A stretch of 39,895 nt of DNA from assembly GCA_016193105.1 (NCBI GenBank), contig JACPSU010000103.1:1-39895 (forward strand), in the 5' to 3' direction. This DNA comes from Deltaproteobacteria bacterium. Lineage in GTDB: Bacteria; Bdellovibrionota; JACOXK01; 2-02-FULL-40-11. Positions 1 through 39,895 of the stretch are shown here, one piece after another. Both the position numbers and the translations under genes were made by a program. Numbering within the stretch: position 1 is the stretch's first letter; every line of letters begins with the position of its first letter. Below the pieces are notes generated by a model. The model saw nothing but the letters and a program-made list of their open reading frames with translations. It was not told where the DNA came from and did not search any database.

Positions 1-1
1 T

Positions 2-259
2 CATACTGGTTTTAGGGCGTATTCTAAAGATGTTTTAAATACAGTGTCTTTTATGAACAATTCAAATGGGTTTATATTTGACAATGAAATTATATTACAA
101 GCTCTTTACCATAATTTTAAGATTGGAGAAATATCTTGTCCAACTCGCTATGATCAAGATTCTTCTTCAATTGGACTTTCAAAAGGGATTATTTATGCAT
201 TTCTTGTCATCATGAGAACGCTGAACTATTTGTTGGCTAAAAATAAAGTTATAATTTAG
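2..259 (+). CDS. glycosyltransferase family 2, C-terminal fragment (5' end lies outside the window)
   Basis: The frame is open from the window edge (HTGFRAYSKDVLNTVSF..FIFDNEIILQALYHNFKIGEISCPTRY). This resembles the C-terminal part of GT2 / polyprenyl-phosphate sugar transferases. TAG stop at 257-259. Confidence 0.6.
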   Translation, partial: HTGFRAYSKDVLNTVSFMNNSNGFIFDNEIILQALYHNFKIGEISCPTRYDQDSSSIGLSKGIIYAFLVIMRTLNYLLAKNKVII

Positions 260-293
260 AGAGAGATCAAAAATTGTTTTGGTCTAAAATTTT

Positions 294-319
294 ATTCATT
301 GAACTCTGGTTCAATGAAT
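294..319. repeat. perfect 11-bp inverted repeat (attcattgaac-tctg-gttcaatgaat) 35 nt after the GT2 stop; possible transcript-end hairpin
   Basis: Read directly from the sequence. The stem is AT-rich and no T-tract follows, so it is not a canonical intrinsic terminator. Confidence 0.35.
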
Positions 320-454
320 GAGGGAGATTCAAAATAGTTGTTTCTGGGAGTCCTTGTTTAACATAATTTACCTCTTAAAATTTGATTGATTTTATCCCTA
401 AAAATCCCGTACACTTTAAAGATACAAGATGTTTTATTTAAAAAGGAGACTTTT

Positions 455-1429
455 ATGAAAAAATATTTTTCTATATCCATTTTTGTTTTTATGGTTGTTT
501 TTTTAATAGGAGCGGAGAGTTTTTCAGCCTTTTTAAAATTTGATTCGAAAAAATGGTCTGCCTATACCTCTTTTGGGTATTTATACGATAACAATATTTC
601 CTTAAATCCTACCACAAATAGAAGGGATACTGCTTTAACTCACCAACAAGGGAATGCTTTTGTGGCTCAGGTTAAACCCACTTATGCCACTCCTTTGAAA
701 GATTGGGGAATGATGTCTATATCCAATTCATTTTTTACCCAATGGCATTGGGATGCTTATCAAAGACGATATGATGTATGGGAGTATGCCCTAACCCCTA
801 AGCTTACAACTTCCTCTATGCTATGGGGAAAAGAGATTTCTTGGACTCTACCTTTTACGTATGCAGCTATTTTTTCAGGGGTTCAAAGGAGCGCAAGAAT
901 TCCGCAGATTTATAACACGTATGATTTTTCTCCTTCTGTGACCTACGCTCATTCGGCAAAATGTGATACGACTCTAAACGCCAATATAGGATATCAAGAA
1001 AGTAAGAATGGGGAAGGCAGCCTGAGGGATCGTGATGGGAGTAACTATAATATTGGTTTTAACCAGGGATTTCGCTTGGGTGTTAAAAACGTAGATATGG
1101 ATTGGAACACGGGCTATCATTATGATCGTTTGAATACGAAGGGATCGCAGTTTGATGAGCAGAGTCATAGGTATCATTTAAAAACAGCTTTTCCTTTTTT
1201 CTTTAAAACAAGTATGGGGCTTGGAGCAGAGTTCATTGCAAAAAGATATCTTCAACATACACGTTCTTTCAGAGAACATGGACAAAATTATGATATCTCT
1301 TTTGTGAAGGTTTGTCCGAATTCCATTGGGACTTCTTTAAATACCAGACTTACCAAATGGACAGCACGGCCGAGCAATATAAACTATAATCAGGTTACTG
1401 TTTTAGCAAATATGTTTTATACTTTTTAG
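455..1429 (+). CDS. putative outer-membrane beta-barrel protein
   Basis: ATG at 455 lies 6 nt after AAGGAG (443-448). Signal peptide MKKYFSISIFVFMVVFLIGAESFSA. Rich in aromatic/Gly alternating segments and ends in ..MFYTF (C-terminal Phe beta-signal). The 386 start in the ORF track looks like an upstream extension. Confidence 0.6.
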   Translation: MKKYFSISIFVFMVVFLIGAESFSAFLKFDSKKWSAYTSFGYLYDNNISLNPTTNRRDTALTHQQGNAFVAQVKPTYATPLKDWGMMSISNSFFTQWHWDAYQRRYDVWEYALTPKLTTSSMLWGKEISWTLPFTYAAIFSGVQRSARIPQIYNTYDFSPSVTYAHSAKCDTTLNANIGYQESKNGEGSLRDRDGSNYNIGFNQGFRLGVKNVDMDWNTGYHYDRLNTKGSQFDEQSHRYHLKTAFPFFFKTSMGLGAEFIAKRYLQHTRSFREHGQNYDISFVKVCPNSIGTSLNTRLTKWTARPSNINYNQVTVLANMFYTF

Positions 1430-1447
1430 ATAAGTTAAGGGGGAAAA

Positions 1448-2176
1448 ATGAATAAAAAACAAACAATAATAAATCTGGTAAGTGTGGGCATTCTCATTTT
1501 TACTTGGCAAGGCCAACTTCATAGTGCTTCTTCGATAGGAAAAGCCATTGAGCTTTTTGGAAAAAAAGAAGAGTTAAAATATACCAGACAAACTCAAACA
1601 GAGTCTTTAGCTGTCAACACCCCTCTTTATTATAATGATGGGATCTTAACGGGATCTAACAGTAGTACAAGGGTGTTGGTTGAAGATCCTGCTTCTCAAA
1701 TGAAGGCTGCTTTTTATGTTTTTGAGGATTCTAAATTTACACTAGACAAAGAAGTCGTTGAAGCGAGCGGAAAGAAAGTTACCGTAAAGCATACCCAAGG
1801 GGCGTTAAGTGTATTTGTGAAGGGATTAAAAAAAGGAGATGAAATTCAAATTGTGACTCCTCAGGCAACCCTAGGTGTTCGAGGCACAGGTCTCTATCTG
1901 AAGTTAACTAAAGATAGGCTTTTTCTGACCATTGCTATGGGGGTTGTTCTTCTTCATGGCAAAGCTCTTCTTCCAGGTAAAATGTTTGAAATAGAAAGTG
2001 GCAATATTGTAAAGACAGAGGCTGCTTCAAAAGAAATTCCACAGCTTGATGAAAATATGAGGCTCGTCGGTATAGTGCCTGGTGCTTATAAAAATGTCCT
2101 TTGGAGTCCTGCCAATAGAAATGATACTGCAGACGAGCGACGTGATATAGCTGAAATAGACCCTACAGGACTCTAG
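1448..2176 (+). CDS. exported FecR-domain protein
   Basis: N-terminal signal-like segment. Contains a FecR-type core motif, IQIVTPQATLGVRGTGLYL (TP.A..GVRGT). Confidence 0.55.
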   Translation: MNKKQTIINLVSVGILIFTWQGQLHSASSIGKAIELFGKKEELKYTRQTQTESLAVNTPLYYNDGILTGSNSSTRVLVEDPASQMKAAFYVFEDSKFTLDKEVVEASGKKVTVKHTQGALSVFVKGLKKGDEIQIVTPQATLGVRGTGLYLKLTKDRLFLTIAMGVVLLHGKALLPGKMFEIESGNIVKTEAASKEIPQLDENMRLVGIVPGAYKNVLWSPANRNDTADERRDIAEIDPTGL

Positions 2177-2233
2177 TCATTATAAACTTACCGAATAGTG
2201 GTATAGCGCACCAGAAAATGTTATGATGGCATC

Positions 2234-3166
2234 GTGCATGTGCCGGTTTTGTTGAAAGAGGTCTTACAACTCCTAAAAATCAAAAAGGGCGGCGTGTATT
2301 TGGACGGGACGGTGGGGCTGGGAGGACATACAGCAGCTATTTTGAAAGAAGCCCAAGGGGTTCGTGTTGTTGGGGTAGACCGCGATCTACAAGCTCTAGA
2401 GCTTGTAAAGCAAAAACTTCATTCTGAATTGAATAAACGTCTTTTTTTATATCACGGCAATTTTAAAGATATCCTAAAATTAAAAAAGAAATTTAAACGG
2501 CAAAGATTTGACGGAGCATTGTTAGATTTAGGTATTTCTTCTTTTCAATTGGGAGAGGCTCGTCGCGGATTTAGTTTTCAAAAAGAGGGCCCTTTAGATA
2601 TGAGAATGGATACGTCTCAAAAAGAAAAAGCTTTTGATTTGGTTAATACCTTGTCTCAAAAAGAGCTTTCTCAAATTTTTTATGACTATGGAGAAGAGCG
2701 TTTTTCTTCACATATTGCCCAGGTCATTTGTGAGAGGCGAAGACAAAAGCCCTTTGAAACCACCCTCGAACTTGCGAACTTGATCTCTGAGCTAACACCT
2801 CTTTGGAAAAGAGGGACTCAGCTCCATCCAGCCACACGCGTTTTCCAAGCCTTAAGAATTGCTGTGAATCAAGAGTTAGAAAATTTAGACCAGGCTCTAG
2901 AAGATGTTTTAACATGTTTAAAAAAAGGGGGAAGGCTTGTCGTGATTAGTTTTCATTCTCTGGAAGATCGTATTGTAAAACAAAGTTTTTTTCGATTCGA
3001 AAATCCTTGTATTTGCCCTCCAGATTTTCCAAAATGTGCATGTGGGAAAAAACCCTTGGGACATCGCATGACAAGAAAACCCTGGGTTCCCTCAGAAGAA
3101 GAAGTGAAACAAAATCCTAGATCCAGGAGTGCTAAACTTCGAGCGATTGAAAGGATTGGCGCATGA
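2234..3166 (+). CDS. rsmH: 16S rRNA (cytosine1402-N4)-methyltransferase RsmH/MraW
   Basis: HVPVLLKEVL start, DGTVGLGGHT SAM motif and SFHSLEDRIVK motif. It is the first gene of the dcw cluster. GTG start. Confidence 0.92.
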   Translation: MHVPVLLKEVLQLLKIKKGGVYLDGTVGLGGHTAAILKEAQGVRVVGVDRDLQALELVKQKLHSELNKRLFLYHGNFKDILKLKKKFKRQRFDGALLDLGISSFQLGEARRGFSFQKEGPLDMRMDTSQKEKAFDLVNTLSQKELSQIFYDYGEERFSSHIAQVICERRRQKPFETTLELANLISELTPLWKRGTQLHPATRVFQALRIAVNQELENLDQALEDVLTCLKKGGRLVVISFHSLEDRIVKQSFFRFENPCICPPDFPKCACGKKPLGHRMTRKPWVPSEEEVKQNPRSRSAKLRAIERIGA

Positions 3167-3516
3167 AGCCACAGAAAAAATTTTGGGAACAACGACAACA
3201 AAGTTTGCTTTTTAAGCAAAAGCGGCCTGTCATGACGGAACCCAAGGCTATTTTGAAAGGACTGGGAATGCTGATGGGGATTGGAGTTCTTTTAACAGGA
3301 ACCATTCTTTTTTATGTTTGGAGTCGAGTGGAGGTAGTACGCTTGAATTACACTATTTTAGCGACCTCCAAGGAAGAAAGAAAACTTTTTATGCAAAATG
3401 AAAGGCTCAAAGTGGAACTGGCTCAGCTTTTGACTCCTTCTAGACTTTCTTCTTTAGCCAAAAATAAGCTTAATTTAAAGGATCCATCTCATCGGCAAAT
3501 TATTTACATGAAATGA
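3163..3516 (+). CDS. ftsL: cell division protein FtsL-like (small bitopic protein)
   Basis: ATGA overlap with the rsmH stop. Single TM segment (LGMLMGIGVLLTGTILFYVW) followed by a coiled-coil-like segment. Canonical position between rsmH and ftsI. Confidence 0.65.
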   Translation: MKPQKKFWEQRQQSLLFKQKRPVMTEPKAILKGLGMLMGIGVLLTGTILFYVWSRVEVVRLNYTILATSKEERKLFMQNERLKVELAQLLTPSRLSSLAKNKLNLKDPSHRQIIYMK

Positions 3517-3523
3517 ACCATTT

Positions 3524-5524
3524 ATGATCAACTTAGGGTATCTTCGCTTTCGAATTTTAGTCATCTTTTTTATCGCGATCTTTTTTTTTCTATTTATTGT
3601 GGGTCGAGCTCTTCAGTTGCAAGTTGTCCCTAATCAAAAATTAAGAGAACTGGCTTCTCGCCAATATAAAACGGCGGTAACCTTGTCTGCTCAACGAGGA
3701 ACCTTCTATGATCGCCATATGAATGAGCTAGCTATTAGTCGCAAGGTAGGTTCCATTTTTGCTAATCCCAAAACAATCAAAAATAAGAGGGCTGTAGCCT
3801 TGCGCTTAAGTGGGCTTACAGGGGTCTCCGCTTCGAAGATTCTTCAAAAATTAAAATTAAAAAAATCTTTTGTGTGGATCGATCGGCTGGTTGAAGATTC
3901 TGTAACAGCCCGCCTGCTTGCAAAGCCCATCCTGGGCGTGGGTCTTATTTATGAGTACAAGCGTTTTTATAATAATCAAGAACTTGCCAGCCAAGTTTTA
4001 GGACTGACCGATATTGATTCCCAAGGGATTGAGGGGGTGGAATATGGGTATAACCCCGTTTTACAGGGGCAAAAAAAATCACTCGCTTTATTGAGAGATG
4101 CGTATGGGCGTATTGTCTCTTTAGATGAAACTCTTTTTATGGAGTCTCAAGAAGGGCATTCATTGGTCTTATCGTTAGATAAATCACTGCAATTTTCAGT
4201 TGAAAAAGAATTAGAAGCCCAGGCCCAAAAATTTAAAGCTAAAAATGGTTTGGCGATTGTCCAAAATGCCCAGACAGGTGAAATTTTAGCCATGGCTCAC
4301 TATCCTTTTTTTAATCCCAATCGTTTTCATCCTCGGGTCAGCGACCCTTCTCAAAAAGGACTTTGGAAAAATAGATCTGTTGTTGAAGCCTTTGAGCCGG
4401 GGTCTACGTTTAAAGTGATTTTAGCAGCAGCAGCTTTGGAAGAAGGGGTGTCTCCCCAAGACACCTTTTTTTGTGAACAGGGATTCTTTCGCGTGAATCG
4501 AAAGGACGCTATTCGAGAGGCCCAAAGTCATAAGTATGGATGGTTAACTTTGAGCGATATTTTAAAATATTCCAGTAATATTTGTGCGGCGAAAGTAGCA
4601 CTTCAAATTGGCAAAGAGGCATTTTATCGAAAAATTGTAGAATTTGGCTTTGGTGGCCGCATCGGGATTGATGTACCAGGGGAAGCTTCTGGTATTGTGC
4701 GTCCTTTAAAAACTTGGGAGAAGATTGACTTAAGTACCATTTCATTTGGCCAAGGAATTTCTGTGACCGCTTTGCAACTGGTTTCTTCTTTTTCGGCTAT
4801 TGCCAATGGCGGAAAGCTGATGAAACCTTTTTTGGTCAAAAAAATTATCGATGCAAATACGGGAGAGATTCAAGAAACAAAGCCCCAAATTTTGCATCAG
4901 GTCATGTCTGCTGAAACAGCGAAAAAATTAACGGGGATGCTTAAAACTGTGATGGAAAAAGATGGGACCGGATATTTTGCATCTCTAGATGACACGCCCG
5001 TAGCAGGAAAAACAGGAACGGCACAAAAACCTAATCTTGAAAAGGGAGGATATCTTTTGAATAAACACCTCTCTTCTTTCTTAGGATTTTTTCCAGCAGA
5101 GGCAGAGGCTGATGAGCCGAAATATACCATTCTTGTTTTAATCGATGAGCCTCAAAAGCAGTATTATGCCAGCCTTGTGGCTGCTCCTCTTTTTAAAGCG
5201 ATTGCACTTCATACCTTGAGAACTTTTCCTCAGAGGGACTTGTCTCAGAGATCCTTCGCGCTTCGTGCTCAGGATGACATTCTCAAGAATGACTATCGAA
5301 AATTAACTGTTCCTGCTCCTTCCAATTTGTTAGAAGAAAAAGAGGGACTTATGCCTGATTTAAAGGGAAAATCAATGCGACAGGTTTTAGAATTTGCACA
5401 AAAAGCAGGGCTGATTATGAATGTGAAAGGCAGCGGTATTGCCGTGAGTCAGTCCATCCCACAATCCACTCCTTTGGTGCGGGGCCAGAGGTGCAGTGTG
5501 ACATTTAAGCCCAACGCTCCATAA
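3524..5524 (+). CDS. ftsI: penicillin-binding protein (FtsI/PBP3-type transpeptidase) with C-terminal PASTA domain
   Basis: N-terminal TM, transpeptidase motifs STFK (EPGSTFKV), SSN and KTGT (AGKTGTAQ). The C-terminal 58 aa look like a PASTA domain. dcw context. Confidence 0.9.
   Translation: MINLGYLRFRILVIFFIAIFFFLFIVGRALQLQVVPNQKLRELASRQYKTAVTLSAQRGTFYDRHMNELAISRKVGSIFANPKTIKNKRAVALRLSGLTGVSASKILQKLKLKKSFVWIDRLVEDSVTARLLAKPILGVGLIYEYKRFYNNQELASQVLGLTDIDSQGIEGVEYGYNPVLQGQKKSLALLRDAYGRIVSLDETLFMESQEGHSLVLSLDKSLQFSVEKELEAQAQKFKAKNGLAIVQNAQTGEILAMAHYPFFNPNRFHPRVSDPSQKGLWKNRSVVEAFEPGSTFKVILAAAALEEGVSPQDTFFCEQGFFRVNRKDAIREAQSHKYGWLTLSDILKYSSNICAAKVALQIGKEAFYRKIVEFGFGGRIGIDVPGEASGIVRPLKTWEKIDLSTISFGQGISVTALQLVSSFSAIANGGKLMKPFLVKKIIDANTGEIQETKPQILHQVMSAETAKKLTGMLKTVMEKDGTGYFASLDDTPVAGKTGTAQKPNLEKGGYLLNKHLSSFLGFFPAEAEADEPKYTILVLIDEPQKQYYASLVAAPLFKAIALHTLRTFPQRDLSQRSFALRAQDDILKNDYRKLTVPAPSNLLEEKEGLMPDLKGKSMRQVLEFAQKAGLIMNVKGSGIAVSQSIPQSTPLVRGQRCSVTFKPNAP
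5248..5293 (-). repeat. ~46-nt small palindromic repeat element inserted in frame in the ftsI linker (reverse orientation relative to the murG copy)
   Basis: The reverse complement reads GTCATTCTTGAGAATGTCATCCTGAGCACGAAGCGCGAAGGATCTC. It has the same architecture as 12522-12567 and a 5-bp stem, ATCCT/AGGAT. It encodes ..QRSFALRAQDDILKND.. between the transpeptidase and PASTA domains. Confidence 0.6.
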
Positions 5525-5528
5525 AAAG

Positions 5529-7034
5529 ATGAAGCTTTCTGAACTTATTCGAAATATTCCCATCGTTAAAATACATTCCGCCTTAAAAAACTTAGAAGGT
5601 ATCGATATTGAAAATGTGACCTCAGACTCTCGGAAGGTTACTCCTCAAACTCTTTTTGTGGCGGTACGAGGACTTGTGAGTGATGGGCATCAATATAGCG
5701 CTGCTGCAATTTCTCAAGGAGCTAAAGCGATTGTGGTTGAAAAAAAACAATCCCTAGATTCTAAAATCGTGCAGATTGAGGTAGCAGATTCCAGAGAAGC
5801 GTTGGCGCATCTTGCCAGTGCAGTGTATCGTCATCCGACGAAAGAATTGGTGTTGGTGGGGGTGACAGGGACCAATGGAAAAACAACGTCTACCTATCTT
5901 TTAGAAGCTGTTTTTAAGGAAGCACGTTTCAAGCCTGGCGTGATTGGAACGGTGAACTATCGTTATTTGGGAAAGAAGTTTGCAGCCTCACATACAACGC
6001 CCGAATCCACAGAGTTTCAGGCTTTGCTTCGAGAAATGAAGACAAAAGGGGTGAGTCATGTGGCCATGGAAGTTTCTTCTCATGCCTTAAAACTAAGACG
6101 TGTCGACGGAAGCCATTTTGATGTCGCTTTGTTTACAAACTTAACCCAAGACCACTTAGATTTTCATGGAGATTTTAAAGATTATTTTGAATCTAAAAAA
6201 AGATTGTTTACAGAACTCATCCCTAAAAGTGAAAAAAAACAGAAAGCTTCCGTTATTAATCTAGACGATCCCTATGGACAAAAGTTGTATCAAGAACTTA
6301 AAAAAATAAATCAACAGGTATCCGGTTTTTCACTTAAAAATTCTAAAGCAGAGATCAGTGTTAAAAAATTTCAATTCGATTTAAATGGACTTAAAGCGGA
6401 TCTTCAAACACCCAAAGGAATGATGGCCATTGAATCTCTCCTATTAGGAGAACATAATCTTTCTAATATTTTAGGGATTGTGGGCTGTAGCTTAGCACTT
6501 CATATTCCTATAGAAACGATTCAAAAGGGAATTTGGAATTTAAAAAATGTTCCTGGCAGGCTCGAGCGCGTGGAGGCGGGACAACCTTTTTTAGTGTTGG
6601 TGGATTATGCACATACCGACGATGCGCTTAAAAATGTGGGCAGAGCCCTTCAAAAATTAAAAAAGCAGCGTATCCTGACTGTTTTTGGATGTGGAGGGGA
6701 TCGAGATCGTAAAAAAAGGCCTCTGATGGCCCAAGCGGCAAAAGCTTTTAGTGATTTTGTGATTGTAACTTCGGATAACCCTCGGACAGAAGAGCCGAAT
6801 AGCATTATTGAAGAAATTTTAGTCGGGTTTGAGGGGAAAAAAGAAGGAGTTTTTGTAGAAGTGGACCGTAAAAAAGCAATTCATAAAGCAATTTCAATGG
6901 CCAAATCCCAAGACATTATTTTAATCGCTGGGAAAGGACATGAAGACTATCAGATTATTGGAAAAACAAAGATTCATTTTGATGATCGAGAAATTGCTAC
7001 CGAGGCCTTATGTTTACGACAGAAGAAATCCTAA
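5529..7034 (+). CDS. murE: UDP-N-acetylmuramoyl-L-alanyl-D-glutamate--2,6-diaminopimelate ligase
   Basis: GVTGTNGKTT P-loop and a DNPR motif (TSDNPRTEEP) typical of meso-DAP-adding MurE. dcw order. Confidence 0.92.
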   Translation: MKLSELIRNIPIVKIHSALKNLEGIDIENVTSDSRKVTPQTLFVAVRGLVSDGHQYSAAAISQGAKAIVVEKKQSLDSKIVQIEVADSREALAHLASAVYRHPTKELVLVGVTGTNGKTTSTYLLEAVFKEARFKPGVIGTVNYRYLGKKFAASHTTPESTEFQALLREMKTKGVSHVAMEVSSHALKLRRVDGSHFDVALFTNLTQDHLDFHGDFKDYFESKKRLFTELIPKSEKKQKASVINLDDPYGQKLYQELKKINQQVSGFSLKNSKAEISVKKFQFDLNGLKADLQTPKGMMAIESLLLGEHNLSNILGIVGCSLALHIPIETIQKGIWNLKNVPGRLERVEAGQPFLVLVDYAHTDDALKNVGRALQKLKKQRILTVFGCGGDRDRKKRPLMAQAAKAFSDFVIVTSDNPRTEEPNSIIEEILVGFEGKKEGVFVEVDRKKAIHKAISMAKSQDIILIAGKGHEDYQIIGKTKIHFDDREIATEALCLRQKKS

Positions 7035-8458
7035 AAGCCACAAAAGCAAAGCTGGTTGGGGGGGATCGCGATGCCCTAAAAACATCGTTACCTTTTAAAG
7101 GAGTTTCTCAAAACTCTAAAACCATTCATTCGGGAGAGCTTTTTATTGCCATTGTGGGGCAACGGCTGGATGGCCATGAGTTTTTAAAAGAAGCTTTTGA
7201 CCGAGGGGTGAGAGGTGCCCTGGTTCAAAAGGGATGTTATTCTCCCAAAGAATTTCCCGAGGCCATGTTTTTTGAGGTTTTGGATACAACAAAAGCTTTA
7301 GGAGATTTGGCACATTTCCATCGTCAGAAATTTAAAATTCCATTGGTTGGAATTACAGGATCGAATGGTAAAACTACAACCAAAGACCTCCTGGCGCATC
7401 TTTTAAAAACAAAAATGAATGTTCTTAAAACCGAAGGAAATCTCAATAACTTGATTGGTCTTCCCTTTACACTTTTTCGTTTAAATTCCTCTCACGAAAT
7501 TGCACTTTTAGAAATGGGGATGTCTTTTCCATTTGAGATTGAAAGACTATCTCAGATTGCTCAACCGACAGCAGGACTTATTACCAATATTGGAAAAGCG
7601 CATTTGGCAACGATGGAATCGATGGGAAAGATTGCCAAGTCCAAAGGAGCACTTTTCAAATCTTTGTCTTCAAAAAATATCGCTTTTATTAATAAGGATG
7701 ATCCCTATCTCAATCCTTTTTGTAAAAAAGTAAAATCGCAAGTTCGAACATACAGTCTTAAAACCAAAGCAGATGCCAAGGTATCTGTAAGAGGAACTAT
7801 TTTAGAAGATTTGGGTCTTAAAGGGGTTGTGATGAAATGTGAATGGAGCTTACCTCAAAAAGAAGTCATTAAATTTCATTTGCCTTTGAATGGCCAGCAC
7901 CATGCTCAAAATGCACTGGCTGCCGTTTGTGTGGCTTCTTATTTTGGAGTTCCTGCGCAAAAGATAAAATCAGCCATTGAGTCTTTTATTCCAACAGAAG
8001 GACGTTCCCATATTCTCCATTTAAGTTATGGAATTATTTTGATTGATGATAGCTATAATGCCAATCCCGATTCTATGGCTGCAGGGCTAAAAATGCTTAA
8101 AAATATATCAAAAAATCAAAAAACGTATGCTGTTTTGGGGGATATGCTTGAGCTTGGCTCAAAAGAAAAGCAGTATCATGCTGAAATTGGCAGAATCATT
8201 AAGAAAATTGGGATTGATAATGTATTGACCTTTGGTTCCCTTTCTCAGTATATTGTAAAAGAGGCGGATAAAAATAAGAAAATTCGGACGTTTTGGACTT
8301 TAAATCAGGACGAGCTAATATCTCAATTAAAACAATATCTTAAGTTAAGTCCTGGCGTTATTTTAGTCAAAGGATCTCACAGTATGAAAATGGAAAAAGT
8401 GGTAGAAGCGTTAAAAACTACTTTTGGAGCAGGTGTGCCAATGGAGGGACAGACCTAG
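7010..8458 (+). CDS. murF: UDP-N-acetylmuramoyl-tripeptide--D-alanyl-D-alanine ligase
   Basis: GITGSNGKTTT P-loop, DDSYNANP motif, position after murE. Overlaps murE by 25 nt. Confidence 0.9.
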   Translation: MFTTEEILKATKAKLVGGDRDALKTSLPFKGVSQNSKTIHSGELFIAIVGQRLDGHEFLKEAFDRGVRGALVQKGCYSPKEFPEAMFFEVLDTTKALGDLAHFHRQKFKIPLVGITGSNGKTTTKDLLAHLLKTKMNVLKTEGNLNNLIGLPFTLFRLNSSHEIALLEMGMSFPFEIERLSQIAQPTAGLITNIGKAHLATMESMGKIAKSKGALFKSLSSKNIAFINKDDPYLNPFCKKVKSQVRTYSLKTKADAKVSVRGTILEDLGLKGVVMKCEWSLPQKEVIKFHLPLNGQHHAQNALAAVCVASYFGVPAQKIKSAIESFIPTEGRSHILHLSYGIILIDDSYNANPDSMAAGLKMLKNISKNQKTYAVLGDMLELGSKEKQYHAEIGRIIKKIGIDNVLTFGSLSQYIVKEADKNKKIRTFWTLNQDELISQLKQYLKLSPGVILVKGSHSMKMEKVVEALKTTFGAGVPMEGQT

Positions 8459-8461
8459 TTC

Positions 8462-9538
8462 ATGCTCTATCATCTCTTGTATCCTCTTCATGAAAGCTTC
8501 AATGCATTTAATGTTTTTAAATATATTACCTTTCGTACGTTTGCCGCAGGCCTCACGGCTCTCCTTTTAAGTTTTGTTTTTGGCCCGGCGTTTATTCGAT
8601 TTTTAAAAGTAAAACAATTTGAACAGGCGATTCGCACAGATGGCCCAGCTTCCCATTTGGTCAAGCAGGGAACGCCAACCATGGGAGGAATTCTAATTCT
8701 TTTTTGTTTAATTGTGGCAACCCTTCTTTGGGTGGATCTTAAAAATCCATATGTATGGATTGTTTTAGGGGTGACCTTGACCTATGGTTTGATCGGATTT
8801 TGGGATGATTACACTAAAATTATTCTTAAAAATTCTAAAGGTATTTCTGCAAAAACAAAACTCTTTTGTCAAATTATGTTTGCTACGTTGGCGGCCCTTT
8901 GGATGTATCAAAATCAAGCGATCAGTACAGATCTGACTTTTCCTTTTTTGAAAAATTTCGTTCTTCCCTTGGGATATTTTTATATTCCCTTTGCTGTTCT
9001 TGTCATTGTAGGAACTTCCAATGCTGTGAATTTAACTGATGGATTGGATGGCTTGGCCATTGGGCCTGTGATTACGGTGGCCGGAACATTTTTGCTGCTT
9101 TGCTACATTGCGGGGCACGCTAAAATTGCCCAATATCTTCAGGTCGCATTTATCCCAGGGACAGGAGAGCTTGCTATTTTTTGTGGAGCGATTGTGACGG
9201 CAGGCTTGGGTTTTCTTTGGTTTTCAAGTTATCCAGCGGCTATTTTTATGGGAGATGTGGGCTCTCTAGCTTTGGGCGGAGCATTAGGAACCTTAGCGAT
9301 TATGGTAAAACAAGAAATTTTACTTATGATTGTTGGAGGCATCTTTGTGGCAGAAGCTGTCTCTGTGATTTCTCAAGTGATTTCCTATAAACTGACTAAA
9401 AAAAGAATTTTTAAAATGGCGCCTGTTCATCATCATTTTGAACTTTTGGGATGGCCTGAGCCTAAAGTCGTGGTTCGATTTTGGATTATTTCTATTGTTT
9501 TAGCTTTGATTGCATTATCGACTCTAAAATTAAGGTGA
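8462..9538 (+). CDS. mraY: phospho-N-acetylmuramoyl-pentapeptide transferase
   Basis: Polytopic membrane protein with [20 protein letters not shown] and HHHFE motifs. Confidence 0.95.
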
Positions 9539-9542
9539 TACG

Positions 9543-10898
9543 ATGATCTTAAAAAATAAAAAAGTTGTTATTATCGGGCTTGCCAGAAGTGGAGTGGCTG
9601 TAGCGCAATTTGCAACGCAACGCGGAGCGAAGGTTACGGTGACAGATTTGAAGACCAAAGCAGAGCTTCAATCTTATCTTAAACTTTTGGCACCGTATAA
9701 AAAGATCAAATATGAATTGGGGCGGCATCCTTTAAAAACTCTTTTGGCGGCAGATCTTTTTGTAGTGAGTCCTGGTGTTCCATTGACCAACCCTTTGATT
9801 GAACAAGCAGTTAAGAAAAATAAAAAAATAATGAGTGAAATTGAATTTGCATTTCAATTTATTACTGTCCCCATTATTGCTGTGACTGGAACTAATGGCA
9901 AAACGACAACAACGATGATGATTGGAGAAATGCTAAAAAATGCCAAGAAAAAAGTTTTTGTAGGGGGAAATATTGGCAATGCCTTGACCAACATGCTTTT
10001 AAGTAAAGAAAAATATCAGGTTGCTGTAGCTGAAGTGAGTAGCTTCCAATTGGAACATGTTTCAAGTTTTCAGCCTAAGGTTGCGCTCATTCTTAATGTG
10101 ACCCCCGATCATTTAGATCGCCATGGTTCAATGGAAAATTATCGAAAGGTGAAAGGGCGCATTTTTCAAAATCAAAGAGCTACGGATGCTCTCATTTTAA
10201 ATGCTGATGATGAACTTGTAAAAACATATGCTCTAGAATCAAAATCACATGCTTATTTTTTTGGAAAAGGGGGGCTCTCGGAAGGACAAGAGGGGGTCTA
10301 TTATAAAGAAGGCCGTTTTTATCTAAAGACCAAAGAGCTGGGACGAGAACAATATGTGACAGATCAAGTTAAGGTGAAGGGAGATCACAACAAGGAAAAT
10401 TTTATGGCCTCCCTTTTGGCAGCTAAAATTTTAAAATGTTCTCCGGAAGCCATTCAGACGACGCTGAATAATTTCCAAGGAGTTACTCACCGTCTGGAAT
10501 ATGTGAAGACGAGAGGGTATGTGGAATTTTATAACGACTCTAAAGCAACCAACCCTTATTCTGTCATGAGATCTCTGGAGAGCTTTACAAAGCCGCTCAT
10601 TCTTATTATGGGAGGGAGGGATAAAGGCTGTGAGTTTGAAATTTTAAGACCTTTAATCCAACAAAAAGTAAAAAATCTCATTCTCTTAGGAGAGGCGAAA
10701 GAAAAAATAAATAGAGCCATTGGGGACTATACTGAAACTTTTCTAGTGGGAACGTTAGAGGAAGCTCTTTTTATGGCCTATCAAAAATCTCGAGCAGGAG
10801 ATGTTATCCTCTTTTCTCCAGGGTGTTCAAGTTTTGATATGTTTAAAAATTACGAAGATAGAGGCGATCGGTTTAAAGAGCTATTGCGAGATCTTTAA
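9543..10898 (+). CDS. murD: UDP-N-acetylmuramoylalanine--D-glutamate ligase
   Basis: N-terminal Rossmann motif (GLARSG), VTGTNGKTTT P-loop, dcw order. Confidence 0.92.
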   Translation: MILKNKKVVIIGLARSGVAVAQFATQRGAKVTVTDLKTKAELQSYLKLLAPYKKIKYELGRHPLKTLLAADLFVVSPGVPLTNPLIEQAVKKNKKIMSEIEFAFQFITVPIIAVTGTNGKTTTTMMIGEMLKNAKKKVFVGGNIGNALTNMLLSKEKYQVAVAEVSSFQLEHVSSFQPKVALILNVTPDHLDRHGSMENYRKVKGRIFQNQRATDALILNADDELVKTYALESKSHAYFFGKGGLSEGQEGVYYKEGRFYLKTKELGREQYVTDQVKVKGDHNKENFMASLLAAKILKCSPEAIQTTLNNFQGVTHRLEYVKTRGYVEFYNDSKATNPYSVMRSLESFTKPLILIMGGRDKGCEFEILRPLIQQKVKNLILLGEAKEKINRAIGDYTETFLVGTLEEALFMAYQKSRAGDVILFSPGCSSFDMFKNYEDRGDRFKELLRDL

Positions 10899-12011
10899 AT
10901 GAACCGCAAAATTCCTTTTGACTATTGGTTACTGGTCATTGTTTTTGCCCTTGTCCTAACAGGGATTGTGATTGTTTATAGCTCCAGCTCCATTTTAGCC
11001 TCTCAAAATTATAACGACAGTTATTTTTTTCTCAAAAGACAAGCTTTCTATGCCACATTTGGATTTTTAATTCTCATCGGGCTTTTGCTTGTAGACTATC
11101 ATCATTACTTTAAGATTATTTATCCTTTTTTATTTTTAAGTCTTATTTTGGTAGGAGCAGCCATGATTCCAGGGATCGGGCACCGCGTAGGGGGAGCTTC
11201 TCGATGGTTGGGAGTGGGAGGTTTTAGGTTCCAGCCTTCGGAGCTGGCCAAATATGCACTCATTTTTTATCTCGCCTATTCTTTGGCTAAAAAAGAAAGT
11301 TCCATTCGATCTTTTGCTGTTGGATTTGCCCCGCATTTGGTTGTTTCTGGTGTTTTTATCCTTCTTCTTTTGGCACAGCCTGATTTTGGTACAGCTATTT
11401 CTGTTTCCTTTATTGTATTTTTAATGCTTTTTGCAGCTGGAACGCGACTTTCTTATATTCTATCTGTACTTATTATTTCTTTGCCTTTGGTGGGATATGG
11501 AATGATGAGCGCTCCTTATCGTCGAAAAAGAATTTTAGCTTTTTTAAATCCCTGGGAAGATCCGGGGAATACCGGTTTCCAAATCATTCAATCCTTTTTG
11601 GCCTTTTATTCTGGAGGAATTTTTGGTTTGGGTTTAGGAGATGGAAGACAAGAACTTTTTTATCTTCCCGAAGCGCACACCGATTTTATTTTTTCGGTGT
11701 TGGGGGAGGAAGTGGGGCTCATAGGGGTCATGGGAGTTTTAGTTCTTTTTATTCTTTTTTTATATCGAGGCATCAGAATTGCTTTGAAAGCCCCAGATCT
11801 TTTTGGAACGTATTTGGCTTTAGGCATTACAACCCTTATTGGTTTTCAAGCTATTACCAATATTGGGGTTGTTATGGGACTTTTACCGACAAAAGGCCTT
11901 GCGCTTCCTTTTTTAAGCTACGGAGGAACCTCTCTTATTTGTAATTTAGCGGGCATAGGAATTCTTTTAAATATATCTGTTCAACAACAGGAAGTTTCGC
12001 AAAGACTATGA
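10899..12011 (+). CDS. ftsW: SEDS-family peptidoglycan polymerase / lipid II flippase FtsW
   Basis: About 10 TM segments, motifs FQPSELAKYALI and LPTKGLALPFLSYGGTS. Lies between murD and murG. Confidence 0.9.
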   Translation: MNRKIPFDYWLLVIVFALVLTGIVIVYSSSSILASQNYNDSYFFLKRQAFYATFGFLILIGLLLVDYHHYFKIIYPFLFLSLILVGAAMIPGIGHRVGGASRWLGVGGFRFQPSELAKYALIFYLAYSLAKKESSIRSFAVGFAPHLVVSGVFILLLLAQPDFGTAISVSFIVFLMLFAAGTRLSYILSVLIISLPLVGYGMMSAPYRRKRILAFLNPWEDPGNTGFQIIQSFLAFYSGGIFGLGLGDGRQELFYLPEAHTDFIFSVLGEEVGLIGVMGVLVLFILFLYRGIRIALKAPDLFGTYLALGITTLIGFQAITNIGVVMGLLPTKGLALPFLSYGGTSLICNLAGIGILLNISVQQQEVSQRL

Positions 12012-13096
12012 AACTTCTCATCGCAGGGGGTGGAACCGGTGGCCATCTTTTTCCAGGCATTGCAATTGTCCAAGAACTTTTATCCCGTAGCCCTTCTCAC
12101 GAAGTTCTCTTTGTGGGAACTAAAAAGGGGATGGAAGTTTCACTCCTCCCTAAATTTAATCTTCCTTTAAAATGTATTCATATTTCAGGGTTAAAAGGCA
12201 AATCATGGGGAGAAAAGCTGTATACTCTTTTTTTAATTCCTCTGTCCATTATTCAGTCTTTTTTCATTGTGAAAAAAATGAACCCGGATGTGGTCTTAGG
12301 GGTTGGAGGCTATGCGAGTTTTTCAGTCCTTGTGGCTTCTTTTTTTCTTCGGAAAAAAAGAGCCATTCAAGAACAAAATTTAAAACCTGGACTCACCAAT
12401 CGTCTTTTATCTCGTATTGCGCAAAAGATTTTTGTCAGCTTTGAAGAGTCTCTTTCTTATTTTCCTTCTGAAAAATGTATCGTCACTGGAAATCCTGTCA
12501 GAAAATTTCCTAAAAGTCCGGGTCATTCCGAGCATAGCCGTCATTCCGAACGTAGTGAGGAATCTCCTTTTACAGTTTTTATTTTTGGAGGAAGTCAGGG
12601 AGCCCACTCCTTAAATCGTGCTGTTTTAGATGCTCTTCCTTATTTAGAGCTTTTAAAAGATAAGCTTCATGTGATTCATCAAACTGGAAAATCAGATTTA
12701 AAATGGGTGGCTTCTACCTATTTTCAGCATCAATGGAAAGCAGAGGTGTATGATTTTCTTTATGATATGGAAAAAATATTTTCAGTTTCAGACTATGTGA
12801 TTTGTCGTGCAGGAGCTTCTTCAGTTTCGGAACTTGCACTTTTAGGAAAAGCCTGTCTTTTTGTTCCCTATCCCTATGCGGCCCATAATCACCAAGAAGA
12901 AAATGCGAGAACTCTTGAAAAAAAGGGAGCCTGCCGTGTGATTTTAGATTGGCAACTCAATGGTCATCAGCTGGCCAAGGAAATTCGCTATGCCTATGAC
13001 CATCCTCGCGAACTCGAAGAGATGAGCAAAAAAATCATCTCTTTTTCCCACCCCTACGCTGCTCAAGCTATCGTCGATCAGCTTTTATCGTTCTAA
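12008..13096 (+). CDS. murG: undecaprenyldiphospho-muramoylpentapeptide beta-N-acetylglucosaminyltransferase
   Basis: GGTGGHLFP N-terminal motif, GGSQGA second-domain motif, ...HQEENA. ATGA overlap with ftsW. Confidence 0.93.
   Translation: MKLLIAGGGTGGHLFPGIAIVQELLSRSPSHEVLFVGTKKGMEVSLLPKFNLPLKCIHISGLKGKSWGEKLYTLFLIPLSIIQSFFIVKKMNPDVVLGVGGYASFSVLVASFFLRKKRAIQEQNLKPGLTNRLLSRIAQKIFVSFEESLSYFPSEKCIVTGNPVRKFPKSPGHSEHSRHSERSEESPFTVFIFGGSQGAHSLNRAVLDALPYLELLKDKLHVIHQTGKSDLKWVASTYFQHQWKAEVYDFLYDMEKIFSVSDYVICRAGASSVSELALLGKACLFVPYPYAAHNHQEENARTLEKKGACRVILDWQLNGHQLAKEIRYAYDHPRELEEMSKKIISFSHPYAAQAIVDQLLSF
12522..12567 (+). repeat. ~46-nt small palindromic repeat element inserted in frame in the MurG inter-domain linker
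   Basis: GTCATTCCGAGCATAGCC+GTCATTCCGAACGTAGTGAGGAATCTCC: the head is duplicated and there is a 5-bp stem, ATTCC/GGAAT. It encodes GHSEHSRHSERSEESP immediately before the FTVFIFGGSQGA domain start. Confidence 0.6.
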
Positions 13097-13149
13097 GTTC
13101 TTTTACTTTTTAAATGAAAAGTAGGGGTAAAATATGATAGACGGTAGAT

Positions 13150-14523
13150 ATGTACAAAAATTTTAATCATGCACATTTTGTAGGGATTGGGGGCATTGGG
13201 ATGAGTGGGATTGCCGAGGTGCTTTTAAATCTTGGCTATAAAGTGAGCGGTTCAGATCTTTCAGCGACAGAAATTACAAAACATCTTAAAAGTTTGGGAG
13301 CCACCATCTATGTGGGGCACAAGGCCAGTCATATTAAAAAACCAGATGTCGTTGTGATCTCTTCTGCTGTATCCAAAACAAATCCCGAAGTTTTAAAAGC
13401 AAAAAAACTTAAAATCCCTGTCATCCCGAGAGCCGAGATGCTGGCTGAACTCATGCGGATGAAATATGGGATTGCTATTGCTGGAACTCATGGAAAAACA
13501 ACGACAACCTCTGTGGCAGGGACGCTGCTAGCCAGCTGTGGAATTGATCCAACCGTGGTGATTGGGGGAAGGCTCAATCGCTGGGGCACGAATGCAAAAT
13601 TGGGGCAAGGGCCTTTTTTAGTCGCTGAGGCAGATGAAAGCGATGGCTCTTTTAATTTACTCACTCCTACAATTGCAGTCGTCACTAATATCGACGCAGA
13701 TCATTTAGATTATTATAAAAATTTTAATGCGATTAAAGATGCGTTTACCACCTTTTTAAATCGTCTCCCTTTTTATGGCGTGGGGATTGTCTGTGGAGAT
13801 GATAAACCTATTCTTTCGATTTTACCTCGAGTCAATAAACGGATTGTGACCTATGGGATCTCTCAAAAATGTGATTTCCAGGCCAGGCATATTGTGCTTC
13901 AAGGCATTGTCAGTTCTTTTGATCTCTATTTTAAGGGAAAAAAGTTAGGGCATTTTTTGATTAAAGCTCCAGGGATCCACAATGTGAAGAATGCGTTGGC
14001 TTGCATTATTGTGGGGCTGGAGCTCAATCTCCCATTACCTAAGATTAAAAAAGGACTTCTGAGTTATACCGGTGTTCAGCGGCGCTTTCACATTCGAGGA
14101 GAAGTGGATGGGATTACTGTTATGGATGATTATGGGCATCATCCCACAGAAATTAAAGTAACGCTTGAGGCTTGCAAGAAGGTATGGCCCAAAAGGCGCC
14201 TAGTGGTGATGTTTCAACCTCATCGCTATACCCGAACCCGAGATCTTATGAAGGAGTTTTCAGGGGCTTTTCAAAAGGCGGAACTTTTGCTATTAACAGA
14301 AATCTACCCCGCAGGAGAAAAACCCATTCTTGGGATTACCTCTGAAAAGTTATATAAGATGATTCAAAAAAAACATAAGCATGTCACGCTCATCAATGGC
14401 CGCAGAGTTCTATGGCATGAGGTTGAAAAAGTTGCGAGACGCGGAGATGTGGTTTTAATGCTAGGAGCAGGGGATGTGTGGAAAAGTGGAGTTGAGTTTT
14501 TGGAAATGGCAAGAAAATCATGA
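13150..14523 (+). CDS. murC: UDP-N-acetylmuramate--L-alanine ligase
   Basis: HFVGIGGIGMSGIAEVL N-terminus, AGTHGKTTTT P-loop, DDYGHHPTEI motif. Confidence 0.94.
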   Translation: MYKNFNHAHFVGIGGIGMSGIAEVLLNLGYKVSGSDLSATEITKHLKSLGATIYVGHKASHIKKPDVVVISSAVSKTNPEVLKAKKLKIPVIPRAEMLAELMRMKYGIAIAGTHGKTTTTSVAGTLLASCGIDPTVVIGGRLNRWGTNAKLGQGPFLVAEADESDGSFNLLTPTIAVVTNIDADHLDYYKNFNAIKDAFTTFLNRLPFYGVGIVCGDDKPILSILPRVNKRIVTYGISQKCDFQARHIVLQGIVSSFDLYFKGKKLGHFLIKAPGIHNVKNALACIIVGLELNLPLPKIKKGLLSYTGVQRRFHIRGEVDGITVMDDYGHHPTEIKVTLEACKKVWPKRRLVVMFQPHRYTRTRDLMKEFSGAFQKAELLLLTEIYPAGEKPILGITSEKLYKMIQKKHKHVTLINGRRVLWHEVEKVARRGDVVLMLGAGDVWKSGVEFLEMARKS

Positions 14524-15446
14524 TTGCTGAATCTTTGCTTTCCTCTCTTCGGGGAAAGGTTTTTTGGAATGAGCCTTTGAGTACCCACACATCTTTTAAG
14601 AGTGGTGGGCGAGTGAAGGCCTATCTTTTTCCTGAAGATTGTGCAGAAGTTTGTACCCTGATTCGTGCATTTCAAGAAGATCGAATGCCCTATCAAGTTT
14701 TAGGAGATGGATCTAATTTTTTACCGAGCGACGAAGATTTTTCAGGTGCAATTTTAAATTTAGCTAATTTAAATTCCATTTCTATTTTAGAAGAGACTCA
14801 AGAGCATGTTTTAGTTCAAGTTGGAGCGGGAGTCGGAAAACAAAAACTTCTTTTTTGGTCTGTAGAAAACGGTTTTTCAGGGTTAGAATTTTTAAGTGGT
14901 ATTCCGGGTCAAGTGGGAGGAGGCCTGTTTATGAATGCAGGAACCCATTTGGGAAGTTTCTCAAATGTAACCCAAAAAGTTTTTTTAGTGAATCAGCAAG
15001 GGGAAGCAGAGGAAAAAGTTTTGAGTTCAGATGACTTTTCTTATCGTGCGCAATCATTTGCAAAAAATAAAATCATTGTGGGGGGTGTGCTTCGGTTGAC
15101 CCACGGAAATCGAGAAGAAATGGAAGCAAAAGTACGCAAAATGATGGCGGAGCGAAAAGCGACTCAGCCCCTTCATTCTCCCAATTTCGGATCGGTATTT
15201 AAAAATCCTGTCGGATTTTCTGCCGGAAAATTAATTGAATCGGTAGGGCTGAAGGGATATCGCGTGGGCAATGCGATGATTTCTCCCAAACATGCTAATT
15301 TTATTGTAAATTTAGGTGGAGCAACGGCCAAAGATGTTTTATCTTTAGTTGACCATGCTAAAAAAACGGTGAAAGAATGTAAAGGAGTTGAACTTCAGGA
15401 AGAGGTGGTCATTGCTTCCCGGGCACATTCGGCAAGACATTCCTAA
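14520..15446 (+). CDS. murB: UDP-N-acetylenolpyruvoylglucosamine reductase
   Basis: FAD-binding-type N-terminal domain (..LSTHTSFKSGG..), GSVFKNP motif. ATGA overlap with murC. Confidence 0.88.
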   Translation: MIAESLLSSLRGKVFWNEPLSTHTSFKSGGRVKAYLFPEDCAEVCTLIRAFQEDRMPYQVLGDGSNFLPSDEDFSGAILNLANLNSISILEETQEHVLVQVGAGVGKQKLLFWSVENGFSGLEFLSGIPGQVGGGLFMNAGTHLGSFSNVTQKVFLVNQQGEAEEKVLSSDDFSYRAQSFAKNKIIVGGVLRLTHGNREEMEAKVRKMMAERKATQPLHSPNFGSVFKNPVGFSAGKLIESVGLKGYRVGNAMISPKHANFIVNLGGATAKDVLSLVDHAKKTVKECKGVELQEEVVIASRAHSARHS

Positions 15447-16182
15447 AAGTAGTCATCGCAAGAAAAAAATAGTTTTCTTTTTTGTGTTTCTGTTGTTTGC
15501 AGGAGCTTTGACCTATGGGGTTTCATCTTGGGTGTGGCCTCAGCTTAAAAAAAGTTCTTTTTTTTCATTTAAAGAAAGTGTGGTTTTAGCTACGGAGCAT
15601 ATTTCTGAAGAAGAGCTACGGGCTTTGGTTCGCATTCCATTGGGCAAAAATATTTTTGATGTTGATTTAACGACTTTAGAGACGACGATGAAAAAACACC
15701 CTTGGATTGAAACAGCTAAAGTCTTTCGCATGCTTCCCAATAAAATTAAATTTATCGTCGAAGAAAAAAAACCTGTGGCGCTCTTATCGCAAGACTCTCT
15801 TCATTTTTTGGATGCGGGAGGGAAAAAAATTGCCCCCGTTCGTGCAGGAGAAAATACAGATTTCTTAATTGTCTCTGGTTTGAAGGCCTCACAAGTGGAA
15901 AGTGGAGCGCTGGTGTTACAAGCGTATGAATTGGCCGAGGAGTATCAAAAAAATGAGTTTTTAAAAGACTTCATTTTGTCTGAAGTTCATTGGGACGAGA
16001 CTCTAGGTTTTTTTCTTTTTACAAAACAGCCTTCTTTTGAAATTCGGGTGGGAAAAGATGAGTATTCTAAGAAATTTTTGCGTCTCCAAACAGTGCTTAA
16101 AGATTTAGCACATAAGTCTTTGGCCCCAAGGCTCGTAGATCTTAATTATTCCAAAAAAGTTGTTGTCAAGCTCTCAAAATAG
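15388..16182 (+). CDS. ftsQ: cell division protein FtsQ (POTRA domain)
   Basis: Basic N-terminus, one TM (IVFFFVFLLFAGALTYGV), POTRA-like segment, position before ftsA. The start is uncertain: TTG 15388 comes from the ORF track, but in-frame TTG 15412 has a better-spaced purine-rich SD (ggaagagg). Either start overlaps the murB 3' end. Confidence 0.75.
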   Translation: MNFRKRWSLLPGHIRQDIPKSSHRKKKIVFFFVFLLFAGALTYGVSSWVWPQLKKSSFFSFKESVVLATEHISEEELRALVRIPLGKNIFDVDLTTLETTMKKHPWIETAKVFRMLPNKIKFIVEEKKPVALLSQDSLHFLDAGGKKIAPVRAGENTDFLIVSGLKASQVESGALVLQAYELAEEYQKNEFLKDFILSEVHWDETLGFFLFTKQPSFEIRVGKDEYSKKFLRLQTVLKDLAHKSLAPRLVDLNYSKKVVVKLSK

Positions 16183-16286
16183 TGTCAATCTATAATAAAT
16201 TCCTATGTTTATAGGGTTGTGTGGGTGTTGTTTAAGGGATCTAAAATGGCAATGGTAGTGTAAGGTATTGTAGGGAAATTATTTTC

Positions 16287-17513
16287 ATGCCCAAAAAAGG
16301 TGAGATCATAGTTGGACTAGATATTGGGACAACCAAAATCTGTGCCATTGTGGGTGAAAAAACAGATGCAGGCATTGATATCGTTGGAATTGGGACATCT
16401 GTTTCCACGGGCCTAAGAAAAGGTGTGGTCATCAATATCGATTCCACCGTCGAATCCATCAAAAAAGCTGTCGAAGAAGCAGAGCTCATGGCAGGCGTTG
16501 AGATTAACTCTGTCTATTGCGGAATTGCAGGTGGGCACATCAAAGGCTTCAATAGTCACGGCATTGTGGCTGTGAAAGAAAAAGAAGTAAAAGATTCCGA
16601 TTTAAGACGTGTGATCGATGCGGCCAAAGCGGTGGCCATTCCTCTGGATCGCGAAGTGATTCATGTGATTCCTCAAGAATATATTATCGATGATCAAGAT
16701 GGCATTAAAGAACCTTTGGGGATGAGTGGGGTTCGTCTCGAAGCCAAAGTACACATTGTAACTGGAGCTGTTTCTTCTGCTCAAAATATTATTAAATGCG
16801 CTAATCGCACGGGACTCAACGTTTCTGACATTGTCCTTCAGCAAATAGCCTCTAGCGAAGCTGTTTTAAATAACGACGAAAAAGAATTGGGAGTAGCGCT
16901 TATTGATATTGGCGGTGGAACGACAGACATTGCGATTTTTTCTGGGGGGAGCATTGTTCACACGGCTGTTTTATCCTTAGGGGGAAATCACATTACCAAT
17001 GATTTGGCTGTGGGACTTCGCACGCCAACTCCAGATGCTGAAAAATTAAAAATTAATTACGGCTGTGCCATGACTTCCATGATCGATAAAGATCAATTCG
17101 TGGAAGTACAAACAGTGGGGGGGAAAAGATCTCGAACATTTTCTAAAAAAGAACTTTCAGAAATTATTGAGCCCCGAGTGGAAGAAATTTTTTCTTTGGT
17201 TCAGCGAGAGATTATTAAAAGTGGCTATGAAGATTTATTAGCTTCAGGAGTTGTGATTACCGGGGGATGTACGTTGCTCTCAGGCATGCAAGAGTTGGCA
17301 GAGATGATCTTTGATTCACCTGTGAAAAAGGGAATTCCAAAAGGATTTGGGGGGCTTTTAGATATTGTGAGCTCTCCCATTTATGCAACGGGGGTGGGTC
17401 TTGTTCTTTATGGAAGTAAAGATGAGGCGAGCACCAAGTTTAAAATTAGAGAGAAAAATATTTATAACAAGGTCAAATCACGAATGATGGAGTGGATTAC
17501 TGAAATTTTTTAA
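16287..17513 (+). CDS. ftsA: cell division protein FtsA (actin-like ATPase)
   Basis: VGLDIGTTKICAIVGE phosphate-1 motif, DIGGGTTD phosphate-2 motif. Lies between ftsQ and ftsZ. Confidence 0.95.
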   Translation: MPKKGEIIVGLDIGTTKICAIVGEKTDAGIDIVGIGTSVSTGLRKGVVINIDSTVESIKKAVEEAELMAGVEINSVYCGIAGGHIKGFNSHGIVAVKEKEVKDSDLRRVIDAAKAVAIPLDREVIHVIPQEYIIDDQDGIKEPLGMSGVRLEAKVHIVTGAVSSAQNIIKCANRTGLNVSDIVLQQIASSEAVLNNDEKELGVALIDIGGGTTDIAIFSGGSIVHTAVLSLGGNHITNDLAVGLRTPTPDAEKLKINYGCAMTSMIDKDQFVEVQTVGGKRSRTFSKKELSEIIEPRVEEIFSLVQREIIKSGYEDLLASGVVITGGCTLLSGMQELAEMIFDSPVKKGIPKGFGGLLDIVSSPIYATGVGLVLYGSKDEASTKFKIREKNIYNKVKSRMMEWITEIF

Positions 17514-17546
17514 TGAATGGTAAATAAAGCCAAAAGGAGAAACCTC

Positions 17547-18722
17547 ATGTTTGAATTTGATGATAATCCAACATTAGGAGCAAAAATTAAAGTGATTGGT
17601 GTCGGAGGCGGAGGAAGTAACGCCGTTGAAACCATGGTGCGAGGAGGATTAGAAGGGGTCGAATTTATTATCGCCAATACCGATCGCCAAGCTCTGGAAG
17701 CATCCGAAGTTCCTCATCGTGTTCAGCTGGGTATGGGGCTTACGAAAGGATTAGGTGCAGGGGCAAATCCTGAGATTGGAAGAAATGCAGCACTGGAAGA
17801 TCACACCAAAATTGCTCAAATGCTGGAAGGTTCAGACATGGTTTTTGTAACGGCTGGAATGGGGGGAGGAACGGGAACGGGGGGAGCTCCTGTGATTGCT
17901 CAAATTGCCAAAGATGTGGGAGCCCTGACGGTTGGCGTTGTGACGAAGCCCTTTACCTTTGAAGGCAAGAAAAGAATGCGTCAAGCTGAAGCGGGGATCA
18001 AAGAACTTCGCCAAAATGTAGATACGTTGATTGTGATTCCCAACCAAAGACTCTTAACAATTGCCACACAACAAATGCCCCTTCTTGAGACTTTTAAAAA
18101 GTGTGATGAAGTTTTACTGCATGCGGTGCAAGGGATTTCAGATTTGATTAACATTCGAGGACTTATTAACTTAGATTTTGCTGATATTCGAACCATTATG
18201 CTTAATAAAGGGATGGCTCTCATGGGAACAGGCATCGGAGCCGGAGAAAATCGAGCGATTCAGGCGGCGACTTCTGCCATTTCCAGCCCTCTATTAGAAG
18301 ACATTACGATTGATGGAGCCACTGGAATTATCATTAATATTACAGGAGGGCCGTCGCTCAGTCTCTATGAAGTTAATGAAGCCTCAACACTTATTCAACA
18401 AGCGGCACATGAAGATGCTGAAATTATTTTTGGGGCGGTGATTGACGAGCATCTCAAAGATGATGTGCGTGTGACTGTTATTGCTACGGGATTTAAGAGA
18501 GCCGAAGAGCGAGAGCGCATTGGCCAAGTTTTTCCTCAGGCCCATCGTCCGACAGAAGAGGTGGTGTCTGTAAAGCCTCAGGCTCAGCCACAACCGGCCC
18601 AACCCCAAGCTCAGACGCCTAAGCGACCCGTTCGCGATATGGGAACATTAGGGTTGGATGATGATGAATACGATATCCCAACCTTCATCCGTCGCCAGAC
18701 ACAATCCGACATCGATCAATAA
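17547..18722 (+). CDS. ftsZ: cell division GTPase FtsZ
   Basis: [27 protein letters not shown] tubulin signature, P/Q-rich linker and a conserved C-terminal peptide (DIPTFIRRQ). ATG 17547 lies 7 nt after AAGGAG (17534-17539) and is preferred over ATG 17517. Confidence 0.95.
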
Positions 18723-18725
18723 CGA

Positions 18726-19160
18726 TTAGCGTTTATTTAGGATGGCTGTGAGGACGTAAGTAAAAGCAGAGATATTGACATATTCCTCATAATCTAGCGT
18801 CCCATTGGGTTTTTTAATAAAATGGAAAGAATATACATTTTGATTTTCCTGGGAATGAATGAATAATTCATTTTCAGAAATGGTGCCGGCTTCTATTCCG
18901 TCTTTATTATAGAGTTTTCCATTAGAAATTTTAAATGATTCTGGATCTTGGGTAATTTCAAGCCATTCGCATTGAGCACCCCCCTTGATCAGATTTAGAT
19001 TTATCTCTGTTTGCTCAAATTGATAGTAAACCAATTCGCAAGGCTTTATGGATCCTGCTCTTTTGTCCTGTAGATGTCCGGCTCCTCGCCACGCTCCTTG
19101 AAATGAAGCGAATGCCGTTGAGCCCAGCAATAGACAGATGAAGCATAGAATCTTTCGCAT
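18726..19160 (-). CDS. small exported protein, unknown function
   Basis: 144-aa ORF with signal peptide MRKILCFICLLLGSTAFA. I recognise no family motif. Convergent with ftsZ, 3-nt gap. Confidence 0.55.
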   Translation of the reverse strand: MRKILCFICLLLGSTAFASFQGAWRGAGHLQDKRAGSIKPCELVYYQFEQTEINLNLIKGGAQCEWLEITQDPESFKISNGKLYNKDGIEAGTISENELFIHSQENQNVYSFHFIKKPNGTLDYEEYVNISAFTYVLTAILNKR

Positions 19161-19167
19161 AAGAAAT

Positions 19168-19617
19168 TTATTGTACGCGGAAGGTGCCTATTTTGAACGT
19201 TTCTCCATTGGGAAGTTTCAAGTAGAGAAGTCCAGAGATCACTTGATCGGTGATATGTGTGGCCTTAAGAGTATATGTATCTCGATCAATACGAGTGACT
19301 GGATCTAAATAGGACAGGAGTAAATAGCCTGAATCTGTGCTCGTAGGCCAGTAGTCAATATCTAGAAATTCTGAAGGATTAAATATTCCATTGCCGACCT
19401 TCACTCCATAAATTGTAACCATGCCTGTAAGAGCGTGGCTTTCATCATTGGTGAAGTTTAATGTAATTTGTTTATAGCCATTGGCCCCTTCATCGGTTGT
19501 CAAAAATCCATTCCAGGCTTTAGAGATCAATCTTTGATGAAGTCCGGTCGGCACCTGTGTGGCAAAGGAACTCACTGAAATTAAAAAAAGTGCGGTGAAA
19601 AATAAGACCTTTTTCAT
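19168..19617 (-). CDS. small exported protein, unknown function
   Basis: ATG at 19617 is preceded by GGAGGG. Signal peptide MKKVLFFTALFLISVSSFA. The composition looks beta-rich. The longer 19674 start in the ORF track lacks an SD and would bury the signal peptide. Confidence 0.55.
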   Translation of the reverse strand: MKKVLFFTALFLISVSSFATQVPTGLHQRLISKAWNGFLTTDEGANGYKQITLNFTNDESHALTGMVTIYGVKVGNGIFNPSEFLDIDYWPTSTDSGYLLLSYLDPVTRIDRDTYTLKATHITDQVISGLLYLKLPNGETFKIGTFRVQ

Positions 19618-19646
19618 AACGATACCCTCCCTTATTATTAAAATGA

Positions 19647-22131
<2,485 letters not shown>

Positions 22132-22167
22132 TTAAGCACTTCAAAGATTAAGTGAATCCGCTTTGAG

Positions 22168-22802
22168 ATGTCAATGATTCAATTAAAAACATATATTTTT
22201 TTAGATTCACTGCAACCCCAACTTGCTACTTTTGTGGGCACAACCGCCAATGGATTTCTCCCTTCTCCTTATGATGCCTCTTTATTTGTAGAAATTGCTC
22301 CTGGGATTGCCATTAATCGAGTGCTAGATTCAGCGCTGAAAGCCACAAAGGTTCGTCCGGCCTATCAAATTGTGGAGCGATCGTTTGGAATGTTAGAAGT
22401 GCACCATCCGATCCGGATCAAGGCGAAGTCAAACAAGCAGGGCTTGCTGTGCTCAAAGGTTTGGAGAGCACAGAAGAAAAAAGACAAAAACCAAAAATTG
22501 CGACCAACCAAGTCATTCGCTCGATCGAAGCCGATCAAGCCACCATTATTAATCGAAGAAGACAGGGCTCGATGGTGCTTCCCGGCCAATCTTTATTTAT
22601 TTTGGAAACCCATCCTGCTTCTTATATTGCGTTTGCGGCCAATGAAGCCGAAAAAGCCGCACGCATTCATTTAATTGAAATGATTCCCTTCGGAGCTTTT
22701 GGAAGATTGTATTTAAGTGGGTCGGAGTCAGAGATTGATTCTGCCCGGGATGCCGCGATACAGGCATTGGAGTCTGTAAGCGGAGTGGAAAGTAAAGACT
22801 AA
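22168..22802 (+). pseudogene. tandem BMC-domain shell protein (BMC-T-like) interrupted by a frameshift near 22405-22420
   Basis: Frame 1 (22168->) gives a good first BMC domain up to ..[12 protein letters not shown] and then basic junk. Frame 3 is open from 22317 and reads ..[19 protein letters not shown].. followed by a full second BMC domain ([50 protein letters not shown]) to the stop at 22802. Confidence 0.7.
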
Positions 22803-22812
22803 GGAGGTCACT

Positions 22813-23136
22813 ATGTCAGATGCATTAGGTCTATTAGAAACAAAAGGCTTTGCAGCCATGGTTGAAGCTGCAGATGCTATGGTCAAAGCTGCCAAAGTAG
22901 AATTGGTTGGCTATGAAAAAATTGGTGCAGGTCTTGTCACCGCCATTGTTCGCGGGGATGTGGCTGCAGTGAAAGCTGCAACCGAAGCCGGTGCCAGAAG
23001 CGCAGAAAAAGTTGGAGAACTTGTGGCTGTTCATGTCATTCCTCGTCCACATACGAATCTTGAATCTTCTCTCCCTTTGGGACGTGGACCAGAAACAGAA
23101 GCTCCAGCTCGTCGTACCAAAGAAGCTAGAGCATAA
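22813..23136 (+). CDS. BMC-H shell hexamer protein (PduA/EutM/CcmK family) with a charged C-terminal tail
   Basis: [61 protein letters not shown] is the canonical BMC domain. AAGGAGG lies 7 nt upstream of the ATG. Confidence 0.92.
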
Positions 23137-23156
23137 CTCGCGGAGTTTAATCTTTT

Positions 23157-23450
23157 ATGTTTGTTGGTCGTGTCGTAGGGACAGTTGTCTCTACACAAAA
23201 AGATCCAGCTCTTTTGTCCACTAAACTTTTGGTGGTAGAGCAGACCGATATGCGCGGTTCGCCTAAAGGCGCTCATCTCGTAGCCGTAGATTCTGTGGGG
23301 GCTGGTGTTGGTGAGCTCGTACTGTATGCGTCTGGAAGTTCTGCGCGCCAAACCGAAATCACTCAGAATAAACCGGTCGATGCCGTCATCATGGGGATTA
23401 TTGATACCATCACGGTCAAAGGCGAAACCGTCTTTACCAAAGAGAAGTGA
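23157..23450 (+). CDS. BMC-P vertex pentamer protein (EutN/CcmL family), paralog 1
   Basis: MFVGRVVGTVVSTQKDPALLSTKLLVVEQ...AVIMGIIDTI is typical of EutN/CcmL. Confidence 0.88.
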   Translation: MFVGRVVGTVVSTQKDPALLSTKLLVVEQTDMRGSPKGAHLVAVDSVGAGVGELVLYASGSSARQTEITQNKPVDAVIMGIIDTITVKGETVFTKEK

Positions 23451-24868
23451 TGAACCAAGATCAAATCTCTCATGTGGTTGAAAAAGTACTTGAGCGTCTG
23501 AAAACCACAGAAGCTTGGTCTCCAAAAGAAGACACGGTTATTTCTCCTCTCAAATTTATTTCTAAAAGTGGTCTTTTTGATTCTGTAGAAGAAGCTGTTC
23601 AAGCTGCCATTGAGGCGCAACGAGAACTCGTTCGTCTTTCTTTAGAGAAAAGAAAAGAGTTAATTGAAAAAATTCGCGAGGCCTGTCGCGCGGAAGCTAA
23701 AAATTTAGCTGAGATGGCGGTCAAAGAAACGGGCCTGGGACGGGTCGAAGATAAAATCCAAAAAAATCTTTTGGTGATCAATAAAACCCCAGGGGTGGAA
23801 GCGGTAGAACCTTGTGTGTTTACTGGAGATCATGGCCTCACTCTGGTCGAACGTGCGCCCTATGGTGTGATTGGAGCGATTACCCCCTGTACCAATCCCA
23901 CAGAAACGATTATTTGCAATAGCATTGGAATGATTGCCGCCGGAAATAGCGTGGTCTTTAATGCGCACCCCTTGGCCAAAAATGTGTGTGCCAAAATTGT
24001 TGATATTATTAATCGAGCCATTGTCGATAACGGCGGACCCCATAACGTGCTCTCTTCGATTTATAATCCGTCGATTGCAACTGCTCAAGAGCTCATGAAA
24101 CACAAAAAAATTAGACTTTTGGTTGTGACCGGAGGGCCAGATGTGGTCAAAGCGGCGATGAATTCTGGAAAAAAAGTGATTGCGGCAGGACCTGGAAATC
24201 CTCCTGTGGTAGTGGATGAAACAGCAAATATTGAACAAGCGGCACGAGATATTGTGCGGGGTGCCAGCCTCGATAACAACATTGTTTGCATTGCAGAAAA
24301 AGAAATTATTTGTGTGGACTCTGTGGCAGACGCTTTAAAAGAAGCGATGAAAAAACATGGAGTCTATGAAGTTAATCCCTATCAATTAAAACAGCTTGAG
24401 AAAGTCATTTTAAAAGAAACGACTCCCAACAAGGCCTTTATTGGAAAAAATGCGAGTGTAATTTTAAAAGAAATTGGAGTAACAGTTGGCGATGACATCC
24501 GTCTTGTTTTGGCTGAAACCCCTGCCGATCATTTGTTTGTAACGCGAGAACTTTTAATGCCTGTGCTTCCTTTGGTTCGGGTGAAAGATGTGGATGAAGC
24601 TATTGAACTTGCTAAAGAAGTAGAGCATGGATTTGGTCACACCGCTGTGATGCATTCTAAAAATATTGATCACCTTCATAAAATGGCCAAGAGAGTTCAA
24701 ACGGCTATTTTTGTGAAAAATGGCCCCTCTTTTTCAGGCCTTGGGCTTGAAGGTGAAGGATATACCTCTTTTACAATTGCCTCCCCAACAGGTGAAGGAC
24801 TCACCTCTGCGAAAAATTTTACAAAAGAATTGCGGTGTGTCCTTAAAGACAGCTTCCGCATAATATGA
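23450..24868 (+). CDS. CoA-acylating aldehyde dehydrogenase (EutE/PduP type) with an N-terminal encapsulation-peptide-like extension
   Basis: AAGPGNPPVVVDETANI and catalytic DNNIVCIAEKE motifs. About 40 aa of N-terminal extension contains the amphipathic helix DQISHVVEKVLERLK. The ATG at 23450 overlaps the upstream TGA (TGATG); GTG 23447 is an alternative start. Confidence 0.9.
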   Translation: MNQDQISHVVEKVLERLKTTEAWSPKEDTVISPLKFISKSGLFDSVEEAVQAAIEAQRELVRLSLEKRKELIEKIREACRAEAKNLAEMAVKETGLGRVEDKIQKNLLVINKTPGVEAVEPCVFTGDHGLTLVERAPYGVIGAITPCTNPTETIICNSIGMIAAGNSVVFNAHPLAKNVCAKIVDIINRAIVDNGGPHNVLSSIYNPSIATAQELMKHKKIRLLVVTGGPDVVKAAMNSGKKVIAAGPGNPPVVVDETANIEQAARDIVRGASLDNNIVCIAEKEIICVDSVADALKEAMKKHGVYEVNPYQLKQLEKVILKETTPNKAFIGKNASVILKEIGVTVGDDIRLVLAETPADHLFVTRELLMPVLPLVRVKDVDEAIELAKEVEHGFGHTAVMHSKNIDHLHKMAKRVQTAIFVKNGPSFSGLGLEGEGYTSFTIASPTGEGLTSAKNFTKELRCVLKDSFRII

Positions 24869-24873
24869 TGGGT

Positions 24874-25010
24874 CTGTTGAAAAAGTTAAAGCTGTTCAAA
24901 AAGGCCCAGATACTAGGCGCCCAAGGAGTGACGACTGAGGCGTACTTAATCGTACGTCGAAGGAGGCACGACGAGGGTAACGACGGAGATGGGACTTTTT
25001 CAACAGCTTT
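24874..25010 (+). promoter_or_regulatory. GC-rich structured intergenic element bounded by a 13-bp perfect inverted repeat; candidate cis-regulatory or processing RNA within the BMC operon
   Basis: CTGTTGAAAAAGT (24874-24886) pairs with ACTTTTTCAACAG (24994-25006). A second left-arm copy, AAAGCTGTTCAAAAAGG, sits at 24888-24904. The core carries three ACGAC-GAGG motifs and two AAGGAG. The right arm ends at the start codon of the next gene. Confidence 0.5.
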
Positions 25011-25565
25011 ATGATGAAACCAGCAATTGGACTTATAGAACTTAGCAGTATTGCGCGTGGGTTTTTGGCGCAAGATGCGATGATTAAAAAAGCTTCCGTG
25101 GAGCTTTTGATGTCTGAAACCACCTCTCCTGGGAAATATTTGGTTTTGGTCAGTGGCGATGTGGCTTCGGTTCAAGAGGCTACACAGGCGGGCATTCAAA
25201 TAGCCGAAAGTTTTCTCGTAGATTCTTTATTTATTCCCAATGTGCATGAACAAGTTGTCCCTGCAATTAAAAAGCACTTTCAAAAAACAAAATTAGATTC
25301 TGTGGGAGTTGTAGAAACGTTGTCTGTAGCTTCAGCGATTGTTTCAGCCGATCAAGCCTTAAAAACGGCTCATGTGAGTTTGGTTGAAATGAGATTGGGG
25401 CAAGGGTTGGGGGGAAAAGGATATTTTGTTTTAAGTGGAGCTTTAAGTGAAGTCGAAGCCGCTGTAAGCCAGGCAGTTAAAGTTTTAGAAGGATCTAATA
25501 TGTATTTACGAAGTGAGTTGATTGCCCGTCCTCATGAGGATTTTTCTGTGAGAGTATCGCCATGA
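25011..25565 (+). CDS. BMC-T shell protein, PduT-like tandem BMC domains (cysteine-free)
   Basis: 184 aa, collinear by eye with Salmonella PduT (AIGLIELSSIA..DAM.K.A.V.LL.S.T..PGK...VGVVET.SVA..I.AAD.A.K...V.LV......GGK.Y....G..S.V..AV......IPRPHE). Position 39 is Ser where PduT has the Fe-S ligand Cys38. Confidence 0.85.
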   Translation: MMKPAIGLIELSSIARGFLAQDAMIKKASVELLMSETTSPGKYLVLVSGDVASVQEATQAGIQIAESFLVDSLFIPNVHEQVVPAIKKHFQKTKLDSVGVVETLSVASAIVSADQALKTAHVSLVEMRLGQGLGGKGYFVLSGALSEVEAAVSQAVKVLEGSNMYLRSELIARPHEDFSVRVSP

Positions 25566-25825
25566 ATTTAGGAAAAGTGTTGGGAGTGGTAGTAGCCACT
25601 CAAAAAGATTCTTCTTTAAAGGCTTCAGCGCTCTATGTTTTAGAGCCTCAAGACGAACATCAAAAGCCAACGGGAGATTTATTGATTGCTGCAGATACGG
25701 TGGGTTCTCGCCCGGGAGATCAAGTGATTTGGGTTTCTTCGCGAGAAGCAGCGTTAGCGATGCCAGAAACTTTTACCCCCGTCGACGCCGCCATTATTGG
25801 AATCGTGGATTCGGTGTCTGTATGA
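25562..25825 (+). CDS. BMC-P vertex protein (EutN/CcmL family), paralog 2
   Basis: MNLGKVLGVVVATQKDSSLKASALYVLEP...AAIIGIVDSV. ATGA overlap with the upstream BMC-T. Confidence 0.88.
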   Translation: MNLGKVLGVVVATQKDSSLKASALYVLEPQDEHQKPTGDLLIAADTVGSRPGDQVIWVSSREAALAMPETFTPVDAAIIGIVDSVSV

Positions 25826-26088
25826 TCTTAGCCAAAGTCTTAGGCCCTGTCGTGGCCACACAAAAACACGAAGCACTCAAGGGTCGTACGCTTTATGTGG
25901 TCCAACCTATCGATAAAAATAAAAATGCTAAAGGAAATACGTTCTTAGCTCTAGATTCTGTTCAAGCTCGGGTGGGAGATCTTGTTCTCATCAATCGTGA
26001 AGGAGGCTCTTGCCGCCAAATCCTTCAAAATGATCTTGCTCCTATCAATGCCTTAATCTGTGGAATTGTTGATCAGCTAGATATCTAA
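25822..26088 (+). CDS. BMC-P vertex protein (EutN/CcmL family), paralog 3
   Basis: MILAKVLGPVVATQKHEALKGRTLYVVQP...ALICGIVDQL. ATG 25822 overlaps the TGA of paralog 2 (ATGA). The 25729 start in the ORF track is an out-of-context extension. Confidence 0.88.
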   Translation: MILAKVLGPVVATQKHEALKGRTLYVVQPIDKNKNAKGNTFLALDSVQARVGDLVLINREGGSCRQILQNDLAPINALICGIVDQLDI

Positions 26089-27917
26089 GCCCCTGACATT
26101 CCAGTTCCTGAACTAAAAATTCTTTCACATGGATCTTGGAGCGCTTTTTCAATGTCTTCCCGAGAGATCAAGGAAAGATGTCCTTTTTCTATCATTAAAC
26201 GTTGGGTTACCTCGATAAATTTTACAACCTGCTCAGAAGTGACATCTGCTGAACGTGCTCCAGTTGCTTCTAACGAATGAAGAATTCTTTCTGCGAGGGC
26301 TATTCGTATTTCCTTGGGGCTTCTTCCCTCCTTGCGAAGTGAACGTGTGATGTTTTCTTGGTGTTCGATCACAGAAAGTATTCTTAGGAGTGTGTCTGTG
26401 AGAGGAGAGCGAGCATGAAGTTTGACGCGGTTTTCAGCAAGAAATTCAGTTATCCCCCGTGTAAAAACTTTTTCTTGGCCTAGGGCTGGAGCATGGTGGG
26501 CAAGGGTTGCTTGGAGGGCATGGGCTTGAAAACTTTCTGTGTCCTGAGCTGAAATGATATGGGTTCGCTTAAGTTCTTCTCGGATGGAAGCAAAGGTAAT
26601 ATCTCTTCCTTCCAATTGCATTCTTGCAATGGCCATTAAGACGACCTCAGCACGAAATCGGTAGGTGGCTTGCACGAGATCCTGAATTGTTTGGATCTGG
26701 GGTATCGTTCTTAAAATCTCCAAGATATGGCGAATTTTATCTAAGGATAAAACAGGATCGTCTTGTGTTGTGAAAGGACTTTCAGGGTTGAGCAAAACCT
26801 GACGAATAGCTTCTTCTAAACTCATTGAAGTCGTATCCAATCCTCTTTTTTGAACAATTTCATAGGCTGAAAAAACAACATCCACTTGTTCAAAATCACT
26901 TAAAAAAGGAGGAGGACTGACAAGGAGAATTCGGAGGTCTTCTGTAGAAAGAGTCGTTTGTTCTGAGAAAATAAAGTGTTTTTGACTCAGCCAGTCTAAA
27001 ATAGTTTTGGGAGTGGCTACTTGTTGGTGTCTTAAAAAAACTCTTTTTGCAACCTGTGCATAGGTACGTTCAAGACGATGGACGATCTCTTTTTCGTTGA
27101 GAGGTTCCTCTGGATGTTGTTGACGCCATTCGTCTCGGAGATTTAAAATTTGGACGATTTTAAAAAGGGTAATATAAATATAAGAAGAGCCCCACAAGTG
27201 TCCATGAATTCTGTTTATATAATGGCGAGTTTTTCTGGCTTCAGCCCAGAGTGCATCTCTCTCAAGAAGAAAAGCTTCCGAACGAAGAACAGCTCGTACC
27301 TGTTCATGAGCATTAGAAACGTCACTGGAGGAGCTTTCAATGATGTCAGGATCGGCTGCGATAGCTCCACGGATGGAGTCCCCATACGTTTGTCTTCGTT
27401 GTTCGATAAGATCTCGAGAAATTCTTTCTATATGGGAATCTGAAAGTCTTTCTTCATCCGCCTCAATCATAAGGCCACGATGCTTAAGATAGTGTTTGAT
27501 ATGGATAGGGGTCATTTCTTGAGAGGTGGCTATTAAAAAAGTAAGCGCTTCTTTAACATAAGATCGAATAAGTTCGTCTTCAATGTCCCTTTGAAAGCTG
27601 AGAGAAGACTCCTGAGGGTGAGCTACTGCAGCAGAACTTCGATACCTGGCTTTTAGAACGCTCTCAACAAACTCGGCAGAGATCACCAGCTTTAAGCCTT
27701 TGGGGAGCTTACGCCAGACCCGACCTGCTGCTGTTTGAAAACCGAGGCGAGGTTCATGCCAGCTTTGTTGATTTCGAACGATGTCTAAAGAATAAAGAAC
27801 TTCAAAGACTTTGTCTTCAAGGGGGAGGTTTTTAGGAGCTGTCGTTTGAGAATAAATAAAATTGTTATTGATTAGAAAACATAGAAAGATTAAAAAAATC
27901 AGATAGATGCGCTTCAT
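26085..27917 (-). CDS. large exported protein of unknown function (610 aa, composition looks helical)
   Basis: Long uninterrupted ORF with signal peptide MKRIYLIFLIFLCFLINNNFIYSQ. I recognise no family motif. Its stop overlaps the stop of the last BMC-P gene by 4 nt (convergent). Confidence 0.7.
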   Translation of the reverse strand: MKRIYLIFLIFLCFLINNNFIYSQTTAPKNLPLEDKVFEVLYSLDIVRNQQSWHEPRLGFQTAAGRVWRKLPKGLKLVISAEFVESVLKARYRSSAAVAHPQESSLSFQRDIEDELIRSYVKEALTFLIATSQEMTPIHIKHYLKHRGLMIEADEERLSDSHIERISRDLIEQRRQTYGDSIRGAIAADPDIIESSSSDVSNAHEQVRAVLRSEAFLLERDALWAEARKTRHYINRIHGHLWGSSYIYITLFKIVQILNLRDEWRQQHPEEPLNEKEIVHRLERTYAQVAKRVFLRHQQVATPKTILDWLSQKHFIFSEQTTLSTEDLRILLVSPPPFLSDFEQVDVVFSAYEIVQKRGLDTTSMSLEEAIRQVLLNPESPFTTQDDPVLSLDKIRHILEILRTIPQIQTIQDLVQATYRFRAEVVLMAIARMQLEGRDITFASIREELKRTHIISAQDTESFQAHALQATLAHHAPALGQEKVFTRGITEFLAENRVKLHARSPLTDTLLRILSVIEHQENITRSLRKEGRSPKEIRIALAERILHSLEATGARSADVTSEQVVKFIEVTQRLMIEKGHLSLISREDIEKALQDPCERIFSSGTGMSGA

Positions 27918-28040
27918 TTGGGCTCCGTTTTTTATAAATTTTAAAGAGGGGAAAGGGGTAAAAAACAGTTTTATATAGCATAATTTTATAGGAGGAGCAA
28001 TTGATTTTGCCTAAAATTTATGCTACAAAGGAACGTTTTT

Positions 28041-28835
28041 ATGAAAATCCTTAGGCCCATTTTGATTTTGATGTTTTTCTCTCATCTCAGTTTTGCACAA
28101 ACACCTTTGAATTCTCGTCTCTTAAGTTTGGATGAGATTAAAACACAGGCGAATGAGAGTTTAAAGAGTTTTACAGAACGTACAGGAGTTGTTTCTAATT
28201 TTAGATCTTTAGCTCCAGCAAGTCCCTTGGGAATTTGGGGATGGAATGTTGGGGTAGAAGTGACTTCTCTTCCTCAAAACACCTTTGATATTTTAAGACA
28301 GCCTTTTGATTTACCTTCTTATTTTCCACGTTTTCATGTAGTCAAAGGGTTAACTCCTAATCTTGATTTTGAAGCTTCACTTTTGCTTCCTCGGTTTGTA
28401 ATGGGGCAGAATGCATTGCCTCAAGAAATTAGAAATATTGCAGTGTATGGAGCAGGTTTAAAATATGCACTTCTTCGAGAAGAGGAGTTTCCAATCTCTC
28501 TAGCCGTTCGGGCCACCTATAATCGTTTGTATCTGAGTTTTTTTAAATCAGATACTTATGGGGCTGATCTTTCCTTGAGTCGTTCTGTCAAGCTTCCCAT
28601 TATTCCTTTGCAGCTAACACCTTATGCTGGAATTGGATATATGGCGATTAATGGTGTATTTAATAAAAGTTTAATTGGTCTTGATGTTTCTCAGATTCAT
28701 ACCCTTCAAGATTATCGTTATTTTGTGGGGATGAGTACCAAACTTTTTATCTTTAATTTTACCAGCCAAATAGATGTTCCAGCCACGTTCAAAAAAATTG
28801 ACTCTGTCAGCTTTAAGTTCAGTCTAGAAATCTGA
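28041..28835 (+). CDS. putative outer-membrane beta-barrel protein
   Basis: ATG 28041, signal peptide MKILRPILILMFFSHLSFAQ, alternating hydrophobic beta-strand pattern with Gly/aromatic girdle residues. Confidence 0.55.
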   Translation: MKILRPILILMFFSHLSFAQTPLNSRLLSLDEIKTQANESLKSFTERTGVVSNFRSLAPASPLGIWGWNVGVEVTSLPQNTFDILRQPFDLPSYFPRFHVVKGLTPNLDFEASLLLPRFVMGQNALPQEIRNIAVYGAGLKYALLREEEFPISLAVRATYNRLYLSFFKSDTYGADLSLSRSVKLPIIPLQLTPYAGIGYMAINGVFNKSLIGLDVSQIHTLQDYRYFVGMSTKLFIFNFTSQIDVPATFKKIDSVSFKFSLEI

Positions 28836-28853
28836 TTTAAGTTTCTTTAAGTT

Positions 28854-29342
28854 TTAACGATATTTTTTAAGAATTGCGTCAATAATGTTTGTCGTGGATT
28901 TTCCTTGGACGTAGTGGATTGTTTTGACCTGGCCCCCATTTTTAAGCACAAGGTCTGAGCCTACAATTTTATCTTTGGCCCAATCTCCACCTTTGACAAG
29001 AATATTGGGTTTTAAGGCGGCAATAGTTTTATAGGGGGTCTCTTCGTGGAAAAAAGTGACAAAGTCCACCGCTTTTAAAGCCCCCATGATTTCTGCTCTT
29101 TCTTTTAAAGGAACAATGGGACGCAATGTCCCTTTAATTTTTTTAACAGAAATATCTGAGTTTAAGGCAACCACCAAGGCATCTCCACATTTTTTGGCGG
29201 CGGTGAGATAGCGGACATGGCCGGCATGTAAAATATCAAAACAGCCATTGGTAAAAACAACCTTTTTCTTTTTGCTCTGAAGTCTTGCTAAAAGAGGTTT
29301 TAACTTTTGAACGGTATATAATTTAGAAATCCGTGTGGACAC
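28854..29342 (-). CDS. hldC: D-glycero-beta-D-manno-heptose 1-phosphate adenylyltransferase (stand-alone RfaE domain II, cytidylyltransferase fold)
   Basis: VVFTNGCFDILHAGHVRYL (the HxGH nucleotidyltransferase motif in RfaE-II context) and ..ILVKGGDW... The ~160 aa size matches the stand-alone domain. Confidence 0.8.
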   Translation of the reverse strand: MSTRISKLYTVQKLKPLLARLQSKKKKVVFTNGCFDILHAGHVRYLTAAKKCGDALVVALNSDISVKKIKGTLRPIVPLKERAEIMGALKAVDFVTFFHEETPYKTIAALKPNILVKGGDWAKDKIVGSDLVLKNGGQVKTIHYVQGKSTTNIIDAILKKYR

Positions 29343-29724
29343 GACGCGTAAAAAGTTCTCCTAAAGAGGGGGTTTTAAATTGGTTAAAGAATAGAAAATA
29401 AAAAAGTGAGATCATCATAAAGAGTAAAAAGTGAAAAAATAGAATAGTGCCTTGGCTTACAAAAGAAATCCAAGCTTGAAGGCTTTGAATATTGAGTTGC
29501 CAAGAGGAAATTCCGCATAAAAGACCAAAGAAAAAAAGAACAAAAAGCTCATCGAATAAAAAAGCTAGAAAAGTATACGAGCTGGTCGAATCCAGAAGAG
29601 GAAGCGGTTCTTTTTTTTGCATGGCCCGAGTAGTTTTAAAAGCAGAAGGGTGAATTCCAAGGCCTTCATCTAAAGCTCTAAACTCAATATGTTCTAAATC
29701 CCCCATATCTTTTTCACTATACAC
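29323..29724 (-). CDS. hypothetical membrane protein
   Basis: 133-aa ORF with 2-3 hydrophobic segments (FLAFLFDELFVLFFFGLLCGI; ILFFHFLLFMMISLFYFLFF). Same strand as rsmE and hldC, and overlaps both. GTG 29724 or the ATG 18 nt downstream could be the start. Confidence 0.45.
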   Translation of the reverse strand: MYSEKDMGDLEHIEFRALDEGLGIHPSAFKTTRAMQKKEPLPLLDSTSSYTFLAFLFDELFVLFFFGLLCGISSWQLNIQSLQAWISFVSQGTILFFHFLLFMMISLFYFLFFNQFKTPSLGELFTRRVHTDF

Positions 29725-30448
29725 GATTTAGATCTCCTTTAACATACTGAAGAATAGCGGTCACGGCTGGGGCTACGGTTTCGGTGCGTAAGATTCTTTT
29801 GCCTAAAGAGACCACATGGAATTTGGCCTTTTGGGATTTTGTAATTTCTTCAGGGGAAAACCCTCCCTCTGGACCAATTAAAAGACAAAAACGTGTGGCG
29901 CAAGTTGTTGCTAAAATATCCTTAAAGGTTTTAGAGGCTTCAAGTTCATAAAAAATAATTTTTTCATGCTGGGGATAGTGGTTTAAAAAATCTGAGAGAG
30001 TTAGAGGAGAAGAAATCTTAGGGACTTTGGTCCTTCCGGTTTGTTGGGAAGACATTTGAGCAATCTTTTGCCAACGTAAAACTTTTTGAGGAGAAGCTTT
30101 TTTAAGATCTGAACGCTCTGTGATCAGGGGAACAAGTTCAGAAACTCCAAGTTCTGTGACTTTGGGAATGAGATCATCAAATTTAGATCCTTTAGGAATG
30201 CCCTGTCCAATAACAATTTCAAGAGGTGATTCTTTATCTGTTTTTTGAGAGGTTAAGATTTGAAGTGTTGTTTTATTTTTATCCATAGCTGTGATTTTGG
30301 CACTAAATTCTTCTTCGCCCCCATTAAAAAGATACAAAGGATCCCCTATGTTCATTCTTAAGACATTTTTAATATAGTGGTGCTCTTCTTCTGTCAGAAC
30401 TAGCGAAGAATGGGGTTTTAGATTTTGGTCTATAAATATTCTACTCAT
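29717..30448 (-). CDS. rsmE: 16S rRNA (uracil1498-N3)-methyltransferase RsmE
   Basis: MSRIFIDQ..L..EE.HH..NVLRM..GD.L.LFNG N-terminal PUA-like region and the C-terminal SPOUT motif LLIGPEGGFSPEEI. Confidence 0.85.
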   Translation of the reverse strand: MSRIFIDQNLKPHSSLVLTEEEHHYIKNVLRMNIGDPLYLFNGGEEEFSAKITAMDKNKTTLQILTSQKTDKESPLEIVIGQGIPKGSKFDDLIPKVTELGVSELVPLITERSDLKKASPQKVLRWQKIAQMSSQQTGRTKVPKISSPLTLSDFLNHYPQHEKIIFYELEASKTFKDILATTCATRFCLLIGPEGGFSPEEITKSQKAKFHVVSLGKRILRTETVAPAVTAILQYVKGDLNRV

Positions 30449-30664
30449 ACACTATAGCCCTTTATCAGTAGAAATTTTCCCTGTCAAAAGATTAGATTTG
30501 TTCAAAACTGCTAAATATTACACAACTAATTGATATTATTTATATTTTTAATATCGCTGTTTATGATTCGCCTACAAAATGAACATTTTTTAGGCAATTT
30601 AGGGGTCTATGTATGCACAATAAATTGGCATATTTGTTGCTTAAACTAACACCTGGGGGAAATC

Positions 30665-31660
30665 ATGATACTTAATAAAAAGAAACTTTTTACTGCCTTA
30701 TTTTGTGCTCTTTTAATGACAGGGAGCGCTTTTGGTTCTGCCTTAGATCAAGAAGTGATTCAGGTGCTCCGAAGGGTTCTTCAAAGGATGGCTCCAGGAG
30801 AAATCGCTCAAATTGAAAGAGAAGGAGTCGCAGGTTGGCAAAGGGTGACAATCAATGCTCTGACTCAGGCGATTAAAAAGGATATTCCTGCAACAGAAGT
30901 CTATGATGCTGTTTTAGCGCAACTCAAATCTCCAGATGAGCTTTCAAAATTTATAAAAACGCATCCTGATGTTGTTTCAGATTTAAAACCAGGGCTTAAA
31001 GAATCTATAGAAAGGCTTATGTTAGAAGGCCAAGCAGAAGTGCAAGCTGCTGCTGTTGCTGTTGTTACTCCTGGCACAAAAACTATTTTTTTGGGGGGGA
31101 GTAATCGATTGCGAGCTTTGGTAACACCGACAGAGGATGAATTGGCTGTTCTTCTGGGGACGAAAAAAGCAGGACAGGAGGCATTTGCTGTTGCCTCTCC
31201 TTCTCATCAAGAAGTGCTTCCTCAATTTTTAGATAGGAGCCTTCTTCCTGGGGTAGCATTTACAGAGAGCATTGTTCCTGAAGCTGAAAAAGAAGTGATT
31301 TTGTATGCGGCTTTTCCAAAATTTAAAGTTTCGGAAGATCTTTTCAGATCTCATCCGCAAGAATGGATTGCGCTTCTTATTGAGCATGGGGAGTTTACAT
31401 TGGCCGGTTCCACTGTTACGGAACGAGGAGCCCAGTATGTTTTAAAATCAGCACATGCAGGAGGGGTAGAGATGACTATTTTTTCTACTCTTTCTGCCGA
31501 TGCTCAAATGACAACAATTGATCTTTGTTATTTATTCAGGGAAAAAGGCGCTGAATCTTTTGTTCCATATCGACATCATTTTGTCTATTTAGATAATACC
31601 GTCGGAAGTCACGCCATTATACGTGATGGCGAATCCATCCTTGAATCCATTTTCCATTAA
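30665..31660 (+). CDS. exported protein of unknown function
   Basis: 331-aa ORF. GGGGGA lies 5 nt upstream of the ATG. Signal peptide MILNKKKLFTALFCALLMTGSAFG. No recognised motif. Confidence 0.6.
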   Translation: MILNKKKLFTALFCALLMTGSAFGSALDQEVIQVLRRVLQRMAPGEIAQIEREGVAGWQRVTINALTQAIKKDIPATEVYDAVLAQLKSPDELSKFIKTHPDVVSDLKPGLKESIERLMLEGQAEVQAAAVAVVTPGTKTIFLGGSNRLRALVTPTEDELAVLLGTKKAGQEAFAVASPSHQEVLPQFLDRSLLPGVAFTESIVPEAEKEVILYAAFPKFKVSEDLFRSHPQEWIALLIEHGEFTLAGSTVTERGAQYVLKSAHAGGVEMTIFSTLSADAQMTTIDLCYLFREKGAESFVPYRHHFVYLDNTVGSHAIIRDGESILESIFH

Positions 31661-32629
31661 TTAAACACACACGGTGCAATTTCGGCCTTTACGTTTAGCT
31701 TGATAGAGAGCTTTGTCCGCTCTTAAAACAAGTTTCTTAGGATTTTTTTCTTTAGAATATCCGGCAGCTCCAATGCTAATGGTAAGTCCTTTTTTCTTTT
31801 TATTTTTAATTTTATATGAAAATTTTTTATGAACCACTGCTTGGCGGAGTCGTTCCGCCATCTCTTGGGCTTTTTTAGGGGGAGTTTCTGTGAGAATAAT
31901 AGCAAATTCTTCTCCACCATACCGAGCGATGAAATCTGTGCTTCGAATATTTTTTTTCAAAACCTGGGCAATGGTTTTTAAGGCTTTATCTCCTATAGCA
32001 TGTCCATGCTCATCATTATAATTTTTAAAATAATCGATATCGACTAAAAGCAAAGACAAAGGATGTCCATAGCGGTCAGAGCGTTCGACTTCTGCTTGTA
32101 GTTGGGCCCAAAAATAACGTGGGTTTCCTACCTGCGTGAGTTCATCGGTTACCGCAAGCTCGCTTAGTTTTTGAGTGCGATCTTGGACTGTTTTTTCAAG
32201 CCCTTCATTGATTTGTTTTAATTCTTGAACGAGCTCTCGATTACGTATTTCCAAGTCAAAACGTTCTAAGGCTCGTTGAACAATGAGTTTAAGCTCATGG
32301 TTATTCCAAGGCTTAGTAATATATCGATAGAGGCCCCCTTCATTAATCGCTTCGATCAAATCTTCCACATCCGTATAGCCTGTCAAAATCATCCGAAGTA
32401 TATGCGGATGAGTTTTTTGAAGAGTTTTAAAAAACTCAATTCCTGTCATCTCTGGCATTCGTTGGTCACAAATGACAAGAGAAATGGAATTTTTTTCAAC
32501 AATCTCTAGTCCTGCTTTGCCACTATCAGCCGTATAGACGGTGGCTACGGTCATAAGAGTGCGTTCGAGTGCTTTTAAATTTTCTATCTCATCGTCGATA
32601 AGAAGGATAGAATGCCTTGTGCTTTGCAT
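31661..32629 (-). CDS. response regulator with GGDEF diguanylate cyclase output domain (PleD/WspR-like)
   Basis: Receiver domain (ILLIDDE.., phospho-acceptor context LVICDQRMPEMTG, ..KPW), coiled linker, GGEEF active site with an RSTD (RxxD) I-site five residues upstream. Confidence 0.9.
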   Translation of the reverse strand: MQSTRHSILLIDDEIENLKALERTLMTVATVYTADSGKAGLEIVEKNSISLVICDQRMPEMTGIEFFKTLQKTHPHILRMILTGYTDVEDLIEAINEGGLYRYITKPWNNHELKLIVQRALERFDLEIRNRELVQELKQINEGLEKTVQDRTQKLSELAVTDELTQVGNPRYFWAQLQAEVERSDRYGHPLSLLLVDIDYFKNYNDEHGHAIGDKALKTIAQVLKKNIRSTDFIARYGGEEFAIILTETPPKKAQEMAERLRQAVVHKKFSYKIKNKKKKGLTISIGAAGYSKEKNPKKLVLRADKALYQAKRKGRNCTVCV

Positions 32630-32651
32630 GAAAGTAGAGTAAGCAATTCAT

Positions 32652-33638
32652 GTGAAAGAGTCAAATAAAGTCAACATAATAGATGAATTTTATATCGTGA
32701 AGACCGTCGCGCAGACCGAGCGGGCACGGTTCGAGCGAAGCGAGAGAGCGAGGTCGAGCGCGAGCGCGAATTCCCCGCTGGGGAATTCGATAGCGTGTCT
32801 GAAAGAGATAAAATTCATCTATTATGTTATTTTCTTTGTTTCTTTTCTGTTTACTTACTCTACTCTTCAAGCGCAGACGGGGGAGGAGAAGTTTTTGAAA
32901 TGGGTGGAGAGGGAGATTGAGAAAAATAATAAAAAGGATGCTATTGAAGTTCGGCCCTTAGAACAAGCCAAAGCATTTTTCAATGGTCCCAAAGATTCCC
33001 CTTTAGAAAAGAAAATCACGGTCGAGCCCACGGGAGATTTTATTTATACAGAGATTGCAGAGCCCTTTGAGGGGGATTACAAAAAAGCAGTCCGTCTGTA
33101 TTGGGATATTACAACAGGTAAACAAAAGCCTAGTCTTTTTATTGAAAGCGGGGCGGGACGGGATGAGAAGGTTACAAATCTTCGTTCCATAGATAACGGA
33201 GTCGAATTTATCTCAGATCGTGTGTATCAAAGCTCTTTGGCATTTAATAGTCGAACAACCATTCACCTTCATCGTTTTGATGTGGAATCTAAACATTTAG
33301 TTATTGTCGTCAATGAAATGGTCAAAGATTGGGGTGCGGAGTTAGCTAAAAAGAAAGTGAAGCGACTCTCCAAATCTTATTACCCTATTTTTCGCGATTT
33401 AAATATTGATGTCTATCAAGAAAGTGAGCCCAATAAATTTTGGTACCACTCTTATGCTCTTTATAAAGGGCAAGGGATGAAATCGACCAACCTCTCTTTA
33501 AATGTGGCTAAAAAAGTGGGAGATGTTTTTTCTTTTGGAATGCTGGATAAGGGATTGAAGGCTAAGCTGACTTCTGAGGCGATGAAGATTTGGGAACGTC
33601 GTCGCCAAGTATTTCAGGATTTAATTCTTAAGCCTTAA
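32652..33638 (+). CDS. exported protein of unknown function; 5' end remodelled by a GC-rich foldback cassette (start uncertain)
   Basis: The ORF is open from GTG 32652. A convincing signal peptide (KEIKFIYYVIFFVSFLFTYSTLQAQ) begins only at codon 50, right after a second copy of TGAAAGAG. Alternative starts are GTG 32697 or CTG 32799. Confidence 0.6.
   Translation: MKESNKVNIIDEFYIVKTVAQTERARFERSERARSSASANSPLGNSIACLKEIKFIYYVIFFVSFLFTYSTLQAQTGEEKFLKWVEREIEKNNKKDAIEVRPLEQAKAFFNGPKDSPLEKKITVEPTGDFIYTEIAEPFEGDYKKAVRLYWDITTGKQKPSLFIESGAGRDEKVTNLRSIDNGVEFISDRVYQSSLAFNSRTTIHLHRFDVESKHLVIVVNEMVKDWGAELAKKKVKRLSKSYYPIFRDLNIDVYQESEPNKFWYHSYALYKGQGMKSTNLSLNVAKKVGDVFSFGMLDKGLKAKLTSEAMKIWERRRQVFQDLILKP
32661..32828. 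repeat. foldback cassette: 21-bp perfect inverted repeat around a GC-rich core with an internal 10-bp hairpin, flanked by the direct repeat TGAAAGAG
   Basis: AACATAATAGATGAATTTTAT (32673-32693) is the exact reverse complement of 32808-32828. Core hairpin CGAATTCCCC-GCT-GGGGAATTCG at 32767-32789. GTGAAAGAG (32652-32660) and CTGAAAGAG (32799-32807) are exactly 147 nt apart. Confidence 0.6.
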
Positions 33639-35143
33639 TTTTTAGAAAGATCCAAAAAGGGGAGATAATTAGCTTGGGGATGAAAGTAAAATCCCTTAAT
33701 GTGTGTAGAGTAAACGGCCGTGTTATTCAGATGCCATAAGGAAATATAAGGGACATCTTCTGCAACTATTTTTTGAACCTCCGCATAAATCTTTTTTCTC
33801 TTTTGAATATTCAATGTGATGCGTCCTTCTGAAGTGAGTTTGTCGACTTTAGGGTTCATATAGAAGACCCTATTTTTTCCGGGAGGAACATTCGAAGAGT
33901 GAAAGATTTCATACAAAATATCTGGATCTGTGACCCCAACCCACCTGGATGAAAAAAGTTGAAAATTTCCGGTTTGAATATCATTAAAAAAAGTTCCCCA
34001 TTCATGAGTTCGAAGCTCAACCATAATGCCCACTTTTTTAAGATGATCCGAAATAAGCCGAGCCGTATTGACGGCTTGAATGTCGGTAGAAGTTTTAAAA
34101 ATGAGCGTCATAGGAAGTGATACGCCTGATTCTTTTAGCAGTTTTTTAGCTTTTTGGGGATCATAGGTGTAAGAGCGAACAGCGGGTTCAGTGTACCCAT
34201 TTTGAGAAGATAAAATAGAATTGGCAGGGGTAGCCATATTTTCTAAAAGATGTTCAATAATTTCTTCCCGATGGATAGCATACGCAATGGCTTGGCGAAC
34301 TTTTTTGTTTTTTAAGAGGGGATCTTTTAAATTTAATCCCAAATATGCGTATGTAATTCCCGGACTTTTGGTAAAACTTAAAGTAGATTCCTTTGAAAGC
34401 TTTGCTAAGGAATCATAGTTTAGAGCATTTTGGATGAGATCAACCTCTCCTTTTTTTAGTTTTAAAACTCGAGTGTTATCATCTTTAATAACTTTAAAAA
34501 CGAGGTTTTCTAATTTGGGATTAAATTTAAAATGGTCAGGATTTCGTTTGAGTTTTAAAGTATTGGGTTCTTTTGTCACTAATTGATATGGGCCAGATCC
34601 TAGGGGGAGCTCTTTGGAGTCTTTTGGGAGATCTTTTTGCTCTTTCGCCTGCATGGGCATGGCTTTAATGAGGGTTAAGTCTGTTAAAAAACTAGCTTGG
34701 GGAGTTTTAAGGCGAATTTCTAAAGTTAAAGGATCAAGAGCTGTGACTTTTTCCACATTTTTAAATCCACTTAAGAGGGGAGATCCAAAATTGGGGTCTT
34801 GAATTTGTTTTAGAGTAGAAACAAAGTGATCCGCCGTAATTGGAGAGCCATCCGGAAACCTCAAATTGGGCCTGAGCGTAAATTGATAGGTCGTATCGTT
34901 TAAAGTTTTCCAATTTAAAGCCAAATGAGGTACAATTTGTAAATTGTTGTCGATCATGACCAATGCGTCATAGAGCAAGGTATCGATTCTCTGAGAAGTA
35001 GCGTCTAAAGCAAAGCGGGGATCCAGATTAGAAGGCTCAGCATCAATGGCGATAACTAGGGAGTCTTTTGGAGTCAAATTTTGTCCAGAACAGCCGAAAA
35101 GAAGAAGAGAGCCTATCATTATGAGGAAACGTATGACTAACAT
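33635..35143 (-). CDS. ABC transporter substrate-binding lipoprotein, family 5 (peptide/nickel, DppA/OppA-like)
   Basis: Lipobox LLLFGCSG, then the typical SBP_bac_5 layout (..DPR.A.D..S......LYD.L...D......P.LA..W....D...Y.F.LR....F.DG.P..A.D). Confidence 0.85.
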   Translation of the reverse strand: MLVIRFLIMIGSLLLFGCSGQNLTPKDSLVIAIDAEPSNLDPRFALDATSQRIDTLLYDALVMIDNNLQIVPHLALNWKTLNDTTYQFTLRPNLRFPDGSPITADHFVSTLKQIQDPNFGSPLLSGFKNVEKVTALDPLTLEIRLKTPQASFLTDLTLIKAMPMQAKEQKDLPKDSKELPLGSGPYQLVTKEPNTLKLKRNPDHFKFNPKLENLVFKVIKDDNTRVLKLKKGEVDLIQNALNYDSLAKLSKESTLSFTKSPGITYAYLGLNLKDPLLKNKKVRQAIAYAIHREEIIEHLLENMATPANSILSSQNGYTEPAVRSYTYDPQKAKKLLKESGVSLPMTLIFKTSTDIQAVNTARLISDHLKKVGIMVELRTHEWGTFFNDIQTGNFQLFSSRWVGVTDPDILYEIFHSSNVPPGKNRVFYMNPKVDKLTSEGRITLNIQKRKKIYAEVQKIVAEDVPYISLWHLNNTAVYSTHIKGFYFHPQANYLPFLDLSKN

Positions 35144-36599
35144 GGTTTTTACTATACGGAGTTTAAAACTCCTTTGTCAAATGGTTGTCATCGGGATGAG
35201 CATGGCCTCCTCTCTTGGTTTTTCAGCCTCTCGATCAGACATTCAAAAAAAAATCACTCAGATCTTGTCAGACCCTTCTCTCAAGAATATGCAGATTGGC
35301 ATACAGGCCACTTCATTAAAAGCAGATGAAAAGGTTTTTGAATATCATCCTGCAGATCTCTTAAAGCCAGCTTCGAATGTAAAGCTTGTCACAACACTCG
35401 CCGCCCTTAAATACCTGGGGCCAGACTATCGATTTAAAACCAAACTTTATACAGATGGGGTCATTAAAAATGGCATTCTTCAGGGGAATCTCTACATTAA
35501 AGGATTCGGGGATCCCTTGCTTGTTTCAGAGCAGCTTTGGTTTTTGGTCAATGACTTAAAAAGAGTGGGTTTTCAAGAAGTCAAAGGAGATCTTATTTTA
35601 GATGATTCTTTTTTTGATCTTATTCGCACCGTCAGAGATGGACATCCGGCGAATGGCAATGGCAGAGATCGTGCCTATGATGCTCCCTTGGGGGCGTTAT
35701 CTGTGAATTTTAATACGACAACCGTCTATGTTTATCCAGGATCAGCGGTGGGGAAGAAAGCAAGAGTGGTGATAGACCCAGATAATACCTATGTAAAGGT
35801 GATCAATCGTTCGAAAACCCTTCGTGCAAATACTTCACTGACTCTAGATGCGTCACGAGAAATTGGAAAAGTGAGCGATACAATTATAGTAACAGGAGGC
35901 ATTCCCCTGACGTATCCAGTGAAAAGATTTTATCGGAATATTACGTATCCTCACCTCTATGCAGCCGCTCTTTTTCGTCGGTTTTTTAAAGAACAAGGGT
36001 TAAGTGTTCAGGGGAAGAACCAGTTTAAAGAGGTCCCTCCTTATGCAAGGGAAATCTTGGTCTATGAATCTCGACCTTTGAGAATTCTTGTGGGAGATTT
36101 AAATAAAATCAGCAATAACTTTGTGGCTGAACAAATGTTAAAAACCATGGCCGCAGAACTTAAGCAACCTCCGGGATCTACCGATAAAGGATTGAGTATC
36201 TTGCAGGGATTTTTACAAGAAATAGGGGTGAAAGATCCGTACCAGTTAGTCAATGGTTCTGGTTTGTCTGCTGATAACAAAATGTCTTCAGCTCAACTGG
36301 TAGAAGTCTTAAAATATGGGTATAAAAATTTTGGAGTTTTCCCAGAATATATGGCATCGATGGGGATTGTAGGGGTCGATGGAACAGTGAGTTTGCGATT
36401 ACAAAATACAGTGGCACAAGGGCGTATCCGGGCAAAAACAGGATCGTTATTTGGAGTGAGTGCTTTGTCAGGATATTTAAATACATTGAATAATGAAACG
36501 TTGGCCTTTTCGATGATTATGAATGATCCACAAGATCGGACAGAGCTGATGCAAGGGATTCAGGATAAAATTCTTTTAACCTTATGTGAGTTGAAATGA
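35142..36599 (+). CDS. dacB: D-alanyl-D-alanine carboxypeptidase/endopeptidase (PBP4, peptidase S13)
   Basis: SxxK motif in PASNVKLVTTLAAL, SGS (NGSGLS) and KTG (RAKTGSL) motifs. Start taken at ATG 35142 (signal-like MVFTIRSLKLLCQMVVIGMSMASSLGFSAS). The upstream ORF-track extension would run antisense through the neighbour's signal peptide. Confidence 0.85.
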   Translation: MVFTIRSLKLLCQMVVIGMSMASSLGFSASRSDIQKKITQILSDPSLKNMQIGIQATSLKADEKVFEYHPADLLKPASNVKLVTTLAALKYLGPDYRFKTKLYTDGVIKNGILQGNLYIKGFGDPLLVSEQLWFLVNDLKRVGFQEVKGDLILDDSFFDLIRTVRDGHPANGNGRDRAYDAPLGALSVNFNTTTVYVYPGSAVGKKARVVIDPDNTYVKVINRSKTLRANTSLTLDASREIGKVSDTIIVTGGIPLTYPVKRFYRNITYPHLYAAALFRRFFKEQGLSVQGKNQFKEVPPYAREILVYESRPLRILVGDLNKISNNFVAEQMLKTMAAELKQPPGSTDKGLSILQGFLQEIGVKDPYQLVNGSGLSADNKMSSAQLVEVLKYGYKNFGVFPEYMASMGIVGVDGTVSLRLQNTVAQGRIRAKTGSLFGVSALSGYLNTLNNETLAFSMIMNDPQDRTELMQGIQDKILLTLCELK

Positions 36600-38077
36600 A
36601 AAAGTATTTATTTTTTGTCCTTCTTTTCTTTTTGAAGACCTCTTCTTCTTATGCCGTGCTACCCCTTCCATATCCTATTGACTATTTAGAGAAGGTTCCG
36701 GCTATTGAAAAGGAGGAGTTGACGGAAGCGGAAAAAATTGAAGAGGCTCCTCCAACAGAATTTGCACCCATTACACCACCGGACTTTAGAAAACAAAAAG
36801 CTCTTGGGTATGAGCCGGATGTAACCTTTCGTGTTCCTCCGGGGCTCAAAGACAAAGTAGATTTTTGGAAATTGATCTATCATTACTATTCGGTAGACCA
36901 ATATGTTCTTCACGATAGTGACTATAACCTTATTTATAGATCAGTAGATGTTTCAGGCATCCATCGAAAGAATATTAGTTATCGTGCCCAAAGAAAACTT
37001 TTGGGCCAAAAACTTGGGGTCCATAAGCAAGAAATCCGAGCTCTTTTGTCATCTGTTCATCAAAAACAAGCACATCCAGAATCTATGACTGCAGAAGAGA
37101 AAAAGATCTTTGATCTTTTTAGAAAGGTCGATGCTCCTAAGAAATTTTGGAATGCACGGTATAATATTCGTTCTCAATTGGGACAAAAAGAGCGTTTTCA
37201 ACAAGGCATTATTTGGGCGGGCCGATATCTGCCCATGATGGAAAAGATTTTTCAAGAAGAAGGGGTCCCCATTGAGCTCACACGTCTTCCCTTTGTGGAG
37301 TCTTCTTTTAATATCAAAGCCAGATCTAAAGTCGGAGCTTCAGGGGTGTGGCAATTTATTCGTTCTACGGGTCGACGGTATTTGTCTATCAATGCAGCGG
37401 TTGATGAAAGAAATGATCCCATTGAGGCCACTCGAGCAGCTGCAAAGCTTCTAAAAACCAATTATCGTTATTTGGAACATTGGCCACTGGCTGTGACCGC
37501 TTATAATCATGGAGCTTCTGGCATGCAACGGGCGGTAAAAAAAGTGGGAACGAAAGATATGGCTACTATTATTGCTCGCTACCGGAGCCGAACGTTTGGT
37601 TTTGCGTCTAAGAATTTTTATGCTGAGTTTTTAGCAGCACTTGAAACAGAATTAGAATATCAAAAATATTTTGGAGCCTTGAAAACAGAGGCCCCTTTGG
37701 ATTTTGAGGAAGTAGATATTCAAAAATATATTGGGATTCATGTGCTCACTCGCTATACGGATATCTCTAAAGAAGTCTTAAAAAGATATAATCCGGGACT
37801 CACAAGTCATGTTTTTGCAGGGAAAAAATTTATTCCTCCCGGTTATCGATTAAAACTTCCCCATGGAGCCAAAGAGGCTTTCTTAGCTTCTTATGATGAG
37901 ATTCCTTCTCAGCTGGTGGCCAAAGCTCAAAAAAAGTTTATCTATCATCGTGTACGAAGGGGAGATACTCTAACCTATTTAGCCCGTTTTTATGATACCT
38001 CAGTTGGAGAAATCCGACGTGCTAACCGCATTGGCCGATTTCTTTACTCCGGGCAAACTCTCATCATTCCCAAATGA
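36596..38077 (+). CDS. mltD: membrane-bound lytic murein transglycosylase D-like (SLT domain + C-terminal LysM)
   Basis: FVESSFNIKARSKVGASGVWQF (catalytic Glu-Ser, GxWQF), AYNHGASGM and a LysM repeat (YHRVRRGDTLTYLARFYDTSVGEIRRANRI). ATGA overlap with dacB. Confidence 0.8.
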   Translation: MKKYLFFVLLFFLKTSSSYAVLPLPYPIDYLEKVPAIEKEELTEAEKIEEAPPTEFAPITPPDFRKQKALGYEPDVTFRVPPGLKDKVDFWKLIYHYYSVDQYVLHDSDYNLIYRSVDVSGIHRKNISYRAQRKLLGQKLGVHKQEIRALLSSVHQKQAHPESMTAEEKKIFDLFRKVDAPKKFWNARYNIRSQLGQKERFQQGIIWAGRYLPMMEKIFQEEGVPIELTRLPFVESSFNIKARSKVGASGVWQFIRSTGRRYLSINAAVDERNDPIEATRAAAKLLKTNYRYLEHWPLAVTAYNHGASGMQRAVKKVGTKDMATIIARYRSRTFGFASKNFYAEFLAALETELEYQKYFGALKTEAPLDFEEVDIQKYIGIHVLTRYTDISKEVLKRYNPGLTSHVFAGKKFIPPGYRLKLPHGAKEAFLASYDEIPSQLVAKAQKKFIYHRVRRGDTLTYLARFYDTSVGEIRRANRIGRFLYSGQTLIIPK

Positions 38078-39705
38078 ACTCTTCGGATCTTCTTTTTACT
38101 CCGCTTGGTGGCTTAGGCGAAATTGGGATGAACATGATGGTTTTGGAGAGCGCCTCCGATGCTCTGATTATCGATTGTGGCGTTATGTTTCCGGACAGTC
38201 GAGACTATGGGGTAGATCTTATTCTTCCCGATTTTTCGTATCTAGAAAAAATTAAGCACAAAATTAGAGCTCTTCTTTTAACCCATGGCCATGAAGACCA
38301 CATTGGAGCTGTCCCCTATCTCTTGCGGGTTATTAAACCTAAAATTTATGGAAGCTCTTTTACTTTGGCTCTTTTAAGAACTAAGTTAGAAGAAGATCAT
38401 CGTCATCTTTCTGTGAGTCTGAATGAGACCAAACCGAATCAAAAAATAAAGCTCGGGGTATTCTCAGTCGAGTTTTTACAAGTGACTCATAGTATCGTAG
38501 ATGGCATGGGGTTGGCCATCCATACGCCCCAAGGAACGGTCATTCATACAGCAGATTTTAAGATCGATTCTGGATCTTACCGAGGGAAAAAAATAACACT
38601 TCAGAAGTTTCAGGAGTATGGGAAAAGAGGGGTGACTCTTCTTCTTTCAGACAGCACCAATGTGGAGCATCAAGGAAAGTCTTTATCAGAAGAACAAATT
38701 CACCAAGAGCTTGAAAAAATTTGTAGAAAAGCGCCTGGAAGGATTATTTTTTCTGTCTTTGCGACCAATATCCGTCGGATGGAACAGGTATTACAGATTG
38801 CGTTAAAATTTAAAAGGCGCGTTGTGCTTTTGGGGCGAAGCATTGAAACCAATGTTCCCATTGCCGTTGATCAAGGATTTATTGGCGCGAAAGAAGCGTC
38901 CGCGCTCATTGATAGTCAAGACATCGATGAGGTTCACCCTGAACAGCTCATGGTTATTTGTACGGGATCTCAGGCAGAGGAGCATTCAGCTCTTTGGCGC
39001 ATGTCTCAGGGGGAGCACAAACACATTCGAATCTCAATGGGAGATTGGGTGATTCTCTCTTCTAAATTTATTCCAGGAAATGAAAAGGCAATCTCACGTC
39101 TGATCAATAATCTTTATCGACGGGGAGCAGAAGTTTTTTATGAAAAAGTGGCCAATGTGCACATTTCAGGACATGCCTATGCGCAAGAGCTTAAACAAAT
39201 GATTGAAGCTGTGAAGCCTCGTTTTTTTATTCCGGTGCATGGGGAGTATCGCCATTTGGTCAGACATGGCCAACTTGCCCAGTCTTTAAAAATTCCTCCC
39301 CATCATATTTTTGTTTGTGAAAATGGGGATCGAATTTTATTTTCAAATGGAAAAGCACAGCGGCTAGAACCTTTAGAGTTTCAACCCCTTCTTATTCAAA
39401 GTGAAGGGAAGGGGCGTCTTGAAACAGAGGTTTTAAAAGAAAGAAGGCAGCTTTCTCAAACAGGGGTTGTGTGTGTCATTAAATCTATCGATGGTCTCCA
39501 TATTTATAGCCGAGGCGTTTTGGGTGAGGCCGAAAACAAAAGTGTGACCAAACGACTTAAAGAACATCTTTTAAGATTTTTAAAAGGGACCAAACTATCC
39601 GACAGTGATCTGCAGGAAGAACTCCGCCTTCAAACCAGACGGTTTTTCAAAGAGGAACTGGGCATCAAGCCCGTGGTCTTTCCTATCCTCTTGGTTCGCA
39701 GCTAA
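38074..39705 (+). CDS. rnj: ribonuclease J (metallo-beta-lactamase / beta-CASP)
   Basis: FTPLGGLGEIGMNMMV start, HGHEDHIGA zinc motif, beta-CASP motifs (..LLSDSTN.., ..HISGHA.., ..IPVHGE). Confidence 0.9.
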   Translation: MNSSDLLFTPLGGLGEIGMNMMVLESASDALIIDCGVMFPDSRDYGVDLILPDFSYLEKIKHKIRALLLTHGHEDHIGAVPYLLRVIKPKIYGSSFTLALLRTKLEEDHRHLSVSLNETKPNQKIKLGVFSVEFLQVTHSIVDGMGLAIHTPQGTVIHTADFKIDSGSYRGKKITLQKFQEYGKRGVTLLLSDSTNVEHQGKSLSEEQIHQELEKICRKAPGRIIFSVFATNIRRMEQVLQIALKFKRRVVLLGRSIETNVPIAVDQGFIGAKEASALIDSQDIDEVHPEQLMVICTGSQAEEHSALWRMSQGEHKHIRISMGDWVILSSKFIPGNEKAISRLINNLYRRGAEVFYEKVANVHISGHAYAQELKQMIEAVKPRFFIPVHGEYRHLVRHGQLAQSLKIPPHHIFVCENGDRILFSNGKAQRLEPLEFQPLLIQSEGKGRLETEVLKERRQLSQTGVVCVIKSIDGLHIYSRGVLGEAENKSVTKRLKEHLLRFLKGTKLSDSDLQEELRLQTRRFFKEELGIKPVVFPILLVRS

Positions 39706-39895
39706 GAGATATAGTTTATTTCTTTTAAGAATTTTTCGATTCTGAGGTTCACAAGCTCTGGCATATCCATGTGGGAGCAGTGGCTTCCTTGAGGGACTCT
39801 CAAAAATTGAGCCTTCGGGATTTTCCGGTACATATGATATTGGTTTTGAATTGGAGTGATGAGATCGTTGTTTCCCCCTATAATTAAGGCTGGAA
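39702..39895 (-). CDS. alpha/beta-fold hydrolase, C-terminal fragment (5' end outside the window)
   Basis: The reverse strand reads PALIIGGNNDLITPIQNQYHMYRKIPKAQFLRVPQGSHCSHMDMPELVNLRIEKFLKEINYIS*. This is the typical G..D.i.P...ip.a.......GH....E.PE......FL tail carrying the catalytic His. Not in the ORF track because it is truncated. Its stop overlaps the rnj stop by 4 nt. Confidence 0.6.
   Translation of the reverse strand, partial: PALIIGGNNDLITPIQNQYHMYRKIPKAQFLRVPQGSHCSHMDMPELVNLRIEKFLKEINYIS

Follow-up and report, generated by a model that had tools for sequence, protein, structure and literature searches.

Within a window of 39,895 nucleotides, the whole stretch of DNA that we analysed, a seven-gene operon (22168-26088) most probably encodes a HO-family microcompartment (BMC) of type II layout in a Bdellovibrionota-like MAG, with an aldehyde dehydrogenase (AldDH) predicted to be encapsulated and perhaps an unlinked source of aldehyde. 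An earlier note on this DNA had described a co-directional seven-gene microcompartment operon, and all of its genes were indeed found on the + strand, in the order Tdp (frameshifted), BMC-H, BMC-P, AldDH, BMC-Ts, BMC-P, BMC-P. The operon encodes a complete HO shell kit comprising one BMC-H, one BMC-Ts without a pore Cys, three different BMC-P and one frameshifted BMC-Tdp. The features of the locus and its flanks are as follows.

21694-22131, - strand: 4HBT acyl-CoA thioesterase (Pfam match over residues 12-132 of 145)
22168-22802, + strand: BMC-Tdp (double-stacking tandem-BMC trimer, CcmP/CsoS1D-like), the HO-T2/Hoch_5816 orthologue, in two frames
22406-22415, + strand: perfect 5-bp tandem duplication ATCCG ATCCG (22406-22410 and 22411-22415), source of the Tdp frameshift
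22813-23136, + strand: BMC-H, single hexamer gene, the Hoch_5815 orthologue (PF00936, E 8.5e-30)
23157-23450, + strand: BMC-P number 1 (pentamer), the Hoch_5814 orthologue (PF03319, E 1e-31)
23447-24868, + strand: CoA-acylating AldDH (EutE/PduP family), sole enzyme in the locus (NF011927, 685 bits against a cut-off of 403)
23456-23503, + strand: N-terminal encapsulation peptide of the AldDH, QDQISHVVEKVLERLK (amphipathic pattern kept in 15 aligned AldDHs)
24871-25009, no strand: palindromic MITE-like insertion of ~140 bp between AldDH and BMC-Ts
25011-25565, + strand: BMC-Ts (single-layer tandem-BMC trimer, PduT-like fold, HO-T1 counterpart; two PF00936 domains)
25562-25825, + strand: BMC-P number 2 (PF03319, E 8e-25)
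25822-26088, + strand: BMC-P number 3 (PF03319, E 1e-26)
26085-27917, - strand: signal-peptide orphan

The genes are tightly packed, with 4-nt overlaps at four junctions (GTGA at P1/AldDH; ATGA at Ts/P2, P2/P3 and AldDH/small ORF). The flanks are as the earlier note had them, with ligA and the 4HBT thioesterase upstream and the signal-peptide orphan downstream; insertion of the orphan gene downstream of the operon is specific to this genome. The host MAG is from an uncultured Bdellovibrionota-like 'Deltaproteobacteria bacterium' and carries the locus-tag prefix HYY62.

The shell proteins were compared with known structures. HO-5816 is the top PDB match of Tdp (E 3.9e-83), and the repaired Tdp product aligns end to end with the CcmP model NF053796 (positions 3-206 of 213, 253.8 bits). 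The top natural match of BMC-H is HO-5815 (E 1.5e-42), and that of BMC-P number 1 is the BMC-P of 5v74 (E 7.6e-29), Hoch_5814 itself being a BMC-P. For BMC-Ts, PduT-like proteins (E 1e-42) outscore HO-T1 (5dih, E 1.4e-30), which speaks against HO membership; its pore position has Ser where PduT has Cys. Across the compared loci this residue is Ser or Thr in HO-like loci, and Cys occurs only alongside a PduS gene. BMC-P number 2 shows 40% identity to P1 and P3 and 60% to its L082 orthologue, while BMC-P number 3 is 70% identical to its own counterpart in L082.

Each of the seven genes has a single orthologue, at 60-86% identity and in unchanged order, on MGRI01000113 of Deltaproteobacteria bacterium RIFCSPHIGHO2_02_FULL_40_11, whose HO locus (A3B70_07165 onward, PMC8217296) likewise reads Tdp, H, P, AldDH, Ts, P, P. 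In the catalogue tree files of Sutter et al. (2021), A3B70_07165, A3B70_07175 and A3B70_07185 all carry bmcType=HO (main). The first, 80% identical to our Tdp, is further labelled Tdp_wheat_S1Dlike; the second, 86% identical to BMC-P number 1, is labelled paleGreen; and the third, the BMC-Ts orthologue, is labelled Ts_auburn_HO. Both loci have ligA upstream, and an orf271 homologue, a cytidylyltransferase and an RsmE-type methyltransferase downstream. The catalogued locus differs from the window in having an intact Tdp, no AldDH-Ts insertion, no orf610 downstream, and an upstream methyltransferase in place of the thioesterase.

The published HO definition comprises a single BMC-H, one BMC-Ts, a main-locus Tdp of the CsoS1D-like clade, an AldDH that always has an N-terminal encapsulation peptide, and a main locus of shell proteins and AldDH only; in type II HO the BMC-P triplet lies in the main operon (Sutter et al. 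2021, PMC8217296). The window likewise has its three BMC-P genes together in the main operon, as in type II. A different reading is a new, minimal metabolosome type apart from all catalogued ones, which the earlier note had offered as one option. The locus does lack a signature enzyme, phosphotransacylase and alcohol dehydrogenase, and its lineage is a low-GC Bdellovibrionota-like group, not Myxococcota. However, the sister MAG's 80%-identical Tdp and its neighbours carry the HO label in the 2021 catalogue, the gene arrangement matches the one described for type II, and Haliangium proteins are the top structural relatives of the shell proteins, so that a new type is highly improbable. The note had itself held that tight clustering within a defined locus type would tell against novelty, and gene-for-gene orthology to a locus catalogued as HO (Sutter et al. 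2021) is just that. As a member of the published HO type, the locus adds a further case to a known puzzle and does not represent a novel organelle, the substrate and cofactor recycling of HO being an already recognised question.

The HO BMC of Haliangium ochraceum (Hoch_5812-5816 plus satellites; model shell PDB 5V74) shares with the window the core order Tdp-H-P-AldDH-Ts, a single BMC-H, a Ts without the pore cysteine, and AldDH as the sole main-locus enzyme. Haliangium is type I, with two further BMC-P genes and a second Tdp on satellite loci, whereas the window has all three BMC-P in one operon and a Ts that scores more PduT-like. Many type I HO genomes also have a class II aldolase on satellite loci. 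MIC7 loci (Latescibacteria, Eisenbacteria) resemble the window in their BMC-P triplet and in having a peptide-bearing AldDH as the only non-shell main-locus protein, but they have two BMC-H kinds and a satellite Tdp where the window has one BMC-H and Tdp first in the operon. Sugar-phosphate utilisation (SPU) loci have a related shell kit with Tdp, Ts and a BMC-P triplet. In the catalogue, the nearest neighbours of HO AldDHs are those of SPU5 and SPU7 (Sutter et al. 2021, PMC8217296), and many of the 80 AldDH loci nearest to ours are SPU-like, with DeoC and RpiB. These defining SPU enzymes, DeoC (PF01791) and RpiB (PF02502), are both absent from our locus and from the 40 kb window (Pfam scans, ORFs of at least 100 aa). 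Compared with canonical PDU and EUT, the locus is without a signature enzyme, phosphotransacylase, alcohol dehydrogenase, regulator or transporter.

The AldDH has BMC-associated AldDHs as its top PDB matches (5jfl, 6gvs and 4c3s), and its catalytic Cys motif, DNNIVCIAEKE, aligns with PduP structures. Its Pfam and PDB matches start only at residue 40-45. Ahead of them the hydrophobic moment peaks at 0.66 (residues 5-18), and the encapsulation peptide is followed in the 15 aligned AldDHs by a weakly conserved linker of variable length, to about residue 40. In an NJ tree without bootstrap, the AldDH clade of this lineage did not pair as sister group with the AldDHs of myxobacterial type I HO loci, a point against the HO reading.

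From established BMC biology we would expect the shell proteins to self-assemble into an icosahedral shell of ~40 nm and the peptide to send the AldDH to the lumen, where the enzyme would convert a small volatile or toxic aldehyde, with CoA and NAD+, to acyl-CoA and NADH. More tentatively, an unlinked enzyme may supply the aldehyde, the likeliest candidate being a sugar-phosphate aldolase: either a class II aldolase (PF00596) yielding lactaldehyde or glycolaldehyde, or DeoC (PF01791) yielding acetaldehyde, as the catalogue proposes for HO loci. Cofactors might be recycled by unlinked enzymes or exchanged across the shell. A split system, the other option that the earlier note had offered, is how the literature currently views HO loci, in that many genomes carry the aldolase on a satellite locus. 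Of 30 type I HO genomes, 24 have a class II aldolase placed in this way, and 5 of 11 type II loci have it in the main locus (PMC8217296). The Haliangium locus had earlier been flagged as a 'metabolosome with an incomplete core' (Axen et al. 2014).

Our Pfam scans took in every window ORF of at least 100 aa. Across the 40 kb they found neither a signature enzyme nor PduL/Pta, an alcohol dehydrogenase, DeoC or a class II aldolase, and no glycyl-radical or B12 enzyme, regulator or transporter adjoins the locus. Hence the claim that AldDH is the sole enzyme of the locus, with the core metabolosome partners missing from locus and window alike, was borne out. The cassette occurs without a linked enzyme in at least eight related genomes and two genomic contexts, beside ligA in L001, L003, L004 and L081-83 and elsewhere in L084-86. 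In ten loci of the lineage no aldolase, DeoC, PduL or ADH was found near it, nor any other enzyme within 8-10 kb; therefore the proposed aldolase step draws only on the catalogue's other HO genomes.

The same conservation of the seven genes as a block, seen in ten loci and two unrelated contexts with no further enzyme inside 8-10 kb, would also suit a self-sufficient AldDH-only scavenger, into which cytosolic aldehydes diffuse while NAD+/NADH and CoA/acyl-CoA are exchanged, for instance via a gated BMC-Tdp pore. The strong purifying selection described below favours this too, as does the proposal that MIC-type BMCs, including that of Haliangium, may not need internal cofactor recycling (Axen et al. 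2014). Unlinked, however, is not the same as absent genome-wide, as the catalogued type I and type II aldolases illustrate; cofactor passage through the shell is hypothetical, and the sole Tdp found is frameshifted, with which the proposed gate would be lost. We regard such a scavenger as rather unlikely.

The divergent 4HBT thioesterase might be the missing partner in CoA recycling, cleaving the acyl-CoA made by the AldDH. It lies on the opposite strand 36 bp upstream of the operon, a position conserved in the window, L001, L002, L003, L004 and L006. A methyltransferase takes its place in the catalogued sister locus (L081-83), it is not near the cassette in L084-86 or in more distant loci, and neither of its termini is extended by anything like an encapsulation peptide, all of which makes this role very hard to credit.

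Returning to the type II HO compartment, selection on the cassette is strongly purifying: in comparison with the closest relative, Tdp, H, P1 and AldDH have dN/dS values of 0.00-0.06, as low as those of ftsZ and ligA. Relative to L002, Tdp has a dN/dS of 0.031, and the BMC-H protein is 100% identical at a dS of 0.25. The frameshift mentioned in the earlier note was traced by DNA alignment with the two closest relatives, L002 and L001, to the perfect 5-bp tandem duplication in Tdp, a 5-nt insertion seen only in the window, which either arose recently or reflects misassembly. A point against HO membership is the second, satellite Tdp of the CcmP clade that the catalogue lists for HO; in the catalogue's complete Tdp tree three related MAGs have only one Tdp apiece (Sutter et al. 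2021, PMC8217296). By analogy with Haliangium, whose 'minimal' H+T1+P shells form, the frameshift need not block shell formation; minimal HO shells without T2 and T3 still assemble, at ~40 nm (PMC11924220).

Two lesions unique to this genome, the duplication that frameshifts the sole Tdp found and the ~140 bp hairpin-forming insertion that breaks the direct coupling of AldDH and Ts, raise the prospect of an operon in decay that no longer makes a functional compartment. The remaining six ORFs are nevertheless intact, Haliangium shells form without double-stacked trimers (PMC11924220), and the frameshift could be a variant confined to the assembly or to part of the population. Since the dN/dS values of 0.00-0.06 include both Tdp halves, any inactivation would be very recent, and we consider decay improbable. 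On either side of the insertion itself lies a 7-bp direct repeat, TATGATG (24864-24870 and 25010-25016); through this target duplication Ts regains its start codon, and AldDH keeps its stop codon. In L001, L003, L004 and L082, AldDH and Ts abut or overlap without it, and no second copy was found in the window or the fetched loci. With 13-bp inverted ends (24874-24886 and 24994-25006), the insertion creates a 49-codon ORF at 24865-25014 and folds as a long hairpin (-53.6 kcal/mol, z = -4.7).

The ORF listing and profile searches place seven genes in a single direction between positions 22168 and 26088, with overlaps of 4 nt at most of their junctions.

22168-22674 and 22449-22802, +: double-stacking tandem-BMC protein (BMC-Tdp, double BMC domain) in two frames; the repaired product aligns full length with the CcmP/CsoS1D-type model
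22813-23136, +: BMC-H
23157-23450, +: BMC-P pentamer protein (P1)
23447-24868, +: CoA-acylating aldehyde dehydrogenase (AldDH), 473 aa; matches NF011927 (EutE/PduP-type subfamily) with 685 bits against a cut-off of 403
25011-25565, +: PduT-like, single-layer tandem-BMC protein (BMC-Ts)
25562-25825, +: BMC-P (P2)
25822-26088, +: BMC-P (P3)

Upstream of these genes come, in turn, the dcw cluster (mraW to ftsZ), ligA and a 4HBT thioesterase gene. Downstream are a secreted orphan, a DUF6588-like secreted protein, a cytidylyltransferase, RsmE, a GGDEF response regulator, a peptide-binding protein and cell-wall enzymes. A Pfam scan of all ORFs of at least 100 aa across the 39.9 kb window found no aldolase, DeoC, PduL/Pta, alcohol dehydrogenase, glycyl-radical or B12 enzyme, or PduS. 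A search for riboswitches or other RNA pointers to the substrate gave no Rfam match in the window, and promoter and terminator scans gave counts that were not above shuffled expectation. The earlier note had described seven co-directional genes with the AldDH as the lone enzyme, lacking a signature enzyme, PduL/Pta and alcohol dehydrogenase, and flanked by ligA/thioesterase on one side and an exported orphan on the other. Since the ORF listing, profile and Pfam scans all agree with this gene content, that description is accurate.

The AldDH has its catalytic cysteine within the motif DNNIVCIAEKE, as aligned to the PduP structure 5JFL, which is consistent with its placement in the EutE/PduP subfamily. 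Its N-terminus is a conserved amphipathic helix, QDQISHVVEKVLERLK, with a hydrophobic moment of up to 0.66, followed by a linker that varies in both length and sequence; the catalytic domain begins at around residue 40. In BMC-Ts and its orthologues a serine occupies the position of the Fe-S cysteine of PduT, and across the fetched loci a pore cysteine is present in BMC-Ts only where there is a PduS-like gene. Two loci with more distant AldDHs, L010 (5467-6966) and L014 (11460-12836), have a PduS-like flavoprotein gene between AldDH and BMC-Ts. Both have a cysteine at the BMC-Ts pore, in keeping with a PduS/PduT-type redox pair, a pair that the HO-type loci discussed below do not have.

The earlier note had raised the possibility of a novel metabolosome type. 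We compared the locus with the Haliangium ochraceum-type (HO) microcompartments, which comprise 41 loci in the catalogue of Sutter et al. 2021 (PMC8217296). HO loci are defined there by a single BMC-H, one BMC-Ts and an AldDH with, in every case, an N-terminal encapsulation peptide (EP); their Tdps belong to a CsoS1D-like clade in the main locus and to the CcmP clade on the satellite. The main locus of type I HO contains shell proteins and AldDH and nothing else, and the HO triplet of distinct BMC-P proteins lies, in type II, wholly within the main operon (PMC8217296). A class II aldolase (PF00596) occurs in 29 of the 41, in the satellite or the main locus, and is thus frequent but not universal (PMC8217296).

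The window contains one single-domain PF00936 gene, the BMC-H of the locus, which bears KAAK and PRPH-type motifs and has HO-5815 as its best natural PDB match. The best PDB match of the Tdp is HO-5816 (E 3.9e-83), and that of P1 is 5V74, the BMC-P Hoch_5814. There are three PF03319 genes, with mutual identities of 40-43%, all inside the operon as in the type II triplet, and the EP-bearing AldDH is the sole enzyme of the main locus. Furthermore, Tdp-H-P-AldDH-Ts is also the order of the genes from Hoch_5816 to Hoch_5812 in Haliangium ochraceum.

A direct link to the catalogue came from searching proteins with the repaired Tdp: A3B70_07165 of Deltaproteobacteria bacterium RIFCSPHIGHO2_02_FULL_40_11 was returned at 80% identity. 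The catalogue tree files (PMC8217296) give three proteins of that genome as HO (main), namely A3B70_07165 (Tdp_wheat_S1Dlike), A3B70_07175 (BMC-P, paleGreen) and A3B70_07185 (Ts_auburn_HO). Hence the Tdp, although its gene is frameshifted in the present genome, belongs to the CsoS1D clade of main loci. A3B70_07175 is the orthologue of P1, and BMC-Ts falls in the HO-T1 group, having A3B70_07185 as orthologue, a pore serine and no PduS-like gene in the window. The corresponding contig (L082, MGRI01000113) matches the window locus in all seven genes and in their order; ligA lies upstream, and downstream are homologues of the cytidylyltransferase, of RsmE and of orf271, the secreted protein lying beyond the orphan. 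All seven pairs are reciprocal best matches, with protein identities of 80% (Tdp), 82% (H), 86% (P1), 77% (AldDH), 60% (Ts), 60% (P2) and 70% (P3). Because all seven genes are orthologous, at 60-86% identity, to those of a locus labelled HO, they cluster within an already defined type, the outcome that the earlier note had named as refuting its proposal, and a novel type is not supported. The locus is a further member of the catalogued HO type, with the type II layout.

Other types do not fit. In contrast to a canonical PDU or EUT core, neither the locus nor the 40 kb window has a signature enzyme, a phosphotransacylase (PTAC; PduL/Pta) or an alcohol dehydrogenase. SPU microcompartments differ in having PF01791 (DeoC) and PF02502 (RpiB), which are missing from the window and are present in many of the loci with more distant AldDHs. 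MIC7 is set apart by the single BMC-H and the position of Tdp as first gene of the operon here.

A scan of genomes for the AldDH gave 80 loci, the nearest being L002 (95%), L001 (82%), L006 (77%), and L003 and L004 (both 70%). The cassette lies in the same ftsZ-ligA-thioesterase context in L001, L003 and L004, and L002 and L006 show a matching arrangement up to a contig end part-way through AldDH. An identical seven-gene cassette was found in a different neighbourhood in L084 (Oligoflexia), in L085 and, from Bdellovibrionales, in L086, with Tdp identities of 69-73%. ORF clustering and Pfam annotation covered 84 sequences (83 fetched loci and the window). DeoC, RpiB, TIM, class II aldolase, PduS and PduL were found around more distant AldDHs, of SPU-like and other types, and none of them in the clade of the window. 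Similarly, in ten related loci the 8-10 kb around the cassette hold no further BMC-associated enzyme, PF00596 class II aldolase included. In a neighbour-joining tree (unbootstrapped) the AldDHs of this lineage form one cargo-less clade; the tree is read for this grouping only and not for sister types.

In comparison with the closest relative, dN/dS was 0.031 for Tdp, 0.00 for H, 0.057 for P1 and 0.056 for AldDH (dS 0.25-0.60), values as low as those of ftsZ (0.024) and ligA (0.066). This low dN/dS, together with the recurrence of the cassette, shows that it is a selected unit rather than a remnant. We reject decay of the locus, as dN/dS of 0.00-0.06 speaks against any damage that is not very recent.

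In two Bdellovibrionota-like genomes the cassette stands divergently beside a Flp/Tad pilus operon (L085, 2727-9803; L086, 3187-7889). Both have genes for a Flp pilin and an RcpA secretin, with a CpaF-type ATPase in L085 and a prepilin peptidase in L086; in L084 a Flp-like gene lies ~9 kb upstream of the cassette. This adjacency is probably shared synteny.

Three lesions distinguish the present genome, the third being the extra gene orf610 described below. The first, which frameshifts the only BMC-Tdp gene found, is an exact tandem duplication of 5 bp, ATCCG ATCCG (22406-22415). It is missing in L002 and L001, and the Tdp orthologue of 98% identity in the sister MAG lacks it. Programmed frameshifting was rejected, given the lack of the duplication in relatives and of any slippery heptamer. 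Both halves of the gene evolved under purifying selection (dN/dS of 0.03 over the gene), implying a very recent change, a polymorphism or an error of assembly. Haliangium shells of ~40 nm form from H, T1 and P alone (PMC11924220), so by analogy loss of Tdp need not abolish the compartment.

The second lesion is a palindromic, MITE-like insertion of ~140 bp at the AldDH/BMC-Ts junction (24864-25016), with 13-bp inverted ends and a 7-bp direct repeat, TATGATG, that resembles a target-site duplication and through which the AldDH stop codon is kept and the Ts start codon regenerated. It folds as a long hairpin (z = -4.7), and no second copy was found in the window or the 86 fetched loci. In relatives AldDH and Ts abut or overlap, with no insertion. 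The former Ts start codon now opens a 49-codon ORF (24865-25014) whose end overlaps Ts as ATGA. The amphipathic N-terminus of this ORF made it a candidate for a small EP-bearing cargo, which we rejected since it is a product of the insertion and is missing in all relatives. The junction that holds the insertion here is the one occupied by the PduS-like gene in L010 and L014. A second mobile element at a gene junction of the operon was seen in the Oligoflexia MAG (L084), where an IS200/IS605-type Y1 transposase gene (13384-14019) lies between BMC-Ts and the second BMC-P.

Collectively, the comparisons show that the operon encodes an HO-type shell kit together with an EP-tagged CoA-acylating AldDH. 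From what is known of microcompartments in general, the shell proteins would self-assemble and the AldDH would be targeted into the lumen, where it would turn a small aldehyde into acyl-CoA. The source of the aldehyde may be a sugar-phosphate aldolase that is not linked to the locus (class II aldolase or DeoC), as proposed in the catalogue, and unlinked enzymes may recycle the cofactors, or these may be exchanged through the shell. Axen et al. 2014 already placed the Haliangium locus among ‘metabolosomes with an incomplete core’, and the function of HO was termed enigmatic in the catalogue (PMC8217296). The question of substrate and cofactor route is a recognized open problem of the HO type and no new finding here.

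In the complete Tdp tree of the catalogue, three related MAGs have a single Tdp apiece, so this lineage may lack even a satellite Tdp. That possible lack leaves room for a reading which we consider unlikely, namely that in the Bdellovibrionota-like lineage the system consists of the cassette alone. It would then be a compartment with AldDH as its sole enzyme, detoxifying or capturing a diffusible aldehyde made in the cytosol, with neither a co-encapsulated signature enzyme nor internal cofactor recycling. If true, the metabolosome paradigm would have a functioning exception in this cassette, which would also give compact, natural access to the native function of the HO shell.

As a discovery by itself the locus is ordinary. 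Work on microcompartment shells, structural and engineering alike, takes the HO shell as its main model; a 2025 paper still describes the function, native encapsulation targets and cargo-loading signals of HO as unknown, and the present locus does not solve this. What the comparison adds is that ‘shell plus one AldDH’ is conserved and selected as a unit in several genomic contexts of low-GC Bdellovibrionota-like bacteria, with an N-terminal AldDH targeting helix that is clearly conserved. Such small single-operon cassettes could suit expression of a native HO-type compartment and native cargo together, and would suit a genome-wide search for the missing aldehyde-producing partner in complete genomes of the lineage.

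The thioesterase (21694-22131, -) was rejected as a CoA recycler: only some members of the lineage keep it, a methyltransferase takes its place in the catalogued sister locus, and it lacks an EP. A role of orf271 as conserved accessory was likewise rejected: downstream of their cassettes, L084 and L085 encode proteins of 280 and 287 aa that are unrelated to it (hhalign probability 1%). The secreted orphan, orf610 (26085-27917, -; 610 aa with a signal peptide), is the third lesion, an insertion between the cassette and orf271 relative to L001, L003, L004 and L082, which lack it. It has no Pfam or NCBIfam match, and its sole match among 5.8 billion proteins was itself (HYY62_05835). Two small secreted proteins with no family match, of 144 aa (18726-19160, -) and 168 aa (19168-19674, -), are encoded between ftsZ and ligA; no homologue of the former was detected among the fetched loci, and the latter is kept in L002 and in L081/L082.

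Follow-up and report, generated by a model that had tools for sequence, protein, structure and literature searches.

A probable recent insertion of a small foldback repeat on the stop/start overlap between the aldehyde dehydrogenase and BMC-T genes of a microcompartment operon

The locus described here raises the question of why 142 nt of strongly folded DNA should lie between two genes of a bacterial microcompartment operon whose other genes are packed with almost no room between them. The window (by which we mean the whole stretch of DNA that was analysed, 39,895 nt) contains a microcompartment operon with the gene order BMC-H (22813-23136), BMC-P (23157-23450), aldehyde dehydrogenase (AldDH; 23447..24868 on the plus strand; Pfam Aldedh, E = 3.8e-44), the tandem-BMC-domain shell gene BMC-T (25011..25565 on the plus strand; two stretches matching Pfam BMC, E = 3.9e-41) and, 3' of BMC-T, two more BMC-P genes (25562-25825 and 25822-26088). 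AldDH ends at 24868 and BMC-T starts at 25011, and the 142-nt gap thus defined contrasts with every other junction of the operon, each of which is a 4-nt overlap or a spacer of at most 20 nt. An earlier reading of the DNA letters by themselves (the sequence-only reading) had drawn attention to the gap and to the tightness of the other junctions, both of which we confirm, and had favoured a structured RNA that serves the second shell module as a translational switch, a thermosensor or an RNase processing element, with a foldback mobile cassette as its third candidate. It is the third candidate that the evidence presented here supports. We assign a probability of roughly 0.8 to the reading that the gap is a recent copy of a small, widespread foldback mobile repeat, situated on the AldDH/BMC-T stop/start overlap and belonging to a repeat family that is apparently undescribed. 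A MITE-like foldback within an operon is in itself a known phenomenon; what is worth noting in this case is the duplication of the ATGA that forms the overlap and the uncatalogued, covarying family from which the element comes.

The AldDH/BMC-T gap and its contents

The element that fills the gap (24869..25010, plus strand, 142 nt) represents a long form, in which an end is followed by an outer arm, a short spacer, an inner arm, a core, a right arm and the other end. The outer left arm, or left terminal inverted repeat (CTGTTGAAAAAGT, 24874..24886, plus strand), is the perfect complement of 24994-25006 over 13 nt, exactly where a perfect inverted repeat had been reported. The inner left arm (24887..24908, plus strand) is an internal direct copy of the arm and, as had been surmised, shares the right arm with the outer one: it pairs with 24990-25011 over 22 nt at 91% and is the arm used in the minimum-energy fold, and the alternative helices, with the outer or the inner left arm, are near isoenergetic when enforced (-55.4 vs -54.3 kcal/mol). 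The core is purine-rich and, in agreement with its first description, GC-rich (GC 0.55 over 24900-24999 vs 0.38-0.46 in the adjoining 100-nt windows), and it carries the AAGGAG..ACGAC..GAGG direct repeats and the apical hairpin CGTAC-TTAATC-GTACG (24941..24956, plus strand) that the same description listed. This hairpin is the most conserved core feature of the family discussed below (alignments A2 and A3), and its pair 64:74 is CG in 46, UA in 15 and GC in 4 of the family sequences. Folding of 24860-25030, which had been proposed as a check, gives a strong structure of -55.4 kcal/mol, as compared to -38.1 +/- 3.6 kcal/mol for shuffled sequences (z = -4.8; 0 of 200 shuffles match it). Promoter and terminator scans predicted neither on the sense strand within the element.

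The right arm (24990..25011, plus strand), which is also the right terminal inverted repeat, spans positions -21 to -1 of BMC-T and the A of its ATG. This upholds the earlier claim that the arm covers the region before a start codon that has no Shine-Dalgarno (SD) match of its own; the SD duplex at BMC-T is calculated at -3.9 kcal/mol, vs -12.3 kcal/mol for the first shell gene, and the genes downstream in the operon also start without SD sequences, via 4-nt overlaps. Apart from two bulged bases and the base immediately preceding the ATG, every position from -21 to -1 is predicted to be paired with a probability of 0.9 or more; over 24990-25009, again with the two bulged bases left aside, the unpaired probability does not exceed 0.1. 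A right arm in this position, a fold of z = -4.8 and two helices of nearly equal energy make up the case for a cis-regulatory RNA, a translational switch or thermosensor evolved for the second shell module in which the choice between the two left arms would leave the BMC-T start exposed or hidden; the extra left arm on which such a switch would depend is a feature of the family. The related loci described in the next section are what tell against it.

Two features of the gap go beyond the earlier reading. The first is an ORF of 49 codons (MMGLLKKLKLFKKAQILGAQGVTTEAYLIVRRRRHDEGNDGDGTFSTAL, 24865..25014, plus strand) that shares an ATGA overlap with the AldDH stop at one end and with the BMC-T start at the other. 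The second is the direct repeat TATGATG that flanks the element on the left (24864..24870) and on the right (25010..25016). The left copy contains ATGA at 24865-68, the position of the 4-bp duplication in the family, and in the right copy the ATGA at 25011-14 supplies both the start ATG of BMC-T and the stop TGA of the 49-codon ORF. The boundary rule of the family, applied to the window, places the element at 24869-25010 and makes ATGA the duplicated 4-mer. Neither neighbouring protein has been changed, since the left copy of ATGA retains the stop of AldDH (TGA, 24866-24868) and the right copy retains the start of BMC-T: the AldDH C-terminus (...FRII*) is unaltered by the insertion and is the same in relatives, and the BMC-T N-terminus (MMKPAIGLIEL) is equally unaltered, the protein of relative L205 beginning likewise.

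The same junction in related loci

A genome scan with the AldDH protein yielded 80 related loci, and closer relatives were sought through the BMC-T protein and then through their contigs. Exact look-up of the window BMC-T protein, with two choices of start, returned no record; exact look-up of the neighbouring BMC-P protein led to locus L081. The element is missing at the junction in all readable relatives (L001, L003, L004, L205, L206, L207-209 and L211-214), and these include relatives with BMC-T proteins 86-92% identical to that of the window. The junction reads ...attatttaaATGaaaccc in L001 (AldDH 82% identical), amounts to a few nucleotides in L003 and L004, and measures 0 nt in L207-209 (BMC-T 88%) and 3 nt in L211-214 (BMC-T 87%), in each case without the element. 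In L206 (BMC-T 88%) the empty site is an ATGA stop/start overlap (...cgaattatATGATAaaacc, ...attatATGATAaaacc), and the window, once stripped of the element and of one copy of the repeat, reads ...cgcataatATGATGaaacc, with the same architecture as L206.

The junction itself seems prone to rearrangement. In L205, the closest relative without the element (BMC-T 92%), positions 413-432 hold an unrelated 20-nt AldDH/BMC-T spacer (aacgtcttcatggataatat), and the other relatives have 0-4 nt. AldDH/BMC-T gaps of 50-170 nt in more distant loci (Chloroflexota and others) were considered as possible counterparts of the element and set aside, as they consist of unrelated sequence or of N-terminal extensions of BMC-T.

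L081 is the sole relative that carries the element, and carries it with 100% identity. Its assembly is a different one, with an overall identity to the window of 99.25-99.5%, so the element is not an assembly artefact. Elsewhere the two assemblies differ by the 95 nt at 27993-28087, which in the window encompass the SD sequence, start codon and signal peptide of a DUF6588-like gene (28020-28835) and which are missing in L081; since this stretch has no inverted repeats, the difference looks like a plain deletion in L081. A blastn search of the window and the 80 related loci with the element detected no second copy.

Judging from these junctions, the insertion postdates the split from the relatives whose BMC-T proteins are about 92% identical. 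The event that we envisage is the integration of a copy of a non-autonomous, MITE-like foldback element (about 125-150 nt) into the ATGA overlap, by which the ATGA would have been duplicated. The comparison bears with equal directness on the cis-regulatory RNA introduced above. A switch, thermosensor or processing element that had evolved for the second shell module, which was the explanation favoured by the sequence-only reading, does not survive it, failing the test of conservation that this reading had itself set: at the AldDH/BMC-T junction the related BMC loci show no conserved feature, and the element is missing even where BMC-T is 86-92% identical. Family copies, moreover, adjoin unrelated genes in either orientation, with no fixed orientation to a regulated gene. 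The Rfam scan that had been suggested produced no relevant match at E <= 10 around the element (Rfam 15, window positions 24500-25400), and nothing at E <= 0.1 overlaps the elements in 20 family loci. We therefore regard a regulatory RNA that evolved for this operon as very improbable. In favour of the foldback mobile cassette are the absence of the element in relatives, the direct repeats on its flanks and its membership of a family whose many copies are scattered beside unrelated genes.

A dispersed family of foldback repeats

The search for further copies and for covariation, likewise proposed at the outset, turned up a dispersed family whose foldback covaries. The arm pattern CTGTTSAAAAAG N{85,115} CTTTTTSAACAG, with 22 fixed and 2 two-fold positions and a chance expectation estimated at well below 1, was present in at least 120 contigs from metagenomes; among 2.9 million viral contigs it had no match. 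Most of the matches are homologous to the window element over the entire core. Iterated nhmmer searches gave about 110 non-overlapping copies, some of them in tandem and up to 4 on one contig, i.e., up to 4 per 5-9 kb of metagenome contig. The copies are intergenic and about 125-150 nt long, and the contigs that bear them come from soil, sediment and groundwater metagenomes with a host GC of 44-65%. Exact look-up of 10 proteins from family contigs placed one, in a 90% cluster with a protein of a Smithella sp. MAG. The family consensus had no blastn match among 72,556 plasmids, and a full-text literature search for the arm sequences retrieved unrelated primers only. A covariance model (R1) built from 68 family copies, with the window sequence left out, matches the window at full length (24888..25010, plus strand, 109 bits, E = 5.1e-27, model positions 1-125 of 125) and scores only 36 bits on the minus strand of the same region. 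In a scan of the 40-kb window with R1 this was the single copy, and nothing else matched.

The window contains other inverted repeats. Between a GGDEF response-regulator gene and the ORF that follows it there is a second foldback (32673-32828), whose arms measure 32 nt and are complementary at 88% and whose core is rich in GC and GA; R1 does not match it, and it may be a mobile repeat of another sort. Inside a solute-binding-protein gene there is a perfect inverted repeat of 20 nt (34325-34344 / 34513-34532), and an insertion was rejected there as the SBP_bac_5 domain is uninterrupted.

The metagenome loci also show how variable the cores can be. At least 35 loci have foldbacks of 100-140 nt with the same CTGTTGAAAAAG arms and unrelated cores (e.g., L086, L095, L097, L098 and L116), from which it follows that the arms define a superfamily wider than the R1 family. 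In L175, two same-arm foldbacks (8353-8473 and 9464-9612) flank a single ORF of 302 codons. Loci L085 (3876-4000) and L191 (1257-1380) carry the element at the same site, between flanking proteins most of which show 91-94% identity; the two copies are alike in their outer parts and very different over the central ~60 nt, which suggests core replacement or very fast core evolution. Family copies also occur head to tail, from a few to ~20 nt apart (L177, 2245-2368/2387-2510; L188, 7115-7212/7219-7344), in pairs that recall clustered REP/BIME or pneumococcal repeat clusters.

The ends of the family copies can be written as (CAGG)CTGTTSAAAAAG(G), the invariance of the arms in alignment A3 being a product of the search pattern, i.e., of a retrieved set chosen by exact arms. 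The long form adds an internal copy of the left arm and reads, from left to right, 4-bp repeat, CAGnn-TGTTGAAAAAC, spacer, CAGG-CTGTTCAAAAAGG, core, CCTTTTTCAACAG-CCTG and 4-bp repeat, with an outer arm that is recognisable in 21 of 69 family copies. Identical 4-mers (TTAG, CTAA, TTAA, TAAA, TTTA or AAAA) stand at both ends in 9 of these 21 long-form copies, as compared to 2.2 expected, and none of 2000 permutations reaches 9; two pairs among the 9 are orthologous duplicates, and so about seven of the duplications are independent. That the identical flanking 4-mers are specific to each copy indicates integration at a staggered cut. The 4-mers on the right flank are mainly CTAG, TTAG, CTAA or TTAA. 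A target preference of this type resembles that of IS5-type elements, which is a lead only, and the duplicated ATGA (within TATGATG) of the window departs from these YTAR-like 4-mers. The copies are often within about 20 nt of the end of a gene, and between co-directional genes 13 are in sense and 22 in antisense orientation, with unrelated genes adjoining them. When 1,555 ORFs of the family contigs (120 loci) were compared all against all by blastp, no neighbour recurred. An autonomous IS with the same ends (CAGGCTGTTGAAAAAG) was looked for in about 0.7 Mb of family-bearing contigs and none was found; nor, among the 120 loci, did any transposase-like ORF lie within a pair of inverted arms spaced 0.6-5 kb from each other, this sample being too small to exclude one.

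As a test of the assignment we used the published definition of a prokaryotic MITE (PMC10969869, section 2.1). Where the definition has fewer than 500 bp and no transposase gene, the element has 142 nt and a sole ORF of 49 codons without a Pfam match or a homologue; where it has terminal inverted repeats of about 4-30 bp, the element has 13 nt of perfect repeat, or 22 nt at 91%. Direct repeats are seen on either side, as TATGATG in the window and as 4-mers in 9 of the 21 long-form family copies, and the stem-loop is predicted at -55.4 kcal/mol (z = -4.8). There is, finally, a presence/absence polymorphism with an intact empty site, L206 being empty, as are L001, L205, L207-209 and L211-214. 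On these points the element agrees with the definition. Of its two further points, a parent IS was sought in the 120 loci as described above, and dispersal within a genome is seen as up to 4 copies per 5-9 kb of metagenome contig and, in this organism, as the one copy in the 40-kb window.

Whether the family is more than a plain MITE turns on its structure. RNAalifold predicts one long imperfect hairpin for the family, in which 96.1% of cells are paired, as compared to 87.2% for shuffled alignments. Both sides have changed in 174 cells, vs 52 in shuffles, and the covariation score is 0.264, vs at most 0.063 for slid controls. Compensatory changes are present in the arms of copies that were not picked by exact arms (GGATGCTC/CAGCATCC and GGCCGTTC/CAACGGCC), which points to selection on pairing and not on a sequence bound by transposase. 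One strand of the core is rich in purines (mean 0.61), and in 59 of 69 copies the predicted fold of this strand is more stable than that of the other, the family mean being -59.8 kcal/mol on the purine-rich strand; among the predicted pairs there are 125 cells of the G.U type vs 23 of the A.C type. These covariation and strand statistics are drawn from related sequences and from a structure predicted on the purine-rich strand, which G-richness alone favours. The strand-asymmetric folding hints at a strand-specific, single-stranded form that a plain cut-and-paste MITE has no need of, and on the predicted structures the foldback is under selection in the family, in the form either of RNA or of single-stranded DNA.

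Such observations open the way to a different class of structured repeat, e.g., a repeat of the REPIN/RAYT type, a palindromic element derived from IS200/IS605 or a site resembling an integron attC. Covarying stems, the strand-asymmetric fold and the ratio of G.U-type to A.C-type cells (125 vs 23) would suit such a class, as would the same arms on unrelated cores at 35 or more loci and the L175 ORF that lies between two of them. Identical 4-mers that differ from copy to copy, the mark of staggered-cut integration, run counter to it, as do mixed orientations within contigs and the lack of a recurrent integrase or RAYT-like neighbour in the family contigs, and we hold this class of explanations to be improbable. 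The particular candidates were rejected one by one. The core sites of attC are RYYYAAC / GTTRRRY, and attC sites form arrays in one orientation beside an integrase; the arms of the family match this core consensus at only 6 of 7 positions (TTTCAAC / GTTGAAA), orientations are mixed within contigs (L197) and no recombinase recurs. REPINs are not known to have target duplications and have a conserved 5' GTAG motif; the present family has the duplications and lacks the motif. The element also falls short of an IS200/IS605-derived palindromic element in a defining feature.

A bolder proposal is that the family is a strand-specific structured nucleic acid beyond selfish DNA, and that the copy in this operon has been co-opted as a translational relay or attenuator. 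Besides the covarying helices, it invokes motifs conserved in the internal loops (GCAAGGC / CAACG) and what may be a tandem G.A motif. The family shows no orientation preference, which argues against any role that requires read-through from host genes, and we think the proposal, taken as a whole, unlikely. If the mobile foldback repeat is the correct reading, the structured gap should be annotated as a recently inserted repeat, and no conserved regulator of shell stoichiometry is to be sought in it. The abundant family to which it belongs lies outside Rfam, and a literature search found no description of it; uncatalogued, covarying and strand-asymmetric families of this kind would yield false 'novel structured RNA' calls in comparative screens. 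Model R1 can be used for masking the family or for studying it.

Consequences for the operon and the closest known systems

The locus is a natural example of a mobile element that has come to lie between translationally coupled genes with neither of them harmed. Duplication of the 4-nt stop/start overlap provides one copy for each gene and, in addition, an ORF that bridges the two. By the proposed mechanism, the element and one copy of ATGA shift BMC-T by 146 nt, a distance that keeps the bridging ORF in frame, and the hairpin of the element would, in the polycistronic mRNA, bury the 21 nt before the BMC-T start. Since the 49-codon ORF begins on the stop of AldDH and ends on the start of BMC-T, ribosomes could be handed on through the hairpin: those terminating on AldDH would enter the ORF, unfold the hairpin and reach their point of termination at the BMC-T start, so that the translational coupling of AldDH to BMC-T would be relayed, probably with less efficiency. 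This relay is wholly inferred, and it may operate as outlined; in the bolder proposal described above, which we think unlikely, a relay or attenuator born of a transposon would set the ratio of the enzyme to the shell proteins of the second module.

The same overlaps could be taken as the sign of a genuine gene for a small protein of 49 aa with an amphipathic N-terminal helix (LLKKLKLFKKAQIL), for example a microcompartment adaptor resembling an encapsulation peptide. Its ATGA overlaps with both neighbours do follow the style of coupling seen elsewhere in the operon. The product, however, lacks a Pfam match, a search of 5.8 billion protein clusters gave no homologue of it, and exact look-up returned no record; it is missing in all related BMC loci, and the putative helix is the translation of two conserved arms. 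The family keeps no common open frame (35% of the combinations of copy and frame are stop-free), and the other tight intra-operon family copies that were checked have no start-to-stop bridging ORF. A protein-coding gene at this position is accordingly hard to credit, and the 49-codon ORF is probably a by-product of the insertion. With 35% of frames stop-free and one length class in three suitable, chance alone would produce a bridging ORF in about one of every eight insertions of this kind, and its presence here could be a matter of luck, possibly helped by selection against polar insertions.

A long stable hairpin within a polycistronic unit might instead be acted on by RNases, and it has been suggested that the element, whatever its origin, now serves as a processing or stability element that uncouples the mRNA abundance of AldDH from that of the shell genes. 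Correia and ERIC elements offer precedents, as reviewed in PMC10969869. Neither a terminator nor a promoter is predicted on the sense strand of the element, and processing would be a consequence of the insertion that leaves unexplained what the sequence is; as an account of the gap we consider it unlikely. By analogy with those precedents, RNase cleavage or altered decay at the hairpin is equally plausible, as a side effect, as the putative relay. Within the reading of the gap as an inserted mobile repeat, then, some secondary effect of the element on the folding, processing or translation of BMC-T mRNA is plausible.

The condition of the rest of the operon is also relevant to what the insertion may have cost. 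The locus opens with a CsoS1D-like BMC-T gene (about 22174-22800) that is frameshifted by a 5-nt tandem duplication (ATCCG) at 22405-22409. The gene is intact, with 207 codons, in L002, L207 and L211, and in L001 it is intact over the aligned residues 1-202. Either the shell operon is genuinely decaying or the frameshift is an artefact of assembly; if the frameshift is real, the operon is possibly decaying and the foldback insertion may simply be tolerated.

Several groups of bacterial repeats resemble the element in one respect or another. The REP/REPIN repeats, which are mobilised by RAYT, are abundant intergenic hairpins with compensatory evolution of their stems. The Rickettsia palindromic elements (RPEs) are palindromic, about 150 bp long and translatable after insertion; they lie in frame inside genes and encode conserved peptides, whereas the element described here is intergenic and acquires an ORF of its own through the duplicated ATGA. 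An RPE-like coding repeat was rejected on these grounds, 35% of family frames being open and none of them common.

The Correia elements (NEMIS) of Neisseria and the ERIC elements of the Enterobacteriaceae are, like the element, foldbacks of 100-160 nt that occupy intergenic or intra-operon positions and are often co-transcribed with their neighbours. As summarised in PMC10969869, RNase III cuts Correia-containing mtrCDE transcripts at the terminal inverted repeats, and ERIC insertions alter mRNA decay in Yersinia. We found no sequence similarity of the element to either group, or to any other known element in the Rfam, plasmid and literature searches; the target duplications of the present family are of 4 bp.

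The closest precedent, on the analogy of structure and setting, is Chunjie, a MITE from Geobacter uraniireducens Rf4 (Chen et al. 2008), of which summaries are given in PMC3184786 and PMC10969869. Chunjie is described in these summaries as 178-235 bp long and A+T-rich, with 21-bp TIRs and 9-bp direct repeats. By the same descriptions it differs from the 142-nt element, which has a GC-rich core and belongs to a family with 4-bp duplications, and it is by description only that the two are set apart. They are alike, as far as the summaries go, in being small and non-coding, in having TIRs and direct repeats, in folding stably and in being dispersed in a deltaproteobacterial genome, and in Geobacter, too, one recent copy of Chunjie has been inserted within an operon.

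Follow-up and report, generated by a model that had tools for sequence, protein, structure and literature searches.

The window analysed here, a 39,895-nt stretch of DNA (contig JACPSU010000103.1 of assembly GCA_016193105.1), holds at positions 32652 to 33638 an uninterrupted open reading frame (ORF) for a lineage-specific exported protein of 328 amino acids, for which a Pfam search returned no family, and this frame runs straight across a GC-rich foldback element close to its 5′ end. A divergent response-regulator/GGDEF gene precedes it, and since the start codon of that gene is only 22 nt from the GTG at 32652, the element belongs to the portion of the exported-protein gene that is transcribed and translated, instead of occupying a promoter gap. 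A first-pass annotation of this DNA had drawn attention to a pair of direct repeats, a 21-nt inverted repeat, a GC-rich core and a hairpin with EcoRI sites, and on re-checking the coordinates of all of these are correct: the 9-nt direct repeats (GTGAAAGAG at 32652–32660 and CTGAAAGAG at 32799–32807) have a spacing of 147 nt; positions 32673–32693 (AACATAATAGATGAATTTTAT) are the exact reverse complement, over 21 nt, of 32808–32828 (ATAAAATTCATCTATTATGTT); and the hairpin at 32767–32789 (CGAATTCCCC-GCT-GGGGAATTCG, 10 bp) contains GAATTC twice. The true stem at the locus measures 24 bp with one mismatch, 32673–32696 being paired with 32805–32828. GC content reaches 66% over 32700–32799, against 40% for the genome, and folding of the region, one of the checks then proposed, shows it to be far more stable than shuffled sequence (−75.4 kcal/mol for a 171-nt stretch versus −45.6 ± 4.0 for shuffles; z = −7.4, with none of 200 shuffles equal). 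The features of the locus are listed below, where G000 denotes the source genome (1.84 Mb in 207 contigs), G001 and G002 the two other species of its genus, and G004, referred to later, a sister genus.

31661–32629, minus strand: divergent response-regulator/GGDEF gene, start codon 22 nt from the GTG at 32652
32652–33638, plus strand: exported protein, 328 aa, lineage-specific; ORF open across the element
32652–32660, plus strand: GTG AAA GAG, probable start codon and codons 2–3 of the exported-protein gene (GTGAAAGAG kept in G002, ATGAAAGAG in G001)
32661–32672, plus strand: 12-nt spacer TCAAATAAAGTC from the start region to the left arm, kept in G002
32673–32696, plus strand: left arm, 24 nt, inverted copy of the right arm (21 exact pairs plus ATC/GAG with one mismatch)
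32697–32804, plus strand: conserved GC-rich core of repeat family 1, 108 nt (blastn and nhmmer copies 83–93% identical; covariance model matches)
32697–32804, plus strand: architecture of this core, a three-way junction with closing stem AGAC/GTCT flanked by GA/GA, a long helix P2 and a hairpin P3 (consensus fold and covariation)
32767–32789, plus strand: P3 hairpin CGAATTCCCC-GCT-GGGGAATTCG, the “EcoRI hairpin” (98.5% of cells paired in 74 copies)
32805–32828, plus strand: right arm, 24 nt, coding E-I-K-F-I-Y-Y-V, the start of the signal-peptide hydrophobic region
Exported-protein gene with the element translated: predicted read-through peptide KTVAQTERARFERSER...

A Class-Wide Repeat Family With a Structured Core

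The core at 32697–32804 is a dispersed repeat, referred to here as family 1. The whole-genome blastn search that the first-pass annotation had recommended, complemented with nhmmer, finds eight full copies of the 108-nt core in the same assembly, at 83–93% identity, along with two fragments, and alignment of the G000 copies with their flanks delimits a conserved unit, GAAGACCGTCGCGCAG...GATAGCGTGTCTGAAG. Across the family the core is about 105 nt long, and core and arms together span about 150–200 nt. A covariance model built from 12 copies, R1, has matches in all 12 genomes of the same class (1–25 copies each, about 91 hits in all) and in none of 29 genomes from other classes of the phylum, while an exact-pattern scan of a species-level genome collection retrieved two MAGs only, both named “Deltaproteobacteria bacterium” and both from groundwater. 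The whole window has no match in Rfam 15 at the gathering threshold, and a permissive Rfam search with 32620–32880 gave chance-level matches only, with E above 2.

As a single strand, the core folds into a three-way junction. Among 74 copies aligned to R1, 92.3% of the cells assigned to pairs are paired, versus 67% in shuffles, and changes on both sides occur at 41 of the 48 pairs, and slid controls give 36–47%; the P3 hairpin stands out with 98.5% of its cells paired and double-sided changes at nine of its ten pairs. Conserved U·G pairs lie on one strand, at the top of P3 in 55 and at the base of P1 in 60 of these 74 copies. Class-wide conservation of the core, its covariation and these one-strand U·G pairs could mean that it has a function and is not just propagated selfishly. 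Most cores group with others from their own genome, as would be expected under bursts, concerted evolution or repeated renewal, and copies decay by internal deletion, as exemplified by a remnant in purL of G000 and a reduced core in pabB of G002, both described below.

Arms Specific to Each Copy

Directly outside the conserved unit, every G000 copy has its own inverted repeat of 20–33 bp, with no sequence shared between copies, and in 68 copies across the family the arms have a median length of 23.5 bp (range 13–55 bp). The 21-nt inverted copy, once considered special to the exported-protein gene, is therefore the local instance of something that nearly every family 1 copy possesses, a copy-specific stem of 14–55 bp. 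Even for pairs of copies whose cores are at least 92% identical, the identity of the arms is 25–45%, that is, at the random level. Arms shorter than 10 bp were found in only 3 of about 71 copies, and since a purely random mutational origin predicts more armless copies than this near-universal presence allows, arms may form at insertion or be needed for retention. Copies from recent bursts in G009 and G003 have arms of 14–75 nt in common (one 23-nt arm sequence occurs 34 times in G009), from which it follows that arms there travel with the element.

The transition mismatches of the arms are unevenly distributed, with 44 G·U against 18 A·C on the plus strand of the core (30 against 17 without one recent burst), an asymmetry suggestive, though not decisively so, of RNA-level selection; considered along with the conserved U·G pairs, the same excess of G·T over A·C on that strand hints at a single-stranded intermediate of one strand. 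At a G002 locus (L029) whose counterpart in G000 (contig C161) is empty, the outer 20 nt of one arm are orthologous to the start of a host lipoprotein gene and the other arm is a net insertion, with a possible direct repeat of about 9 nt. The host origin of one arm is clear in this comparison, and is only suggested at purL and, with G004 as reference, at the exported-protein locus.

Age and History of the Insertion at 32661–32828

An element occupies the same site, between the response-regulator/GGDEF and exported-protein genes, in both G001 and G002. The G002 copy has the same orientation as that of G000 and a frame that is open from the GTG; its core is of the +6-nt subtype typical of G002 and is followed by AAGGAG, and its right arm differs from that of G000 by five substitutions, four of them mirrored in the left arm. 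G001 has a core of the G000 subtype in flipped orientation; its conserved ATGAAAGAG does not share the frame of the exported-protein gene and runs into a stop after 13 codons, and the only in-frame start is an ATG inside the left arm. The peptides coded by the element at this locus are unrelated between G000 and G001. The stop of the 13-codon ATGAAAGAG frame in G001 (locus L002) overlaps the in-frame ATG of the main ORF (caATGgTAA), an arrangement that could support termination-reinitiation.

An empty orthologous site, whose existence the first-pass annotation had proposed to look for, was found in the sister genus. There, with synteny kept, CAT is followed by 34 nt and then by ATGAAAAAAATGATC..., and the orthologue begins with ATG AAA AAA ATG ATC, 34 nt from the divergent gene, and codes MKKMILFLFLVFPFLGYSQT; orthologues in other, more distant genera are also without the element. 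Upstream of the orthologue in G006 (locus L009) stand two tandem REP-like GC hairpins ending GCGCGCAGTA, unrelated to family 1. Occupancy of the same site in all three species, combined with the empty site in the sister genus, dates the insertion to the ancestor of the genus, and not to recent times as had been supposed. These comparisons show that it took place just after codon 3 and that it has been stop-free and in frame since. The element adds 49 codons by the count of the first-pass annotation, or 56 relative to G004, and no canonical start codon follows it in any of the three species. The target duplication of 8–9 bp proposed for the insertion is also weak on comparison of copies: CTGAA of the CTGAAAGAG repeat is the conserved 3′ end of family 1 (GATAGCGTGTCTGAAG in nearly all copies), so that five of the nine duplicated bases belong to the element itself and only about 4 nt (AGAG) lie outside it.

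Genomic Context and Open Frames

The 68 copies with usable flanks comprise 41 that are intergenic, 13 that lie in the same frame inside long ORFs, 12 at ORF 5′ ends and 2 at 3′ ends. Those inside ORFs, identified by a same-frame search, are divided between seven sense and six antisense to the core, and at the 12 copies located at the extreme 5′ end of an ORF the frame is open through the element. On average, a core offers 3.5 stop-free frames out of six, versus 1.8 in shuffles. In G000, an in-frame family 1 copy lies in the linker of pabB, and another sits exactly between lpxB and lpxK, forming one open frame with no stop or start between the two genes (C54:1–1660, minus strand; element at 290–403); the same joining is seen in both other species of the genus, G001 having the core in flipped orientation. 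In purL of G000, a 42-nt in-frame remnant (C99:5894–5935), consisting of one arm and 40 nt of core and coding ..EGFDSVSRK.., marks the place where G002 still has the full element. Three of four orthologous sets, namely the exported-protein locus, lpxB/K and pabB, include cores of opposite orientation. The in-frame copies in pabB, purL and lpxB–lpxK make translation through the element from GTG 32652 the likeliest outcome at the exported-protein gene as well. Ribosomal bypass and RNA excision were considered and rejected: neither process would require an in-frame element free of stops, and the 13 intragenic copies that the same-frame search recovered are all of this type.

Two of the orthologous comparisons bear on how copies change and settle. 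In the pabB linker (L046), G000 and G004 have the full element, and G002 has a stem of 23–25 bp round a residual loop of 32 nt, which is apparently a core shrunk by internal deletion with its arms persisting. Positions 10840–10905 of the window are an empty site, and at the orthologous junction in G001 (C172:4835–4977) the final 17 codons of the upstream gene have given way to a family 1 copy whose arms are about 40 bp long.

Other Repeat Families, Nesting, and Candidate Mobilising Enzymes

The element at 24874–25010 of the window, which had been described as matching the architecture at the exported-protein gene, resembles it in generic terms only. It belongs (as 24893–25005) to another family, family 2, which has nine copies and fits the classical MITE pattern, its termini being conserved repeats (cagg[a/c]TGTTCAAAAAGG...CCTTTTTCAACA[t/g]cctg) that are not accompanied by site-specific arms; that the two families are the same element is refuted by the lack of sequence similarity and by their different end architecture. 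Family 3, with a 35-nt GC core (CCCCTCCGCCCRGTGTGGATCCTCCC) unrelated to that of family 1, is found in G000 at C60:15422–15455, C99:2231–2261, C18:17296–17328 and C196:8697–8727, with copy-specific, perfect arms of 22–28 bp at the first three of these four and no such stem at C196. A locus with a family 1 copy in G000 (C60:3503–3611) holds family 3 in G001 and G002.

Repeats are also found within or against one another. At C8:5543–5706 of G000, a full family 2 element stands directly against the 5′ third of a family 1 core, an arrangement that represents a nested or truncating insertion, and other small hairpin repeats are lodged inside the P2 and P3 loops of family 1 copies in G009 (for example C20:16628–16856 and C21:32960–33188) and in G003 (C68 and C46). 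Partial R1 matches in G003 and G010, examined as candidates for a “parent” gene of the core, proved to be standard copies whose P3 loop harbours other repeats.

No transposase partner was found for the element. The Y1 transposase/RAYT family (PF01797) is absent from G000, G002, G003, G006, G008 and G009, and such a patchy distribution, with absence from the genome in which copies are most numerous (G009), speaks against mobilisation of the RAYT/IS200 type. Reverse transcriptase (PF00078) is absent from nine of the 12 element-bearing genomes, including the 100% complete G004, and TnpB (PF07282) from all 12, on which grounds retro-mobility and a link to TnpB and omega-RNA were discarded. No parent insertion sequence with family 1 ends was found. 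In G009, the orientation of copies is concordant with GC skew in 9 cases and discordant in 11, so the replication-strand bias of single-stranded-DNA transposons is not in evidence. Finally, no consistent direct repeat was seen flanking burst copies, and the apparent target-site duplication at the exported-protein locus is mostly the conserved end of the element.

Origin of the Element and Alternative Explanations

We consider it likely that 32661–32828 is a copy of a class-wide, non-autonomous foldback family, that it is read through, and that its arms and the flips of its core come from template switching. The first of two readings in the first-pass annotation, a non-autonomous foldback element inserted in frame, thus survives in its essence, borne out by the multi-copy core, the empty orthologue in the sister genus and the open frame, and is corrected in three details (the duplication, the age and the supposed uniqueness of the inverted copy). 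The protein would most probably be made from GTG 32652 through the element, which would place an Arg-rich extension of 49–56 residues ahead of the hydrophobic core of the signal peptide; the insertion looks tolerated, not useful. Arms that are specific to each copy would not be classical terminal repeats recognised by a transposase. They may instead arise, and stay perfect, through intrastrand template switching (snap-back copying) in replication, nucleated by the very stable GC core, with one arm being host sequence and the other its reverse-complement copy, and the same process could account for compensated multi-base changes, outward growth of stems and flipped cores. Template switching is documented to produce perfect stems in a single event, multi-base compensatory changes, stem extension and inverted loops (PMC8794818), and it is because family 1 displays all four of these footprints that we attribute the arms and flips to it. 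The copy-specific arms of the unrelated family 3 point the same way. An arm that is the reverse-complement copy of adjacent, pre-existing sequence is what L029 presents relative to C161 of G000, and compensated changes and inverted loops among close relatives are seen in the four mirrored substitutions and in the three of four orthologous sets with flipped cores. More tentatively, and as a possibility to which we give distinctly less credence, family 1 may exemplify “structure-defined” mobile elements, in which a folded, single-stranded three-way-junction core drives both its own spread and the instant copying of host flank into a stem, and whatever the hairpin contains becomes the mobile unit with no dedicated transposase, a scheme that would explain the shared arms of 14–75 nt in bursts.

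The conservation of the core invites two explanations centred on function. One, which we judge rather unlikely, is that the core is a structured RNA or single-stranded DNA site for a host or resident enzyme, subject to REP/BIME-like protein binding or processing, kept by selection and dispersed only secondarily. Its sequence and three helices are indeed kept class-wide with compensatory changes, the one-strand U·G pairs described above would suit such a role, and the genome-wise clusters of cores fit concerted evolution or repeated renewal; yet genomes have anything between 1 and 25 copies, internal deletions erode some of these (purL in G000, pabB in G002), other repeats nest inside the core loops, neither genomic context nor orientation is fixed, no orientation bias relative to GC skew is seen in G009 (9 versus 11), and Y1 transposase/RAYT is absent from the six genomes named above (G000, G002, G003, G006, G008 and G009). 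The other, an unlikely one in our view, is a cis-regulatory mRNA structure in which the 24-bp helix and GC core sequester the initiation region, translation starts at CTG, ATA or ATC after the element, and the structure responds to temperature, a ligand or RNase III cleavage. The very stable fold on the sense strand, the covarying structure of the family, the 12 of 68 copies at the extreme 5′ end of ORFs, the preference for G·U among arm transition mismatches on the plus strand of the core (44 versus 18) and the AAGGAG after the core in G002 all lean this way. Weighing against it, the same element resides in pabB and purL, between lpxB and lpxK and beside unrelated genes, sense about as often as antisense; at the exported-protein locus itself, G001 has a flipped core and G004 has none; a canonical start codon after the element is lacking in the three species; and Rfam has no match. 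A leader RNA would be expected to keep one position and one orientation ahead of genes related in function, and the contexts of family 1 are mixed. The second reading of the first-pass annotation, a 5′-UTR helix with a CTG start, is not supported: copies occur in either orientation within pabB and purL as well as at the lpxB–lpxK junction, and the G001 orthologue has a flipped core.

The flips themselves raise the prospect of an inverton, with the inverted arms as recombination sites and inversion of the core altering the expression, or the encoded N-terminus, of the adjacent gene. Core orientation does differ in three of four orthologous sets, and the arms are long, perfect inverted repeats, but we regard this explanation as very improbable. 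Because arm sequence is different at every locus, no single site-specific invertase could recognise all of them; an invertible segment of 108 bp would be very short; and template switching would by itself be expected to leave flipped loops behind (PMC8794818). The GC-rich core has no convincing promoter, a promoter scan having returned two weak sigma-70-like matches on flank and arm, of which only the upstream hexamers touch the start codon or the 3′ end of the core, and core flips are seen only between species.

Comparison With Known Systems

Short GC-rich hairpin mobile elements that also enter coding regions of AT-rich genomes are known as the GC clusters of yeast mitochondria and the “byp” elements of Magnusiomyces, the latter being skipped by the ribosome and hence with no need to be in frame. 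In family 1, the 13 intragenic copies of the same-frame search all keep the frame and contain no stop, a pattern that favours read-through over bypass.

A bacterial parallel lies in the Rickettsia palindromic elements (RPEs; Ogata et al. 2000 Science), described as in-frame palindromic repeats (PMC10969869). To the extent that they are portrayed in that source, RPEs and family 1 are alike in being palindromic repeats of about 100–150 bp in a small AT-rich genome with no transposase of their own, in having many in-frame, read-through copies in unrelated housekeeping genes, and in being ancient and common to several species (PMC10969869). For family 1, in-frame open palindromes in unrelated genes amount to 13 of 68 copies, with pabB, lpxB–lpxK, purL and the exported-protein gene as examples. 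Going by the description of RPEs, with which the comparison is made, these are conserved over their full length, and each family is reported to code a conserved peptide, whereas family 1 is conserved in its central core only and has a site-specific stem. Nor does family 1 encode a fixed peptide, as reading frame and orientation vary among copies and the core flips between orthologues. The host of family 1 studied here, a “Deltaproteobacteria” MAG, is also unrelated to Rickettsia. RPE repeat identity also fades with time (PMC6649704), in contrast to family 1 arms, which stay near-perfect.

With MITEs such as Chunjie of Geobacter, Nezha and Correia (PMC10969869), family 1 has in common that it is small, non-coding and multi-copy, with inverted ends that fold back, that it inserts in operons and at gene junctions, and that truncated copies occur. 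Classical MITEs, however, have family-wide terminal inverted repeats that match a parent insertion sequence and target duplications of fixed length; in G000, the arms of different family 1 copies have no sequence in common, no parent insertion sequence was found and no consistent duplication was seen; small size, absence of coding capacity and many copies are thus shared with MITEs, and conserved terminal repeats held in common with an insertion sequence are not.

Hairpins generated by template switching (Monttinen and Loytynoja 2022, PMC8794818), together with quasi-palindrome mutagenesis, provide the likeness in process, for the perfect stems from adjacent copying, compensated changes, stem extension and inverted loops reported there are all four found in family 1. 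The published cases are sporadic and concern rRNA and microRNA loci, whereas in family 1 nucleation would be made systematic by a dispersed GC core, with stems of 20–55 bp at almost every copy. Coding palindromes in nematomorph mitochondria (PMC6649704) are comparable as long, actively maintained, perfect inverted repeats in protein genes with both arms translated, and template switching or gene conversion has been proposed to maintain them (PMC6649704). They differ in being mitochondrial, in reaching up to 284 bp, and in having no conserved GC core or repeat family at their centre (PMC6649704). Taking these comparisons together, we rate family 1 as an undescribed repeat of the RPE/MITE kind, unusual for its conserved structured core and site-specific stem.

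Implications

At a practical level, gene callers will misplace starts and return “extended” or fused proteins at family 1 sites, and R1 could serve to mask the copies. More broadly, in-frame selfish palindromes have long been seen as a curiosity of Rickettsia, and family 1 represents an independent and richer case in free-living groundwater bacteria with small genomes, in which a conserved structured core is combined with perfect site-specific stems, flips and nesting, and for which no transposase can be recognised. It offers a natural system for hairpin-triggered template switching, for the remodelling of N-termini and interdomain linkers, and for the fusion of essential genes. Should structure-defined mobility prove true, such elements would systematically supply this class of bacteria with new N-termini and linkers and with gene fusions, lpxB–lpxK among them.
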